64,000 nucleotides of DNA from the NCBI GenBank assembly GCA_043754515.1, contig JAYUUO010000150.1:40904-104903 (forward strand). The letters run 5' to 3'. This document shows, one piece after another, positions 1 to 64,000 of this stretch. The number at the start of each line of letters is the position of its first letter. The stretch's first letter is position 1. A model generated the notes under the pieces. That model was given only the letters and a program-made list of their open reading frames with translations, searched no databases and was not told the origin of the DNA. A program made the position numbers and the translations under genes. The stretch is from Armatimonadota bacterium. GTDB taxonomy: Bacteria > Armatimonadota > Armatimonadia > Armatimonadales > Armatimonadaceae.

Positions 1-1162
1 GGTTCCCGGCACCGACGTTTACGCGATTGACGGCACCGTGGCCCAACTACCGGGGGGCGGCCTGTACTTCTTCTGGTCGGGACGCGCTCAGGACGCGCCG
101 GGAACGCAGAATATCTATGTCGCGCCGATGAAGAACCCGTGGACGCTTTCCGGGAACCGCGTCCTGCTGTCCGAGCCGACGTTCGACTGGGAGCGGCGCG
201 GCTGGCCCGTGAACGAAGGGCCGGAAGTCCTCACGCGCGGCGGGAAGACGTTCATGATCTACTCCGCGAGCGGCGGCACGACGCCGGACTACTGTCTGGG
301 GATGTTGACCAACACGGACGGGAACCTGCTCCGCCCCGAGTCCTGGAGCAAGTCCACCGTGCCGGTTTTCCGCAAGTATAGCGGCCGCGACGGCGTGGTC
401 TACACGCCGGGCCATAACGGCTTCTGTCTGTCGCCGGACCGTACACAGAACTGGATCGTGTACCACGGCAAAGAGGGGATTGACAACACCTGGCGTGGGA
501 GGACGGCGCGTGCGCAACAGTTCGTCTGGAACAGCGAGGGCGTGCCGTACTTCGGACACCCGGTTCCCGCCGGGGTGCCGCTCGCGGTTCCTTCGGACGA
601 CGGCGCGGGTGGGCGCGCACCCCGCGCTATTCAGGGGACGGGCTTGACCGGCGAGTATTTCGCGGGGGGCGCGCCGGGGGAAGGGATGCCGCGGAGAACG
701 CGCCTGGACCCGGTTATCGGGTTCCAGTGGGGCGGGGCGACTGACGCGGCGACGCCTGGTACGTCGGTGCGCTGGCACGGCGCGGTGGTGCCCCGATTCG
801 ATGACACCTATACGTTGCAGACTTACTCGGAGGGTGGCGTCCGCGTGTGGGTAAACGGCAAGATGCTGATTGATGACTGGGACGAGCATCCATTGACTGC
901 CGACGAGGGAACGGTGTCGCTGGCCGCGAACAAGCCGCATGACCTGCGTGTGGAGTACCGCGCCGGGAAGAACGCTTCCAATATCATGCTCGCGTGGTCC
1001 AGTCCGCGCCAGCCCTTCGAGATCATCCCGGCGCGGGCACTGTTCCCCGCAACGCGGACAGCGGGGCGCGGCGTACCCGGCGGCGTAACGGTGGTCTCGC
1101 GCTCACGCTGGGTCCGCGGCGCGGGCCGGCGCGTGGTAAACGTAAAGGCGGCCGATAAGTGA
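1..1162 (+). CDS. Glycoside hydrolase family 43 protein with C-terminal PA14 domain (5'-truncated by window edge)
   Basis: GH43 motifs VNEGPEVL, YSASG, PGHNGF, WIVYH; followed by GTGLTGEYF...SVRWHG...GVRVWVNGKMLIDDW (PA14-like). Confidence 0.85.
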   Translation, partial: VPGTDVYAIDGTVAQLPGGGLYFFWSGRAQDAPGTQNIYVAPMKNPWTLSGNRVLLSEPTFDWERRGWPVNEGPEVLTRGGKTFMIYSASGGTTPDYCLGMLTNTDGNLLRPESWSKSTVPVFRKYSGRDGVVYTPGHNGFCLSPDRTQNWIVYHGKEGIDNTWRGRTARAQQFVWNSEGVPYFGHPVPAGVPLAVPSDDGAGGRAPRAIQGTGLTGEYFAGGAPGEGMPRRTRLDPVIGFQWGGATDAATPGTSVRWHGAVVPRFDDTYTLQTYSEGGVRVWVNGKMLIDDWDEHPLTADEGTVSLAANKPHDLRVEYRAGKNASNIMLAWSSPRQPFEIIPARALFPATRTAGRGVPGGVTVVSRSRWVRGAGRRVVNVKAADK

Positions 1163-2148
1163 CGTTAAGTTATACGAACCCCGTTTGGGACGGGTACATG
1201 GCGGACCCATTCGTGCTAACAACGCGGGGCGGGTACTATGCGTACGGCACAGGCGATGTGTCCCGCGATGGCCGCCGGTTCCCGGTGCTCTTTTCGCGCG
1301 ATCTGGCGAACTGGGAGTCGGTCGGCGGCGCGCTGGAGCCGTCGGTGCACCTGCCTGATGACGCGGATTATTGGGCACCCGCCGCCGCCGAGCGCGATGG
1401 GCAGTTTTTGCTTTACTACTCGGCGGCACCGGCGGGAGAATTTATACGGCAGCGGTTGCGGGTCGCGACCGCGTCGCGGCCCGACGGCCCGTTCCGTGAT
1501 CTGGGCTATGAGATGCTACCGGAGGATGGGTTTTCGATAGACGCGCACCCGTTCACCGACCCGCGCGACGGCGGCCATTACCTTTTCTTCGCCCGTGATT
1601 ACCTTGATGGGGAACGGCCTGGCACGGGCCTCGCCGTCGCGCGTCTCGCGGACGACTTGATGACCGTTATCGGCGATTCGCGTCCGATCCTGCGCCCGTA
1701 CGCCGACTGGCAGATATTCGAGCGGGAGCGGGACCTGTATGGACACCGATGGGCGGCGTGGCACACGCTGGAAGGGCCTTGCGTGATCGAGCGCGGCGGG
1801 CTTTATTACTGCTTCTTTTCGGGCGGCTGTTGGGAGGGCGCGGGGTACCGTGTCTCCTACGCCGTGTCGGAGCATCCCCTCGGCCCCTGGATTCCGGCAC
1901 CGACATCCGGTAGTGAGACCGATCGGGGCACGCTACTGCGAACCGAGCCGGAGGGGGTGCTTATCGGCCCCGGCCATAACACGGTGGCGACCGCGCCCGA
2001 CGGCGAGACCCAGTTCATCGTATACCACGCCTGGGATAGCGACCGAACTGCCCGCCGGATGTGTCTTGACGTACTCCATTGGGAGAACGGTGTGCCGCGT
2101 TGCAACGGGCCGACGCATGAACCGCGACGAGTGCCACTCCGCGACTGA
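1159..2148 (+). CDS. Glycoside hydrolase family 43 protein
   Basis: YTNPV...ADPFV, YWAP, SIDAHPF, LEGP, GPGHN; GTGA overlap with upstream gene. Confidence 0.9.
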   Translation: MTLSYTNPVWDGYMADPFVLTTRGGYYAYGTGDVSRDGRRFPVLFSRDLANWESVGGALEPSVHLPDDADYWAPAAAERDGQFLLYYSAAPAGEFIRQRLRVATASRPDGPFRDLGYEMLPEDGFSIDAHPFTDPRDGGHYLFFARDYLDGERPGTGLAVARLADDLMTVIGDSRPILRPYADWQIFERERDLYGHRWAAWHTLEGPCVIERGGLYYCFFSGGCWEGAGYRVSYAVSEHPLGPWIPAPTSGSETDRGTLLRTEPEGVLIGPGHNTVATAPDGETQFIVYHAWDSDRTARRMCLDVLHWENGVPRCNGPTHEPRRVPLRD

Positions 2149-2220
2149 CCTGGTGCCAGGTGTTACCACGGGCGAACTGCGGTTTGGCGCGTACGCCATG
2201 GGCGCGGTATTGTGAGAGCC

Positions 2221-3024
2221 ATGACGGAAACTGTAAGCGGTATCAAGCATCCGGCGTTCCGGGACGCCCTCGCGCTGACCCGGCAGGGCGGGCGCGAGGC
2301 GACCGGGCGATATTTAGTCGAGGACGCGGATCAGGTCGCGCAGGCACTGCGTTCGTCCTGTGATGTTCACGCCGTGTTCTGCGCCCCGGAGTCGGTCGGT
2401 GCGCTTACGCCGCTCTGTGAGGCCCGAGGGGTGCCGATATACGCGTTGGGCGGGGGGCTCATCACCAAACTGCTCGGCACCGCCTATGCGACGGCGACAA
2501 CGGCGGTCGCCGCCGTGTCCAAGCGCGTAATGACGCTTGAGGCGGTGCTGGAAGCCCGCCCCGACGCCCTGCTCCTCGTCGCGGAGCGGATCCAGGACCC
2601 GCGCAACGTCGGCGTGCTGGTACGCACGGCGGAAGCGGCGGGTTGCGCCGCGCTGGTGCTGTCGTCCGATTCGGCGGAGCCGTGGTCGCGGCAGGCGGTG
2701 CGCTCCACGACCGGCTCGATACTGCGTCTCCCGCTGGTGATCGCGGACAAACTGTCGGCGACGCTTTCGTCATACCGGCACGGCGGGTTACGTATCATCG
2801 CCACATCCGCGAAGGCCCCCGATCTCGCCTACGCCGCCGACTTGTCCGTCCGCCCGCTCGCGCTCGCGGTCGGCAATGAAAGCGACGGCATCAGCGATGC
2901 GCTCCGCGCGGTCGCGTCGGACTTCGTCCGGCTCCCGATGGCACCCGGCGGCGCGTCATCGCTCAATGTCACGGTCGCGGCGGGCGTGCTGGTGTACGAG
3001 GCGGTGCGGCAGGGAATGCATTAG
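2221..3024 (+). CDS. TrmH/SpoU-family RNA 2'-O-methyltransferase
   Basis: IQDPRNVGVLVRTA, VGNESDG, SLNVTVAAG SPOUT motifs; ATG 2221 chosen as start. Confidence 0.9.
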   Translation: MTETVSGIKHPAFRDALALTRQGGREATGRYLVEDADQVAQALRSSCDVHAVFCAPESVGALTPLCEARGVPIYALGGGLITKLLGTAYATATTAVAAVSKRVMTLEAVLEARPDALLLVAERIQDPRNVGVLVRTAEAAGCAALVLSSDSAEPWSRQAVRSTTGSILRLPLVIADKLSATLSSYRHGGLRIIATSAKAPDLAYAADLSVRPLALAVGNESDGISDALRAVASDFVRLPMAPGGASSLNVTVAAGVLVYEAVRQGMH

Positions 3025-3042
3025 ACGATGTCCCACAACCGA

Positions 3043-3624
3043 TCACGCTTTGCCCGTGGAACCGGGACGATGGACGGGAATCGCCGCCAGCCACTCCGGC
3101 ACCACGTCAGGCGCGAAGGACTCCACCTGTAGCGAAAGCAGGGCGACGACGGGCACGTCCCCAAAAGTCACCGCGCCGCCCGAGCGATCCACGAGTAAGC
3201 CTACCGCGCACAGTATCGCGCCTCGCCTCTTGACTAGCTCGATGCACTCGCGCACCGAACCGCCTGTGGTTAACACGTCGTCTACCACCGCGACCCGCGC
3301 CCCCGGCGCGATATGCTCCGGGCGGCGCAGGAACCGATTGCCGTCCGCGCCCTTCTCGCCGTACGCGGCGGGAACGCCGAGATGCTTCGCCGTCTCGTAA
3401 GCCAATAAAACCCCGAGGGTGGTAGGGCCGAGCACCACGTCGGGGCGGAAGGGCGCGAGACGGGCGGCGAGTTCGCGGCACAGCGTTTCCACATGACGCG
3501 GCTGATTGAGCACATGAAACTTCTCGAAGTAGCGGGAAGAGTGGTTGCCGCTGGTGAGGACGAAGTGCCCGGTGAGCAAAGCCCCGGACTGCTCGAAAAT
3601 CTGGAGGACGTCGGTATCGGTCAT
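3043..3624 (-). CDS. pyrE: Orotate phosphoribosyltransferase
   Basis: GHFVLTSGNHS and PRPP motif VVDDVLTTGGS; start 3624 chosen from the -10 box 7 nt upstream (3657 is an alternative). Confidence 0.93.
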   Translation of the reverse strand: MTDTDVLQIFEQSGALLTGHFVLTSGNHSSRYFEKFHVLNQPRHVETLCRELAARLAPFRPDVVLGPTTLGVLLAYETAKHLGVPAAYGEKGADGNRFLRRPEHIAPGARVAVVDDVLTTGGSVRECIELVKRRGAILCAVGLLVDRSGGAVTFGDVPVVALLSLQVESFAPDVVPEWLAAIPVHRPGSTGKA

Positions 3625-3732
3625 GCCCTGCGTTATACCACCGCCCTCCGTGTTCATGCCTGTTCCTTCTTCCGCCGAAGCGGTCACACGCAATCGCGCC
3701 CACGTCCTCAAAACGAAAGAGCGGCGAGGCGG

Positions 3733-4179
3733 TCATTGTGTGAAAGAGATGATCGCCTTCGGCGCGTGATACTTCGCGGGCCAATCCTCGTACTCCACGT
3801 CAGTCACCCACGCGGCTTTGTCTACTAGTTTCCACTTCCCATGTATCTTGTGAAACAGGGCGGTTATCGAGTTCGAGTTGCCCTCGGGGTTGAGACCCGC
3901 CTTCGCGAAGTCGAGTGGCTTTCCGCCTGGTTGTAGCGCGACGACGTCCACGAACGCCCAATCCTTTATAATGTTGAACCCGGTGACCTTGAAAATCACT
4001 TTCTGGTGCGCCTCCTTCTCGACGCCGGGTCGCAACAGATTGAGAATGGTCTTCCGCAAAGGATCGCCGACCTTCGCAGTGATCGGGCCATCCTGCGCCG
4101 CCGCGCCGCGACACAACAGGAGCAAGACGCAGACAGTCGGCACTGTTACGGCGGTTCCCCGAATCGAGTAGTTGTTCAT
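3733..4179 (-). CDS. Secreted hypothetical protein
   Basis: Signal peptide ending AAA-Q; globular remainder (GDPLRKTIL...VIFKV...WAFV). Confidence 0.7.
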   Translation of the reverse strand: MNNYSIRGTAVTVPTVCVLLLLCRGAAAQDGPITAKVGDPLRKTILNLLRPGVEKEAHQKVIFKVTGFNIIKDWAFVDVVALQPGGKPLDFAKAGLNPEGNSNSITALFHKIHGKWKLVDKAAWVTDVEYEDWPAKYHAPKAIISFTQ

Positions 4180-4236
4180 GGCTCACTGTACCCTATAGCG
4201 TGGGGCGTCACTCTCAAAAACGTCAACTGTGCCCTG

Positions 4237-4872
4237 TCACCGGTCGGCGTTATTCCGCAGCGGCTGGACATTTCGCTCCTCGGGCGGGATCGCAGTCCAC
4301 CACCGGGTAGCGGGCAGGACGGACGCGCCGTTCACAAAGGCGGGGACGGGAACCGGAACAGCCGCGAACCGCGCCCGCGCCGCTTCGAGGAGCGACAGCG
4401 CCTCCGCGACAGGAATCCCGATGTCATTCTGCCCCACGATACAGGGAGTGCCGTGAACCGGGACGCTCCCCGCTAGCAAGGCGCGTTTGGCTTTCGGGAG
4501 GCGGTCCAAATAGGCGAGCGGGTCATGGAGATGAATCAGCAACGCTGGTTGACCGCTCACAGTCGCCTCCGCGAAGCCAGAAATCTCATGCCAGTGGACG
4601 AGGCCACCATGCGCGGTCCCGGTGGCATCCGTTATTCCTTCCGCGTCCCCGAGTAGCGCGGGCACCGTCCAGGTCGCTACCCAGTTAGAAAGGCTGAACA
4701 GGAAAACTAACAGGCAAGGAATTGCTAATATAAGGTAGGGGGGAGAAGCCCAACTGCTAACGAAAAGGAAAAAGATCACCGCCAGTTGAAGAGCGGCATT
4801 GAACAGTACGCTACCGATGTTAGCGGGGATGCGAACTACTCCTCCTTCGTCCATGGGGGTGTCACCTGTCAT
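4237..4872 (-). CDS. Membrane protein, STM3941-like (2 TM + soluble domain); paralog of 4914-5537
   Basis: Two hydrophobic segments, then PALL..EGITDATG...W.EI. Confidence 0.65.
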   Translation of the reverse strand: MTGDTPMDEGGVVRIPANIGSVLFNAALQLAVIFFLFVSSWASPPYLILAIPCLLVFLFSLSNWVATWTVPALLGDAEGITDATGTAHGGLVHWHEISGFAEATVSGQPALLIHLHDPLAYLDRLPKAKRALLAGSVPVHGTPCIVGQNDIGIPVAEALSLLEAARARFAAVPVPVPAFVNGASVLPATRWWTAIPPEERNVQPLRNNADR

Positions 4873-4913
4873 AATGGAAATATTGTACCACCGGCACCGT
4901 TAAAAACCGTCGG

Positions 4914-5537
4914 CTACCGGTCGCGTCGAACCGCGACCACGGCGCGTTCTTCGGGCGGAACCGCCGTCCACCAGTGGCGGGTCGTACCCGCGTCAGGTGA
5001 CACGCACCCCGCCTCCCGCGACGCACGCCATGTCGCCTCGACGAGTGCTCGTACCTCGTTCAACGGGATGGCCAGCTCCTCCTCCGACACCAGGAACGGC
5101 GACCCGAACATGGTGACGTTCGCGGACAGGAGCGACCGCTTCCAGAGGGGCAGTCGGGCGAGGTACGCCGCGTCGTCGGTCAGTTCGATGGCGAGTGATG
5201 TGTGTCCGCGTATCCGTACCTGCGACACCGACCATATCTCGCTCCAGCGCGCCATGCCGCCCGTGACGATGCCGGTCGCGTCCGTGATTCCCTCGTCCGT
5301 CAGCAGAAGGGCAGGGGTGGTGTTAGCGCGGCACCACTTGGCTAGATCCATCGCGCCCGCGACGATGCCATAAGAACCCAGTGCCCCGATGAAGAGAGCC
5401 GCTACCAAAATCGCCCCGCCAGGCTTCCCGCTCGCGAGCAACAGCCCCACGTCGGCAAGCGAAATCGCCCCGAGGAGGAGCATGGAGATACCGGCTCGGT
5501 ACAGGGCGGAGTTGGCGGGGATCAGGATAGGTTTCAC
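4914..5537 (-). CDS. Membrane protein, STM3941-like; paralog of 4237-4872
   Basis: Shares EGITDATG, AYL.RLP..KR.LL and WWTA.PPEER with the neighbour. Confidence 0.65.
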   Translation of the reverse strand: MKPILIPANSALYRAGISMLLLGAISLADVGLLLASGKPGGAILVAALFIGALGSYGIVAGAMDLAKWCRANTTPALLLTDEGITDATGIVTGGMARWSEIWSVSQVRIRGHTSLAIELTDDAAYLARLPLWKRSLLSANVTMFGSPFLVSEEELAIPLNEVRALVEATWRASREAGCVSPDAGTTRHWWTAVPPEERAVVAVRRDR

Positions 5538-5668
5538 AAGTGGCCTCTCATGTCAACGCTCGCGCGGCGCGGGCGTTTGTACGATTATACAACGTGCCGA
5601 CCGGCTAAAAGTCACCGACGATGGATAGTTTTCCGCGGTGCCGAAGCCGCATGGGGTGACAGATAGGG

Positions 5669-5677
5669 TGCTATAAT
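5669..5677 (+). promoter_or_regulatory. Extended -10 promoter element (TGcTATAAT), leaderless kdsD
   Basis: Consensus TGnTATAAT ending 6 nt before the GTG start; no SD. Confidence 0.7.
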
Positions 5678-5683
5678 CAGAGC

Positions 5684-6715
5684 GTGATTCATGCCCCCGA
5701 AAAAAACCGCGTGGCCGATGACGTACTGCTCGCCGTCGGCAGACGCACCCTGACCGAGGCCGCCGACGCGCTCCACCAGATAAGTGGCCGCCTCGGCGCG
5801 GACTTCGCCCGCGCCGCCCGACTTATGCTCGCCTGCGACGGGCGCGTTGTCGTCACCGGAATGGGCAAGTCCGGGCTGATCGGGCGCAAGATCGCGGCGA
5901 CGCTTGCGTCAACGGGCACCCCCGCGCTCTTCTTGCACCCCGCCGAGGCGTTGCATGGCGACCTCGGCATGATCGCGCCGGGTCGGGATGTGGCCCTCGC
6001 GCTGTCCTATTCGGGCGAGACCGACGAACTGCGGGCGATATTGCCCGCCCTGAAACGCCGCGCCACCGCCCTGATAGCGGTCACCGGCAATGTGAGATCG
6101 TCGCTCGCCCGTGCCGCCGATGTCGCGCTCGATGCACGGGTGCCGAAAGAGGCATGCCCACATAACCTCGCGCCGACCACCTCGACTACCGCCATGCTCG
6201 CGCTCGGCGACGCGCTGGCCCTCGCGGTGATGGAGGCGCGGAACTTCTCCCAAAGTGACTACGCTCTTTTGCATCCCGCCGGGTCGCTGGGACGCCGCCT
6301 CCTCCTGCATGTCGGTGATGTGATGCGTACCGGCGATTCGCTCGCCGTGATTGGGGAGGAGGCCTTGCTCGCCGATGCCCTGTTCGCGATCACGAAGGCG
6401 GGTGCCGGTGCCGCCTGCGTGTCGGACGGGCGTGGCAAACTTTCTGGCATTCTGACCGACGGGGATATACGCCGCTTCCTGCTCCGCGTCGGTGACGGGG
6501 CGTTGAAGCGTTCCGTCGCCGACGCGATGAGTCGGAACCCACGCGTCACATCCCCGGACAGGCTCGCGGTCGAGGCTATGGATCAGTTCGAGAACGAATC
6601 GGTGCGTCCCGGCGATCTACCGGTCGTGTCGGAGGATGGTCGCCCGGTCGGGATGCTAATGCTCAAAGATCTGGTTCGCGCTGGGATTGTCCTGCCCGAC
6701 GGCGGTATGTCGTGA
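5684..6715 (+). CDS. kdsD: Arabinose-5-phosphate isomerase (KpsF/GutQ family, SIS + CBS)
   Basis: VTGMGKSG, FLHPAEALHGDLGMI, EACPHNLAPTTSTT, HPAGSLG, CBS pair. Confidence 0.93.
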   Translation: MIHAPEKNRVADDVLLAVGRRTLTEAADALHQISGRLGADFARAARLMLACDGRVVVTGMGKSGLIGRKIAATLASTGTPALFLHPAEALHGDLGMIAPGRDVALALSYSGETDELRAILPALKRRATALIAVTGNVRSSLARAADVALDARVPKEACPHNLAPTTSTTAMLALGDALALAVMEARNFSQSDYALLHPAGSLGRRLLLHVGDVMRTGDSLAVIGEEALLADALFAITKAGAGAACVSDGRGKLSGILTDGDIRRFLLRVGDGALKRSVADAMSRNPRVTSPDRLAVEAMDQFENESVRPGDLPVVSEDGRPVGMLMLKDLVRAGIVLPDGGMS

Positions 6716-7293
6716 CGCAGGCCATCGAAGCGGCGTCCCCGAGCGTGACCGAACGCCTCGCCCGTGTCCGGCTCCTCGCGCTCGACGTGGACGGCACACT
6801 GACCGACGGCGCGGTGACTTTCACCGACGACGGGCGCGAACTCAAAACCTTCCATATCCGCGATGGCCTGGGGATCGTGATGGCGTCGCTGGTCGGTCTG
6901 CAGACGGCGTGGATTACCGGACGGATGTCGCCCATCGTGGAGCGTCGCGCCCGCGAACTGGGGGTGTTGCATCTGCGGCAGGGGGTGCGCGATAAGGCCG
7001 GAGAACTGGCGCGGCTCGCGGCGCAACTCGGCGTCGCGCCGGACGCCGTGGCGTATATGGGCGATGACTGGAACGATCTGCCCGCATTCAGGGTCGCCGG
7101 GGTGTGTATTGCGCCCGCCGATGCCGATCCGCTCCTCCTCGCCGCTGCGCACTATGTCACCCTTCGGAACGGCGGGCGGGGGGCGGTGCGCGACGCGATC
7201 ACGGCAATCCTCGAAGCCCGGAACGAATATGCCATTGCGCAAACCCTTTACCTGGCGTCGCTCGCGGCTCCGGCGGCGGGGAGCGGCCAGTAA
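6712..7293 (+). CDS. kdsC: KDO 8-phosphate phosphatase (HAD)
   Basis: LDVDGTLTDG, RDGLGI, YMGDDWND, GGRGAVR; overlaps kdsD stop. Confidence 0.9.
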   Translation: MTQAIEAASPSVTERLARVRLLALDVDGTLTDGAVTFTDDGRELKTFHIRDGLGIVMASLVGLQTAWITGRMSPIVERRARELGVLHLRQGVRDKAGELARLAAQLGVAPDAVAYMGDDWNDLPAFRVAGVCIAPADADPLLLAAAHYVTLRNGGRGAVRDAITAILEARNEYAIAQTLYLASLAAPAAGSGQ

Positions 7294-7384
7294 AGTCGCG
7301 ACCCTGAGTGACGCCCATTCAAGCGCATCAGAATAGCCTGCCTTTTTTGCATCCCGCCCCCGCGCGGCGATACAGTTTACAATC

Positions 7385-8725
7385 ATGGAACGGATCATAC
7401 TCTCCTACCCGCCGACCGCCGTCCTGATGCTGGTCGGCCCGTCCGGCTCGGGCAAGTCCACGTTCGCCCGCACGCATTTCCTGCCGACCGAAGTCCTCGC
7501 CTCCGACGAGTGCCGCGCCCGCGTTGCCGACGACCCCGCCGCGCAACAGGTCACGGAAGACGCGTTCGCGCTCTTGCACTTCACGCTGGATTTGAGATTG
7601 AAGCACCTCCGGTTTACTGTGGTGGACTCGACCGCGCTCAAACCGTCCGCCCGCGCCCAGATCCGCGAAACCGCCGCGAAACGGCACGTCCCCGTCTACG
7701 CGCTGATTCTGGACGTGCCGCTCGACGAGTGCATCCGCCGCGACGAGAACCGCGCCGACCGCTCCGTGGGGGCGAAGGTGATCACGCGTCAGTATGCGAC
7801 GTTCGAGCAGGCGCGGCGTGAGCTTCCGAAGGACACGTCGCTCGCCGGGGTGGAAACACTGACGCCGGAGACGGTATATGGGGTTCAGATCACGCGCGGT
7901 GCGTCCGCCGTGTCGGGGAGCCGCTTTGACGTCATCGGCGACATCCACGGATGCTACGGCGAATTGTGTGACCTGCTTGCCGAGTTGCGGTATGAGTGGG
8001 GCGCGAAGGACGGCCTGCCGCGCCACCCGGATGGCCGCGTTCCTGTCTTCGTCGGCGACCTCGCCGATCGGGGGCCGGACTCGCCCGCCGTGCTCAAACT
8101 CGCCTGCCACCTCGTCGCGACCGGGCTTGCTCTGTTCGCGCCCGGCAACCACGACGACAAACTGTTCCGCTTCCTGAAAGGCGCCAATGTCACGCGTACG
8201 CACGGCCTAGATCTGACTATCGCGCAGTGGGACGCGCTCCCGCTCGCCGAGCGGGACGCGCTGACGACGGATATTCTGACCTACCTCGCGCCCGCGCCGA
8301 CGCACTTGGTGCTCGATAATGGACACTTGATCGTCGCGCACGCCGGGATCCGCGAAGAGTGGGTCGGCCAGCACCACGCGTCCGTGAAGTCGTTCACGCT
8401 CTACGGCGATGTGCGCGGGTTCGAGCCGGGCACGAACAAGCCCATTCGGCATGACTGGGCGGGGGAGTATGTCGGCGCGGCGTTCATCGCGTACGGGCAC
8501 ACGCCGCGTCCCGACCTCGACTGGCAGACAGACCCCGAAACGGGTCGGCGGTTCGTTGCCGTGCCGGTCGTCAACAACACGGTGAACCTGGACACCGGTT
8601 GCGTTTTCGGCGGGGCGTTGACTGCGCTTCGCTACCCGGAGCGCGACCTGTACTCGGTCCCGGCACGTGCGGCGTACGCGGAACACGAGAACCTGCCATA
8701 TTCGCGGGAGACAGCGGCGGGCTAG
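7385..8725 (+). CDS. Polynucleotide kinase-phosphatase-like protein (P-loop kinase + calcineurin-like metallophosphoesterase), no ligase domain
   Basis: GPSGSGKST; IGDIHGC, GDLADRG, GNHD, HAG, YGHTP, LDTGCVFGG.LTALRYPE. Confidence 0.88.
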   Translation: MERIILSYPPTAVLMLVGPSGSGKSTFARTHFLPTEVLASDECRARVADDPAAQQVTEDAFALLHFTLDLRLKHLRFTVVDSTALKPSARAQIRETAAKRHVPVYALILDVPLDECIRRDENRADRSVGAKVITRQYATFEQARRELPKDTSLAGVETLTPETVYGVQITRGASAVSGSRFDVIGDIHGCYGELCDLLAELRYEWGAKDGLPRHPDGRVPVFVGDLADRGPDSPAVLKLACHLVATGLALFAPGNHDDKLFRFLKGANVTRTHGLDLTIAQWDALPLAERDALTTDILTYLAPAPTHLVLDNGHLIVAHAGIREEWVGQHHASVKSFTLYGDVRGFEPGTNKPIRHDWAGEYVGAAFIAYGHTPRPDLDWQTDPETGRRFVAVPVVNNTVNLDTGCVFGGALTALRYPERDLYSVPARAAYAEHENLPYSRETAAG

Positions 8726-8750
8726 GCGCGCCTGCGAACAGGGCCTGACG

Positions 8751-8790
8751 AAAAACAAAGACGCCCCGCCGAACTCCGGCGGGGCGTCTT
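8751..8790. terminator. Intrinsic terminator between convergent genes (U-tract on - strand)
   Basis: Perfect 14-bp stem AAGACGCCCCGCCG/CGGCGGGGCGTCTT with adjacent A-rich run. Confidence 0.85.
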
Positions 8791-8806
8791 CCACAGGCAT
8801 CAGCCT

Positions 8807-10933
8807 TTAATCCTTCGGGTCGAAGGTGATGCGCTGCTTGGACTCGATAGGCTTATCGCCGCGAGTCGCCGGTTTCCAACGCCACGACTGGCAGGCGCGT
8901 AGCACCGCCGCGTCTACTTCCTCGTTCCCCGAGGATTTGATAATCTTAATCGTGGACGAGCCGTTCGCGCTGATCGAGAACTGAACCTCGACCGATTTCG
9001 GATCGGTCGCCTTCATGTCATCGGTAATCGCCGGATTGCGCCGCGAGGTGGCCCTCGCTTCCGTCAGTGCCTCCACCGCGACCGGATCGACATCCTTGGA
9101 AATTTCGCCGCCCTCGACGTCACCTTTCCTACGATCACCAGTCTTACCCGATCCGCTACGAACCTGGATAGGCCCGTTGTTACTGCCCTCTTTAGTACCA
9201 ATCTTGGTGGTTTTGATATCGGCTCCGCTGTCGCCGCCGCCGACCTTGATGTCGGAGCGTTTCGCCTTGCCCGCGGAGCCGGTGCCGTCACTGTTTAGAT
9301 CAGGTCCTTTCCCTGCCCCGCCCTTGACACCGAATGAGCCTGGCGAGCCGCTCCCGCTTCCGACGCCGACCCCGGCACCGCCGCGAACGGGGCCACCGCC
9401 GCCACCTCCAGGGCCGTCGCCCGGCCCGCCGGAGCGACCGTCCCCGACATCGCTGGGAGTACCGCCCTGCTTCCCGCCGCGCACCCCGCCACTGACTCCC
9501 GCGCCGCCCGCCGCGCCGCCAAGCCCGGAAGTGCGGGGCGCGCCGCTACCGGGTGCTCCCTTACCACCGGCGACACCCGCCGCGCTGACACCGCCCTGTT
9601 CGCCGCCCGCGACTCCTGCCGCGTCGCCGCCCGCACCGGCACGCGGACCCGCGCCGACTCGAAGCCCGACCGGGCCACCCCCGCCGCCCCCGCCCACGGA
9701 AAGTCGCGGGGCACCGAGGCTGTCCCCTCCGTTGCCAACCTGATTACCCCCGCCGCCCGAGACGCGGGACGATAACGTGGCGTTACTGTTCGCGCCCGGC
9801 GCGCCGCCCGCCTGGGTCCCACTCATTCTCGCCACGATGGATCCCGGCCTGAGTCCGCTACCTTTGGCGACCGTGAAGTCGCCCTTGTTCGAGCCAGTAC
9901 CGCCCGCATCTGCTTGTGTCAGTATGTTATTGCGCAGGCCAGACTTGCCGCCTAGCACGCCCATCGTCGGCCCGGACGAAGCACTGAGCGAAGGCCCAGA
10001 GATCGCGCCGGCGGAAGCACCGGAAATCCCAACCGATCCGCGCGCCGCTCCGGCGATACCGGCGGGGCCGGAGGAAGTGGCACCGCTCTGGCTGCCGAGC
10101 CGTAGGGACGGCGCGCCCGTCGCGCGATTATTAGACGAACGCGCGGAGGTAAACTGGCCCGCTTCCAGAACGGCGGACGCACCGGCCACCCCTTCCGCCA
10201 CGTTAGCGGCAGAGCGACTGCCCCTAGCAAGCGAAGCCGAACCACCACCCGCAGGACCGCTGTTCGGCAGTGAAGGAGCGGTGATATTCGGATCAACGGA
10301 TTGGACGCCGCCGCGGGCACTCGGTGCCGCGGTGACGGCGGTCGTCGCCATCGCCGCGTTCGTGGAGCGGTTCGCCGCCTGCGTAGGGGCCGTTCGCCCG
10401 ACCGTGCTCGTTTGTACCGGCTCGGTTCTATCCTGCGTCGTCGTGGTCACTTCCTGTTCCACCGGTTTGGGCGGGGGAGGGGTTTGCGCTGGTTCCGGGG
10501 GCGTCTCGTCGGGCGGCGTTTCCCGTGTCACCGTTTTGGGTTCCGGTGTGGCTTGTACCGCTTCGTTCGGCTTCGGCTTCGGTGGGGGAGGAGTTTGCAC
10601 CGGTTCCAGCTCACGTGGCGTCGGCGTCTTCTCCGGCTGTACCTTGGCGACGTTCTTGGGGGCGGGTGTCGGCACTGGCTTCGGTTCATTTGCCTTGGGT
10701 GTTTCCACCGGCGCGGGGGTGATCGAAGGCATCTCGATGATAAGCGGTGGCGTTTCTGCGGCCAGTGAGAGTTGTCTCTCCTCCATACCGCGCGCGGCCC
10801 CGATGAGGAACAGCAAGTTGACTGCGAGGGACGTCGAGAAGCCAATCAGAACCCGCTGGCTCTGCTTGCGCTCTACCTCGGGGGCGATAAGTGCCCCCGA
10901 GGAAGGGGATGTATTCTGAGTGTTATCTGCCAT
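8807..10933 (-). CDS. tonB: TonB-family energy transducer with very long Pro-rich and Gly-rich linker
   Basis: N-terminal TM with S..V..L pattern, Pro-rich segment, C-terminal TonB_C (KSSGNEEVDAAVLRACQSWRWKPA); downstream of exbBD. Confidence 0.8.
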   Translation of the reverse strand: MADNTQNTSPSSGALIAPEVERKQSQRVLIGFSTSLAVNLLFLIGAARGMEERQLSLAAETPPLIIEMPSITPAPVETPKANEPKPVPTPAPKNVAKVQPEKTPTPRELEPVQTPPPPKPKPNEAVQATPEPKTVTRETPPDETPPEPAQTPPPPKPVEQEVTTTTQDRTEPVQTSTVGRTAPTQAANRSTNAAMATTAVTAAPSARGGVQSVDPNITAPSLPNSGPAGGGSASLARGSRSAANVAEGVAGASAVLEAGQFTSARSSNNRATGAPSLRLGSQSGATSSGPAGIAGAARGSVGISGASAGAISGPSLSASSGPTMGVLGGKSGLRNNILTQADAGGTGSNKGDFTVAKGSGLRPGSIVARMSGTQAGGAPGANSNATLSSRVSGGGGNQVGNGGDSLGAPRLSVGGGGGGGPVGLRVGAGPRAGAGGDAAGVAGGEQGGVSAAGVAGGKGAPGSGAPRTSGLGGAAGGAGVSGGVRGGKQGGTPSDVGDGRSGGPGDGPGGGGGGPVRGGAGVGVGSGSGSPGSFGVKGGAGKGPDLNSDGTGSAGKAKRSDIKVGGGDSGADIKTTKIGTKEGSNNGPIQVRSGSGKTGDRRKGDVEGGEISKDVDPVAVEALTEARATSRRNPAITDDMKATDPKSVEVQFSISANGSSTIKIIKSSGNEEVDAAVLRACQSWRWKPATRGDKPIESKQRITFDPKD

Positions 10934-11083
10934 GTTGTTATTGAACTCCGTTCACGGTCGCGCCGTTCCCCGCTAAATATCAAAGAGCGGCGGGCGTGGT
11001 ATCGGAAAGCCGATTTTCATCCGCTGTCCGTCGCGCTGTTGGACACCGCACGCCGCTCTCTGCTTCAAATCATGCTTGTAAAA

Positions 11084-11593
11084 CTATTTGGCTGGTTGCA
11101 CGGGCGCGGGTTGCAAGGTTTGCGGGATGATACGCCGGTCCACCGAGATCGCGAAGCGCTGGATGCCCTTCTGGCGCGCCGAGTCAATGCAAGTGACCAC
11201 CAGCCCATGAGTTACCCCGGTTTCGGCATTGATAACCACGCTCATGGTCGAGATGGCCTTCTTGGAGAGCACTGCGGTCGGTTTCTTCTGTTTGATCCGC
11301 TCCTGAGCAGTCGCCGCGTCGAGCACCGATTGGCCCACTTTATCAATGGTGACGGGGTTGTTGTTGACGAACACGCCGCCGTCGCGCTTTATCTCGACCG
11401 TTAGTTGCGTATCAACCTTGTTGATCTTCGGCTGAGTCGTGGAGTCTTCCTTCGGCAGGTTCATGCCGATGGACTCGAGATTGATGATGCTCAGTGCGGA
11501 GAGCAGGAAGAAGACGAGCAGGAAAAACATCGTGTCGATCATCGGGATGATCTCGATCTTGGTACGCTTCGTCTCTCGGGACCGTCGTTTCAT
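11084..11593 (-). CDS. exbD: Biopolymer transport protein ExbD
   Basis: IEIIPMIDTMFFLLVFF; SD AAGGAG before ATG 11593. Confidence 0.9.
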   Translation of the reverse strand: MKRRSRETKRTKIEIIPMIDTMFFLLVFFLLSALSIINLESIGMNLPKEDSTTQPKINKVDTQLTVEIKRDGGVFVNNNPVTIDKVGQSVLDAATAQERIKQKKPTAVLSKKAISTMSVVINAETGVTHGLVVTCIDSARQKGIQRFAISVDRRIIPQTLQPAPVQPAK

Positions 11594-11606
11594 AAAAGTT
11601 GCTCCT

Positions 11607-12092
11607 TCACTGCTTTCCGGCCGTTTCCTGCTCGACAGTGTTCCTGCCCTTGGCGGCGATCCCGAACTTGACGAACCCCTTCGCCCGCGCCGAGTCAATC
11701 GCCTTCACGACCGCCGCGTTATCCGTCTCATAATCCGCGTTGATGACCACGATCAGGCTCTTCACCTTCTTACTGAGCAGAGTCGCGTCGGCGGTGTTCG
11801 GCAACAGGTTCGACTTCTGCGCGGAACGGATCAACGCGTCGCCGACATCCGCTGGCGCGAACGTCGTGTTGTCTATCTGCGTGGAGCCGTCGGGGCGCAC
11901 CGTGACCGTAAGGTCCGCCTTTCTCTGCGGCTTGGTCGCGGTCATCGCTTTCGGCAGTCGCACCTTGGACCCGGAGAGGCTGATGATGTTGAGCGACGAG
12001 AGCAAGAAGAAGACGAGCAGGAAGAACATCGTATCGATCATCGGGATGATCTCGATCTTGGTCTCTTTGATGTGTGATTTGCGTTTTTTCAT
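11607..12092 (-). CDS. exbD: Biopolymer transport protein ExbD (second copy)
   Basis: IEIIPMIDTMFFLLVFF, VVINAD; start could be 12122. Confidence 0.9.
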   Translation of the reverse strand: MKKRKSHIKETKIEIIPMIDTMFFLLVFFLLSSLNIISLSGSKVRLPKAMTATKPQRKADLTVTVRPDGSTQIDNTTFAPADVGDALIRSAQKSNLLPNTADATLLSKKVKSLIVVINADYETDNAAVVKAIDSARAKGFVKFGIAAKGRNTVEQETAGKQ

Positions 12093-12191
12093 GGGTTCAG
12101 TGGCCGTGGCAACGAGCACCATCGTATGGGGAACTTTCGCCGCCGCCCGATTCCGGGCGGCGGATGCGACAACACCCCGTACCCCGCCTAT

Positions 12192-12992
12192 CTAGCGAGG
12201 CGGCGCGATTTTGCGCTGTGCTTCCTCAAGCGCGGTTATAGTACGCGTGGCTGCTTGTTCCGTCTCCCCGAGCGCGTTGCGGCGGCGCGAAGTGAAGTAG
12301 TTGTAGAACCCGAAGCAGATCAGCGCGATGAAGATGCCGGACGCGGTCGCGTACAGCGACTCGCCGACCCCGCCCAGTACCGACGCCTTCGCGGCTTCCG
12401 ACTGGCCCGCTCCCTGGAACTTTTGGAAGACGCGTACCATGCCGATGATAGTCCCGAGCAGACCCAGTAGCGGCGAGAGGGTGGTCGCGGAGTCCAGCAG
12501 CCACATGAATTTCTCTAGCTTCAACTCGTAAGCGACGACTACTTCCTCTGCTCGCGATTCGAGCAGATCCTTCGTATCGTTGCGGTTCTGAATCAGGGTG
12601 GTTAGAACATCGGCGACGGGACCCTGCTGTTGCCCCGCAAGCCCAAGTGCCCCCTGAAAATCACCGCCGCGCAACTTCTGGATCACGCTCGGCACCAGAC
12701 CGGGCGCGGTGTTCGCTAGCGTCCTATACGCCATGAACCGCTCCACGATGACCGTGATCGCGGTTAAGGAGAGCGCGAGCAGTGGCCACATAACGAAGCC
12801 GCCGGCGTTGAAAAACTCAACCGGCCCCATCGTTTTTGCTTCCGGGGCGGCGGCGGTGTCCTGTGCCCAAACGGCACCGGATGCCGCGACGAGCGTAGCA
12901 AACGTGGCGGCCCCCGTGACCCAGCTACGTAGTGTGCGCGATTTTTTGACGGCGACATGTGCCGCGCTATTAATGGTGGCTTGAAGATTCAT
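12192..12992 (-). CDS. exbB: MotA/TolQ/ExbB proton channel protein
   Basis: GGFVMWPL, SPLLGLLGTIIGM, GVGESLYATASG; SD GGAGA before ATG 12992. Confidence 0.9.
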   Translation of the reverse strand: MNLQATINSAAHVAVKKSRTLRSWVTGAATFATLVAASGAVWAQDTAAAPEAKTMGPVEFFNAGGFVMWPLLALSLTAITVIVERFMAYRTLANTAPGLVPSVIQKLRGGDFQGALGLAGQQQGPVADVLTTLIQNRNDTKDLLESRAEEVVVAYELKLEKFMWLLDSATTLSPLLGLLGTIIGMVRVFQKFQGAGQSEAAKASVLGGVGESLYATASGIFIALICFGFYNYFTSRRRNALGETEQAATRTITALEEAQRKIAPPR

Positions 12993-13400
12993 GGTTCTCC
13001 AGTCTTCTCCCGACACGGCTTGATCTGATCGTTGCCGCTCGGGCTCGGTATACCTTAGAAAAGCGTTTGGGTATAGTTACGCTTCCAGCAAGGCGCGGCG
13101 CGGATGAGTTATAGTCCATCCGGACGGCTATAGTTTATAAATATCCGCGACCGCTGTCTCGCGGCACGGAGCGATTGTACCCGCAAATCGTGCCCGTTCA
13201 ACAGACATGCAACACGTTTCTCACCGTCACGCTAAAATAATTAGCGACAAGGCGGCTCTCACGCGTGGCGCCGCAAGCCCCCGTCACGCCGGTAATGGGT
13301 GCGGCATCGAGCCGGGTGGCGTGGTGCCCCCGAATCTCCATGGTTTATCCGCGACACAGGCAGGTTCTTGTGACCCGTGCCACATATAGACGATCTTTTT

Positions 13401-16355
13401 TTAGAACCGCGTGTAAACCGACGTCAGAAGGCGGCGCCCGATCTGAACACGACTCGCCTCGTACGCGTTGTACGAGTTGTACCGGTTCCGCTGGTCGAAC
13501 GCGTTCTCCACGGATATGTCGAGGCCGAACAGCCGCCGAAAGAAGCGCGGGCTACTCGCCAGGTGAAGGTTCACCTCCGCGATCCCCTGGCGGCTGTTAC
13601 TATTCGGCAGGCGCGAGCCGTACAGCCCGCTCCCGAGGTAGGCGCTAAGCCCTACCATATAGCTCGCGCGGAGCCGGTAAGACGCGCCGAAGTTCAGCGT
13701 CTGCTCCTGATCCAGATCCGGGCGGCGGCGCTGCACCTGCCGTCCCAGCGAGTCGAAAGTATAGCCCAGATTTTGGAACTTCACCCCGCCGTTCGTGTAA
13801 GTCGCGAAGGCGGTGAGCGGGTTACCATTCCGAAAGGTCGGATTGTAGTTGTAGGAGATTTCAATCCCTTCGGAGATCGCCCTCGGGTAATTCACCAAGA
13901 CTAGCGCCCCCGTACTAAACTGCGCCCCCGGGAAAAGTCCCTCCACGTCCAGGTAGTTCTGGAACTGGATCGTGTAGAAGGTGCCTTTAACGACCTGATT
14001 CGCGCCCAGCTGTTTCTCCAGCCCCAATTCGTAGGAGTCGCCGGTCTGCGGGCGGATCGCGGAGGCTCCGAAGTAGGTGCCCTGCGACAGCGGGGGCCTT
14101 TGGAAAAGGCGGTCGTACGAAGCGCGTAGCACCGCGCGGCGGGTGCCGACCCCGCCCAGGAAGCCTAGCGGCCCCCGGCGCGGCAGTTGCAGGGCGAAGT
14201 TCAGGCGCGGTGAAATCTCGCCACGATCCGAGCTTGGGCTACCCGCCACGCCCGTCGCGGCGTTGCCGCTCACCCGGTTCAGGCTGAACCCGTCGTATCG
14301 AATCCCGCTGTTAAGCGTGAGTGCCTGATTGAACGACCATGTGTCCTGTATATAGAGTGCGGAGTAAGTGCCGTCGCGGCGTATCCGAAGCGACGGTGAT
14401 TCGGCGGGTAGGCCGGTTTGATAAGCGACGACTCGGTTCCCGAAACCGTCCCGAATTCCGGAAGGGTCCGCCGTCACGCTGGGGGGCAACAGGGAGGGGC
14501 TTCGGGCGTACAGGGCGTCCAGCGCGACCTGACTACCCGGCTCGAACCGGTACCGCTCGTTCAACTGGTAGCTGTTGTACAGTACGCCGCCTTTTATGAT
14601 GTGATTTCTACGCGCCGCCACGACATCCGCTTGTATCTGGATCTGGCTGTAGTCGCGGCGTACAGTCGGATTGTACTCCACCGAACTGTTGCGCCGGTAG
14701 AGAGGACTGTTCGGGTTGGTGAGGTCGCGGGGGTCGAAGTTGCGGTTCGTGTTCTCGAGCCGCACCTGGTTGTCCATGCTACCGATGGTCAGAGTCACGG
14801 TCGAGTCGGGGTTGGTGACGATGTCCTTCGGGCGGAGCGTCCGGCGGAGCGTGATCAGGGCGAGGTTGTTGTTCTCCTTCTGGTGTTGGCTCTGATACTC
14901 TTCGTCCTGGGACGGCAACGTCGCGGGGCTCTGCTGGAAGGCACCCGTGTTCTCGACATACCCGAGATAGCCCACGCCCCCGGCGCGGTCCCTGTTCGCG
15001 ATGCCGCTCCGCGCCCCGTTGATGTTGATCAGCCCCTCGATCTGTAGCTTAGGGCTGGGCACGAGCTCGAACTTGCCGAACAACGAATTGTTGTAGCCAG
15101 CGTTGTTCAGCGTCGCCTTTTTCTGCGCCGCCTCCGCGATCGCGCTGGTGTTTCGCTGGCTGACGTGGAGTAGATAACCGACGCCCGGCTTCGTCACCGT
15201 CTCCGCGCCCGGCGCGACGAACGCTCCGCCGATGACCGATTTTCGCGGCTTCGCCCGATCCAGTACCGCCTGCTGGCGCGCGGCGGCGGCGGCGAAGCGG
15301 CCGCCGAGCGGGAATCGCTGGCCGACCGTGATGTATGCCTCGGCACCGTTATAATCGCCGGTGGTTAGCAGTCCCTCGATGGTCGGCGTGGCCCCCGCCG
15401 AGCGGGTCGTTAGATCTACCGCGACGCCCACGTCGCCGCCGTACTCAGCGGACAGGCCGCCGGTTCGTATGTCGTAGCGTGCGATCATCTCCTGCGGCAG
15501 AAAGCCCTGGAGTTCCCCGGCGGGGAGCGACGGCAGAAGAAACCCATCCAAGTACGTCGCTATCCCGAATCGCTGGCCACGCGGATGCACCTGATTGAGC
15601 GAGTTGCGTACGAAGCCGGGCGCGCTAGCAAGGACGTCGTTGATCTCCTGTCGGCTGCTGACGGCGACCGGGATTTCACGGACGAACTGCTGTGAACGCC
15701 GGACGGTGTTCGTGGTTTCGCGGGTAGACAGCAACGTGAATGGCTCGATCCGCTCGCGAAACCGCAGGTAGACCGTGACCTGTGTGATGCGGTCGGGGAG
15801 CACATCCACCACGGCGCGGCCCGTCTCGTAGCCGTCCTTGAGGACAACTACCACCCATCGGTGGGTGGTGAGTGGGTCGGATATGACGAACCCCGGACCG
15901 CCGAGAGGACGATTACTCTCGTCGCGCCGCGTGGAGTCGCCGACATAATAGGGAACGGATCGTAGATCGGTCAGGGTCGGGTCGTCGAAGAAGATCGCCG
16001 CGTCGCTCAGGAATTCCTTCGAGATCGCGTCGCGCACGAAAACCCGGACTCTGCCTCGGGGCAACGTGGCCGGCGAGGGGGGGGGCGCGATCGTGGGCAG
16101 GGGGGTCGCTTGCGCGGGCACCGCCGGGGCGTTGGGAGTCTGTGCCAGAGCGGGCGCGGAAGATAGGGCGGCGACCAGAATCGTCAAGGGGAGCGACGAC
16201 AAAGGGCACCGCCCGGCGGACGTTCCCCTTGACGGCACCACGGCCGTTAAACTCACCGAGCGTGACCCCTTATTGCTCCGGTGAGCGGTGGTCGCGGCGA
16301 GTAGTTCGCCCCATGTGGGTAAACCGTGTGTTTCCCCGACGTTCCGAACTCGCAT
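13401..16355 (-). CDS. TonB-dependent outer-membrane receptor
   Basis: Plug-like segment (APGFV...HPRG...LDG...GGLSAEYG), barrel motifs ALYIQDTW, GIRYD, ISPRL, C-terminal Phe; SD AGGAGG before ATG 16355. Confidence 0.85.
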   Translation of the reverse strand: MRVRNVGETHGLPTWGELLAATTAHRSNKGSRSVSLTAVVPSRGTSAGRCPLSSLPLTILVAALSSAPALAQTPNAPAVPAQATPLPTIAPPPSPATLPRGRVRVFVRDAISKEFLSDAAIFFDDPTLTDLRSVPYYVGDSTRRDESNRPLGGPGFVISDPLTTHRWVVVVLKDGYETGRAVVDVLPDRITQVTVYLRFRERIEPFTLLSTRETTNTVRRSQQFVREIPVAVSSRQEINDVLASAPGFVRNSLNQVHPRGQRFGIATYLDGFLLPSLPAGELQGFLPQEMIARYDIRTGGLSAEYGGDVGVAVDLTTRSAGATPTIEGLLTTGDYNGAEAYITVGQRFPLGGRFAAAAARQQAVLDRAKPRKSVIGGAFVAPGAETVTKPGVGYLLHVSQRNTSAIAEAAQKKATLNNAGYNNSLFGKFELVPSPKLQIEGLININGARSGIANRDRAGGVGYLGYVENTGAFQQSPATLPSQDEEYQSQHQKENNNLALITLRRTLRPKDIVTNPDSTVTLTIGSMDNQVRLENTNRNFDPRDLTNPNSPLYRRNSSVEYNPTVRRDYSQIQIQADVVAARRNHIIKGGVLYNSYQLNERYRFEPGSQVALDALYARSPSLLPPSVTADPSGIRDGFGNRVVAYQTGLPAESPSLRIRRDGTYSALYIQDTWSFNQALTLNSGIRYDGFSLNRVSGNAATGVAGSPSSDRGEISPRLNFALQLPRRGPLGFLGGVGTRRAVLRASYDRLFQRPPLSQGTYFGASAIRPQTGDSYELGLEKQLGANQVVKGTFYTIQFQNYLDVEGLFPGAQFSTGALVLVNYPRAISEGIEISYNYNPTFRNGNPLTAFATYTNGGVKFQNLGYTFDSLGRQVQRRRPDLDQEQTLNFGASYRLRASYMVGLSAYLGSGLYGSRLPNSNSRQGIAEVNLHLASSPRFFRRLFGLDISVENAFDQRNRYNSYNAYEASRVQIGRRLLTSVYTRF

Positions 16356-16621
16356 TGGCAATCCTCCTGAGTATTTTCCGCGGTAACCACTTTCGCGGTC
16401 GGCGGCGTCAATTTTATACATGGCGGGGATGAGCATGCAATCCCCGCGCCGACTTCGGCGAACCTATCACCCGTTTGCCGTCATCACTCGGCCTACTCCC
16501 CGCCACGCGACAACCGCGCGGCTCTCGCGATGAGACAACGGCGGTGAGGGAAGCGTTGCTTGGGCGAACCCGAGTCATCACGCGCGGCGAGTAGTCATGT
16601 GTTCCTTCGTCGCGCGTGCCA

Positions 16622-16651
16622 AGTATACGGTCGCGAGGCGAACCCTGTCAA
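16622..16651 (-). promoter_or_regulatory. Sigma-70-type promoter upstream of TonB-dependent receptor
   Basis: TTGACA-18 nt-TATACT on - strand. Confidence 0.65.
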
Positions 16652-16831
16652 GCATCGCCCCTACGCGGCCATCCCGTGTTCGGTGAGGACAGCAGAACGC
16701 GGGAACCGCGTTCGGGGACGCGCGTTGAAGACTTCGGCACACGATACCACGCTTCGGGGCATTTCAAACGTTAATTGTTCCGTCCCTGGGCGCGTATCGT
16801 GACGTCTGCCACTAGAAAAATATCCAAATCC

Positions 16832-17590
16832 ATGAGCGAAATAATCTACTCCGGCGGCGTCACCCTCGCCGATAAAACGATCCTGATCGCCGGTGCCACC
16901 GGCGGCATCGGGAGCGTCGCCGCGCTACGACTCGCCCGTCTGGGCGCACGCCTCTTCCTGTCCGGCAGGAGCGAAGCCAAATTGCGCGCCCTGGTCGGCG
17001 AAATCGAGTACGCCACGGGTGCCGAACCCGGCTCCTCGCCAGCCGATCTCGGCGACGCCGAGCAGGTGACACGCCTGATGGGGGAGGCGAGTGCCGCGTT
17101 CGGAGCCGCCCCCGATGTCGTGATCAACGCCGCTGGCGTCGGCGCGATTCGCCCCATCGAGAGTCTAACCCCGGAAGACTTTCAGACGCTGATCGCGACG
17201 AACCTGCTCGGCGCGATGTATCTGTCGCAGGCGGCGGTACGCGTCATGGCTCCGAGGAAGAGCGGGCACATCCTGCACGTCGTCGGCATCCTGGGCAAAG
17301 CACCGATGGCGAACGCGACGGCATACTGCGCGAGCAAATACGGGCTGACTGGCTTCCTCGCCGCGCTCCGTGCCGAAGTGTCGCGTCGCCATAACATCAA
17401 AGTAACCGGCCTCTACCTCGGCGGGGTGGACACGCCATTTTATGACAACCCGGCGGTCGAGATGAAAGTGCAACGCGACAAGATGTTGTCCGCGGACGAC
17501 GCGACGAACGCCGTTTTGTACGCCCTCGCCCAACCCGCCCATCTGGTGATGGGCGAAATGACTCTGCAACCCGAGAGTCACCAGTTATAG
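16832..17590 (+). CDS. Short-chain dehydrogenase/reductase
   Basis: AGATGGIG, INAAG, YCASK. Confidence 0.9.
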   Translation: MSEIIYSGGVTLADKTILIAGATGGIGSVAALRLARLGARLFLSGRSEAKLRALVGEIEYATGAEPGSSPADLGDAEQVTRLMGEASAAFGAAPDVVINAAGVGAIRPIESLTPEDFQTLIATNLLGAMYLSQAAVRVMAPRKSGHILHVVGILGKAPMANATAYCASKYGLTGFLAALRAEVSRRHNIKVTGLYLGGVDTPFYDNPAVEMKVQRDKMLSADDATNAVLYALAQPAHLVMGEMTLQPESHQL

Positions 17591-17634
17591 GAGATGCGAC
17601 GGACCGGTGTCGGTGCCCCGACCAGCGTGCTCGG

Positions 17635-18633
17635 TCAGGGCGTACAGCCGTAGGCGGGCTCGAGACACGGCGACCACCACTGCGAATACCCGGCCGGGCG
17701 GCGCGGGTCTTCTGCCTGCCCCGGAACATGGTAAAAACTGGCTGTGGAGGCGGACTTCGCGTGCCCGTCACCCCACAGCACGACGGCTCTGCCCCCATGC
17801 CGCGCGAGCGGCGCGCCGTACTCCGGCAGATTGATGCCCGGCACCGCGCCCGCGTGGGTGAGGAGGTAGCCGGTGCGCCCCGCCGTGTCTGGCTGACCGG
17901 GCGCGGGGCTTGATGCCTGTTTCCGGTACCACTTCTCCGGGGCGATGCCCAGTACAGGTGCCGACACGCCGTCGGTTATCATCACCGTCTCGGCTGGCTT
18001 CGCGGTCTGGGGCAGATTACTGCCACCTACAGTGCCGGTGCCGGGAAAAAAAAAGTTGTAGGCGTAAGTGACGGGGTAGCGGACGGCGGGGGTGTCCCCG
18101 GTGCCCGGGGTGTTGCCGAGGTCAGCCGACTCCGACGGGCAACGGAAGATCGCGTTGCTTTTCACGTACGGTTGCAATAGCCGTGCCCAACTGTGCGTGG
18201 TATTTGTCGCGGGTGCCGCCGGGGTGACGCGGTAAAACGCGAGTATGTAAGTCTCGTCGTAATCCTGGCTGTACTGGAGCATCGCAAGCCCGATCTGCTT
18301 CATGTTACTGACGCATGTCGCCTGCCTCGCCTTCTCGCGGGCTTGCGCGAACACCGGAAATAATATCGCGGCGAGGATCGAAATGATCGCGATTACGACG
18401 AGCAGTTCGATCAGCGTGAATGCGGCTGCCGCATTCGTGAACGCGGAGCGTTTGACGCGGGTAAAACCGCCTCCTCGACAAACGTGGCTTTTATCTGTCG
18501 CGGATTGTGCCCGCGTGAGACCGCACGGGGCGGTATGTACCGGGGTATAGGTCGGCGCGGTGAGCGGGCGTGCCCGCGGCGCGTGGGCTTCGGTTCCTGG
18601 TCTTACGAGCGGCCTGATAAAGTTTGTTCGCAT
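17635..18633 (-). CDS. Prepilin-type N-terminal methylation / DUF1559 protein with H-X9-DG motif
   Basis: [51 protein letters not shown]. Confidence 0.9.
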
Positions 18634-18730
18634 GGGTTGCTGTCGTTTCTATCCGGTTGTCGCGCGGTGGGACGCCGCGCGGGAATATCTGGTCATAATA
18701 TCAGACGCGCCGCCCCCGTCTCGGAACTCC

Positions 18731-19276
18731 TCAGTGTCGCCGACCGCGCCGGAACGGGTTCGCCTTGCGCAGGCCGGTTTGGAGCGCGTCCGCGCCGACG
18801 TGCATCCCCGTGCCGAGAACCAGACCGACAACCGCCGCGTCGAACAAGCGCGGCTGACGCTTCGGAAAGTCGACCAGCGCGGCGAACGCGGAATCGGTCA
18901 TGGCGTTGCGGTTCATCGGTGCCACGAACGCTGCTACCCATGTCCCCGCGCGGAACACGATGTAAGCGATAGCCAGGAAGTAGATCACCCGCAGGAGCGG
19001 TGCCAGCAAAAGCGAATGCGAGAGGAACGAGCGGTGCGGGATCAGTTTCTGGTAGGGCCACCATAGGAAGCGGAGCAAGCCCCAGCGGTGATAGATGGAG
19101 GAGTCGAGGTCCAGATCCGGCGACAGCATCAGCCCGGAAAACAGCGTCGAGACGACGAGAACGGCGCAGGCGGCGTAATCGCCCCGCCAGGCGGGTGGTG
19201 CCATTAGAAGCCACGCGGGCACGCTCAGGGCGGCACCGAAGAGGGTTAATCGGTCGTGTGTTTTGCCGTCCGGCAT
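18731..19276 (-). CDS. Putative metal-binding membrane protein (DUF2227-like)
   Basis: MPDGKTHD, LSPDLD, WWPYQ..IPHRSFLSH, MHVGAD. Confidence 0.8.
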   Translation of the reverse strand: MPDGKTHDRLTLFGAALSVPAWLLMAPPAWRGDYAACAVLVVSTLFSGLMLSPDLDLDSSIYHRWGLLRFLWWPYQKLIPHRSFLSHSLLLAPLLRVIYFLAIAYIVFRAGTWVAAFVAPMNRNAMTDSAFAALVDFPKRQPRLFDAAVVGLVLGTGMHVGADALQTGLRKANPFRRGRRH

Positions 19277-19282
19277 GGTGAA

Positions 19283-19786
19283 CTATAGTTTATCATGGCT
19301 TGGGGGGATGTCCGCCACGCGCGGGCGGACGAGGAGCCGGGTCATCAGCGCACCTACACCCGCGCCCAGCAACAGTCCGCCGAATACGTCCCCCGTCTCG
19401 TGGTAACGCAGATACACCAGAGCAAACATCATAAGCGCGGTAGCGGGGACGGCTAGCAGGAGCCATGGTTTGCCGCGGTACGCCACGATGACCGCGGACG
19501 CGGACGCGGCGAAGGTAGTGTGCCCGGAAGGGAACCCGGAATGCCCCTGCCAAACAACATACCTCTTACCTACTTCGGCGAATACCACGGGTACCGCGAT
19601 AGCGACGCAACCGACCGCGCAGAGCCATAGGGCGCGGCGGAGCGAGGCCGCGCGGGTCGCGGGCGTCGCCGATGACAGTGCCGACAGTACCCCCATCAAT
19701 ATTACGACAAACAACACCGGGTTGATCCCGTTCACCAGCATGTCCATGACACCATGTATGGTCTGAACGTCCAGCAGATTGATCAC
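19283..19786 (-). CDS. PAP2-family membrane phosphatase
   Basis: FPSGHT and H...DV.GG motifs, several TM helices. Confidence 0.75.
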   Translation of the reverse strand: MINLLDVQTIHGVMDMLVNGINPVLFVVILMGVLSALSSATPATRAASLRRALWLCAVGCVAIAVPVVFAEVGKRYVVWQGHSGFPSGHTTFAASASAVIVAYRGKPWLLLAVPATALMMFALVYLRYHETGDVFGGLLLGAGVGALMTRLLVRPRVADIPPSHDKL

Positions 19787-20310
19787 GCGCCAACCACTTT
19801 CGGGCGTTCGCGAAATCCGTGCCGCTCGTAGAGCACGACGGCGGTAATTCGTCCCGACGAGGTGATGAGAAACGTCTCCTGGTGGCCGAGGTCGCGCAGG
19901 CGATGCAGGGAGTGCAGAAACAGTGCTTTACCGATGCCGCGGCCCTGGTACGCGGGTAGCACCGCCAGCCAGTGGACGCGCCCCCACCCCGCGAGCGCGG
20001 GGTGGCCTTTGCTCGGTGTCTCCTCGCTCCAAGCCGTCACTGTACCGACCGTGGTGCCCGTCGCCTCGTCCACGGCGAAGTACACCCGCGCGGCCAGCAG
20101 TGCCTCGTCATTACCGAGCGAGTCGCGGAACACGGAGTCGGCGATCTCGTCGAACGGCTCGGCTTCGCGCCAAATGTGCGTCCAAACAGATTCGTCGCCG
20201 GTCTGGTATGCGCTTAAGGCGACGCCGACCGGAAGACCGGCGGGCGGTAGGCCGTTCAGATCGGGGCGTTCCAGTACCAGGGAGCGGTTCGCGGGATTTT
20301 CGGGGGCCAT
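19783..20310 (-). CDS. GNAT-family N-acetyltransferase
   Basis: VHWLAVLPAYQGRGIGKAL, AVVLYERHGF. Confidence 0.88.
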   Translation of the reverse strand: MAPENPANRSLVLERPDLNGLPPAGLPVGVALSAYQTGDESVWTHIWREAEPFDEIADSVFRDSLGNDEALLAARVYFAVDEATGTTVGTVTAWSEETPSKGHPALAGWGRVHWLAVLPAYQGRGIGKALFLHSLHRLRDLGHQETFLITSSGRITAVVLYERHGFRERPKVVGA

Positions 20311-20372
20311 ATGTTGTGGTTACGTGCTCACCGGGCGGGCGGTTCCGTAGCCGCCCGCCCCGGCCACCCCGG

Positions 20373-21869
20373 CTAGCCGTAGATCGCCCGGAACTTAGTG
20401 TTCAGATAGCGCAGGTACGAGCGCGACTGCGCGGGTTCCCCGCAGACCCGCTCGACCAGTTCGGCGGGGAAGTAGCGGCGGCCCGGCGCGTGGACGTTCT
20501 CGCGGAGCCAGAGGAGGAGCGAGTCGAACTCGCCCCGCTCCAGGTCGGTCGCGATGTTCGGGTGATCACCGGTCGCCTTATCGTACAGTTGCGACGAGAG
20601 CATAGTACCCAGCGCGTAGGTCGGGAAGTAGCCGAACAGAGCCGCCGACCAGTGGACGTCCTGCAAACAGCCGTTCGCGTCCGAATCCGGCGCGATCCCG
20701 AGATACTCCTCCATCAGTGTGTTCCACGCGCCGGGAACGTCCTTAACCGCGAGTTCCCCCGCGACCATCCGCTTCTCGATCTCGAAGCGTAGCATGATGT
20801 GTAAACAGTAGGTAGCCTCATCCGCTTCGACCCGTATATAGGACGGCTCCACCTTGTTGATCGCGCGATAAAATGCGTCCACGGAAACGTCGTCCAGCGT
20901 GCCGGGGAACGCCTTCCGCAGGTCGCCGTAGTAGACGTCCCAGAACACGCGGGAGCGGCCAACCAAATTTTCCCAGAGCCGGGATTGTGACTCGTGGATG
21001 CCGAGCGACGCCGGGCCGGAAAGCGGGGTGAAGTCGTCCTTCATCTGGAAGCCCTGTTCGTAGAGCGCGTGCCCGGTCTCGTGGATCGTGCCCATCAGCG
21101 CGGCGGGTAGCCAGTCGGCCTCGAAGCGTGTCGTGATGCGCACGTCATCTTTGCCGAACGAGGTGCAGAACGGGTGTACAGCCTTGTCCTGCCGCCCGCG
21201 CCTGAAGTCGAACCCCATCTTTTTGATGATCGCCTCGCCGAAGGCGAGTTGACCGGCTTCGGGGAAGCCGCGTCGGAGGGGGGAGTCGTCCTGTTGTGGG
21301 CAGCTCTTGATGTGACGTACCAACTCGACAAGTCCCGCGCGCAGTTCGCCGAAGACACGGTCTACCTCCGCCGTGGTCATCCCCGGCTCGTATTGATCCA
21401 GCAGGGCGTCGTACGGGTGGGTGACGTAGCCCAGATAATCCGCCTTGCGCCGCGAAAGTTCGAGTAGTTTCTCCAGGGTCGGGGCGAAATGGGCGAAGTC
21501 ATTTTCGGCTCGCGCCTTCACCCACACCTCATGCCCCAGCGTCTCGGCTTTGGCTAGTTCGGCGACGAGGCTGGACGGGATTTTCACGGCGAGATCGTAG
21601 TCGCGGCGCACCGCGCGGAGCGTGAGACGCTCGTCAGAGTCCGTGCCTAGGTCCCTCGCTTCCGCCTCGGCGGCGGCAAGCAGAGTGCCGGTTTCGGTCG
21701 CGGTGAATCGCTCGTGCGCAATGGTGCCTAGGACGGCGAGTTGCTCGGCCCGTTCCGCCGTGCCCCCGGTGGGCATGTAGCACTGCTGATCCCACCCGAG
21801 GACGGCGGCGGCACTGGCGATGTGGCCAATCTCTTTGCAACGGGCCATCAATTTATCGTAGTTTTCCAT
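20373..21869 (-). CDS. Carboxypeptidase, peptidase family M32
   Basis: HPFC, DVRITTR, HETGH, HESQSRLWEN, GCLQDVHW, GYFPTY. Confidence 0.95.
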   Translation of the reverse strand: MENYDKLMARCKEIGHIASAAAVLGWDQQCYMPTGGTAERAEQLAVLGTIAHERFTATETGTLLAAAEAEARDLGTDSDERLTLRAVRRDYDLAVKIPSSLVAELAKAETLGHEVWVKARAENDFAHFAPTLEKLLELSRRKADYLGYVTHPYDALLDQYEPGMTTAEVDRVFGELRAGLVELVRHIKSCPQQDDSPLRRGFPEAGQLAFGEAIIKKMGFDFRRGRQDKAVHPFCTSFGKDDVRITTRFEADWLPAALMGTIHETGHALYEQGFQMKDDFTPLSGPASLGIHESQSRLWENLVGRSRVFWDVYYGDLRKAFPGTLDDVSVDAFYRAINKVEPSYIRVEADEATYCLHIMLRFEIEKRMVAGELAVKDVPGAWNTLMEEYLGIAPDSDANGCLQDVHWSAALFGYFPTYALGTMLSSQLYDKATGDHPNIATDLERGEFDSLLLWLRENVHAPGRRYFPAELVERVCGEPAQSRSYLRYLNTKFRAIYG

Positions 21870-22137
21870 GTGGCTATGGTATCATCGGGGGGCGGAAAAA
21901 AGCGTCGCGTGTTGCCAGTTAAAGATAATCAACCGATCCGACCGATCCGAGGTTTGATAAAGAGACGATGCGGGCAATAACATCTGTAAATGCCTCGATT
22001 AGAAGGCAACGCGCCTGACGAATCCTCTTTCCCCGTGCTTACCTACGACCGACTGTAAATGTTTAGATAAAGGATGGCAGTGCTTGTCAGCACCAATCGC
22101 TCGAACTAGCGACACCGCCGACGGCGGTGGCGGTTTC

Positions 22138-23451
22138 ATGTCCGGCGCGCCCGATAGTATCGGATCCCCCGCGCCGGGCGACATAGGCAGTGCTCTGCTA
22201 AACTGGCTCAGTGAGCCGGACGGCCCGTCCCGCTGGCGCGGTCTGTGGGGCGAATGGCGACCAGCGGATGGTGACGAGGAGGCCGTCGCGCTCGCGGCGG
22301 AGGGATCGGCACGCCACGAATTGCTCGACGTCCTGACCGCGATTACCGCCGAGTCCGACCAGCGGCTCGCCCTCGCCCTCTGGTACATCCGCGCCCGCGC
22401 CGGTTGGAACATGATGAACCTCCAAACGGGGTACGAGGCGAACGCGGGCTTCTGGAACCTCCCGGCGATCTATGGGCTGTCCGCGCTTTCTACCCTGATC
22501 GGTTCCATCGAGCCGTTGCTCCCCACGGCGTTCCGAAACATCACGCAGGACTTATGGGCGCAAGCCACGGTGCAGGCGGTGACGCCGGAGCAGATCGCTC
22601 CCCAGGAGTCGGACGAACTCGCGACCGCGCTACCGGTCGGCACCAACTTCGGCGTGCATGGCGAGAATGACGCCCTGCGCGACCGGCTCCAGCAGTTGCG
22701 GCAACTGCTTAACGAACGCGACCGCGAACGTTCCCTGCTCGCGGCGGAGGTTGGCGCGACCGTGGTCGCCGACGCTACGGAAGCTGCCCGCCAGAAGTTG
22801 CGCCGCCTCAACAGCCGCGTTGCGGAGCAGGCCCGCGAGATCGCCCAGTTGCGCATGGAGCGCGACGAGATTGTCGGGCATCTGCCCGGACGCGAACCGG
22901 CGACCGACGCCGCCGAGAAGATACGCGCCCTGACTCAATCGGTGCGGCAGCTCGAAGGCAGACTCGCTGTGCGGGAGTCGGACCGCCGCTCTTTCGAGAA
23001 AGAACTCGGCACCTCCAGCGCGGAGGACATACTAGCCTACGTTCAGGAGTTGCAGAGTAAGGAGGCGAAACTACGGAACCGCGTTTCCTTGCTACAAACG
23101 AACGGACTGTTTCTGTTGCGGGAACTCGGCGGGGACGACACTGATCCCGGCGCGGTCAGCACCGACGACGGCTGGTTTTGGATGGCCTCCGAGCGGGCGC
23201 GCGCGTTGAAAGAAGCGGTGGCGGACCGCGCGGCGGATCTGGCGTGGCTCCGGGCACAGTGGGAGCGGGTGGGTCTGGAGACGGGAACCGCCGACCCCAA
23301 CATCGCCGCCGACCGGATCCGCGCCCTGAACATGGAGCTACGTCGCGTGCAATCCGAAGTGGAGGAGGTGTTCGGTAAGAGTGCGTTCGACGAGTCGAAC
23401 GCGTCGCCGTTGCCGCCGCTTCCCCCATCACTCTTCGGGCGCAGACCTTAA
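22138..23451 (+). CDS. Uncharacterised coiled-coil protein (first gene of putative PYP operon)
   Basis: Long ORF with heptad-rich C-terminal two-thirds; start uncertain (22084 or 22138). Confidence 0.7.
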   Translation: MSGAPDSIGSPAPGDIGSALLNWLSEPDGPSRWRGLWGEWRPADGDEEAVALAAEGSARHELLDVLTAITAESDQRLALALWYIRARAGWNMMNLQTGYEANAGFWNLPAIYGLSALSTLIGSIEPLLPTAFRNITQDLWAQATVQAVTPEQIAPQESDELATALPVGTNFGVHGENDALRDRLQQLRQLLNERDRERSLLAAEVGATVVADATEAARQKLRRLNSRVAEQAREIAQLRMERDEIVGHLPGREPATDAAEKIRALTQSVRQLEGRLAVRESDRRSFEKELGTSSAEDILAYVQELQSKEAKLRNRVSLLQTNGLFLLRELGGDDTDPGAVSTDDGWFWMASERARALKEAVADRAADLAWLRAQWERVGLETGTADPNIAADRIRALNMELRRVQSEVEEVFGKSAFDESNASPLPPLPPSLFGRRP

Positions 23452-23492
23452 TCGGCTCGCCTGATCTACTACCTTGAAGGGAACTAACTATC

Positions 23493-24188
23493 ATGTTCGC
23501 GGGTTTATCCGGAGCATCACGCCAGCAACAGGAACACGAGCGGAGTGTCGCCACCAAAGTGCTGGAAAGCATGGAGGGCCAACTGATCGCCGTCTACGCC
23601 GAGAAGGAGTTGTTACACAACGAGATCGGCGTCAGCGAGGCGACGGAAATCATCGCGCTCGTGAACGCTCTCGTGGAGCGGGTGCGGCAACACGAGCCGG
23701 ACTTCGACTACCAGGGCGGCGGGGACGCGGGAGGGACGGACGCCGTTGGAGAAACAGCGGAAAGCGACCTGCCGGAAGGCGTGGACGGGTTCAAGGATCT
23801 GTCGCACCGCGTCCGCATCCTCACCGGGACTATCAACAGCATGGAGGCGCAACTGATTGACGTTTACGCGGATCGGGAATTACTCTACCGTGAGGGCGGG
23901 ATCAAGCAGACGCAGGATGTGTTGACCCGGCTACGCGAGAACGAGAAGTTGCGCGCCCAGGTGTCCGTGATGGAGGATCAGGTCGCCGCCCTTTACGCAC
24001 AGCGTCACGCGCTCACGCAGGGGCTAGGCAGGAGCGACGCCGGTGAAATCGTGGCTATCGTCCGCGCGATAACCGACGCGCTCGAAACCGCGCAACACGC
24101 CGCGGCAAGGCTGGTGCCCGCCCCCCGCGAGTCGGCGGGAACGCCGCCCGACGACGTCCACGCCACAGTCGCGGACGAGGTGAACTAG
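23493..24188 (+). CDS. Uncharacterised helical repeat protein (3 x ME.Q...YA.[KR]..L unit)
   Basis: SMEGQLIAVYAEKELL / SMEAQLIDVYADRELL / VMEDQVAALYAQRHAL; SD-like AAGGGA. Confidence 0.75.
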   Translation: MFAGLSGASRQQQEHERSVATKVLESMEGQLIAVYAEKELLHNEIGVSEATEIIALVNALVERVRQHEPDFDYQGGGDAGGTDAVGETAESDLPEGVDGFKDLSHRVRILTGTINSMEAQLIDVYADRELLYREGGIKQTQDVLTRLRENEKLRAQVSVMEDQVAALYAQRHALTQGLGRSDAGEIVAIVRAITDALETAQHAAARLVPAPRESAGTPPDDVHATVADEVN

Positions 24189-24203
24189 AAACGAGAATCG
24201 CAT

Positions 24204-24641
24204 ATGTTTAACTTGAAACGAAACACGAACACCCCGATGGGGACGCTGGGCGCGACACCTGGGGTCCTCCCGGCCAATACGATGGCGCGCCTGTCGCAAA
24301 TGTCGCGCGGCGAACTAGACTCCCTATCGGTTGGGGTAATTCAGGTGGACGACGCCGGGGTTATTCTGCGCTATAACAAGACGGAGAGCGAACTCGCCGG
24401 ATTTCGCGCCGAGGATGTCGAGGGTAAGAACCTGTTCTTCGAACTCGCGCCCTGTATGAATAACGGCTTGGTATATGGCAAGTTCCGGTCGGGCGTTGAT
24501 GCTAACAGTTTGGATCAGGAGTTGGTATACGCGCTTACCTACCGCATGCGTCCGGTGCTGACGCAGATCCGCCTGTGGCGTGACATCCAAACCACGACCA
24601 ACTGGATTTTGCTACAACGCATCGGCACGTCCAGCAAATAG
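24204..24641 (+). CDS. pyp: Photoactive yellow protein (PYP) homologue, PAS-fold blue-light receptor
   Basis: Gap-free alignment to recalled Halorhodospira halophila PYP with offset 15: Y57=Y42, E61=E46, GKNLF..LAPC84=C69, YGKF, Y113-R-M115=Y98-x-M100, W134=W119. Confidence 0.9.
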   Translation: MFNLKRNTNTPMGTLGATPGVLPANTMARLSQMSRGELDSLSVGVIQVDDAGVILRYNKTESELAGFRAEDVEGKNLFFELAPCMNNGLVYGKFRSGVDANSLDQELVYALTYRMRPVLTQIRLWRDIQTTTNWILLQRIGTSSK

Positions 24642-24644
24642 CGG

Positions 24645-25850
24645 CTACCGCGTTACGAACCGCCCTGGATTCAGCGAGTCGCCCGGATCCAGGGCGGTTT
24701 TTACGCGGCGCATGAGCGGCAGGGATGCTGCCTTGGGGAACCATACGCACTCGTCTTTGCCACGGTGCCATAGCGGCGCATGAACCATCGTGTAGCCGGT
24801 GAGGGAAGAACGGGCTCGCGTGCTTATTAGCTCTATCATTCCGCTCATCGCCGCCGCGACTCCGTCACTCCACTCCGGGAAGTACGCCTGCGTGGCCCCC
24901 GTGCCATACCATGTCTCTATGACCGTGCCCACCTCGGCAAGCATCGCGGACATTGTACAGAGTGCCCCCCATTGTTCGTCTACAGGCCCGACCGCGCGGA
25001 ATACCACGGCTCCATGCGGGGAATCGTGCGCAGTCAGTTCCTCAATTATGGAAACCGCATGCCGGGACGTAACGCTTGCGCGGGCTAGCCCGGCGCACTT
25101 CTCCGCCTCCGACACGACGGCTTCGGCGAACCCGTTGAAGTGCGCGACGAAGTAGGTTCCCGTCTCGTCCCGGCGCCCGTAGAAGCGGGTGGGCGAGACC
25201 GCGTTCAGGGTATCGCGGATGAATCCGCTGATACTGGCCGCGTTGTCATCTCCAGGACGTACCAGCACCGTGCGCTCCGCCTCCGGTAGCGGCGCGACTT
25301 TGAATGTCGCCTCCGCGAGAACCCCGAGGGTGCCTAGCGCGCCGATGTGCAACTTAGGGATGTCGTAGCCGGTGACGTTTTTGACGACTTTGCCGCCGCC
25401 CTTGACCAGTTTTCCCTCCGCGTTTACGAACGACAGACCGATCAGCCAGTCCCGCGCGGTGCCGTAGCCGAGCCGGGACGCCGTGAATGCGTTGGCGGCG
25501 AGTACGCCGCCGACGGTCGCCTCGGCGGGGCGAGGGGGATCGAGCGGAAGAAACAGGCCGTGCGGGCGTAAGGCGTCTTGCACGGCGGCGATGGTTACCC
25601 CCGCCTCGACTGTGATCGTTAGGTCGCCCGGCTCTATCGCGACGACGCGGTTTAGCCCGCCTGTCTCGATCAGGGTGAACGCGCCGGGGCGGGGCGGGTA
25701 GCCGTAGTCCTGCCCGGTACCGCCGCCATTCGGCACGACGCGGTGCCCCGCTTCGACAGCCTCAAAAACCGCGTCGGCTAGTTCCGCGATGGTTTGCGGC
25801 GAGGCGACGCGGGTCGGTTCCGCGCCCAGCGTCTCGGTGTAGTTCGTCAT
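24645..25850 (-). CDS. FAD-binding oxidoreductase (GlcE/glycolate oxidase FAD subunit-like)
   Basis: DLTITVEAG, ATVGG, GGKVVKNVTGYD, GALGTLGV, LDP...LNPGR. Confidence 0.88.
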   Translation of the reverse strand: MTNYTETLGAEPTRVASPQTIAELADAVFEAVEAGHRVVPNGGGTGQDYGYPPRPGAFTLIETGGLNRVVAIEPGDLTITVEAGVTIAAVQDALRPHGLFLPLDPPRPAEATVGGVLAANAFTASRLGYGTARDWLIGLSFVNAEGKLVKGGGKVVKNVTGYDIPKLHIGALGTLGVLAEATFKVAPLPEAERTVLVRPGDDNAASISGFIRDTLNAVSPTRFYGRRDETGTYFVAHFNGFAEAVVSEAEKCAGLARASVTSRHAVSIIEELTAHDSPHGAVVFRAVGPVDEQWGALCTMSAMLAEVGTVIETWYGTGATQAYFPEWSDGVAAAMSGMIELISTRARSSLTGYTMVHAPLWHRGKDECVWFPKAASLPLMRRVKTALDPGDSLNPGRFVTR

Positions 25851-25904
25851 ACGGGGCATTGTGCGACGCGGCGGGGCTAAAATCCTGCTCTCGGCGCGGT
25901 CGGA

Positions 25905-26762
25905 CTACGGCGTTAAGGCGCGGACTAGTTCGGCGGCGGGTAGGAGGGAGCGCATCCGCCCTATACCGAGACCAGCGAACAGCGATGCGTTATCTTCGTC
26001 ACTGTGTGTCATCAGGCGGCGGCGTGGTGAGCAGGGCCAGTACCCCCTCTGCCGCAGGTCGAGCGTCAGGTGCTCTAGCCGCGCCCGCAGGAGCCGCGAT
26101 TTATCACGGGGGGCGGCGTTCGACTCCTCGGAGAGCAGGAAGCGGGTGCCGAAGACGGCGGCATCCGCCCCCGCGGCGAGCGCGGCGCGGGTGTCGGTCG
26201 CGTCCGCGAACCCGCCCCCCGCGAGGATCGGTAGTGCCGCGCCGAACCCGGCGCGTAATTCCCGCACCAGATCCAGAATCGGGTGCGGGGAGCGCACCTG
26301 CCCCCCGGCCTCCGTGCCCTGCGCGACCAGTACGTCCGCCCCGCTCTCCACCGCCTCGCGCGCCTGTCCGATCGTCCCGACCTGCCAGAACACTGTGCCG
26401 CCCGCCTTCTTGACGCGTGGGGCGAGCCGCGAGCCGTTCCACCAGAAGACGTGTATTATCGGGAAGCCCAGGGCGAAAGCCGTGTCCAGAACCGCGTCGC
26501 GATCCCATTCGGCGGTGAGCGCGAGTACAACTGGTCGGGGCGTCACGGCGCGGATGCGCAGTAACTGCCGCCGGAGGGCACCGGCATCTGGGTTGCGCGT
26601 TGATAGCGTGCCCAGCCCACCCGCTCGCGAGACAGCGGCGGCGAGACGTGGCCCGTCACAGACACCGATTGGTGCCTGCATAACTGGAATTATGAGTCGT
26701 AATCCGGGCGACAGCGTGGTCGCCCTGTTAAGCGTCTTAGATGGTCGGGAAGGTCTCACCAA
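25905..26762 (-). CDS. Nitronate monooxygenase-family flavoprotein
   Basis: PVMQAP, AGGLGTL, VAQGTEAGG, ILAGGG, FGTRF; start uncertain. Confidence 0.82.
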   Translation of the reverse strand: MVRPSRPSKTLNRATTLSPGLRLIIPVMQAPIGVCDGPRLAAAVSRAGGLGTLSTRNPDAGALRRQLLRIRAVTPRPVVLALTAEWDRDAVLDTAFALGFPIIHVFWWNGSRLAPRVKKAGGTVFWQVGTIGQAREAVESGADVLVAQGTEAGGQVRSPHPILDLVRELRAGFGAALPILAGGGFADATDTRAALAAGADAAVFGTRFLLSEESNAAPRDKSRLLRARLEHLTLDLRQRGYWPCSPRRRLMTHSDEDNASLFAGLGIGRMRSLLPAAELVRALTP

Positions 26763-26782
26763 AGTAGCATTCTCCGCACCTT

Positions 26783-27472
26783 CTATGGTGCCCCGGTATC
26801 ATTCATATCCACTTCTTTGCGGGGTGAATTAGAAGCGGAAGTTTTTAACGTGCGCTTGATGCTGTCGCGGGTGCGCTTCAAGCGTTGCTCCAGCCGCTTC
26901 GCGCGTTTCGTACCCAGCAAACTCCCTGCTTTTTTCGTGGTTCCGATGCCTTCCAGCCGCTCTGTAATGCCCTCGACCCGCTCGGTGAGCCGTTTGACGA
27001 CCCCGCCCCGCGTCTCGGGCGTGACTCGCCCTGGTAACTCGTCCGCGAGCCGCGCGAACCGCGAAAGCGTCTCGCTGAGTTTGGAGCCTTCCCCGGCGTG
27101 GCGCGACGCGTCGGCGATGGCGGCCCGCGCCCGGAGCGCGGCGCGTTCAAGACGCGTCGTTCGCGGAGCATCCTCCCCCGGCGCGAGCGACTCCTCCCCA
27201 CCGGGCGGCGGTGGCGTGTCCGTCTCGGGAGCATGGTCGGGCGCGGTACCCCGGTTTGGGGGATCTGCCGCCGTCGCCACGGATCGCGCCACCTGCTCCG
27301 CGAGGCTCAGGGGCATCCCGGTTATGGAGACGATCTGCTCCGCCGTTGCCCGCGCGAGTTCGGCGCGGGTGGTTATCCCCGCCTCCGAAAGCAGTCGGCG
27401 GCGTACCGGCCCGAGTCCCGACACCCCGGACAGGTCGCTCGTGGTCGGCTCGTTCATAGCTGATTCGCTCAT
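26783..27472 (-). CDS. Helix-hairpin-helix domain protein
   Basis: LSGVSGLGPVRRRLLSEAGITT..ELA N-terminal HhH; basic helical C-terminus. Confidence 0.65.
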   Translation of the reverse strand: MSESAMNEPTTSDLSGVSGLGPVRRRLLSEAGITTRAELARATAEQIVSITGMPLSLAEQVARSVATAADPPNRGTAPDHAPETDTPPPPGGEESLAPGEDAPRTTRLERAALRARAAIADASRHAGEGSKLSETLSRFARLADELPGRVTPETRGGVVKRLTERVEGITERLEGIGTTKKAGSLLGTKRAKRLEQRLKRTRDSIKRTLKTSASNSPRKEVDMNDTGAP

Positions 27473-27606
27473 ACCCTGATGTTCTCATAAACTTCGCCAC
27501 TTCGCACGGAAATGGGGGCAGTCGGGAAAGAAAATGCCTTCCGAGCCGGGTGTAGAGCCGACATCGTGCCAGTTTCGCGCGAACAGGGTGAGGTTCGCCG
27601 TTCTTT

Positions 27607-28219
27607 TCATGGCGCTTTTTTACTACCTGTCGCCGTCTCAACGTTTACTACGCGCGACGGCTTGGAGACAGTGGAGCCGGCATAGAGAATGGTCATAATG
27701 AGAAGGGCCAGAAGGAAGCCGCACATCAGTGACTGCCATTTCTTGCTCAACTGTGCTACTCTCTCCTCTTCCCGCTTCCTTAGCCCGGTCAAGCCTCCAC
27801 TGTGAGAGCAGAACGTCTATATCAGATAACTCCTCATGGAGACGGTGATCCACTTGGGGTGGCACGGGGGTCATTGCGGCAGAAGTAACGGGGGGACGCG
27901 CGGCGGCGGTATCCGCGTGGGGTTGCCGCGCCGGGGCTGAAGGGACAGGTGGATTTATCGCGGCTTCGGAGGAGAGTGATCGCGCCGTAACTTCAACGAA
28001 CCCCTGGTCTGGCGGGGGGGCGGCGACCTGACCGCCTCGGGTAACATCATCCGGTTCACCGACCTGCGCGGCGTTCCCGAACCGTCTGAGATATTCCCTA
28101 TGCTGACCGCTCGGCTCCGATGCGGGGCGTCGTCTGAACCGCCCGGTGTTCGCCCTGGAAGGTTTAGGGGTACCTCCCCCTCCGCCGTTGTTCGCGTTGT
28201 GTGAGGCAGTATTGTTCAT
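27607..28219 (-). pseudogene. Membrane-anchored hypothetical protein split by an apparent +1 frameshift (or sequencing error)
   Basis: SD AAGGAG and TATAAT upstream; deleting one C at 27771-27773 or 27784-27786 joins the Pro-rich ORF to EEERVAQLSKKWQ plus a TM helix. Confidence 0.55.
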
Positions 28220-28420
28220 AGTTCGTAAACTCCTTTTGTTGTGATGTAAGCTTCATTATAAATTCAGATGATATTTTTACTTGACGGTGCGTGGTCACTG
28301 ACGCTACCGCTCCGCGTTGAGGCGCGACCCGCCCCCGCTACCGCCACCATCCTGGCTGGCCACTGTCGTCCATGCCGCAGGCGATGCTGAGCCACCACCA
28401 CGGGGCACCGGAAGGCGCGA

Positions 28421-29277
28421 CTAACCTCCCTCGAACAGGGCGGGCGGTGATCTCGCCGCGGCACGGTTGCTAGTTCCGCTCTCCTCGGGTAGATTCCGTC
28501 GGGGTATGCCCCGTGAGTGTTTTAGTGCTGTCAGCGGCCCGCGTGTACTGACAATCGGGGGAGGGGTGTGATTCCCTTGTCCCCCGCGCCGCAAGTCATT
28601 TGAACTCGATTTCGGTGGCGCGGAACCTGTGGTACCGGAACTGTCCTCGGCGTAATCCAGAATGTCGTCCCGCGCCGTGTCGCTCCGCGTCGCGCTCGCG
28701 CCCCGGCCAATACCGAGCAACACGGCGGCGTGTCGCGAGTCGCCGCGCCGCTCCGTAAGGTTCGCCACGGTTCGGAACAGGTAAGCCGTGCCGAGCACGT
28801 CGCGCAGTCGCCGCCGCGTTGACAACGCCTGGAGCGGGATAGGGCGGTGTTCGCTGGAGACAACTCCGGTGTCGCATAGCGAGGACGGAAGGCGCGCGGC
28901 ATTGTCGGAGACACGGGGCATGGAGCGGGTCCACGAACGAGTATTACACCTGCGAGGAGGAACCGCGTCCTTGCCTGACCTGCCCACGGCAGGTCACGAT
29001 CCGGTAGGTACTCGCCCGCGTCACGGAATCGGGCGAGCGTCGCCGCGTCGCCGGATTTATGGGCGACCTCCCACGCGTCGGTATCGGTTCGCACGTGCGA
29101 AGCGAGCGCGATCTGTCCTGGTATCTCCTGAACCGTCGTTCCCGGCGCGACAAGGCATGCCGGTTGGTTCCCTTTATAGGGGGTAAGTTGTTGCTTGTCG
29201 GTATCGTTAAACGATACATTTTCGGCTCTGCGTTGGGTACAGCAGTGGCAGGGTACGGACCGTGTGTGGTTCATCAA
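28421..29277 (-). pseudogene. Degenerate BTAD/TPR-type regulator remnant
   Basis: Fragments in different frames: VRTDTDAWE...GEYLPDRDLPW (BTAD-like) and ALSTRRRLRDVLGTAYLF...AAVLLG (TPR-like). Confidence 0.35.
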
Positions 29278-29404
29278 GTCAGCCTGACCCTGTTCGATGC
29301 GTAGCCCCGCGCGGCCATCCTTTGGAAGGTGTGGTAACGAAACGCGCCCCCGGCTTCGAGATAGCGGAGGGAGCGAGGAAGGGGGGTGTCCTCGGAGCGG
29401 CGAC

Positions 29405-31108
<1,704 letters not shown>

Positions 31109-31421
31109 TCACTGCCCGGCGGCGATCTCGGCTTGCCGAAGGCGGGCGGCTGCCCGAAGCGGATTGTATCGGGTCGCGGCGGGTTTGGCAAACCGGGTGC
31201 TTGACTCGGCAGGTAATTCGACCTACTTTCGTAATCAGCCGGAGGAAGTAATGAGACGAGACGCAATGGAGTGCTGAACTCACAGTGGCGTCAGTCCGTA
31301 GCATGGAAAACCGTGGGTCACGGCGGGCAAGATGATGATCGCACAGGCGATACCATGTGCGAAGCGCGACCCGACGCGTCAGCGAGACTCTAGCCGCATT
31401 CGCGTGCAGACCGGACTTTAT

Positions 31422-32120
31422 ATGATCATCAACGAAAATCCGGGGTGTCTAGGGTTCTTCCTACGAATCCTGGGTATAGGTTCGTCACCGGAGGAGACAT
31501 CCCGCGAAGAGTTCCCTTACATCGTGCGCGAGGACTTCCTTTCGCCTACGGAGCGCGCATTCTATGGAGTGTTGTGTTCGGCTACGGGAAGCCGGGGCGT
31601 GGTTTGTCCGAAAGTAAGGCTCGCCGACGTCTTCGTCGTTGCGCCCCCACGGCGGCATCGGACCGCGTTTAACCGGATCGCGCAGAAACATGTTGACTTT
31701 CTCATTTGCGACCCCGGCACCATGAGGCCGTTGCTGGGAGTGGAACTCGATGACGCCAGCCACGCCCGCATGGACCGACAAACGCGCGACGCGTTCGTTG
31801 AAGAGGTGTTCAGAGGGGCGGGTCTGACCCTTCTCCGTCTCCCGGTGCAACGCGGATACAACCTCCAGGAATTGTCGGCGCGGATTGATTCCCTCCTGAA
31901 CGAGTCGCCTTCTGCGGTTGATATACCTCGGGCAGTCTCCTTAACGGGGGACGGAGCAACAGATACCGGTAGCAACCTTCCCCCAATGTGCCCGAACTGC
32001 GCCGTGCCCATGGTCATGCGGACGGCACGGAAGGCGGGATGCGGTGAGCCATTCTATGCCTGTCTTAACTACCCTCGTTGCCACTTGACACTACCTACCT
32101 CAGCGCGGGAAACAACCTAG
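31422..32120 (+). CDS. DUF2726 domain protein with C-terminal topoisomerase-type C4 zinc ribbon
   Basis: FLSPTERAFY, KVRLADV, KHVDF, VELDDASH, RD; CPNC...FYACLNYPRC. Confidence 0.85.
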   Translation: MIINENPGCLGFFLRILGIGSSPEETSREEFPYIVREDFLSPTERAFYGVLCSATGSRGVVCPKVRLADVFVVAPPRRHRTAFNRIAQKHVDFLICDPGTMRPLLGVELDDASHARMDRQTRDAFVEEVFRGAGLTLLRLPVQRGYNLQELSARIDSLLNESPSAVDIPRAVSLTGDGATDTGSNLPPMCPNCAVPMVMRTARKAGCGEPFYACLNYPRCHLTLPTSARETT

Positions 32121-32161
32121 AAACTTGCTCACGCGAGTTAACAACCGTGCGGGGACTAGGA

Positions 32162-33886
32162 TCATTCCAGCCGCGTGAACCGCTCCGTGATCTGCCCCGC
32201 GTCTTGCAGGAAGTTCTGCGCGTAGGAGATGCGCTGTTTCGCTTCCGCGTGGTCGGCGTCGAGGCGGAGCACCTTTTTGAACTGGAACAGCGCGGGCGCG
32301 TATTGCCGGTCGTTGTAGAGCGCGTTGCCGAGCGCCATCGCTTCCCCGACGCGGGCTTGCTTGAGCAGGTTTGTCACCTCGGGGCCGGACGCGCCGCGCT
32401 TCTGCGCCTCGGTGAGGGACGAGACCGCGTCCGCCCATTCGCCCAGTGCCATCCGCTTCCTACCCTCGGTGATCGCGGCGTTCGCGGCGGCGAAGCGGGC
32501 GTCGGCGAGCTTTTCGCGGGAGACGGAATCGAGTGGGTCGGCGACGATCGCGTACAAAAGGTGCGCCTCGGCGGAGTCGCCGTCGCCGTCGCCCAGCGAC
32601 TTTTCACCCAGGCTCCGCTCCAGCGTGTTCCACCGCTGCCGGAGCGACTGCCGCGTCCCGAACAGCTCGGCGTCGAAGGGGAGCACCACCAACGCTTCCG
32701 CGATCCGCTCGTCCGCGCTCAAAAAGTCGCCTATCTCCTCGGAGTTGGCCGACAGCGCGAGTGCCTGTTCGCGCGCCTCCGCGAGCGTCTCCTTGAGCAG
32801 ATCACAGGCGCGGAAATCGCTCGGCACCGACTGCAACCGGCTTTGTAACAGCGCGACCGCTTGCAGGAGGCTGCCCTCGCCCGATCTCGCCGCCCGCGCC
32901 TCGGCTAGCACCGCGTCGCCGTCCGCCGCCGCGAGCCGATCCCCGTAAAAGAGTTTGTAAACGCACAGGGTCCCGTCGCGTAGCGAGACGCCGACGAACT
33001 CGCCGTTCGCGGAGACGGACAGCCCGGTCGGGCGCGAGTCCTCGTAGTCAATCTCCCAGACTGGCAGGCCGTTCTCGCCGGACAGGAGTACCAGTCGGCC
33101 CTCGTTCGTGTCGGTCTGCACCAGCACCGCGACGGTGCGCGCGCCGGTATCCACGCCGACCGAGACTGGCTCGCCGACGACCTCGGTGAACCAGAGCAGC
33201 TGCCCCTCGGCACTCACGAACCCCGCGCCGCCGCCCCCCGCGAACGCGATCCGGTTCACCCCGGCGACCGCGACCGCCTGCATCGGCGCCTCCTGCCGGT
33301 GCTTAATCAGCGTGTTGCGCGCGTTGTCGAGGAGCCACAGGTCGCCTTCTTCGGCACCGATGGCGATAACCGTCCCGTCGCGGGAGATCGCTACCGCCGT
33401 GGCCGAGAAGGGCAGGTCTTTCGTCCACAAGGTGCGTCCGGTATGGTCGCCGAGCGCGGCGGTGTGGTGCGCGGCGAGCATGTCGCAGAAAACGGTGCCG
33501 AAGCGGTTCCCCGCTTCCGAAAGGGCGATGTCCGAGTAGTTGGCGCGGCGGTCGGACAGGAAGCGCGACTTCTTGCCGTCCTTGAAGATGTACAGGTCGT
33601 CGTCCGTGGACCCGATAAATGTCTCGCCGGTAGTAGCGATCTCGGTCTTGCGCAGGGTCTCCACGCTGTAGGTTTGTAGCGTGGTCGGCTTCCCCGTCGC
33701 CGTGAAACGCACCAGGTGGAACGAGCGCACCTCCATGTCATCCGGGACGCTGACGAGGGTCACCCCGTCGTCCTGCACGGCGAAGCGCGACAGCGGGGCG
33801 GTCCCGCGTGCCTTACGGGTGTAAGCTAGGTCAACGTTGCGGACTTCCACGGACGCGGAGGGGGCGAGATCGGGCGCGAGCGACAT
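32162..33886 (-). CDS. Beta-propeller (WD40/PQQ-like) + TPR protein
   Basis: Repeated G..LW blades, then helical TPR-like C-terminus (ALFQFKKVLRLDADHAEA). Confidence 0.65.
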   Translation of the reverse strand: MSLAPDLAPSASVEVRNVDLAYTRKARGTAPLSRFAVQDDGVTLVSVPDDMEVRSFHLVRFTATGKPTTLQTYSVETLRKTEIATTGETFIGSTDDDLYIFKDGKKSRFLSDRRANYSDIALSEAGNRFGTVFCDMLAAHHTAALGDHTGRTLWTKDLPFSATAVAISRDGTVIAIGAEEGDLWLLDNARNTLIKHRQEAPMQAVAVAGVNRIAFAGGGGAGFVSAEGQLLWFTEVVGEPVSVGVDTGARTVAVLVQTDTNEGRLVLLSGENGLPVWEIDYEDSRPTGLSVSANGEFVGVSLRDGTLCVYKLFYGDRLAAADGDAVLAEARAARSGEGSLLQAVALLQSRLQSVPSDFRACDLLKETLAEAREQALALSANSEEIGDFLSADERIAEALVVLPFDAELFGTRQSLRQRWNTLERSLGEKSLGDGDGDSAEAHLLYAIVADPLDSVSREKLADARFAAANAAITEGRKRMALGEWADAVSSLTEAQKRGASGPEVTNLLKQARVGEAMALGNALYNDRQYAPALFQFKKVLRLDADHAEAKQRISYAQNFLQDAGQITERFTRLE

Positions 33887-33893
33887 ATCCGTA

Positions 33894-33930
33894 ATTATAC
33901 CGCGCTTCGTTCGGATTCCCGGTGTAAAAT
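33894..33930. promoter_or_regulatory. Back-to-back -10 boxes for two divergent leaderless genes
   Basis: TATAAT (- strand, 33894-33899) 7 nt before ATG 33886; TAAAAT (+, 33925-33930) 6 nt before GTG 33937. Confidence 0.65.
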
Positions 33931-33936
33931 AACCGC

Positions 33937-34680
33937 GTGAAAACGCTCCTGGCCCGCCTCGCGAACGGTTTACTGGACCTGATCTATCCGGTGATGTGTC
34001 TGGTTTGCGGGGGTCATGCCGAGAGCGGTGCCCTGTGCGAGCGGTGCGTAACGTCGTTCCTGCCGATCCCCGAGCCGACGTGCGCCGTGTGCGGTCGGCC
34101 GAACGAGAGCGCGGCGTGCCGGAACTGCGAGCGTTTTGCCGCCGAGACCGGCGCGGGATTCGGGTTCGACGGGGCGTGTGCCGGGGCGGTGTTCGGCGGG
34201 GCGTTGCGGCACGCCATCCACCTGCTCAAATACCGGAGCCGGGAGCGTCTCGGGTTGCCGCTCGGCGCGTTCCTGGCGAACCGCCTGGTGGCGGACGGTT
34301 TGCTGACCGACCCGGACTCCGTGGATCTGGTCGCGCCCGTGCCGGTACACCCGTTGCGCGAGCGGGAGCGCGGCTACAACCAGGCGCGACTGCTCGCGGA
34401 GCCGGTCGCGGAGATGCTGGGGGTGCCGCTACTCGCGGGCGCGATCTTCGTGCGTGTCCGGCGAACCGAGCGTCAGGTGGGACTCGCGGATAAGGCGCGG
34501 CGCGGTAATGTCACGCCCGACGTGTTCGCCGTGCCCGACGTTTCCACGGTCGCGGGGAAGTGTGTCCTGCTCGTGGACGACGTGTTCACGACCGGCGCGA
34601 CCGTGAGCGCGTGCGCGACGGTGCTGAAACGCGCGGGCGCGGCGCGGGTGCTGGTTGCGTCCCTCGCCGCGGGCGGCTAG
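33937..34680 (+). CDS. comF: ComF-family protein (double zinc ribbon + phosphoribosyltransferase)
   Basis: Four CxxC pairs, RERGYNQA, LLVDDVFTTGAT. Confidence 0.88.
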   Translation: MKTLLARLANGLLDLIYPVMCLVCGGHAESGALCERCVTSFLPIPEPTCAVCGRPNESAACRNCERFAAETGAGFGFDGACAGAVFGGALRHAIHLLKYRSRERLGLPLGAFLANRLVADGLLTDPDSVDLVAPVPVHPLRERERGYNQARLLAEPVAEMLGVPLLAGAIFVRVRRTERQVGLADKARRGNVTPDVFAVPDVSTVAGKCVLLVDDVFTTGATVSACATVLKRAGAARVLVASLAAGG

Positions 34681-34681
34681 A

Positions 34682-35266
34682 ATGAGCCTTATGACCCGAC
34701 CTCCCCGCCGCCGATTTCTCGCGCTACTGGCAATCGCGCCCGCCCTGCTCGCCGGATGCGCGGGCCGTCCGTCCGAGCGGGTGGGCTTGGACGATGTCGC
34801 CTCGCTCGCGAGCGAGGCACTACTCGGCACGTTGCTCGGCCCGTCGCCCGAGAAGCGCGTCACGATGATGGCACCGCCAGAACCGCCCCTGCTCGTGAAA
34901 GGCGTCGCCGAAAACGTCCTCCTGTCCACCGATTACGCGGACTTCGCGCGGGCGAGTAAGAAAGCACTGTCCGAGAAAGACGTTAAGGCGGTGGAAGCGG
35001 ACGTATTACGTACCTCGGGCGCGGTGCTAAAAAAGCGGGGGTTCGCCATCGGCTTGCTTTCATACCCCCCGGTGGTGGACCCGGCGGCACAGAATACGCT
35101 GGTCGCGACACTCACCCCGGTGACGGAGGAGGGCGGCTCGCCCGATGAAAAGCGCAATGGGCGCGGCAGAACCTATGTCCTGATCCGCCTCACGATCACC
35201 GACCCCCGAACGAACACCGTGCTACGAGTGCGCGACTTCTATTCCGGGCGCGAGGCGGGCAAGTAA
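34682..35266 (+). CDS. Putative lipoprotein
   Basis: RRRFL N-terminus, hydrophobic stretch, lipobox LAGC. Confidence 0.7.
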   Translation: MSLMTRPPRRRFLALLAIAPALLAGCAGRPSERVGLDDVASLASEALLGTLLGPSPEKRVTMMAPPEPPLLVKGVAENVLLSTDYADFARASKKALSEKDVKAVEADVLRTSGAVLKKRGFAIGLLSYPPVVDPAAQNTLVATLTPVTEEGGSPDEKRNGRGRTYVLIRLTITDPRTNTVLRVRDFYSGREAGK

Positions 35267-35321
35267 CCGCTTTGCCCGCCCCACTAGTGTCGTGTGATCA
35301 GGCAGGGCAACTGCTCTACCA

Positions 35322-37421
35322 TCACGCCCCGAACAAGACGACCTTCGCCCCGCGCGTCGTAAAGCGGGCGGTAATGTGTGCGTGCCCGCGTTCGTCGGCC
35401 CGGACCTCAACGCCGTCGTTGTGGTAGTGGCTCCCCGAAACGCCGGTCGCGTGGGTGACGTAGGTATACGTGCCCGGCGCGTTGCAGAAAATGCTCACCA
35501 CCCCGCGACCGCTCGCCGCGATCTTTTCATAGATTTCGGGACTCCCGCCGACGTCACCGGTGCGTATCAGCGTGCTTCCCGTGACGTCGGCGCGCACCAT
35601 TTTGTACCGGCGCAAGAAGTCGCCGATACGCCCAATCCCGTCCTCCGTGACCGCGAGCAGGTCACCCCAGATGCCGTTCTGCCCCAGCACGAGCGACGCG
35701 AGGTTTACCCACTGGCTTTCACCATCCGTTACTTCCTCTGCCCCCGACCATCCATACTTGATGTACCGGTCGTCGGGCAGGTAGTGGGTCAGAAACAGCA
35801 CGCTCGGTATCCACTTGTCGTACGTCAGCGGGGCGCGGCAGACCCACCCGCGCGCGGCTCCAGGGTAGAAGAACAGGTTGACGTTGCCGTCAGATGGGAC
35901 GGGCATATTGTAGTCAAAGTTGTACGGCCCATTATTAATCAGGAAGTATTTGCCCGCCGTTAGGAACTGCAAGCCGACTGTACGTCCGCCCTCCGTGATG
36001 TCGAAATCCACGATGGCATCGGGGCACGCCGCGCATACCTTGTTTACGACGTCTACCATCGCCGCGCCCAACTCGAAGCCGTAGCAGACGCGCCGCTCCT
36101 CGGGCGTGTTATCCGCCTCGCCGTGCCCGTGTCCCGGCGCGTCGCACCCGTACTGCCCGATAGCATCCCACTTGAAGTACGTCACGCCGACCTCACGGTG
36201 CAAGCGGATGAGTTCGTTCGCGAACGCGTCGCCGTAGCGAGACACGAGGCACAAGCCCTGACTCGCCTCGGTCTCCCATATTTCGTGGGGGGCGTGCGGC
36301 GCGCCGTTCGTCGTCATCAGACAGTCTTCGTGCGCGCGGCGCATCTCGCTCGACACGGCGGCGACCGTGGGGTTAAACCATAAGCCCAGTTTCATGCCGT
36401 ACCCATCCAGTTTGGCTTTGATCGGCGTCATGCCGTTCGGGAACCGTTCGGAAGACACGCGCCAGTCGCCTGTTTTCTCGTACCAACCGGTGTCAATCAC
36501 GAACACATCAATGCCCATTCGGTGCGCGACCTCGATCTCGGCCAGCATCCGCGTCTCGTTCATGTCGGCGAGATAGGGCCTCTTCTGCCACGCCTTGACG
36601 CGCTCCTGGTACGCCCAGGTGTTGTAGAAAATGAGCGGCTCACGGCTCGCCACGTTCGCGCTCATGTCGCGCAGGACGAACGAACGATAGGCGCGGGCGA
36701 GCACCCCTTCGTCGCCCGCGGTTATCGCCGCCTGCATCCACACCGTCTCGAACGGGTGATCGGCGTCAATAACCTGGCCGTCGTGATAGTTCCCTTTCAC
36801 GGCATGTAGCGTCGCCGTCCGGTCCGCCGCGAGATCGTAGCGCAGGAAGGCGTCTGGAACCTGCGAGCCGTGTTCGTACCCGACCAGAAACGCGTGTCCC
36901 TCCGTTTCGCCGACGAGCAGGGGGCCCATGCGTGAAACGCCCGCGTCGAAATCGCGCGGCTCCACGGGGTTTTCGGCGAGGCAGAAGGAATGCACGAACG
37001 CGTTGAACTGCGAGAGTTGCACCTCCTTGACCCGCGTCGCGCCCGCGAGCGAGACCGCGAAGTAGATGATCCTGTCACCGGTGCCGCCCTCTTTCGTCAG
37101 GCGGCGCGGCGATTTGCTGGTGATGCGGTAGCGGAATCGTAGCACGGGGCTGTCGAGGGAGTAGCGATAAACGACCTCCAGACGAAGCCCGGTCGCGCCG
37201 TCCACCGCGCCCGCGAGCCGGTGCTCCGTCACTCCGTTCGGTAGCAGGGTCGGATCACCGACCGGGGCGAGCTCTCGGGCGCGAAGCGTCACCTGTCCGC
37301 CGTCCAGCGGAAGTGTCGGCGGCGCGAAGACGAGCGACGCGCCTCCGTTATGGGCGGACAATCTCCATCCGCCATCCGCCTGACTTCCGGTTTCGATCAC
37401 GAATATGTTGTTCTCTGACAT
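35322..37421 (-). CDS. Alpha-galactosidase-like glycoside hydrolase (GH36)
   Basis: FYNTW, FVIDTGW, ERFPNG, GMKLGLWFNP, YFKWD. Confidence 0.82.
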   Translation of the reverse strand: MSENNIFVIETGSQADGGWRLSAHNGGASLVFAPPTLPLDGGQVTLRARELAPVGDPTLLPNGVTEHRLAGAVDGATGLRLEVVYRYSLDSPVLRFRYRITSKSPRRLTKEGGTGDRIIYFAVSLAGATRVKEVQLSQFNAFVHSFCLAENPVEPRDFDAGVSRMGPLLVGETEGHAFLVGYEHGSQVPDAFLRYDLAADRTATLHAVKGNYHDGQVIDADHPFETVWMQAAITAGDEGVLARAYRSFVLRDMSANVASREPLIFYNTWAYQERVKAWQKRPYLADMNETRMLAEIEVAHRMGIDVFVIDTGWYEKTGDWRVSSERFPNGMTPIKAKLDGYGMKLGLWFNPTVAAVSSEMRRAHEDCLMTTNGAPHAPHEIWETEASQGLCLVSRYGDAFANELIRLHREVGVTYFKWDAIGQYGCDAPGHGHGEADNTPEERRVCYGFELGAAMVDVVNKVCAACPDAIVDFDITEGGRTVGLQFLTAGKYFLINNGPYNFDYNMPVPSDGNVNLFFYPGAARGWVCRAPLTYDKWIPSVLFLTHYLPDDRYIKYGWSGAEEVTDGESQWVNLASLVLGQNGIWGDLLAVTEDGIGRIGDFLRRYKMVRADVTGSTLIRTGDVGGSPEIYEKIAASGRGVVSIFCNAPGTYTYVTHATGVSGSHYHNDGVEVRADERGHAHITARFTTRGAKVVLFGA

Positions 37422-37762
37422 GCCCTTTAGTCTACCGAATTACTCTCCGGCGCGCCGACGCGCGAACTCAGGGCTATTGCATCATTGTCCTCCTGATCTC
37501 CCATGAATGATCCACGCGGGTTTCGCCCCCGCCGCACGTGGCCAGGCGGGTCCGTGTCTATGCGGGTCTCGCCTGCACATGGGCACGCGGGATGGCCATA
37601 CGTGGGGTTTACACTCCACGCCTCACGCGCCCGCCGGTAGCCACCGGCGGGCACGTGAGGCACCACCTGTCCCGAAACATTCGGGCACCGCTTTGGGCAT
37701 AAAGACCCATCGTGCCCCCCCGCTAAAGGGCTTACAATCTGAATCATAGATCGGAGGCTAGC

Positions 37763-38119
37763 ATGGAAAATTTTTTCAAGGTCTGGGTCGTCTGCATTTT
37801 GATCGCCGTCCCACTTCTGCGCCCTGTTTGGCGCGACAGCAGGCGGTTCGCGGTATGCCTCTTTGGCGGGGCGGCGACGTACTGCGCGTGGTGCGCGATT
37901 TGCGTCCACTCCACGAAACACGGCGGGTCGGGGAGCGACGCGGCGGTGATCGCGCAGATCATGGTCGGCCCGCCGCTATGGTTCATCGGCGGGTTGATCG
38001 CCTTGGCGCTCGGGGCGCGTTTCGTGCCGCCCGGTGCGGTGGTGTCGCTCGTTATCGCCGGGGCATTCGCCAATATTGCGGCTATCTATTTCTGCATATA
38101 CCTCATGTTCTTGACCTGA
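37763..38119 (+). CDS. Small membrane protein
   Basis: SD GGAGG; four hydrophobic segments. Confidence 0.6.
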   Translation: MENFFKVWVVCILIAVPLLRPVWRDSRRFAVCLFGGAATYCAWCAICVHSTKHGGSGSDAAVIAQIMVGPPLWFIGGLIALALGARFVPPGAVVSLVIAGAFANIAAIYFCIYLMFLT

Positions 38120-38140
38120 AAGCGCGTCGGGAGCGTAACC

Positions 38141-38344
38141 ATGCTTCCCGTGTCCATCGGGCTGGGCCTGGCCGGTGCCGCCATGACGGTGGTTGCGTTC
38201 CTCTACTGGACGCGCCATCTATTCCCCTGGCATACCGCCCCGATACCGCCCCTGTGCAACGGGCGATTCCTCGCGATAGCGGATAAAGTGACAATCAAAG
38301 GCGGTCTCCTTCCTGCTTCCGAAGGACACTGTGTGCTCTCGTGA
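38141..38344 (+). CDS. Small hypothetical membrane peptide
   Basis: SD-like GGAG, single TM, stop overlaps next GTG. Confidence 0.3.
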   Translation: MLPVSIGLGLAGAAMTVVAFLYWTRHLFPWHTAPIPPLCNGRFLAIADKVTIKGGLLPASEGHCVLS

Positions 38345-39222
38345 ACCCGAACCAACCCAACACTCCCGCCCAGGTGACGTCGTCGCGCGAACTCGGTCTG
38401 GACATCGCGGCGGTCGCCGCTCGCTACCTGTTTCAAACGGACCATCTCCACTATGGCTTATGGACGGACGATCTGCCGGTACATATGAATAATCTGCGCC
38501 GGGCGCAGGAGAACTACGCCGACCTGATCGTGTCCACTATACCCGAGGGTACGCGGACGATCCTTGACGTCGGCACCGGCACCGGCGCGCTCGCGAAGCG
38601 GCTTCTGTCCGCCGGGTACGCGGTGGATTGCGTTTCGCCCTCGCCTTCGCTGACGGAGCGCGCCCGCGCGAATGTCGGGGACGCCGCGCATATCTTCGAG
38701 TGCAAGTACGAGGATCTTCAGACCGATAAGCGGTACGACCTGATCCTTTTCAGCGAAAGTTTCCAGTACATCCCGCTTGACCGTTCGCTCGCGCTGTCCA
38801 AAGACTACCTGAACACGGGCGGGCACATCCTGATCTGCGACTACTTCCGCAACGACACCCCGGACAAGGGGCCGTTCGGCGGAGGGCACTCGCTCAAAGA
38901 GTTCCGCGAAACCGTGGAGCAAAGCACCCTGATCCCGGTGATTGACCGAGATATTACGCCGTTCACCGCGCCGAATCTAGATCTCGTGGTGGATATGGTG
39001 GAGAATGTCGTGACCCCGATCAAGACACAACTCTTCGACTTCGCGCGGATTAAGTACCCGTTCCTGTTCCGCGTGCTGACGTGGACGTTCCGCAAGCAAC
39101 TCGCGCATTTCGACGGGAAATACATGGGCGGGAAGCGGAGCGGGAAGAACTTCCAGGTCTACAAATCGTACCGACTCCTGCTGTTCGCGAGGCCGACGCA
39201 AAGCAAGGTCGGCGGGATCTAG
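38341..39222 (+). CDS. Class I SAM-dependent methyltransferase
   Basis: HLHYGLW, ILDVGTGTG, YDLILFSESFQY. Confidence 0.88.
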   Translation: MNPNQPNTPAQVTSSRELGLDIAAVAARYLFQTDHLHYGLWTDDLPVHMNNLRRAQENYADLIVSTIPEGTRTILDVGTGTGALAKRLLSAGYAVDCVSPSPSLTERARANVGDAAHIFECKYEDLQTDKRYDLILFSESFQYIPLDRSLALSKDYLNTGGHILICDYFRNDTPDKGPFGGGHSLKEFRETVEQSTLIPVIDRDITPFTAPNLDLVVDMVENVVTPIKTQLFDFARIKYPFLFRVLTWTFRKQLAHFDGKYMGGKRSGKNFQVYKSYRLLLFARPTQSKVGGI

Positions 39223-39245
39223 CCGGGAAAACAGTGAACCGTCCG

Positions 39246-39483
39246 ATGTGGCTCGACCTGGTATACCTGTTCTGGCCGCCGTGCGTCGCGGTGGTCGCTT
39301 GTGGGGTCGCGTGCTTCCCCCATTAGGGTGGGCTTGTCGGTTTCGATCCTCGTCTTCGTTGCCGCCTTCTTCGTCCAGTTCATGATCCCGCGTGGGAAAG
39401 GGGCGAATCCCGACGCGCGGCAGGAAATCCCGGCTCCCGCCCCGAATAGTGCCGGTAAAATCCAAAAGAGCGATGTCAAATGA
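39246..39483 (+). pseudogene. Small two-TM protein split by an apparent +1 frameshift in a C5 run
   Basis: Removing one C at 39317-39321 gives MWLDLVYLFW...CFPIRVGLSVSILVFVAAFF... Confidence 0.45.
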
Positions 39484-39816
39484 GTCCTGAAATGAATGAA
39501 CTACTCCCACAACCAATTATCGTCGCCCTTCTCGGACGGCGTGAAACTGATCATCGAGCACGGCAAGCATCTCCTTTTTAAGCCGGACTGGAAGTAGGTA
39601 CTCGAGCCGGAATCGGTGAAGGAGCCGGTCCGCGCGATTGTAACGGGGACGTTGTCGCCGACCACGTGATCGAACCCGCCGCCTCTGGTACGCTAATTGC
39701 TAGGTACGCAAGTGGGCAACGTGGTACCGCGCCGACCGCGACCACAAGCGCGGCGGATGACACGGTTTTTCGTAACGCGTTACGCCCGAAAAGGCAAGGA
39801 TCAGGACAACACACCA

Positions 39817-40630
39817 ATGCGATTAGGAATCGGCTCGTTTTCATACCCGTGGGCGGTTGGGGTACCGGGGCAGGCGCAACCGCCGCGCCCGATGAATGCG
39901 TTTGAACTCGTCGAAGCGGCGGCGCGACTCGGCGTACAGTCCGTGCAGTTCGTGGACAACCTGCCGCTGACAAATCTTTCCGCGCGGGATCGGGGCGAAC
40001 TGGCCGCGCGCGCCGCCGCCGCCGGTATCCGCGTCGAGGTCGGGATGCGCGGCACGGACGCGAGCGATATTCGGATGTTCCTTGCGATAGTCCGGGAGTT
40101 CGGCGGCGACTACCTGCGCATCATGCTAGACGGCAACACGCCGGGCGACACGCCGGGCACGGACCTGATCCTGGAACGTCTCTTCCCGCTAATGCCCGAG
40201 TTCGAGGACGCGGGCGTTAAACTCGCGCTGGAAAACTTCGACCGGGTTCTCCGCCTACGACATGATCGGCATGGTAGAGGCACTCGGGGACGACGCGGCG
40301 GCGATCTGTCTCGACACGGTGAACTGTTTCGGGGCGGGGGAAGGCCCCGCGACCACGATCGAAACGCTCGCGCCGTACGCGGTCAACGTCCACATCAAGG
40401 ACTTCGTGGTAAGGCGGCAACCGCACCGCCTCGGCTTCATTATTGATGGCATGGCGGTCGGCGAGGGCCAACTCGACGTGCCCGCCCTGATCTCGCTACT
40501 ACCCGACATCGTTTCGCTGACGCTGGAGCAGTGGACGCCGTTCTCGCCCGATGGGATAGAAGCCACGTGTCGCGAGGAGGCGTCGCGCGTCGAGCGGAGC
40601 ATCGCGTACCTGAAATCGGTCGTACGTTAA
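39817..40630 (+). pseudogene. Sugar phosphate isomerase/epimerase (xylose-isomerase-like TIM barrel), frameshifted
   Basis: MRLGIGS...LALENFDR in one frame, ICLDTVN...VHIKDF in the next; deleting one G at 40244-40246 restores ENFDRFSAYDMI. Confidence 0.8.
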
Positions 40631-40733
40631 AATAATTGTTTCAGCGCGTAGTTAGTCTGGGTACATGGTATGGCAGGTTAGCAGGACACCATGCGCGGTA
40701 TTCTCGGTCCCTCGCTAACCGGAAAGAGTCACC

Positions 40734-41267
40734 ATGAAACAACATGCCGTTCCGTTTCCTCGACGAATGTCGAGATCTTGTGCGCTAGTGGGCTTCGTTG
40801 GCCTACTTGCTCTCGTCGCAATCCCAAGAGCGAATGCCCAGGTCGTCGTGACTGGGTTCTACAACCGAGTCGGTGCCAGTTATCTGTACAATTTTCAGGT
40901 TGCTAACAAGAGCGGCTTGGATATATCCACCATCGGGGCGATTTACGGTGTAGAACTACCGGCCCCCGTCATTAGCAATATCGTTCAAGTGCCCGGCTTC
41001 ACCTTTGATGTGGACTCGATAACCGGCTCCATTGACTTTGTTGAAGATACGTCTGTTTTCACGGCCAACCAAACCGTGGGCGGTTTCCGACTCACCAGTA
41101 GTAAGTTGCTGAATGTGACCAGTGTGACCGGACTTAACTCCAATTCGACCCCTTTCGTGGGGTCTTACGCCGCCGTTGCCGTCCCCGAAGCCGGAACGCT
41201 CCCGCTCACACTGCTCGCCGGTTCCGCTTTGTTCGGAGCCATTGTCGTTCGCCGCCGTATCGCCTGA
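40734..41267 (+). CDS. PEP-CTERM sorting-domain surface protein
   Basis: Signal peptide (ANA-Q); C-terminal VPEAGT + hydrophobic helix + RRR. Confidence 0.85.
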   Translation: MKQHAVPFPRRMSRSCALVGFVGLLALVAIPRANAQVVVTGFYNRVGASYLYNFQVANKSGLDISTIGAIYGVELPAPVISNIVQVPGFTFDVDSITGSIDFVEDTSVFTANQTVGGFRLTSSKLLNVTSVTGLNSNSTPFVGSYAAVAVPEAGTLPLTLLAGSALFGAIVVRRRIA

Positions 41268-41301
41268 TCAGAACGGTTGATCACGCGGAAAGATTTTTCC
41301 T

Positions 41302-42834
41302 ATGAAACATGCCCTCCGTCTCGCGGCGACCGTCGCCGCAGGCTTCCTTGCTGGGATGCCTTGCGTCCTCGCGCCGTTATCCGCCTATGCTTCGTCGCAC
41401 AGCGACGCGCCGCTGATCAAGCTCGATCCGCAAGCCAACCTGACCGACGTCTACGCCTTCGTCGGAGACAGCGCGAACGGCAAAGTGCTGAACATCGTCG
41501 TCAATGTCCACCCATTTTGCGAACCGGGCGACGGCGCGATCTACGACAAGTTCAGTGATGACGCCATCTATAGCATCCATATCGCCGACCCGAACACCGG
41601 TGCCACCCTCCGCCGCTACGATTTCCGATTCTCCGGTCCCAGCGCGGGCTTGAAGAACCCGAATACGATCCTATCTTACGGCCTCGGTACGCAAGCGGGA
41701 GCGATCCAGAGCATCGGCGATTCCCACCAGAACTACACCCAGACCTATTCTCTGACCAGCATGTCGGGCAGTTCAGCCACATTGCTCGGTAGCAACCTGG
41801 TGACAGCCCCGCCCAATGTCGGTCTTCGTACGACGCCGCTATATAACGATCAGGTCGCTACCATCAACGGTAGCCCGAACCCGAACTACGGGTTCGCAGT
41901 CTCCGGAGCGACCTCGGATGCCACCCTCGATCCGTACACGAAGCAGGCAGTGAAATCGCTCGACAACGGGGTTCGTGTGTTCTGCGGCATGCGCGACGAT
42001 AGTTTCTACGCCGATATTCCGGGCATCTTCGATCTACTCGACCCGCGCATCCTGAAAACGCTGGGCAAGGCGAGTGGGAGCGATGGCACCGGCGTGGACG
42101 GATTCAAGGGCTACAACGTTCTCACATATGCGGTGCAGATCCCGCTCAGTCAGCTACCGGCCGCAGTGTCGTACACGCCGGTCTTCGCCGGCGCGTTCGG
42201 CCTCAGCGCGTCGCCGACGACCGGCGTCGGCGTCTACGCCTCGGTGAGTCGCCCGCGCGTCACGTTGCGCTCGGCGGTTGGCGCGCCCGTGTCATCGGGT
42301 CCCTACATCCAAGTCAACCGGCTGGGTAATCCGCTGTTCAATGAGGCCTTGGTCGCCCTAAAGGATAAGGATAATTATAACCGCGACAGTCCCACCGTGG
42401 ACGCTACGAAATATGCCACGTACGCGCTCAACAGCGAGTTGGCGACGCTGATCAACACGGTTCACGGGACGAATTTCGTGACCACGGGGCGGGTTGATCT
42501 GCAAGCCGTGTTCATCCCCGATGTTCTGCGCGTGGACACTACGACCGACGCGGTAACGCTAGCCGGTCAATCCGGGTTCTCGCGCCTCGGTTTCATCGGT
42601 GGGGACACGGTCAACAGCCCCGGCGGAACGCGGAACGCGGGTTGGCCGAACGGCCGCCGCTTCGGCGACGATGTCGTGGATGTCGCGCTGACCGCGATCG
42701 CTAGCGGCCCCTCCTACTCGACCGTGACGCTTGTCAGTGATAACATCGCGGCGAACGACCAGGTTTATAACCAGGTCTTCCCCTACTCGGCGACTCCAAA
42801 CGCCGGCACACGCAACCGCAAAGACTCGTACTAG
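41302..42834 (+). CDS. DUF4331 domain secreted protein
   Basis: Signal peptide then SSHSDAP...DP....TDVYAF, G.RDDSF..D...IFDL, QVNRLGNPLFNE, GWPNGRRFGDDVVD. Confidence 0.88.
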   Translation: MKHALRLAATVAAGFLAGMPCVLAPLSAYASSHSDAPLIKLDPQANLTDVYAFVGDSANGKVLNIVVNVHPFCEPGDGAIYDKFSDDAIYSIHIADPNTGATLRRYDFRFSGPSAGLKNPNTILSYGLGTQAGAIQSIGDSHQNYTQTYSLTSMSGSSATLLGSNLVTAPPNVGLRTTPLYNDQVATINGSPNPNYGFAVSGATSDATLDPYTKQAVKSLDNGVRVFCGMRDDSFYADIPGIFDLLDPRILKTLGKASGSDGTGVDGFKGYNVLTYAVQIPLSQLPAAVSYTPVFAGAFGLSASPTTGVGVYASVSRPRVTLRSAVGAPVSSGPYIQVNRLGNPLFNEALVALKDKDNYNRDSPTVDATKYATYALNSELATLINTVHGTNFVTTGRVDLQAVFIPDVLRVDTTTDAVTLAGQSGFSRLGFIGGDTVNSPGGTRNAGWPNGRRFGDDVVDVALTAIASGPSYSTVTLVSDNIAANDQVYNQVFPYSATPNAGTRNRKDSY

Positions 42835-42847
42835 TCGCGGGACTCGC

Positions 42848-42875
42848 ATGGGGCGGGCGCATTCTCCCGCCCCAT
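42848..42875 (+). other. Intercistronic stem-loop
   Basis: Perfect 10-bp stem ATGGGGCGGG/CCCGCCCCAT. Confidence 0.6.
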
Positions 42876-42890
42876 CCGAAAGGGTTTTCT

Positions 42891-44387
42891 ATGTCTGTTT
42901 CTTCTTCCCCGGTGGTCGGCATGGCAGGCGCGCGACCGCTCGTGATCGGCTTAATCGTCACGGTCATCGCGGGCGGGGTCGGGTTCGCCCTCGCCAGACG
43001 CGCTAAAACCGTCGCCACGCCGGTCGCCGTCGCATCGTCATCCGCCGTGCCGGTTATGGTCGCCGGGGCGTCAACTGTTACCGGAGTCTCGTCAGTTGCC
43101 GGTGCATCTGATGTATCTCCGACGCCGGAATCGGTGCGTGCCGGTATCCCCACCGTTGGGGGAACAACCGCCGCTGAGAGAGAAGTCGCCAAGCGGCTCC
43201 TCCTGACTCGATCGCACGCCTCCGACCCGCAAGCCTGGGTGAATCTGGGCGACGCGGTTATGCAACTGACGCGCGAACGCGCCGACCCGCACAACGTCGG
43301 TCCCGCCGAAAGTGCCTACCGCTACGCGCTGACGCTGAAGCCGAACCAGGCGGAGGCACTAACCGGCATGGCGTGGGTGATGGGGAATCGCCACCAGTTC
43401 GAAGAGAGCAAAGAATGGGCGCGGAAGGCGATAGCGGCGCGTCCCGACGAATCCGGTGCCTACGGGCTGATGGGCGACGCACAACTCGAGCGCGGCGACT
43501 ACGACGGCGCGTTCGAGACCTACCAGAAGATGCTCGACATCCGTCCCGACCTATCCTCTTATAGTCGCGGGGCGCACCTGCTCTACGTGACCGGCGATAC
43601 GGCTAAAGCCGTCTGGCTTATGGAGAAGGCCGTGAAGTCGGGCGGCCCCTTCGCCGAAAACACGGCATGGTGCCGTGGTCAGCTCGCCGAGATGCTTTTC
43701 AGCACCGGCGGGGTGTTGCCCGCCGAGTCGCAGGTCAAGGAAGGCATGAAGACGGCACCGGATAACCCGTTCCTACTCGTGATGGACGCCCGTATCAAAC
43801 TCGCGAAGAAGAATCTCCCCGGCGCGATAGCCTCCGCCGAAAGAGTCGTCTCTGTCGCCCCGCAACATGTCGCGGGATTAATTTTGCTGTATGACCTGTA
43901 CCGAAGAGCGGGCGAGACCGCGAAGGCGGAGGGCATGAAGGCACAAGTCGAGACCGCGGCGGTGCATTACAAGCAGCACGGGAACGCCGACCAGTTGTTT
44001 CTGGCTAAGTTCTACGCGGATCACGACCTTAAGTTATCCGACGCACTCCTGATCGTGAATGATCGGACCGCGAACGGGACGAAGGAACTAACCGCCCCGA
44101 ACGACGCCGACATCTCCGCGTGGGTGTTTTATAAGAATGGCATGTCGAAAGAGGCGGAAAAATACAGCAAGATGGCGCGGTCGAAGGGCGGGCAGGACGC
44201 GACACGTCTGTATCACGCGGGCATGATCGCGGCGAAGGACGGGTACTTGCAGGAGGCACGCCTGATGCTTTACAAGGCACTGTCCTTTAACCCAAACTTC
44301 GACCCGATCCAGGCGGATGTTTGCGCCCAAACGCTAGCGGGTCTGGCTGGTAAAGCGGTGGGCAATGATAGAGTCGCCAAGCATTGA
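42891..44387 (+). CDS. Membrane-anchored tetratricopeptide repeat protein
   Basis: N-terminal TM; TPR units (AWVNLGDA, AYGLMGDAQLERGDY, RPDLSSYSR). Confidence 0.85.
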   Translation: MSVSSSPVVGMAGARPLVIGLIVTVIAGGVGFALARRAKTVATPVAVASSSAVPVMVAGASTVTGVSSVAGASDVSPTPESVRAGIPTVGGTTAAEREVAKRLLLTRSHASDPQAWVNLGDAVMQLTRERADPHNVGPAESAYRYALTLKPNQAEALTGMAWVMGNRHQFEESKEWARKAIAARPDESGAYGLMGDAQLERGDYDGAFETYQKMLDIRPDLSSYSRGAHLLYVTGDTAKAVWLMEKAVKSGGPFAENTAWCRGQLAEMLFSTGGVLPAESQVKEGMKTAPDNPFLLVMDARIKLAKKNLPGAIASAERVVSVAPQHVAGLILLYDLYRRAGETAKAEGMKAQVETAAVHYKQHGNADQLFLAKFYADHDLKLSDALLIVNDRTANGTKELTAPNDADISAWVFYKNGMSKEAEKYSKMARSKGGQDATRLYHAGMIAAKDGYLQEARLMLYKALSFNPNFDPIQADVCAQTLAGLAGKAVGNDRVAKH

Positions 44388-45466
44388 GACGCCTTGTCGC
44401 CGTGTTGCTTTGTTGCCTCGCCTTCTTGCCCACGGCGCGGGCACACGACATCCCGGCAAGCCGGGTAGATGTGCGTGTGTCCGGTTCACGCGTCGCAGTG
44501 GACATAGACGCGCCCGTTTCCGGCTGGATGTACGATATTGCGGTACTCACCCCGGAAAACGCGATCAGTCGGCAAATAGAGATTGAGTCGCTGGCGATGA
44601 GCCGGCTCACCTTCTCCGCGGACGGGGCGACGTTGCCCGTTACTTCGGCGGGCGCGGCGCGGCTTCTGCCGCGCGTTCGGGACCAAACGCCGCTACGCCT
44701 GTCGCTCTCCGCCCCGCTACCGCCGGGCGCGAGGACGCTGACGATACGGGGGCAACTGTTCCCGACCGATCCGAAACATCACACCATCTTGACCGTGCGC
44801 GGGGCGGGGGGGCGGCTGGTACATGAGGCGATACTGACGCCAGAAGCCCCGGAAGCTGTCGTCCAGCTCGGCGATGTGACCAGACAGAACCCATTATCCG
44901 TGTTCGCGCAGTTCGTTAAAGAGGGCGTTTTTCACATCGCCATCGGTCCCGATCATATCCTGTTCGTGGTCGCGCTTCTCCTGATGGGCGGGTCGGTAAA
45001 GCAGCTACTCAAAGTCGTGACCGCGTTCACGGTCGCTCACAGCATAACGCTGGTGCTCGCCGCCCTCGGAATCGTCAAGTTACCCGGTTCTATAATAGAG
45101 CCGACTATCGCGGCGAGCATCGTTTTCGTCGGCGTACGCGTGTTACAAACCAAATGGCGAATCAGCGGCGCGAAAGCCCCCGAGGAACGGTTACCGTATG
45201 CCTTCGGATTCGGTCTTGTCCATGGCTTCGGCTTCGCCAGCGCACTTTCTGAGTTGGCACTGCCACGGTACGCGCTTGCGATGTCGCTGGTCGGTTTCAA
45301 CATCGGGGTCGAGATCGGACAGGCGACGCTGGTTCTGACAATCGCCCCGATTCTCGCATGGCTTCACCGGGCGCATCCCGCGCTAGCCCACCGCCTCGTT
45401 TTAGCAACGGCTATTATTGTCATTATTGCTGGGGCTTACTGGTTTGGCGAAAGGGTCGCGGGCTAA
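44384..45466 (+). CDS. HupE/UreJ-family membrane protein with N-terminal exported domain
   Basis: ARA-HD signal, [44 protein letters not shown] start overlapping upstream stop. Confidence 0.88.
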
Positions 45467-45485
45467 TCCCCGCTTGGAGAAGAAC

Positions 45486-46506
45486 ATGAAACAGAAGTCT
45501 AGTACCGTGGTATACACCGCGACAGACGAATCGAGAAGTCAAGGAGGCGCGGCGTCTCTCTCACATAAACCGTTTGACTACAAACCCCGACTCAGCCGCC
45601 TTTGTCGAGGGCGCGGTTTCACCTTGATTGAACTGCTCGTCGTGATCGCCATAATCGCTATCCTTGCCGCTATCCTGTTTCCGGTGTTCGCTGGAGCGCG
45701 GGAGAAGGCCCGGCAGACGGCCTGTCTGTCAAACGAGCGACAGCTCGGACTCGCCGCGCGGATGTATATGACCGACAACGACGACTCCCTGTACCACCAT
45801 CATGAAGGCTGGGTTCTGGACGACGGGACGCAACTAGATACTCTTCCCGCGACGCCCGATGGTTGCGTGGGCGGGGGGGGCGGGCAATAGCAACGCCGAA
45901 AAGCCCTGGGCGATCTTCTTCCAGCCTTACATGAAGAGCCGTCAACTGTTGTTCTGCCCGTCCGATCCGGAGCCGCGTTCCGACACCCTGGCTACCGATA
46001 TAAAAGGATACAACGGCGGCATAACGATGCTGGGCGGCGAGTGTGTCGCCGCGCCGGACGGCGAGCAGTGTCGGGCGGAGAAAGACCATACGGCGATGTG
46101 GAGCTACGTTCTTAACTCGGTGTTCACTCACCGGTCGTGTCGCTACGCGACGGAGAAGGCACTACCCGATTTCGCGACGGACGCGGTGCTCGAGGCACTG
46201 CCCGACCCCAACCTAATTATGTTCTCGGAGCGAAACTCTGCCGCGCTGGACGCCGTTGATAACACCGACTTCGGCTACGTGCCGCAGGACGATTACGACA
46301 CCTGGGCGGGCGAAGCCGCGCTCGTTAACTGGGGCGGCAGTAGCCGTTACGGAAGTCAAGGTTGGATCGTTTACAACCGGCATAACGGCGGGTCGAACTA
46401 CGTCTTCGCGGACGGTCATGTCAAGTGGATGCGCTGGGGGCAGGCACGCGGCTATCAGTATCCGGATCATAAAGTGCGGTTCCCTCTGACAAACCCGCCG
46501 CAATAG
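45486..46506 (+). pseudogene. Prepilin/DUF1559 H-X9-DG protein, frameshifted at a G8 tract
   Basis: [14 protein letters not shown]...AREKARQ in first frame; RHNGGSNYVFADGH in second; G7 at 45873-45880 would restore the frame. Confidence 0.85.
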
Positions 46507-46668
46507 TTCCGCGAACAAAGGGGAGGGGATGTGGTTTGTCGGGCTAGGCTTCGCGGCTTGTGGAGGTGCCTTTCCTCCCCACCTACACCACTTCCCGCCA
46601 TTGCCGCGCCGAAGAAGTCGGCTGTCTTTTGACACCCGACCTCGGGCGTTTCAGGGTACAAACCTTGT

Positions 46669-47331
46669 ATGCAACTCCCGATAGTTCATTCTTTCGACCT
46701 GACGCCCGAGGAAGCGGTCGCCCTGCAACGCGAACTCGCCGCCCAGGTCATTGACCGCGACGACTTCGACCCGTCCGCCCTTCGGACTATCGCCGGTATT
46801 GATGTGTCGCTCGCGGGCGGGGGCCGGGCTGCGGTTGTCGTGCTGTCGCTCCCCGGTCTCGATGTCGTGGAGAGCGTCACCGCGTCCGCCCCGATCACGT
46901 TCCCCTACGTCCCCGGCTTGCTGTCGTTCCGCGAAACGCCGCTGGTGCTCGCCGCGCTGGAGAAACTGCCCACGCCGCCCGACCTTCTGATGATAGACGG
47001 GCAGGGGCGGGCACACCCGCGCCGGTTCGGCATCGCGTGTCACGTCGGCGTCCTCACCGGCCTCCCGGCCATCGGCGTCGCCAAATCCATCCTTTGCGGC
47101 AAACACGAGCCGTTCGACGAGGACCCCGGTAGCTCCGAGCCGCTGACCCACCGCGGCGAGACCATCGGCACGGTGCTACGCACGAAGAAGCGAACCAACC
47201 CGCTGATCATCTCGGTCGGGCACCGCGTCTCGCTCGCCACTTCGGTATCGCTGGTGCGGCAGTGTCTGCGCGGCTACCGCCTGCCGGAGCCGACGCGTCA
47301 AGCGCACAACGCCGCCGGGGCCGACGAGTAA
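46669..47331 (+). CDS. nfi: Endonuclease V (deoxyinosine 3'-endonuclease)
   Basis: IAGIDVS, FPYVPGLLSFRE, IDGQGRAHPRRFGIACH, IGVAKS, YRLPEPTRQAH. Confidence 0.95.
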   Translation: MQLPIVHSFDLTPEEAVALQRELAAQVIDRDDFDPSALRTIAGIDVSLAGGGRAAVVVLSLPGLDVVESVTASAPITFPYVPGLLSFRETPLVLAALEKLPTPPDLLMIDGQGRAHPRRFGIACHVGVLTGLPAIGVAKSILCGKHEPFDEDPGSSEPLTHRGETIGTVLRTKKRTNPLIISVGHRVSLATSVSLVRQCLRGYRLPEPTRQAHNAAGADE

Positions 47332-47465
47332 AGTGTGAAACGGCTACCGGCACCGGGTTGATGCCGACGCTCTGAATCAACCATGTTGGGCGAAAATCGG
47401 CTCTCGAGGTGCGCCTTAAGTAGTCGGCGAACAGAGATCGTTATCCCGACGCGGGAACAATATTT

Positions 47466-48984
47466 GTAACTATTCAGGCACCGTTCAAAGCGGGCAAAAT
47501 CGGTTCCCCGGCAAAGACGGACTGCAAGCAGTCCAGCAACCGCATCCCCTGTTCGCGGCAGGTCACGATGTAACTGCGCAGTCGGCAGAACGTGTCCGCC
47601 CCCGCTTTCGTGCGGAAACAACCGCTCACCTCGGCTTTCACCTTCATCATCCGTAAGTCGCGCTCGGCTTCATTGTTGGTAAAGGGCACCCTCAGATCGA
47701 ACAGGAAGGCGAGGCATTCGTCCCGGTGGTTCCGTAGCCGCTCCAGAAGGCAGCGCGCCTTGCCCTTGGAGACCCGACGCCCTACCTCCTTCTCTAGCAG
47801 TTTAGTCGGTAACGGGTTCGCTTCCAATCCCTGAGCGACTATCGCGTCGAAGGCGCGGGCGAGTCGTCGCGCGTTCCACAACTTGGGTGAACCGCGCTCG
47901 CGTGCCCGGTGACACGCCGCGACCATGTCCTCCATTACCACCTTGAGCGAACCCGCCCAGTCTTGCCTCAAGACTTCGCGTGCGTAGGTCAACTCCCGCA
48001 ACAGATGCGCCCCGCAGAACTGGTGATCACAGGCGAGCGTGACGTAATTGCTATAAAAGTCCGAGACGAGCCGCCCTCGGTAAGCGAGTAAGTCATCTAC
48101 CGCCTCCTTACCGCGCCGCTCGTGGGCGAACAAATAACAAAGGGCGTCCGTGCTACGGGTGTGTACCCAGTGGAGTCTGCCGGCGACCCGCACGCCCGTC
48201 TCGTCCGCGTGGAGCAAGGGCGATCCACCCGCCGCCCCTTTGAAGACGTCGCTCGAACGGTACCAACCGATCCGTGGCGCGCGACAGAGCCGCTTGCAGG
48301 CTGCCCGCGCCGAAAGGGGCACCCGTCACGTCCCGCACGATTTGCGCAGGAAGTTCCGCAGCGGAACTGTCCGAGCAACGGGCGAAGGGCAGCAAATGGA
48401 CGCCCTGCGGATAGGCGGCGAAGCCCAAAAGGTTCGCGCCGTACTGAACCGGTTGCTCTACCCCGGCTGGGAAAGGGGCGGCGCATCGCTTCGCACAGCA
48501 AGGGCAAGTCAGGGTCAGCGCGCGGTGTTCCGTGACGACGACCCGAGGGGCAGGCATGTCGAAGACTTGTCGGCGTGCGTAAGGGGCGGACGGGTCGGCT
48601 TGCAACAGTGCCGGGCAGCGCGGACACGTCAGCGGGCGGTGTTCGACAACGACATCGGGCGCGGCGACCCGCGGGAGCGTCGTGCCTGTATGTCCGGGTT
48701 GTCCGCCGGGCTTCCTACCGCTTTTGGTGCGTAGGCTTCACGGCGCGGGCTTGCTCAATCCGTCGCTCGATGGTGGTTTGGAGGAGTTATTGGAGTTCTT
48801 GGCAACCCGCTCTTCTAACTGTTGAACTCGCCGGATAAGGTCCGCCAGAAACGCGACGACCGTCTCTTCGCCCTATTGGTAGAGGGCGCGGGCTTGTTCT
48901 TCGGGTGTCATGGCAGGGGACGGCATAGCGGGTTAGGACTATGCTATCATAGAGCTAACTGTCCGGCGACCGCTGAATAGTTAC
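47466..48984 (-). mobile_element. IS66-family insertion sequence (single-ORF, ISBst12-like), degenerate
   Basis: Perfect 12-bp terminal IRs GTAACTATTCAG (47466) / CTGAATAGTTAC (48973-48984), about 1.5 kb. Confidence 0.9.
47474..48926 (-). pseudogene. IS66 transposase with stops and frameshifts
   Basis: NSSKPPSSD, GGQPGH, RRQVFD, HADETG, VSDFY, C.AHLLREL, FTNNEAERDLR; in-frame TAG/TGA near the N-terminus. Confidence 0.9.
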
Positions 48985-48985
48985 C

Positions 48986-49027
48986 AAAAAAGAACGCCCC
49001 CGATTCTGTTACAGAATCGGGAGCGTT
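48986..49027 (-). terminator. Intrinsic terminator of the sigma factor gene
   Basis: Stem AACGC.CCCGATTCTG/CAGAATCGGG.GCGTT followed on - strand by CTTTTTT. Confidence 0.85.
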
Positions 49028-49047
49028 GGCTCATCTACCGCGAAGTG

Positions 49048-50064
49048 CTAGGCGACCACCGTCTCCCGCAGACGTCCGCCGATCTCCGAGCGGCGCAACT
49101 TCTGCAACGCGCCCGCTTCGATCTGGCGCGCACGCTCGCGCGAAAGGTGTAGTTCCTTGCCCACCTGCTCCAATGTCATCGGAGCCTCGGCATCCTCCGA
49201 CAGGCCGTAGCGCAGTTCCAGCACTTCCCGCTCCCGCGGGGTGAGCTGCTTGAGCGCACGCCCGATCTCCTCGCGCAAGGCGCGGCGGAACACGCGTGCC
49301 GACGGCAGGGTGGCATCCTCCGCCGGGAGCAGGTCGCCGAGTCGGGTCGTCGAGTCGCCGGCGGGCGCGTCTAGACTCATCGGCTCCGGCGTTTCCGCCT
49401 CCAGTAGTGTTTCCACCTTGTCCACGGGCAACCCCACTTCGGCGGCTATTTCGATAGCGGTCGGGGTGCGGTTCAGTTTCGTCGCCAGCATCTCGCGCGT
49501 TCGCTTGATCTTGCCCAGCGACTCGATGGCATGCGACGGCAGACGGATCGTCCGCCCCTGATTCTCCACCGCCCGCCCGAGAGCCTGCCGGATCCAATGC
49601 GTCGCGTAGGTCGAGAACCGGAACCCGCGCCGGTAGTCGAACTTATCCACGGCGTGAATCAGCCCGAGCGTACCCTCCTGAATCAGATCCTCCATGGCGA
49701 TCCCACGGTTCTGATACTTCTTGGCGATGGATGTCACGAGGCGCAGGTTGGCGTTCACCAACACTTCGCGCGCCCACTTCTCACCCTGTTCGACTTTGCG
49801 TGCCAACTTCCGCTCCTGCTCCATCGAGAGCAGGGCGGTGTTACTCGAACCGGTTCGGTCCGTGAGATACGAGGCGAAATCTTCCTTGTTCGCGAATGCC
49901 GACTCGTCATCGAGATCGTCAACCGGTGCCGGGGGCTTCGGGTTGGTCGCAACCGCGAACGTCGCAACCGGTTTGACAACCGGCTCGCTCCGCAGTTCGT
50001 TCAACCCTTCCAGCGTCGTGTCGTGATTTTTAATTTCGTTATCCAATGTTTCTACCAGGAACAT
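49048..50064 (-). CDS. RNA polymerase sigma-70 factor, RpoD/SigA-like, lacking a long region 1.1
   Basis: NLRLVTSIAKKY, DLIQEG.LGL..AVDKFD..RGFRFSTYAT.WIRQ, TLEQVG...LSRERARQIE. Confidence 0.92.
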   Translation of the reverse strand: MFLVETLDNEIKNHDTTLEGLNELRSEPVVKPVATFAVATNPKPPAPVDDLDDESAFANKEDFASYLTDRTGSSNTALLSMEQERKLARKVEQGEKWAREVLVNANLRLVTSIAKKYQNRGIAMEDLIQEGTLGLIHAVDKFDYRRGFRFSTYATHWIRQALGRAVENQGRTIRLPSHAIESLGKIKRTREMLATKLNRTPTAIEIAAEVGLPVDKVETLLEAETPEPMSLDAPAGDSTTRLGDLLPAEDATLPSARVFRRALREEIGRALKQLTPREREVLELRYGLSEDAEAPMTLEQVGKELHLSRERARQIEAGALQKLRRSEIGGRLRETVVA

Positions 50065-50427
50065 AATGTGTACTCTTCTTTGCCTATCCGGGGAAGGCAA
50101 CGCACGTCAAAACTATCAGCATCGGCTACCGTCCCAGAAAAATGGGCGTGCCATTTAGTAACGCTAAAAAACCCTTGCAAGTTCCCTATCGTTCAAGATA
50201 CAATCGTTGCTAAGGCTAATTTTTCCCGCGTCGGTAGGTTTCTCCGGCGGGCGCGTGGATTCCTTCTTCTTGGACTAACCCTCGCGGCGGATTGGTTCCG
50301 GTTCGCAGGACGAGGAACGAGCCGGGTCCCACCGCTCCGGCGTTCCACCATCCGCCGCCGTGCTTTAACTCTCCACGTTTTCCGGGTGGGGCGCGGGTGG
50401 CAGATGGGCTGACTTGATACCAAAAGC

Positions 50428-51408
50428 ATGCAAGTAACGTTTCTTGGGACGGGATCCGGCGCACCGACGCGGGCGCGAAACGTGTCGGGGGCGACACTAT
50501 TCCTGCCTGAACGCGGCGAGCTTTTCCTCTTCGACTGCGGTGAGGGAACCCAGCATCAGTGTCTGCGGGCGGCGCAGGTCCGCCTGTCACAACTGAGCCG
50601 GGTCTTCATCACGCATATGCACGGCGACCACGTTTTCGGCCTCGTCGGTCTGCTCGCGTCCCGCGCCCTCGCCCAGGGGGGCACCTCGCCCGTCGCGCTG
50701 TACGGCCCCGCCCAACTCGAGACCTACGTGCGCGGGTGCCTTCACACGACGGGGACACACTGGGGATACCCTATGTCGTTCCACACCGTCCGCCCCGGCG
50801 TCCTGTTCGAGGATGAGCAAATGCTCGTGGAATGTGCCCCGGTCCGTCACCGTTGCGATGCCTTCGCCTACGCGGTTCAGGAGAAGCCGCAGGCGGGTCG
50901 CTTCGACGCGGAGGCGGCGCGCGCCCTGGGGATACCGCCGGGACCGCTCTACGGACGGCTCAAGGCGGGCGACACCGTAACCCTCCCGGACGGGCGCGAA
51001 ATAAACGGCGCGACGCTGGTCGGCCCGCCGCGCGTGGGTCGCCGGGTCGTCTACTCCGGCGACACGGCGTACTGCGCGGATCTGGCGCGGCTCGCCGCCG
51101 ACGCCGATTTGCTGATACACGAGGCGACGTTCGCGGAGTCCGAGCGCGGCCTGGCGGATCGGGCGGCGCACTCCACCGCGACCGACGCCGCGCGGATCGC
51201 CGAACTCGCTGGTGTCCGGCAACTGGTGCTGACGCATATCTCGCCCCGCTACGACGCCGACGGGGGGGCGGGCCTCGACGCCCTACTTAGCGAGGCGCGC
51301 GCCATTTTCCCCGCGTCCGAGGTTGCCTACGATCTGATGCGCGTCGAGGTACCGCGCCGCGAACACGGCGACAGCGCGGACGATCCCCGGTCACCGTCCG
51401 CCGAATGA
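50428..51408 (+). CDS. rnz: Ribonuclease Z
   Basis: FLGTGSG.PT..RN, DCGEGTQ, ITHMHGDH, GIPPGPLYG exosite, SGDT, HEAT, LTHISPRY. Confidence 0.95.
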   Translation: MQVTFLGTGSGAPTRARNVSGATLFLPERGELFLFDCGEGTQHQCLRAAQVRLSQLSRVFITHMHGDHVFGLVGLLASRALAQGGTSPVALYGPAQLETYVRGCLHTTGTHWGYPMSFHTVRPGVLFEDEQMLVECAPVRHRCDAFAYAVQEKPQAGRFDAEAARALGIPPGPLYGRLKAGDTVTLPDGREINGATLVGPPRVGRRVVYSGDTAYCADLARLAADADLLIHEATFAESERGLADRAAHSTATDAARIAELAGVRQLVLTHISPRYDADGGAGLDALLSEARAIFPASEVAYDLMRVEVPRREHGDSADDPRSPSAE

Positions 51409-51420
51409 TCGTTGCCGTGA

Positions 51421-51478
51421 AATGTTTTAATGAACGTGTTCATAAAATATTGACGTCCCCCGATTCCTCTGTCATACT
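51421..51478 (+). promoter_or_regulatory. Sigma-70 promoter with adjacent palindromic operator
   Basis: ATGAAC-GT-GTTCAT palindrome (51430-51443); TTGACG-17 nt-CATACT. Confidence 0.6.
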
Positions 51479-51513
51479 ATAGGTAAACCTGTCCGCCGAA
51501 GGAGAACCAGAAG

Positions 51514-51972
51514 ATGACCGCCGAAACTTACCTGCGCCGCGCGTTGCTCGCGCCGATTCTCGTACCCGCGCTCGCCGCCGTCCCGCTTATAATCCCGGCG
51601 GGCGTGGGGGATGACGGATCGCCCATGCTTACCTCCAACGTCGCCTCCTTTCTGCTCTGTTCGCTCCTCATTGGTGGCATCCCCTACTTGTGGATGTTGT
51701 ACTCGCGCCGGGAGGAGTTGCGGCGGCTGAGCGGGGGACGACTCGGCGCCGCCCTCATACAGATGCCACTGGATATGCTCCCCTATTTCTGGAAGTTCTG
51801 GGGCGTGGTGACGGCACTCTTGTTGGTCACGATTTGGGGCGCGCTGTATGGGCTGGTCTTTCTTATTGTCGGGACGCTCGCCGTGCCTGTCCTGGGTTAT
51901 GGTTACGTGGCGGCGACGTTCGGGTTCCTACGGGCCTATCAGTGGCTGGGATTGGTGGAGCGGGAGGCGTAA
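51514..51972 (+). CDS. Hypothetical membrane protein (about 4 TM)
   Basis: SD AAGGAG; several hydrophobic helices. Confidence 0.7.
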   Translation: MTAETYLRRALLAPILVPALAAVPLIIPAGVGDDGSPMLTSNVASFLLCSLLIGGIPYLWMLYSRREELRRLSGGRLGAALIQMPLDMLPYFWKFWGVVTALLLVTIWGALYGLVFLIVGTLAVPVLGYGYVAATFGFLRAYQWLGLVEREA

Positions 51973-52074
51973 CCGCCTTCCGCCCTGCCGTTGCGGTGGG
52001 CGAGGCAACCCGCCATCTGAGGCGTGCTGTCTTGTGGAACCGACGCGTCGTGGTGCCGTACAATATGTGTAGCC

Positions 52075-54231
52075 ATGACTCAGACTAAATTTTACATTTC
52101 CGCGATGGACTGTCCGACCGAGGAGCAGATCATCCGTAACGGGTTGAAGCGCGAGACCGGCATCAAGCAACTCGACTTCGACCTGCTGAACCGCGTCCTC
52201 ACCGTTTCGCTCGCGCCGGACGGCGACGCGGGGTCCGTCCGTACCATCCTCAATAGTCTGGGAATGGCAGCCAAACCGCTCGACGAAATGGCCGACGATC
52301 CGGCCATTCCGCAACCGGAATGGCGACGCTGGCTCCTGCCGGGCGCGGCGGGTCTTCTCGCTGCCGCCGCCGAAGTAACCGCGTGGGCGACCGGCAAAGA
52401 CAACTCGATCCCCGTCATAGCGCTCGCGGTGCTGGCACTCGCGCTCGGTGGACAGGATACATTCCGCAAGGGCTGGGTCGCGGTGCGGACGTTCACCCTG
52501 AACATCAACTTCCTGATGACGCTCGCTATCGCGGGTGCCATCGCGGTGGGCCAGTGGCCCGAAGCAGCCATGGTCGCCGTGCTATTCGGTATCGCGGAGC
52601 GGATCGAAGGCTATTCGCTCGACCGTGCCCGGAACGCGGTCGCCGCGCTCATGGACACCGTGCCCGAAACCGCGCGGGTGTGGCACTCGCACGGCGGCGA
52701 CGATCCGGGACACTGGCACGACATGGCGGCGAGCGGGGTATCGGTCGGGGAGCGGGTTCAGGTGCGACCAGGGGAGCGCGTCCCGATCGACGGGCGCGTG
52801 GTGGAAGGGCGTTCGGGTGTCAACCAGTCCGCGCTGACGGGGGAGAGCATCCCGGTAGAGAAAGAGCCGGGGGACGAAGTCTGGGCGGGAAGCGTGAATG
52901 GGCGCGGGGTGCTGGTGTTTGAGACACTGGTCGCGAGTGGCGACACCCGGATTGACCGGATCGCGCGCGCGGTGCAGGCGGCGCAGGCGGACCGCGCCCC
53001 GACCCAGCGGTTCGTTGACAAGTTCGCCCGCGTCTACACGCCGACTGTGGTGGTGCTCGCGCTCCTGCTCGCTGTCGTCCCGCCGCTCCTGGGACTTGGC
53101 TCGTGGCACGACTGGCTGTATAAGGCACTGGTGATGCTGGTAATCGCCTGCCCCTGCGCCCTCGTGCTTTCGACTCCGGTCGCGGTGGTGTCGGGGCTGA
53201 CGGCGGCGGCGAAGAACGGCCTGCTCATAAAAGGCGGTGCGTACCTGGAGGCGGGTGCCCGGCTTCGCGTGATCGCGTTCGATAAGACCGGGACGCTGAC
53301 GAAGGGCAAGCCGGTTGTCACCGACATCGTGCCGCTCGCCGATGATTCCCCCGACGCGCTCCTGCACCTCGCGGCGAGTCTGAACGCGTCCTCGGAGCAC
53401 CCGCTAGCGGGCGCGATTGTCGCGGCGTGCGCGTCGAAACATAGTTGCCAGTTGCCGCTCATCGGCGATTTCGAGGCACTGATCGGGCGCGGCGTGACCG
53501 GGCGGCTCGACGGGCGACGCTACTACATCGGTAACCACCAACTCACCGAGGAGAACCGGGTTTGTAGCGCGGAGGTCGAGGCGGTGATTGATCGCCTGGA
53601 GATCGAAGGGAAAACGCCGGTGGTGCTGACAAGTGACACGCGTTCGCTCGCGGTGCTGGGCGTCGCCGACACGCTCCGCGAAGAGGCGGCGGACACGCTG
53701 AGCCAGTTGCGCGGACTCGGGGTTCAGACCGTGTTGCTATCGGGTGACAGCCAGCGCGTCGCCGACGCGGTCGCGTCGCAGGTCGGAATCGAGTCGGCGC
53801 GGGGCGGGCTACTGCCGGAGGATAAATTGTCCTTCATAGAGTCTCTCCGGTCGCCGCGCCACACGGTCGGGATGGTCGGCGATGGGATCAACGACGCACC
53901 CGCGCTCGCCCGCGCCGACATCGGCTTCTCGGTCGGACAGGGCGGGTCGGACACCGCGACGGAGACGGCGGATGTGGTACTCCTGCACGGCGATCTGACG
54001 AAGCTCGGCTACTTCGTCCGGCTGTCGCGGCGGGTGACGGGGGTACTAACGCAGAACATCGTGCTCGCACTCGTGATCAAGGTCGTCGTGTTCGTGCTCG
54101 CCCTGTTCAACCATGCCACGCTCTGGATGGCGGTGCTCGCCGACGTCGGCACGAGCCTGCTCGTAGTCGGGAACGGCCTGCGGCTTTTGCGGTTCGCGCC
54201 GGATAAGCAGACCCGGACGCGCGACTACTAA
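52075..54231 (+). CDS. Heavy-metal-translocating P1B-type ATPase (Zn/Cd, CadA/ZntA-like)
   Basis: MDCPTEE HMA domain, TGES, CPC, DKTGT, SEHP, GDGINDAPAL, ADVG. Confidence 0.93.
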   Translation: MTQTKFYISAMDCPTEEQIIRNGLKRETGIKQLDFDLLNRVLTVSLAPDGDAGSVRTILNSLGMAAKPLDEMADDPAIPQPEWRRWLLPGAAGLLAAAAEVTAWATGKDNSIPVIALAVLALALGGQDTFRKGWVAVRTFTLNINFLMTLAIAGAIAVGQWPEAAMVAVLFGIAERIEGYSLDRARNAVAALMDTVPETARVWHSHGGDDPGHWHDMAASGVSVGERVQVRPGERVPIDGRVVEGRSGVNQSALTGESIPVEKEPGDEVWAGSVNGRGVLVFETLVASGDTRIDRIARAVQAAQADRAPTQRFVDKFARVYTPTVVVLALLLAVVPPLLGLGSWHDWLYKALVMLVIACPCALVLSTPVAVVSGLTAAAKNGLLIKGGAYLEAGARLRVIAFDKTGTLTKGKPVVTDIVPLADDSPDALLHLAASLNASSEHPLAGAIVAACASKHSCQLPLIGDFEALIGRGVTGRLDGRRYYIGNHQLTEENRVCSAEVEAVIDRLEIEGKTPVVLTSDTRSLAVLGVADTLREEAADTLSQLRGLGVQTVLLSGDSQRVADAVASQVGIESARGGLLPEDKLSFIESLRSPRHTVGMVGDGINDAPALARADIGFSVGQGGSDTATETADVVLLHGDLTKLGYFVRLSRRVTGVLTQNIVLALVIKVVVFVLALFNHATLWMAVLADVGTSLLVVGNGLRLLRFAPDKQTRTRDY

Positions 54232-54287
54232 TAAATGGAACGGGGGTTTGTGAAGCGAGATCCTAACAGTGCGCGGGCAGAGCGAAA

Positions 54288-55290
54288 CTACCCTCTCTCC
54301 CTGGGGAATTGGCCGTGGATATAGAGTGCCCACTTCAGCGGTTCGGCATAAGGAGTGTCGTAACCTCTCGCGACGTATGCACTCAGTTCTGATAGCACCC
54401 CGCTCACTTCGGTGTGGATCCGTGGTTCTTGCTCGGCGAGGAGTACCAGCGCAATAACCGCCGCGTTCACCGTCCAGTCCATAGTGCCGTTTATGAGCGA
54501 TAGCAACATGTCGCGCCGCGATGAGCCATGCCAGCCCTCACCGACATGTGAAATCACCAGTGCGGTGGCAATCTGCACACGGTATAGCCATTGTCACCAC
54601 AACATGTTCTGGTGACGGGCGGGTTTGTCGGGAGCATGAACCATAACGGCTGCGAGATCCCGAACCGCGTCCTCCCCGAGTGATCGCGCCGCATCCTTCG
54701 CCCAGTAGCTCCAGGCGTCCGCCGCGTACCGCTCCCGACCCGCGATCACAATGATTTCCGGTGGCGGTTGTGGAACGTCTACCATCGCAACGAATTCGTC
54801 CCTACTGAAATGCCATAACTGAAACTTCACAGGGAAACGGGGACGGCGTGGATCGGAAGGTCGCGCACTCTCAACCCGGAACGTGGCACGCACGCCTATC
54901 TCATTCAACTCGCGCCAAATGGCATAGCTGGCACTCGGCGACTCGACCCCATCCGAGATAATCAGAAGGCCGTCCATGATGGGTGTGTCGTCGCTGGGTG
55001 CTTTCTGTTCGCTGATACAAGTCAGTGCTTTCCGCGCGACATCAATTACCGCTTCTGCCGTGTAGCACAACCCCAACCCGAAGAACGGGACTGCCCGGCG
55101 GAGCATCGCTGCTACACGGGGATGAGCACTGGCCGCGTGCCACCGCGTTGAGATCTTGCCAGTGCGAGGCGTCCCCGGTCAACTCGTACCGCGCCGCGCA
55201 TAGGCACGCATACGCATACGGGTGTCGGGGATCGGACGCGACCACCGCCGCATAGATCCGCGCCGCCTCCGCGATGTCGCCCCTTGCCAT
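54288..55290 (-). pseudogene. TPR-like protein gene broken by a frameshift and an in-frame TGA
   Basis: ORFs 55042-55290 and 54594-55106 join by deleting 1 nt near 55118-55134; 54288-54578 continues in frame after TGA 54594-54596 (NMLW*QWLYRVQIA). Confidence 0.55.
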
Positions 55291-55436
55291 CCGAGCGTCG
55301 GCAGATTCGGCGGATTCATCTGACGTGTGCCGACAGCGTCCGCCCCGCCCTGCCGTTTTTGGGTATTGCCATCTTACCCCGTTCCAACGTCAGGATTCCG
55401 CAGGGAGCGGAAGCCAGCAGGACTTTTCCATCGGCT

Positions 55437-58187
55437 TCAGGGCGTGGCTAGTTCGTAGTAAAGCGTCGCCGAACCGTCCGGGGCGAGCGTGGAAAGACTC
55501 ACGGTCGCCGCGCCGTTCGCCACCCTGACCGGTATCGGGGAGATGCGCTTGCCGGTCGTGTCCAGCCGCCACGCCTTTAGTTTCGCCGCGTCGGGGCGCG
55601 TCAGGGTTATGGTCGCGGAGCCGCGCCGCACCAGATACGGCAGTTCCCCCAACCCTTCGAGGATGAGGCGATCCGGCGACGAGAACTTCTCCCCCGTGTT
55701 TTGCAGATCGGTCAGGTGCGTCACCAGCAGGCGCTTGCTTGACGCGATGGCGTCCCCTTCGAGCGTGCTGATCGTGATCTCGGCGCGCGAACCGGCCGCG
55801 CGAACCGCGACCGCCCCGTCCTTCCAGGCGGCACCCGGTTCGAGAGTCACCGCGACGGTTTTGTCCGTAGAAACGACGAACTGACCGGTGGCTTTAACCG
55901 CCGTCACGATCTGGTGGGCGGCGGACGTCCCCCGCGCGCGGGCAGGCGGGTACGCCGGTGCAACCCCGCCCCCCCTGCCGAATGTCACCCCGCTAACGGC
56001 GGGGGGAGTAACGTCCGTTACGTTGATCCCGAACTTCGAATTGGTCATGTAGTCCGCTGACCGCAGGAACATATAGCCTGCTTTAGTCGGGCCGATTAGT
56101 TGCTTCGGTGCCACGGTAGATGCTACCACCCTGTTGGACGGTTTGACATCCTCCCTCAGAAACAGCAGTATTCCGACGCGCTCCGACGCCTGGCGGAGCG
56201 GGTCCTGCGCCATGTTGAAGTAGTCGGCCCGTTGCGGCGCGTTAACCGAGTCCCGGCCGTGTGAGTAGGCGAAGTGCCAGATCGCATCCCAGTCCTGGAG
56301 TGCCGACACCGCGCCCATGATCACGCTACCATCGGCGCGGTACCGGTTCGGGAACACGTAGTCCCACTCCGACACCGTGAACGGCTTTCCGTATAGGCGG
56401 GTCATCGCCACGGCAGCAAGTCCTAGCCCGTCCGACGCGGCCGCCGACCCGTTCGCGCTCCACCCTGTGCTCGGAAAACCCCACGACTTCGCCAGGAAGT
56501 TGGGGTGGTCCCAGTAGAAGTGGTTGTCCACGAAGTCGAACGACTGCCGCGTGACCAGGAAGGCCGGGGTTTCCGACCAGCCGTTCAGGTACGTCAGTAG
56601 TGCCCTCGTGCCGATCTCCTTGCGCAGAAAGCCGCTCATCTCGTCCCAGCCGCGCTGGTGCAGGAACGCGAAGAACGCCCCGACATCGCGCCCCGTGGCG
56701 TTGTCCTCAATGCTTGTCGGTAGGGCCGGGATCGGCTGAGCGGTGCCGGGGTACCGCGCCGCGTACCATGTCCGCCACTCCGCCGTGAACAACGCGCGCA
56801 GATCGGGCTTCCACGCCGACAGCCGCCCGTTTGTCAGGTTCGGCTCGTTTATTAGCGAGATCCAAGCGAGCGCGGGTTCATCTTTGTACGCGAGGCCCGT
56901 GTACGGGTTGACATGCGTCAGGAGCTTCTTACTGAACGCCTTCCAGTTCTCCATCGCCGGGCGTGAGACGAGAACCGCGTCTTTGTAGTCGTCGGCACCG
57001 CCTTCCGCGAGTCCCATCTCGGCGGGGCGGATGGGGCGCGAGACGAAAAGGTCGGTCTTGATGTAGATACCGCGCTTCTTCAGTGCCGCCACCAGATAAT
57101 CCAGTTTATCCAGCTGTTCCGGGCGGAACGTCAGTGAGTCGGTTGCTTTCGGCTCGATCAGGTCACCCTCGTAGTGGTGGATACGGACCGTGTTGTAGCC
57201 GAGTCGTTGCAACCGCCTCGCGAGCTGATCCGCCTCCACGTGCTCCAGATAGTTCGCCGTGAACGCCAAGTTGACCCCGTAGAACCGCTCCGATTTGCCC
57301 CGCTTTTTCTCAAAGGCGAAGTGGCCGTCGGGGCGGGTGATCATATGGCCGTACTTGCCCGCCGGTGCGTCTGACAAAAATCCCGAAAAATCGAGCGCGG
57401 AGCCGGACACGATCTCCAGCGACTTCGGTGAGAGGGGAATCCAGTCGGCACTCGCTTGCAGGACCAGCGGCTTCTCCTCGACAATGCTCGCCGCGTCCGG
57501 CAGTTCGATAGTAAACGAAACCGTTTCGGTCTGGCCCGCTTTGAGCGTATGCTCCGTAATCCCGCCGACGCGTATCTCGAAATCCGATCCGCCGAACGAC
57601 CGGTTATCCTGCAAAAACAGGCCGGTACTGCCGGAAGCGGTTACCGTCAGCGCGCCGGAACCGTCCGGCTTCGCGAGCGCGATTGCGCCGTTCTTCCCCT
57701 CCATGATGCGTACCGCGCCCGGCACTGTAGTCAGTGGATACGTTTTCGTACCATCCCCGCCCTTCCAAACCGCCGCCCCGCCGACATAGCCGGACGCCAG
57801 TACGTTCACGGAAACATGAGCCGAATTGACCGGCGTGTCCTTGTCCGCCGTGAGGGAGACCGAGACGCGCAACACCTTGCCGTCGCTGACCACGCTCGGC
57901 TTTACGGTCACGGTGCTCCCCGCCGTGGTCGCGGCGATACCCGCGTCCAGTATCGCGGCACGGTACGCCCAGCCCGGCTCGAAAATACCGGCTCTGACCG
58001 TTACCAGTGTCTGCGTCTCCCCGCGCCGGATGAAAATATCGCCGTTGCGGGCGACCACGGCGTATAAGGGGGGTTTCGAAGCGGGCGCGGGAAGCGCGGC
58101 ATAGGTAGTCACGTGAGTAGCGGAGAAAAGGGTGCCGATTAGTGCCGCGTAGCAAAGCGCGGCAACAAGGCGTCGTTGCGGGGTCAT
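55437..58187 (-). CDS. Large secreted glycoside hydrolase (clan GH-A-like TIM barrel)
   Basis: Signal peptide; RFYGVN, GYNTVRIHH, LDYLVAALKKRGIY, HVNPYTG..YKDEPA, INEP, DNHFYWDHP, VSEW. Confidence 0.75.
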   Translation of the reverse strand: MTPQRRLVAALCYAALIGTLFSATHVTTYAALPAPASKPPLYAVVARNGDIFIRRGETQTLVTVRAGIFEPGWAYRAAILDAGIAATTAGSTVTVKPSVVSDGKVLRVSVSLTADKDTPVNSAHVSVNVLASGYVGGAAVWKGGDGTKTYPLTTVPGAVRIMEGKNGAIALAKPDGSGALTVTASGSTGLFLQDNRSFGGSDFEIRVGGITEHTLKAGQTETVSFTIELPDAASIVEEKPLVLQASADWIPLSPKSLEIVSGSALDFSGFLSDAPAGKYGHMITRPDGHFAFEKKRGKSERFYGVNLAFTANYLEHVEADQLARRLQRLGYNTVRIHHYEGDLIEPKATDSLTFRPEQLDKLDYLVAALKKRGIYIKTDLFVSRPIRPAEMGLAEGGADDYKDAVLVSRPAMENWKAFSKKLLTHVNPYTGLAYKDEPALAWISLINEPNLTNGRLSAWKPDLRALFTAEWRTWYAARYPGTAQPIPALPTSIEDNATGRDVGAFFAFLHQRGWDEMSGFLRKEIGTRALLTYLNGWSETPAFLVTRQSFDFVDNHFYWDHPNFLAKSWGFPSTGWSANGSAAASDGLGLAAVAMTRLYGKPFTVSEWDYVFPNRYRADGSVIMGAVSALQDWDAIWHFAYSHGRDSVNAPQRADYFNMAQDPLRQASERVGILLFLREDVKPSNRVVASTVAPKQLIGPTKAGYMFLRSADYMTNSKFGINVTDVTPPAVSGVTFGRGGGVAPAYPPARARGTSAAHQIVTAVKATGQFVVSTDKTVAVTLEPGAAWKDGAVAVRAAGSRAEITISTLEGDAIASSKRLLVTHLTDLQNTGEKFSSPDRLILEGLGELPYLVRRGSATITLTRPDAAKLKAWRLDTTGKRISPIPVRVANGAATVSLSTLAPDGSATLYYELATP

Positions 58188-58249
58188 ATAACGAGTATAT
58201 CACACCGCGTGGGGCGAGGGCGGGATTTGGTAATTGGTCGGTGCGCGAA

Positions 58250-58272
58250 CGGGAACAATTCATTGCCCGCTC
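58250..58272. repeat. REP-like imperfect palindrome (copy 1)
   Basis: CGGGAACAATTCATTGCCCGCTC; shares ACAATTCAyTGCCCGCTC with 59686-59709. Confidence 0.45.
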
Positions 58273-58398
58273 CCCCGGCTCCCCCGCCGGAGGACGTGTG
58301 ACCGCAGACCCGCGCCCCCAAATCACCCGCGCGCGGCACAAGGCACTCACACCCCAAAGCAATGGCACAACCGCGAAACTAGCGGCATAATGCGCATC

Positions 58399-59604
58399 AT
58401 GGACACAATCCCGAGACCGGGCGAGCCGCTGATTCACACCCTGCTCGACAACGACTTTTACAAACTGACCATGATGAAAGTCGTCTGGGAGCGGTTCCCC
58501 GCCGCCCGCGCCCGCTACCGATTCGTCTGTCGCACGGCGGGCGTTGACCTGCGCCCGCTCGCGGACGTGCTTCGCGAGCAGGTAGCCCGCCTCGCCGATG
58601 CCACGTTCACGGACGAGGAACGGCGGTGGCTGACGCGGTTTCCGTATCTCGGGGCGGGGTTCGTGGACGCTCTGCGCACCTTCCGCCTCGTCGCCGACGA
58701 CGTCAACATCGGGGAGCGGGATGGCCAACTCGAAGTGTTGGTAGACGGCCCCTGGTGGCGGACCATTCTGTGGGAGGTGCCGGTCCTGGCCTTGATCTCG
58801 GAGTTGTACCACCGCGCCGAGGGGCACGATTCGCCGGCGACTCGCGCCGAAGGGTTGCGCCGTGCCGCCGCGAAGGTCGCCTTCCTCGAATCTTCCGCGC
58901 AGTCTGGGCACCGGAATGCCATTCACGTGATTGACATGGGTACGCGCCGCCGCTTCTCCGGCGCGTGGCAACGCGAGGTCATCACGTTCCTGACCGAAAA
59001 GGCGCCGGTCAACTTCACGGGCACCAGCAACATGCGGCTCGCGAACGAGACCGGCTTGCGCTTGTACGGCACGATGGCGCACGAGTACCTATCGGCGTTT
59101 CAGGCGATGGTCCACCCCGCCGACAGCCAGCGTGTCGCGCTCGACACGTGGATGGACGTCTACCGGGGTGACCTGGGTACCGCGCTAACGGACACCATCG
59201 GTATGTCGGCCTTCCTGCGCGACTTCGACCGCAAACTCGCCCTGTCGTTCTCCGGCTGCCGCCAGGACAGCGGCGACCCGCGCGTTTGGGCGGCGCGACT
59301 GATCGCACATTATCATTCCCTCGGCATTAGCCCGCTCACCAAGACCGCCGTGTTTTCGGACAATTTAGACATCCCGAAGGCGTACGCCCTATGTGCCGAG
59401 TTCGCCCACGCGATCAACCCGCTGTTCGGCATCGGCACGAACCTGACCAACGACCTAGGCACGCCGCGTCTTTCCATTGTGATGAAAATGGTCTCGCTGA
59501 ACGGACGCCCGGTCGCGAAGATTAGTGACGAACCTGCGAAGGCGATCTGCGATGACCCGCTTCACCTCGCGTATCTGAAAAAGGTATACGGCGTCGCGGA
59601 GTGA
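58399..59604 (+). CDS. pncB: Nicotinate phosphoribosyltransferase
   Basis: LLDNDFYKLTM, ILWEVP, DMGTRRRFS, GTSN, GTMAHE, RQDSGDP, FGIGTNLTND, AKISDEP. Confidence 0.95.
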   Translation: MDTIPRPGEPLIHTLLDNDFYKLTMMKVVWERFPAARARYRFVCRTAGVDLRPLADVLREQVARLADATFTDEERRWLTRFPYLGAGFVDALRTFRLVADDVNIGERDGQLEVLVDGPWWRTILWEVPVLALISELYHRAEGHDSPATRAEGLRRAAAKVAFLESSAQSGHRNAIHVIDMGTRRRFSGAWQREVITFLTEKAPVNFTGTSNMRLANETGLRLYGTMAHEYLSAFQAMVHPADSQRVALDTWMDVYRGDLGTALTDTIGMSAFLRDFDRKLALSFSGCRQDSGDPRVWAARLIAHYHSLGISPLTKTAVFSDNLDIPKAYALCAEFAHAINPLFGIGTNLTNDLGTPRLSIVMKMVSLNGRPVAKISDEPAKAICDDPLHLAYLKKVYGVAE

Positions 59605-59685
59605 GTGCGGCGGGCTGTGAGCGGGTTGGGGTGCTGGGCGCACTGAGGCGGGGCGTGGGGGGCGGACGATGAGTAGTTTCGTAAA

Positions 59686-59709
59686 GAGCGGACAATTCAC
59701 TGCCCGCTC
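59686..59709. repeat. REP-like imperfect palindrome (copy 2)
   Basis: GAGCGGACA-ATTCAC-TGCCCGCTC hairpin between convergent genes. Confidence 0.45.
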
Positions 59710-59784
59710 ACCGCGAGCGAGGCCCGATCCCCACACACAGGCCGCGCCACGCCCAACCCCCTCACAGCCCAACCCACACCGAAA

Positions 59785-60867
59785 CTACGCCTCGCTCATC
59801 GGCGCGGACGGCGGCTTCTTATCGCGCCGACCGAGCATCCCATCGAGCGAGAACTCGCCGCGTCCGAACATGCCACGCGGCCGCGTGAGCATCAGCACGA
59901 TCAGCAGAATCGCGTACGCGACTAGGCGGTATTGGTTGAACTGCGGGCCGAGCGAGGTGAGCGAATTGCGCAGGATCTCCGGCAGGGCGGTGAGTACCAC
60001 GGCGGCGAGCACCGACCCTGTTATCGAGCCGAGGCCGCCTAGCACTATCATAGTCACGAAGTCGAACGAGCGGACGAAGCCGAACGAGCTACTCTGCACG
60101 TTCTGGTCGAACTGCGCGAAGAGTGCCCCGGCGACGCCCGCGAAGAACGCGCCGATCACGAACGCCTGCACCTTCACCCGCGTGGTGTCAATACCCATCG
60201 CCTGCGCCGCGACCTCGTCCTCGCGCACGGACAGATACTTCAACCCCTCGACCGAAAAGCGCAGACGGTACGCGACCAGTATCACCAGGATCACCACGCC
60301 GTAGACCCAGAAGAAGTTGGAAACGGCGGGGATCGCTATCTTGCCCTGGCTCGGGAAATACTCGCCCGCGAAGCCGCGCGGCCCGCCGATGGCGTCCGTG
60401 TTCTCGACCGCGACCCGGATGATTTCGCCGAAGCCGAGCGTCACGATGGCGAGGTAATCGCCGCGCAATCGGAGCGACGGCAAGCCGACCACGTACCCGA
60501 TAGCCGCCGCGAGACAACCGCCGACCAGCATCGAGAGCAGCATGGCGGGCGCACCCGCTAGAAACCCGGCGAGCGTCGGCGGCATCACGCCGTTCAGAGG
60601 CAGATTCCGGAACAGCGTGTTGTGCGCGTACACCGTGAGTGCCGCCGCCGCGTACGCGCCGACTGCCTGGAACCCGGCATGCCCGATGGAGAACTGCCCC
60701 GTGAAGCCGTTCACCAGGTTAAGCGAGACCGCCATGATGATGGCGATCCCGGACAGCATCACGACCCGGTAAACCACGTCCTGCATGAAGCGCGGCATGA
60801 CGATAGAGAGGGCGAGCAGTGCCGCCGCGACGGCGGCGGTGATGGCGAAGCGTTTAACCAGTTGCAT
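59785..60867 (-). CDS. livM: Branched-chain amino acid ABC transporter permease
   Basis: SLNLVNGFTGQFSIGHAGF, LRLRGDYLAIVTLGFGEI, VREDEVAA..MGI, VLGGLGS. Confidence 0.92.
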   Translation of the reverse strand: MQLVKRFAITAAVAAALLALSIVMPRFMQDVVYRVVMLSGIAIIMAVSLNLVNGFTGQFSIGHAGFQAVGAYAAAALTVYAHNTLFRNLPLNGVMPPTLAGFLAGAPAMLLSMLVGGCLAAAIGYVVGLPSLRLRGDYLAIVTLGFGEIIRVAVENTDAIGGPRGFAGEYFPSQGKIAIPAVSNFFWVYGVVILVILVAYRLRFSVEGLKYLSVREDEVAAQAMGIDTTRVKVQAFVIGAFFAGVAGALFAQFDQNVQSSSFGFVRSFDFVTMIVLGGLGSITGSVLAAVVLTALPEILRNSLTSLGPQFNQYRLVAYAILLIVLMLTRPRGMFGRGEFSLDGMLGRRDKKPPSAPMSEA

Positions 60868-60871
60868 AGAC

Positions 60872-61816
60872 TCAGACTTTTTCCGGCGCGAACTTCCCGA
60901 GCAGCCCCGCGGGGCGCAGAAGCAGAATGACGATGAGGAGCACGAACGCCACGGCGTCGGTGAAGCGCGACGGCTCGAACGAGCCGATTTTAGGCGCACC
61001 CTTCACGAACGACTCGGACAAGCCCATTAGCAAGCCGCCGACCATCGCGCCGGGGATCGAGCCGATGCCGCCAACCACCGCCGCGACGAACGCTTTCAAT
61101 CCCATCTGCACGCCTAGGAGCGGGAATACCTGCGCGTATGTGAACGCGCCGAACAGCATACCCGCCGCGCCCGCCAGCGCGGCCCCTAAGCCGAACGTGA
61201 ACGAGATCACGCCGTCCACGTTGATGCCCATCAGCGACGCGGCTTGCGTGTCGTGCTGCACCGCGCGCATCGCCTTGCCGATTTTGGTGCGGTTCACGAT
61301 GTACCAGAGGATCGTCATCAGCACCACCGCCGCGCCGACCAGCACCATCTGATCCTTCGCCATCGTCACGTCCCCGAAATGGATGGTGGACACGGCGGGG
61401 TTCTGCGGCGTCACGGACGGGTAGAACTTCGGGTCCGCGCCGAACAGGAGTTGCGCGGCGTTCGCTAGAAACAGCGAAACCCCGATGGCGGTGATCAACG
61501 CGGTGAGGCGCGAGGCTTTACGCAGAGGCCGGTACGCCAGCCGCTCGATCAGCAGACCGAGCGCGGCGCAGACCACCATCGTCAGGAGCAGCACGGGTAA
61601 TAGCGCGAGGAGCGCGGCACCCAGCGACGGCTTTTCCGACAGGTGCAACGCCTTCGCGGCGTAGAAGCCGGTGAAGGACCCGATCATGAACACGTCGCCG
61701 TGCGCGAAGTTGATCAAGCCCAGCACCCCGTAGACCATGGTGTAACCGAGCGCGATCAGGGCGTAGATACTGCCCTGCTGGATGCCGTTAATGATTTGTT
61801 GTAAGAATTGCGTCAT
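60872..61816 (-). CDS. livH: Branched-chain amino acid ABC transporter permease
   Basis: GSIYALIALGYTMVYGVLGLINFAHG, GLKAFVAAVVGGIGS, RPAGLLG. Confidence 0.93.
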   Translation of the reverse strand: MTQFLQQIINGIQQGSIYALIALGYTMVYGVLGLINFAHGDVFMIGSFTGFYAAKALHLSEKPSLGAALLALLPVLLLTMVVCAALGLLIERLAYRPLRKASRLTALITAIGVSLFLANAAQLLFGADPKFYPSVTPQNPAVSTIHFGDVTMAKDQMVLVGAAVVLMTILWYIVNRTKIGKAMRAVQHDTQAASLMGINVDGVISFTFGLGAALAGAAGMLFGAFTYAQVFPLLGVQMGLKAFVAAVVGGIGSIPGAMVGGLLMGLSESFVKGAPKIGSFEPSRFTDAVAFVLLIVILLLRPAGLLGKFAPEKV

Positions 61817-61828
61817 AGAGCCAGGTGC

Positions 61829-63073
61829 TTAGGGGGTCACGGTCTTCTTGTAGACGAACTCGTTGCCCTTGATCTGGAGCACGACCGCCGGTTTCGAGGC
61901 GTTGCGGTTCGCGTCAATCGTGATGTCGCCAGTCACGCCGGGGAAGGCTTTCGTCTGCGCCAGTGCGTCTTTCACCTTCGCGCGGTCGGTGCTCTTCGCC
62001 GTTGTGATGGCTTGCGCGATGATCTTCATGGCGTCGTAGCCGAGCGCGGCGAGGCCGGACGGCGGCTTTTTGTACTCGGCGGTGTACGCCTTGACGAACG
62101 CCTGGGTGCGCGGCGACTTGTCATCTTTCGAGTAGTGGTTCGAGAAGTAGGAGCCTTCCAGAGCCTTGCCGGGTCCGCCCGCGCCCTCGACCAGCTTCTC
62201 GGAGTCCCAGCCGTCGCCGCCCATCAGCGGCGCGACGATCCCCTGCTCGCGGGCCTGTCGCGCGATGGTCCCGACCTGAGTGTAGTAGCCGGGGACGTAT
62301 ATCGCGTCGGCTCCCTTCGCCTGCGCCAGTTGCGAGCGGAAGTCAGTGTCACCCGTCTTGTACGAGGCGTCGGCGATGATCTTGCCGCCCGCCTTCTCGA
62401 ACTCCGCCTTAAAAACGTCGGCGAGTCCCACCGAGTAGTCCGACGACTGCTCGCGCAGGATCGCAACGTTTTTCGCCTTCAGGTCATCCGACGCGAACTT
62501 TGCCATCACCTTGCCCTGGAACGGGTCAATGAAGCAGACGCGGAAGATATACGGGCCTTCCTGAGTCACCTTCTCGTTCGTCGAGGAAGGCGAGACCATC
62601 GGAATGCCGGCGCGCTCGAACACTGGGGCGGCGGCGATGGAGCGGGTGGATGCGACCTCGCCGATCACGGCGACGATCTTGCCGTCGGACGCGAACTTGG
62701 TGGCGACTGTTTTCGCCTCCTCGGGCTTAGACTGGTCGTCCTGGGTCTCGAGCTCGATCTGCTTGCCGAGCACGCCGCCTGCCGCGTTGATCTCCTTGAT
62801 CGCGAGCTTCACTCCCTGATCCGTCTCGCTACCGAACGTCGCCGTGTCGCCAGTCAGTGAGGCGAAGTGGCCGATCTTCACTGTGTCGCCGGACATATCC
62901 TGCGTCGCGGTCGCCGCCGTCGCGCCGCCACCGCCGGTGGTAGTCGTGCCGCCGGTGGACTGCGATGCGGTGGAATCGGACTTGCAACCGAAGCCACCGA
63001 CCAGCAGTGAACTGGCGGCGAGGGCGGGCAGAACGCCGCGCAAGAGAGTCAAACGGGAAAGTCGTGTACGCAC
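61829..63073 (-). CDS. Branched-chain amino acid ABC transporter substrate-binding lipoprotein (LivK/LivJ-like)
   Basis: Lipobox GFGC; INAAGGVLG, FRVCFIDPFQG, GDTDFRSQL, ALGYDA; SD GGAGG before GTG 63073, TATAAT at 63113-63118. Confidence 0.9.
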   Translation of the reverse strand: MRTRLSRLTLLRGVLPALAASSLLVGGFGCKSDSTASQSTGGTTTTGGGGATAATATQDMSGDTVKIGHFASLTGDTATFGSETDQGVKLAIKEINAAGGVLGKQIELETQDDQSKPEEAKTVATKFASDGKIVAVIGEVASTRSIAAAPVFERAGIPMVSPSSTNEKVTQEGPYIFRVCFIDPFQGKVMAKFASDDLKAKNVAILREQSSDYSVGLADVFKAEFEKAGGKIIADASYKTGDTDFRSQLAQAKGADAIYVPGYYTQVGTIARQAREQGIVAPLMGGDGWDSEKLVEGAGGPGKALEGSYFSNHYSKDDKSPRTQAFVKAYTAEYKKPPSGLAALGYDAMKIIAQAITTAKSTDRAKVKDALAQTKAFPGVTGDITIDANRNASKPAVVLQIKGNEFVYKKTVTP

Positions 63074-63345
63074 TGGATGAAAGCCTCCGTAAACCCGAGA
63101 GATGAATGGCGCATTATACGGCACGTTCGGCGATTTCGCGGGGGTTGTTTTTTCACGGGGTGGCGTGTGGTTTCGGAGGGCGAACTTCGGAGCGGGGACA
63201 CCCCGGCTATACGATACAACCACGGCATGAATGACGCTCAACTAACGCTCCCATCGCCGACCGTCATCGAGTTCGATGCGCGTCTAAACCCGATATAGTT
63301 CTCAAGACTGCGGAACCTGTCTTTATCTGTGACGTGGCTTACCAA

Positions 63346-64000
63346 CTCACCTTACGCAGTCAAGATGTGATGTGGGCGAGTACGCTGCTCGTGTTCATTC
63401 GGGAGAGACGCTCCAACGCCGCGGCCAGCGCGGCTTGGTACAACATTGCCTTCGCCGCGAAGTGATTCAGCCCGGTGCCGATCCGCGCTACTTCCATCTT
63501 CACGAACGCGACCAAGCTCGCGAAGAAATGGTTGCTCTGTGTCCGCACCTGCTTGGTCGGCGACTTGGCGAACGCCGCGTTGCTCGCGAAAACCTTCGGT
63601 TTCTCGGACTTGAGGGATTTATGGAACTCCTCAATCCGGCAGAAACCCGTTTCGCCTGTTTCCACCGTTTTTTGTATACGGCAAGCATTGCTGAAGCCTC
63701 TAATCGGTGTTCCCGCCGCGGGAACACCTGGGTAACGTCGCTCGTCACCAGATACAACACGCTCGCTTCTCCCCCGTGGTCGGTCACGACCGAGGCTACC
63801 AGGAGCAAGGGGAAAGGGACCTTATTCAGGTACATGGCGAGACCGCCGTGCCACCTTTACAAGCGGTTGGCAGAGGTAAATCACTGACCGACCCCGCGCA
63901 CCGCGGAGCGGTGACGGCGGACACGAAGCGCTTATTTTGTCTATCTACCCGCTCAAAGCCACACGGCGGCTCGCTTTGAGAGGGTCAGAGAAACCGCCTC
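63346..64000 (-). mobile_element. IS701-family transposase remnant (runs off window), frameshifted and carrying hairpin insertions
   Basis: PLKASRRVALS, VPFPLLL, LYLVTSD, YKKRW, EEFHKSLK, AKSPTKQVRTQSNHFFAS; putative end ACTGCGTAAGGTGAG at 63346-63360. Confidence 0.8.

Follow-up and report, generated by a model that had tools for sequence, protein, structure and literature searches.

Through which proteins does PYP, a textbook photoreceptor and bacterial blue-light sensor, pass on its signal? The question is raised by a locus of an Armatimonadota bacterium (assembly GCA_043754515.1, contig JAYUUO010000150.1) in which two genes, here called A and B, precede pyp. The window, that is, the whole stretch of DNA that was analysed, comprises 64,000 nucleotides. 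The PYP signal chain is stated as unknown in two recent surveys (PMC9664959, PMC12826048), and the only proven PYP partner found in the literature was PBP of Rhodobacter. On the comparisons presented below, A and B are likely candidates for PYP signalling partners. The main reading, which is given about an even chance, takes A, B and pyp to be a conserved module: B likely binds PYP depending on its light state, and the signal would then likely pass to the A domain, acting as an adaptor.

A sequence-only reading of the window had described three same-strand genes bounded by genes of the opposite strand, an arrangement borne out by the open reading frames and by the flanking M32 carboxypeptidase and oxidase genes. 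The intergenic gaps are 41 nt (A-B) and 15 nt (B-pyp). The features of the locus, numbered from the first letter of the window, are as follows.

20373-21869, minus strand: M32 carboxypeptidase gene, divergent neighbour on the A side
21954..21983, plus strand: weak match to a sigma-70 site between the divergent genes, 5' of A; 1 found against 0.5 ± 0.6 expected
22084, plus strand: possible alternative TTG start of gene A, giving 455 aa, the length of the closest homologue (P0016)
22138..23451, plus strand: gene A, 437 aa from ATG; A domain and helical tail with degenerate B-type repeats
22186..22575, plus strand: A domain, approximately 130 aa, predicted all-helical
22981..23055, plus strand: best-kept degenerate B-type repeat of the A tail, aa 282-306; 9.0 bits against 4.6 for the best shuffle
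23493..24188, plus strand: gene B, 231 aa; three acidic 'MExQLxxLY...LG.S...' repeats
24204..24641, plus strand: pyp, 145 aa; single-domain clade-B-type PYP; Cys69 equivalent at codon 24453-24455
24645-25859, minus strand: FAD-linked oxidase gene, convergent neighbour on the pyp side
24657..24703, plus strand: long terminator-like hairpin with T run, directly 3' of pyp and overlapping the 3' end of the oxidase gene

The hairpin after pyp (24640-24715) had a folding energy of -45.7 kcal/mol (z -6.8), matched by none of 200 shuffled sequences, and was absent from the calls of a consensus terminator scan. A promoter scan upstream of A returned a count no higher than chance. Ratios of dN/dS against the orthologues of genome G023 were 0.18 for A, 0.16 for B and 0.05 for PYP; purifying selection of this degree indicates that all three are real genes. 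Pieces of the stretch occurred in two sequencing runs, both ice metagenomes of one study and probably DNA, and the one true RNA run compared with the stretch gave no match.

The last gene had been claimed to encode a stand-alone PYP with its chromophore cysteine, and this proved correct. Its product matched 33 PYP sequences in the PDB (E 3e-21 to 2e-11), sharing a homologous PAS fold with the solved PYPs, and exceeded the cut-off of Pfam PAS. Tyr42, Glu46 and Cys69 are retained as Y57, E61 and C84, as are M100 and W119. The pCA pocket comprises nine residues, namely I31, Y42, E46, F62, V66, A67, P68, C69 and F96 (PMC12826048), six of which are identical in the window PYP, the remaining three being conservative changes (F62L, V66L, F96L). 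The TIGR02373 score of 99.8 bits lies below the curated cut-off of 143.05; only about 20% of PYPs are recovered with it, and clade-B members are listed below its cut-off (PMC9664959). In a tree of 49 rows the window PYP and that of G023 formed a long-branched sister within a supported set of Armatimonadales PYPs, and the window PYP shared a set with support 97/90 with the PYP of locus L030. The B protein next to the L030 pyp is identical to WP_184202964.1 of Armatimonas rosea, and the A protein of that locus falls in the same cluster as WP_184202962.1 of that species. As the Armatimonas rosea PYP is listed as clade B (PMC9664959), the window PYP groups by sequence with PYPs so listed and, with respect to the clade-B neighbourhoods described by Xing, Gumerov and Zhulin (2022, PMC9664959), with those of Armatimonas type. 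A search of genome contigs with the window PYP alone as query gave no match.

The co-occurrence of the two neighbours with pyp elsewhere had been named as one of the points on which the sequence-only reading would stand or fall, and they do co-occur. In a class survey of 71 genomes, all 13 PYP loci besides the window carried A and B; eight weaker PYP matches were not counted: seven had E values of 2e-5 or worse and are mostly PAS parts of long proteins, and one is a short C-terminal piece at a contig end. In the phylum set of 401 genomes, 14 had PYP, 17 had A and 16 had B, and each of the 14 belonged to both the A and the B sets. The extra genomes include two with a degenerate PYP beside A (G028, G029) and one in which the locus is cut by a contig end (G345), G288 and G140 being genuine exceptions. 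A or B without detectable PYP in G288 (98% complete), G140 (96%) and G519 counts against the main reading. Loci found by the A motif alone, which came from Planctomycetota, Armatimonadota, Spirochaetota and a Ca. Kapaibacterium and include several near-duplicates, contained pyp in 13 of 19 cases from genomes and in 11 of 11 from metagenomes. Four of the six genomes whose A-motif locus lacked pyp have the gene elsewhere, each time with B directly upstream, and no PYP was found in the remaining two, which are drafts.

The position of B was the most constant feature. Across four phyla, 56 distinct pyp loci were compared (57 rows minus one truncated duplicate); B was directly upstream in 54, downstream in one and fused to a nearby A in one, counts drawn from related genomes that are not independent and from loci many of which were selected through the A motif and none through B. 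Of the 35 pyp loci with complete flanks, 29 had the A gene no more than 3 kb away. The 121 Leptospirales genomes comprised 40 with A and 47 with PYP (39 with both, eight with PYP alone and one with A alone), and a deeper A profile applied to five of the eight PYP-only genomes added one marginal match. A is therefore not obligatory, having no match in 8 of 47 PYP-bearing Leptospirales genomes, which counts against the main reading. So do three loci in which A has pcl and/or tal as neighbours but pyp is missing (L089, L091, L093) and the persistence of the module with PYPs that lack Cys69 or Tyr42/Glu46 (G039, G028, G029, L111). In a proteobacterial control, A or B was found in none of six pyp loci (six of 16 plasmid-borne loci were checked), and tblastn of an A domain and a B protein against plasmids gave no match, though 16 records carry PYPs. 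As judged from gene content and order, the A and B families track clade-B PYP.

The two neighbours had further been characterised as coiled-coil repeat proteins. As regards repeats, that description fits B, which has three clear units at aa 25-58, 114-150 and 160-193 (27-54 bits against 3.0 for the best of 200 shuffles). It is incomplete for A, which starts with a separate globular helical domain of approximately 130 aa and is thus not only coiled coil; the remainder of the window A is helical with degenerate B-type repeats, only one weak unit of which stood above shuffled sequences. B is acidic (pI 4.7) and has no transmembrane segment. The Gln and Tyr of its QLxxLY motif were invariant across 30 aligned repeat segments, and the smallest members of the B family are of 61-72 aa. 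The window B lacks a beta tail in the alignment, whereas many others of the family have a short beta-hairpin at their end. An AlphaFold2 model of P0171, a natural fusion of an A domain and a B repeat, had a pLDDT of 83 and a pTM of 0.59 and depicted the repeat as a helix-turn-helix; the two parts of this model show no packing, an observation on a one-chain fusion that says nothing on binding in trans. A predicted complex joining the A domain and two B repeats to the window PYP scored 0.01, which points neither way.

A profile search with the A domain yielded 316 representatives at 50% clustering, many of them stand-alone proteins of about 135 aa. The family motif is YIELKSxWxxLNTxxNY, of which the window copy carries the divergent WYIRARAGWNMMNLQTGY form. 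Gene A encodes an acidic product (pI 4.8), and the A domain has a median pI of 4.5-4.7. AlphaFold2 predicted six helices for a stand-alone member (pLDDT 95), where the Hpt fold has four. Foldseek returned no match to this model at E 0.001, and the best structural matches in the PDB were generic bundles (Z 8.2, rmsd about 4). When A profiles were compared with PDB sequences, nothing significant came up except designed helical proteins, and the ESM Atlas held no usable match for the A domain or B. A scan of A and B against Pfam and NCBIfam gave no family over its curated cut-off, only sub-threshold coiled-coil matches, and 15 A-domain members matched no Pfam family, Hpt included. The A domain is thus a new, predicted all-helical domain without Pfam, NCBIfam or close PDB match. 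Three candidate affinities were considered and discarded. An Hpt identity was rejected on sequence grounds, there being no Hpt match in the 15 domains and no invariant histidine: the histidine of the motif is present in 20 of 54 sequences, the invariant columns being W, L, Y, N and P. A likeness to the helical domain of the orange carotenoid protein was without Pfam support in the same 15 domains, and profile comparison found the A domain and the B repeat unrelated (probability 0.2).

No description of the A or B family was found in the open literature, subscription papers being beyond reach. In the passages of the two surveys that deal with gene neighbourhoods, kinases, chemoreceptors, GGDEF/EAL proteins, pCL and TAL are named, and neighbours of the A and B type appear as 'None' or 'hypothetical' (PMC9664959, PMC12826048). 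The label 'None' is applied in PMC9664959 both to the genes between pyp and the chemoreceptor and to the two genes before the Armatimonas rosea pyp. A and B are accordingly two undescribed, putative partner families of a known photosensor, Rhodobacter PBP having been compared by description only. They provide two defined units, a minimal B of about 60 aa and a stand-alone A domain of about 135 aa. The set of G050 is minimal in this sense, with an A of 136 aa, a B of 63 aa and a PYP of 122 aa.

Fusions and gene order in other bacteria link both families to PYP and to chemotaxis. L111 encodes three B repeats in a single frame with a PYP in which Cys69 is kept but Tyr42 and Glu46 are missing, and fusions of an A domain with B repeats are common. 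Among 64 A-domain relatives longer than about 190 aa (of 150 listed), 13 combine the A domain with CheW and/or HATPase domains. It stands N-terminal to a CheW-bearing, CheA-like body without Hpt match in ten of these and behind a CheA body in three. Compared with CheA-type kinases (Hpt, dimerisation, HATPase, CheW), the A domain of the ten relatives therefore sits at the Hpt position, but it has neither an Hpt match nor an invariant histidine, and the window A has no kinase part. The proposition that the partners contain no classical output domain was thus upheld for the window proteins, in which Pfam and NCBIfam found none; it does not extend to the family, which is not free of classical outputs given the fusions of its A domain to CheA-like proteins elsewhere. 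Gene orders in Leptospirales include MCP-B-A and MCP-B-pyp-A. Leptospira-type genomes have B before pyp, next to a chemoreceptor gene of divergent orientation; at a distance from pyp, another chemoreceptor gene is followed by a second B and an A-B fusion. The sensor-less chemoreceptor beside the Leptospira pyp is present both in PMC9664959 and in the loci examined here. GGDEF/EAL neighbours occur at some loci, and pCL-TAL fusions are among the genes that travel with A and B.

The host genome contains a second A-B-pyp operon on contig C287, the products of which are 27% (A), 27% (B) and 54% (PYP) identical to those of the window. Joint duplication and divergence of the three genes suggests that each operon encodes a cognate A-B-PYP pairing. 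The contig end of the second operon overlaps contig C156 by 19 nt, and C156 begins with a pCL gene, whose product shares 65% identity with a pCL encoded beside a pyp gene. The host also has one TAL-like aromatic amino acid lyase, 55% identical to a pyp-linked lyase. With these pCL and lyase genes present, a supply of chromophore in the host is plausible, the window operon itself being without adjacent pcl or tal. The genome (92.7% complete) gave no match for MCP, CheW or flagellin. If chemotaxis genes are absent from the host, chemotaxis wiring cannot be the output of the window copy. The host had been described as probably non-phototrophic; that no reaction-centre gene was found in this genome agrees with the description, but a rhodopsin gene closest to xanthorhodopsin and Gloeobacter rhodopsin qualifies it. 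A search of the host for gas-vesicle families gave no match, and nor did its positive control.

The working model for B is PBP of Rhodobacter capsulatus (RCAP_rcc01067), an acidic protein of 142 aa whose gene adjoins pyp, which binds only a light-induced state of PYP and forms higher oligomers (10.1101/2021.06.01.446672). The window B is likewise acidic and its gene likewise adjoins pyp. Unlike PBP, for which N-terminal helices plus beta-sheets are predicted (10.1101/2021.06.01.446672), the window A and B look all-helical; this comparison was made by description and not by sequence. In the proven pair, PYP has a pI of 9.4 and PBP of 3.9 (10.1101/2021.06.01.446672). The corresponding charges are found here, the window PYP having a pI of 8.8 and PYPs being mostly basic (median 8.9, against 4.7 for B). 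Docking of PYP by B would follow from gene order, fusions and opposite charge, as for PBP and Rhodobacter PYP, and relay of the B-PYP state by A from its shared repeats and from a domain that is plugged into kinases. The proposal of the sequence-only reading, that the two neighbours form a PYP-binding scaffold or polymer which transduces light, finds partial support in the co-occurrence of the genes and in the natural B-PYP fusion.

The main reading may be set out as a sequence of steps. PYP would be loaded with p-coumaric acid by the pCL and TAL-like enzymes of the host and would then photocycle, as expected from PYP chemistry. The acidic helix-turn-helix repeats of B would be docking sites for the basic PYP in one of its photostates and, with one PYP site per repeat, B would be multivalent. 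A may join the assembly via its own degenerate repeats, so that light would shift the assembly and with it how accessible the A domain is. Motile hosts have this domain wired to CheA-like proteins and chemoreceptors; in the window host it would relay the B-PYP state to some other target. The window operon is a diverged duplicate of the second operon and would serve as a second channel with different kinetics. A broader proposal, put forward tentatively since the balance tips somewhat against it, is that clade-B PYPs use B and the A domain as their standard transducers, with multivalent capture of a photostate, coupling to chemotaxis in motile hosts, a self-contained light-switched A-B-PYP assembly in non-chemotactic hosts and, in the present host, two orthogonal copies with different kinetics.

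Alternatively, A and B may be maturation or recovery factors which hold apo-PYP, aid the loading of p-coumarate by pCL or reset the photocycle and are not outputs. Such a role would account for the company of A and B with pcl and tal, pCL-TAL fusions included, for the three loci in which A adjoins pcl or tal without pyp, and for the near-constant place of B next to pyp. It sits poorly with A domains fused to CheA-like proteins, with the operons of A, B and a chemoreceptor in Leptospira-type genomes, which are not near pyp, pcl or tal, and with the retention of A and B beside PYPs unable to bind chromophore; proteobacterial PYPs, moreover, manage without either. This explanation is considered unlikely.

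A and B might also act as a pair, or alongside chemoreceptor arrays, and be merely co-regulated with pyp, making no contact with PYP. The common A-B fusions, the MCP-B-A operons without pyp and the few PYP-negative genomes that hold A or B are all consistent with this. Against it, B stays with pyp even where A, pcl or MCP has moved away; a natural B-PYP fusion exists, and A, B and pyp were duplicated and diverged together in the host genome. Mere co-regulation is considered improbable. It is very improbable that the input of the module is not light but free p-coumarate, another phenolic, the redox state or the degree to which PYP is loaded, PYP being a ligand-gated PAS domain. In favour, partners are kept with Cys-less and Tyr/Glu-less PYPs, many Phycisphaerales copies lack Tyr42 or Glu46, and the window PYP is altered at three pocket positions and has no pcl beside it. 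Against, it keeps Y42, E46, C69 and M100, Cys69 was invariant in 39 aligned copies, the host encodes pCL and TAL-like enzymes and a rhodopsin, and a photocycle is documented for the PYP of L. biflexa, a member of the same group (PMC12826048, Table 1).

Preference remains with the main reading, docking of PYP by B and relay by A. The locus itself differs from a described pyp operon. The Halorhodospira halophila operon consists of three genes, pyp-pcl-tal (PMC12826048). Both systems have a single-domain PYP with Y42, E46 and C69, and pCL and TAL genes are linked in many relatives of the window and present in the host genome. The window, in contrast, has two conserved non-enzyme genes before pyp, and neither pcl nor tal lies next to it. 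If true, a small pair of proteins whose binding is switched by light would be a new optogenetic part.

The question of partners is made directly testable by the characterised PYP of L. biflexa and by Armatimonas rosea, a cultured relative of the host. L. biflexa has a two-gene pyp operon that encodes PYP (123 aa) and a hypothetical protein of 134 aa, to which the account of the operon in PMC12826048 gives no function. A B protein of 134 aa from one of the pyp loci examined here is letter-identical to ABZ95977.1/ABZ99694.1 of L. biflexa. In that organism, unlike in the window, A (LBF_2209) is encoded elsewhere, together with a second B and a chemoreceptor.

The genome from which the window derives (G000) carries a second A-B-pyp operon, orphan A-family genes and a rhodopsin gene:

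G000:C287:51-2737 (L001), second A-B-pyp operon, more canonical than the window copy
C156:34934-36389 (L157), pcl part of this operon, continuing L001 across a contig break
G000:C136:26538-27668 (L002), orphan A-family gene downstream of greA, no B or pyp
C193:3130-3945 (L064), second orphan A-family gene, no B or pyp
G000:C270:687-1505 (L166), rhodopsin gene of the xanthorhodopsin/Gloeobacter type (matching a structurally solved rhodopsin at E 5e-81)

The second operon is conserved in G023, G024 and G025, the latter two also possessing orthologues of L002. Helix-C residues of the rhodopsin resemble a DTE proton-pump motif.

The A subfamily of the window (22186-22575) exhibits YIRARAGW where the family has YIELKSxW, the conserved Glu and Lys being replaced by Arg, and this motif accompanies a long-branched PYP. 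The substitution may represent a specificity switch.

Several PYPs elsewhere are 'blind', lacking Cys69 and/or Tyr42/Glu46, and retain the partner repeats or are fused to them:

L034:5741-6118
L067:5471-6451
L068:5406-6419
L111:328-1857

An N-terminal extension of approximately 55 amino acids, beginning with a possibly amphipathic helix, was found on the PYPs of L030, L031, L032 and L035, several of which carry Glu46Gln. Phycisphaerales PYPs (L076-L083, L095-L099) often exhibit Tyr42 to Val/Phe or Glu46 to Gln changes, suggesting that their spectra might be shifted. The B proteins of these loci terminate in a C-terminal beta-hairpin. The upstream flanks of L083 and L095 contain hpaB-like hydroxylase genes.

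Fused enzymes and CheA-like genes were identified at pyp loci:

L030:7385-10210, L069:8448-11372, L072:3277-6084, single-chain pCL-TAL fusions inside the pyp operon or directly 3' of it
L028:3044-5902, pCL and M20 peptidase in one 952-aa frame 3' of pyp, whereas the window's genome has two separate genes
L069:6968-8482, L070:6312-7892, L078:1776-5423, L101:6866-8575, CheA-like or degenerate CheA-like genes within or adjoining A-B-pyp loci of other families
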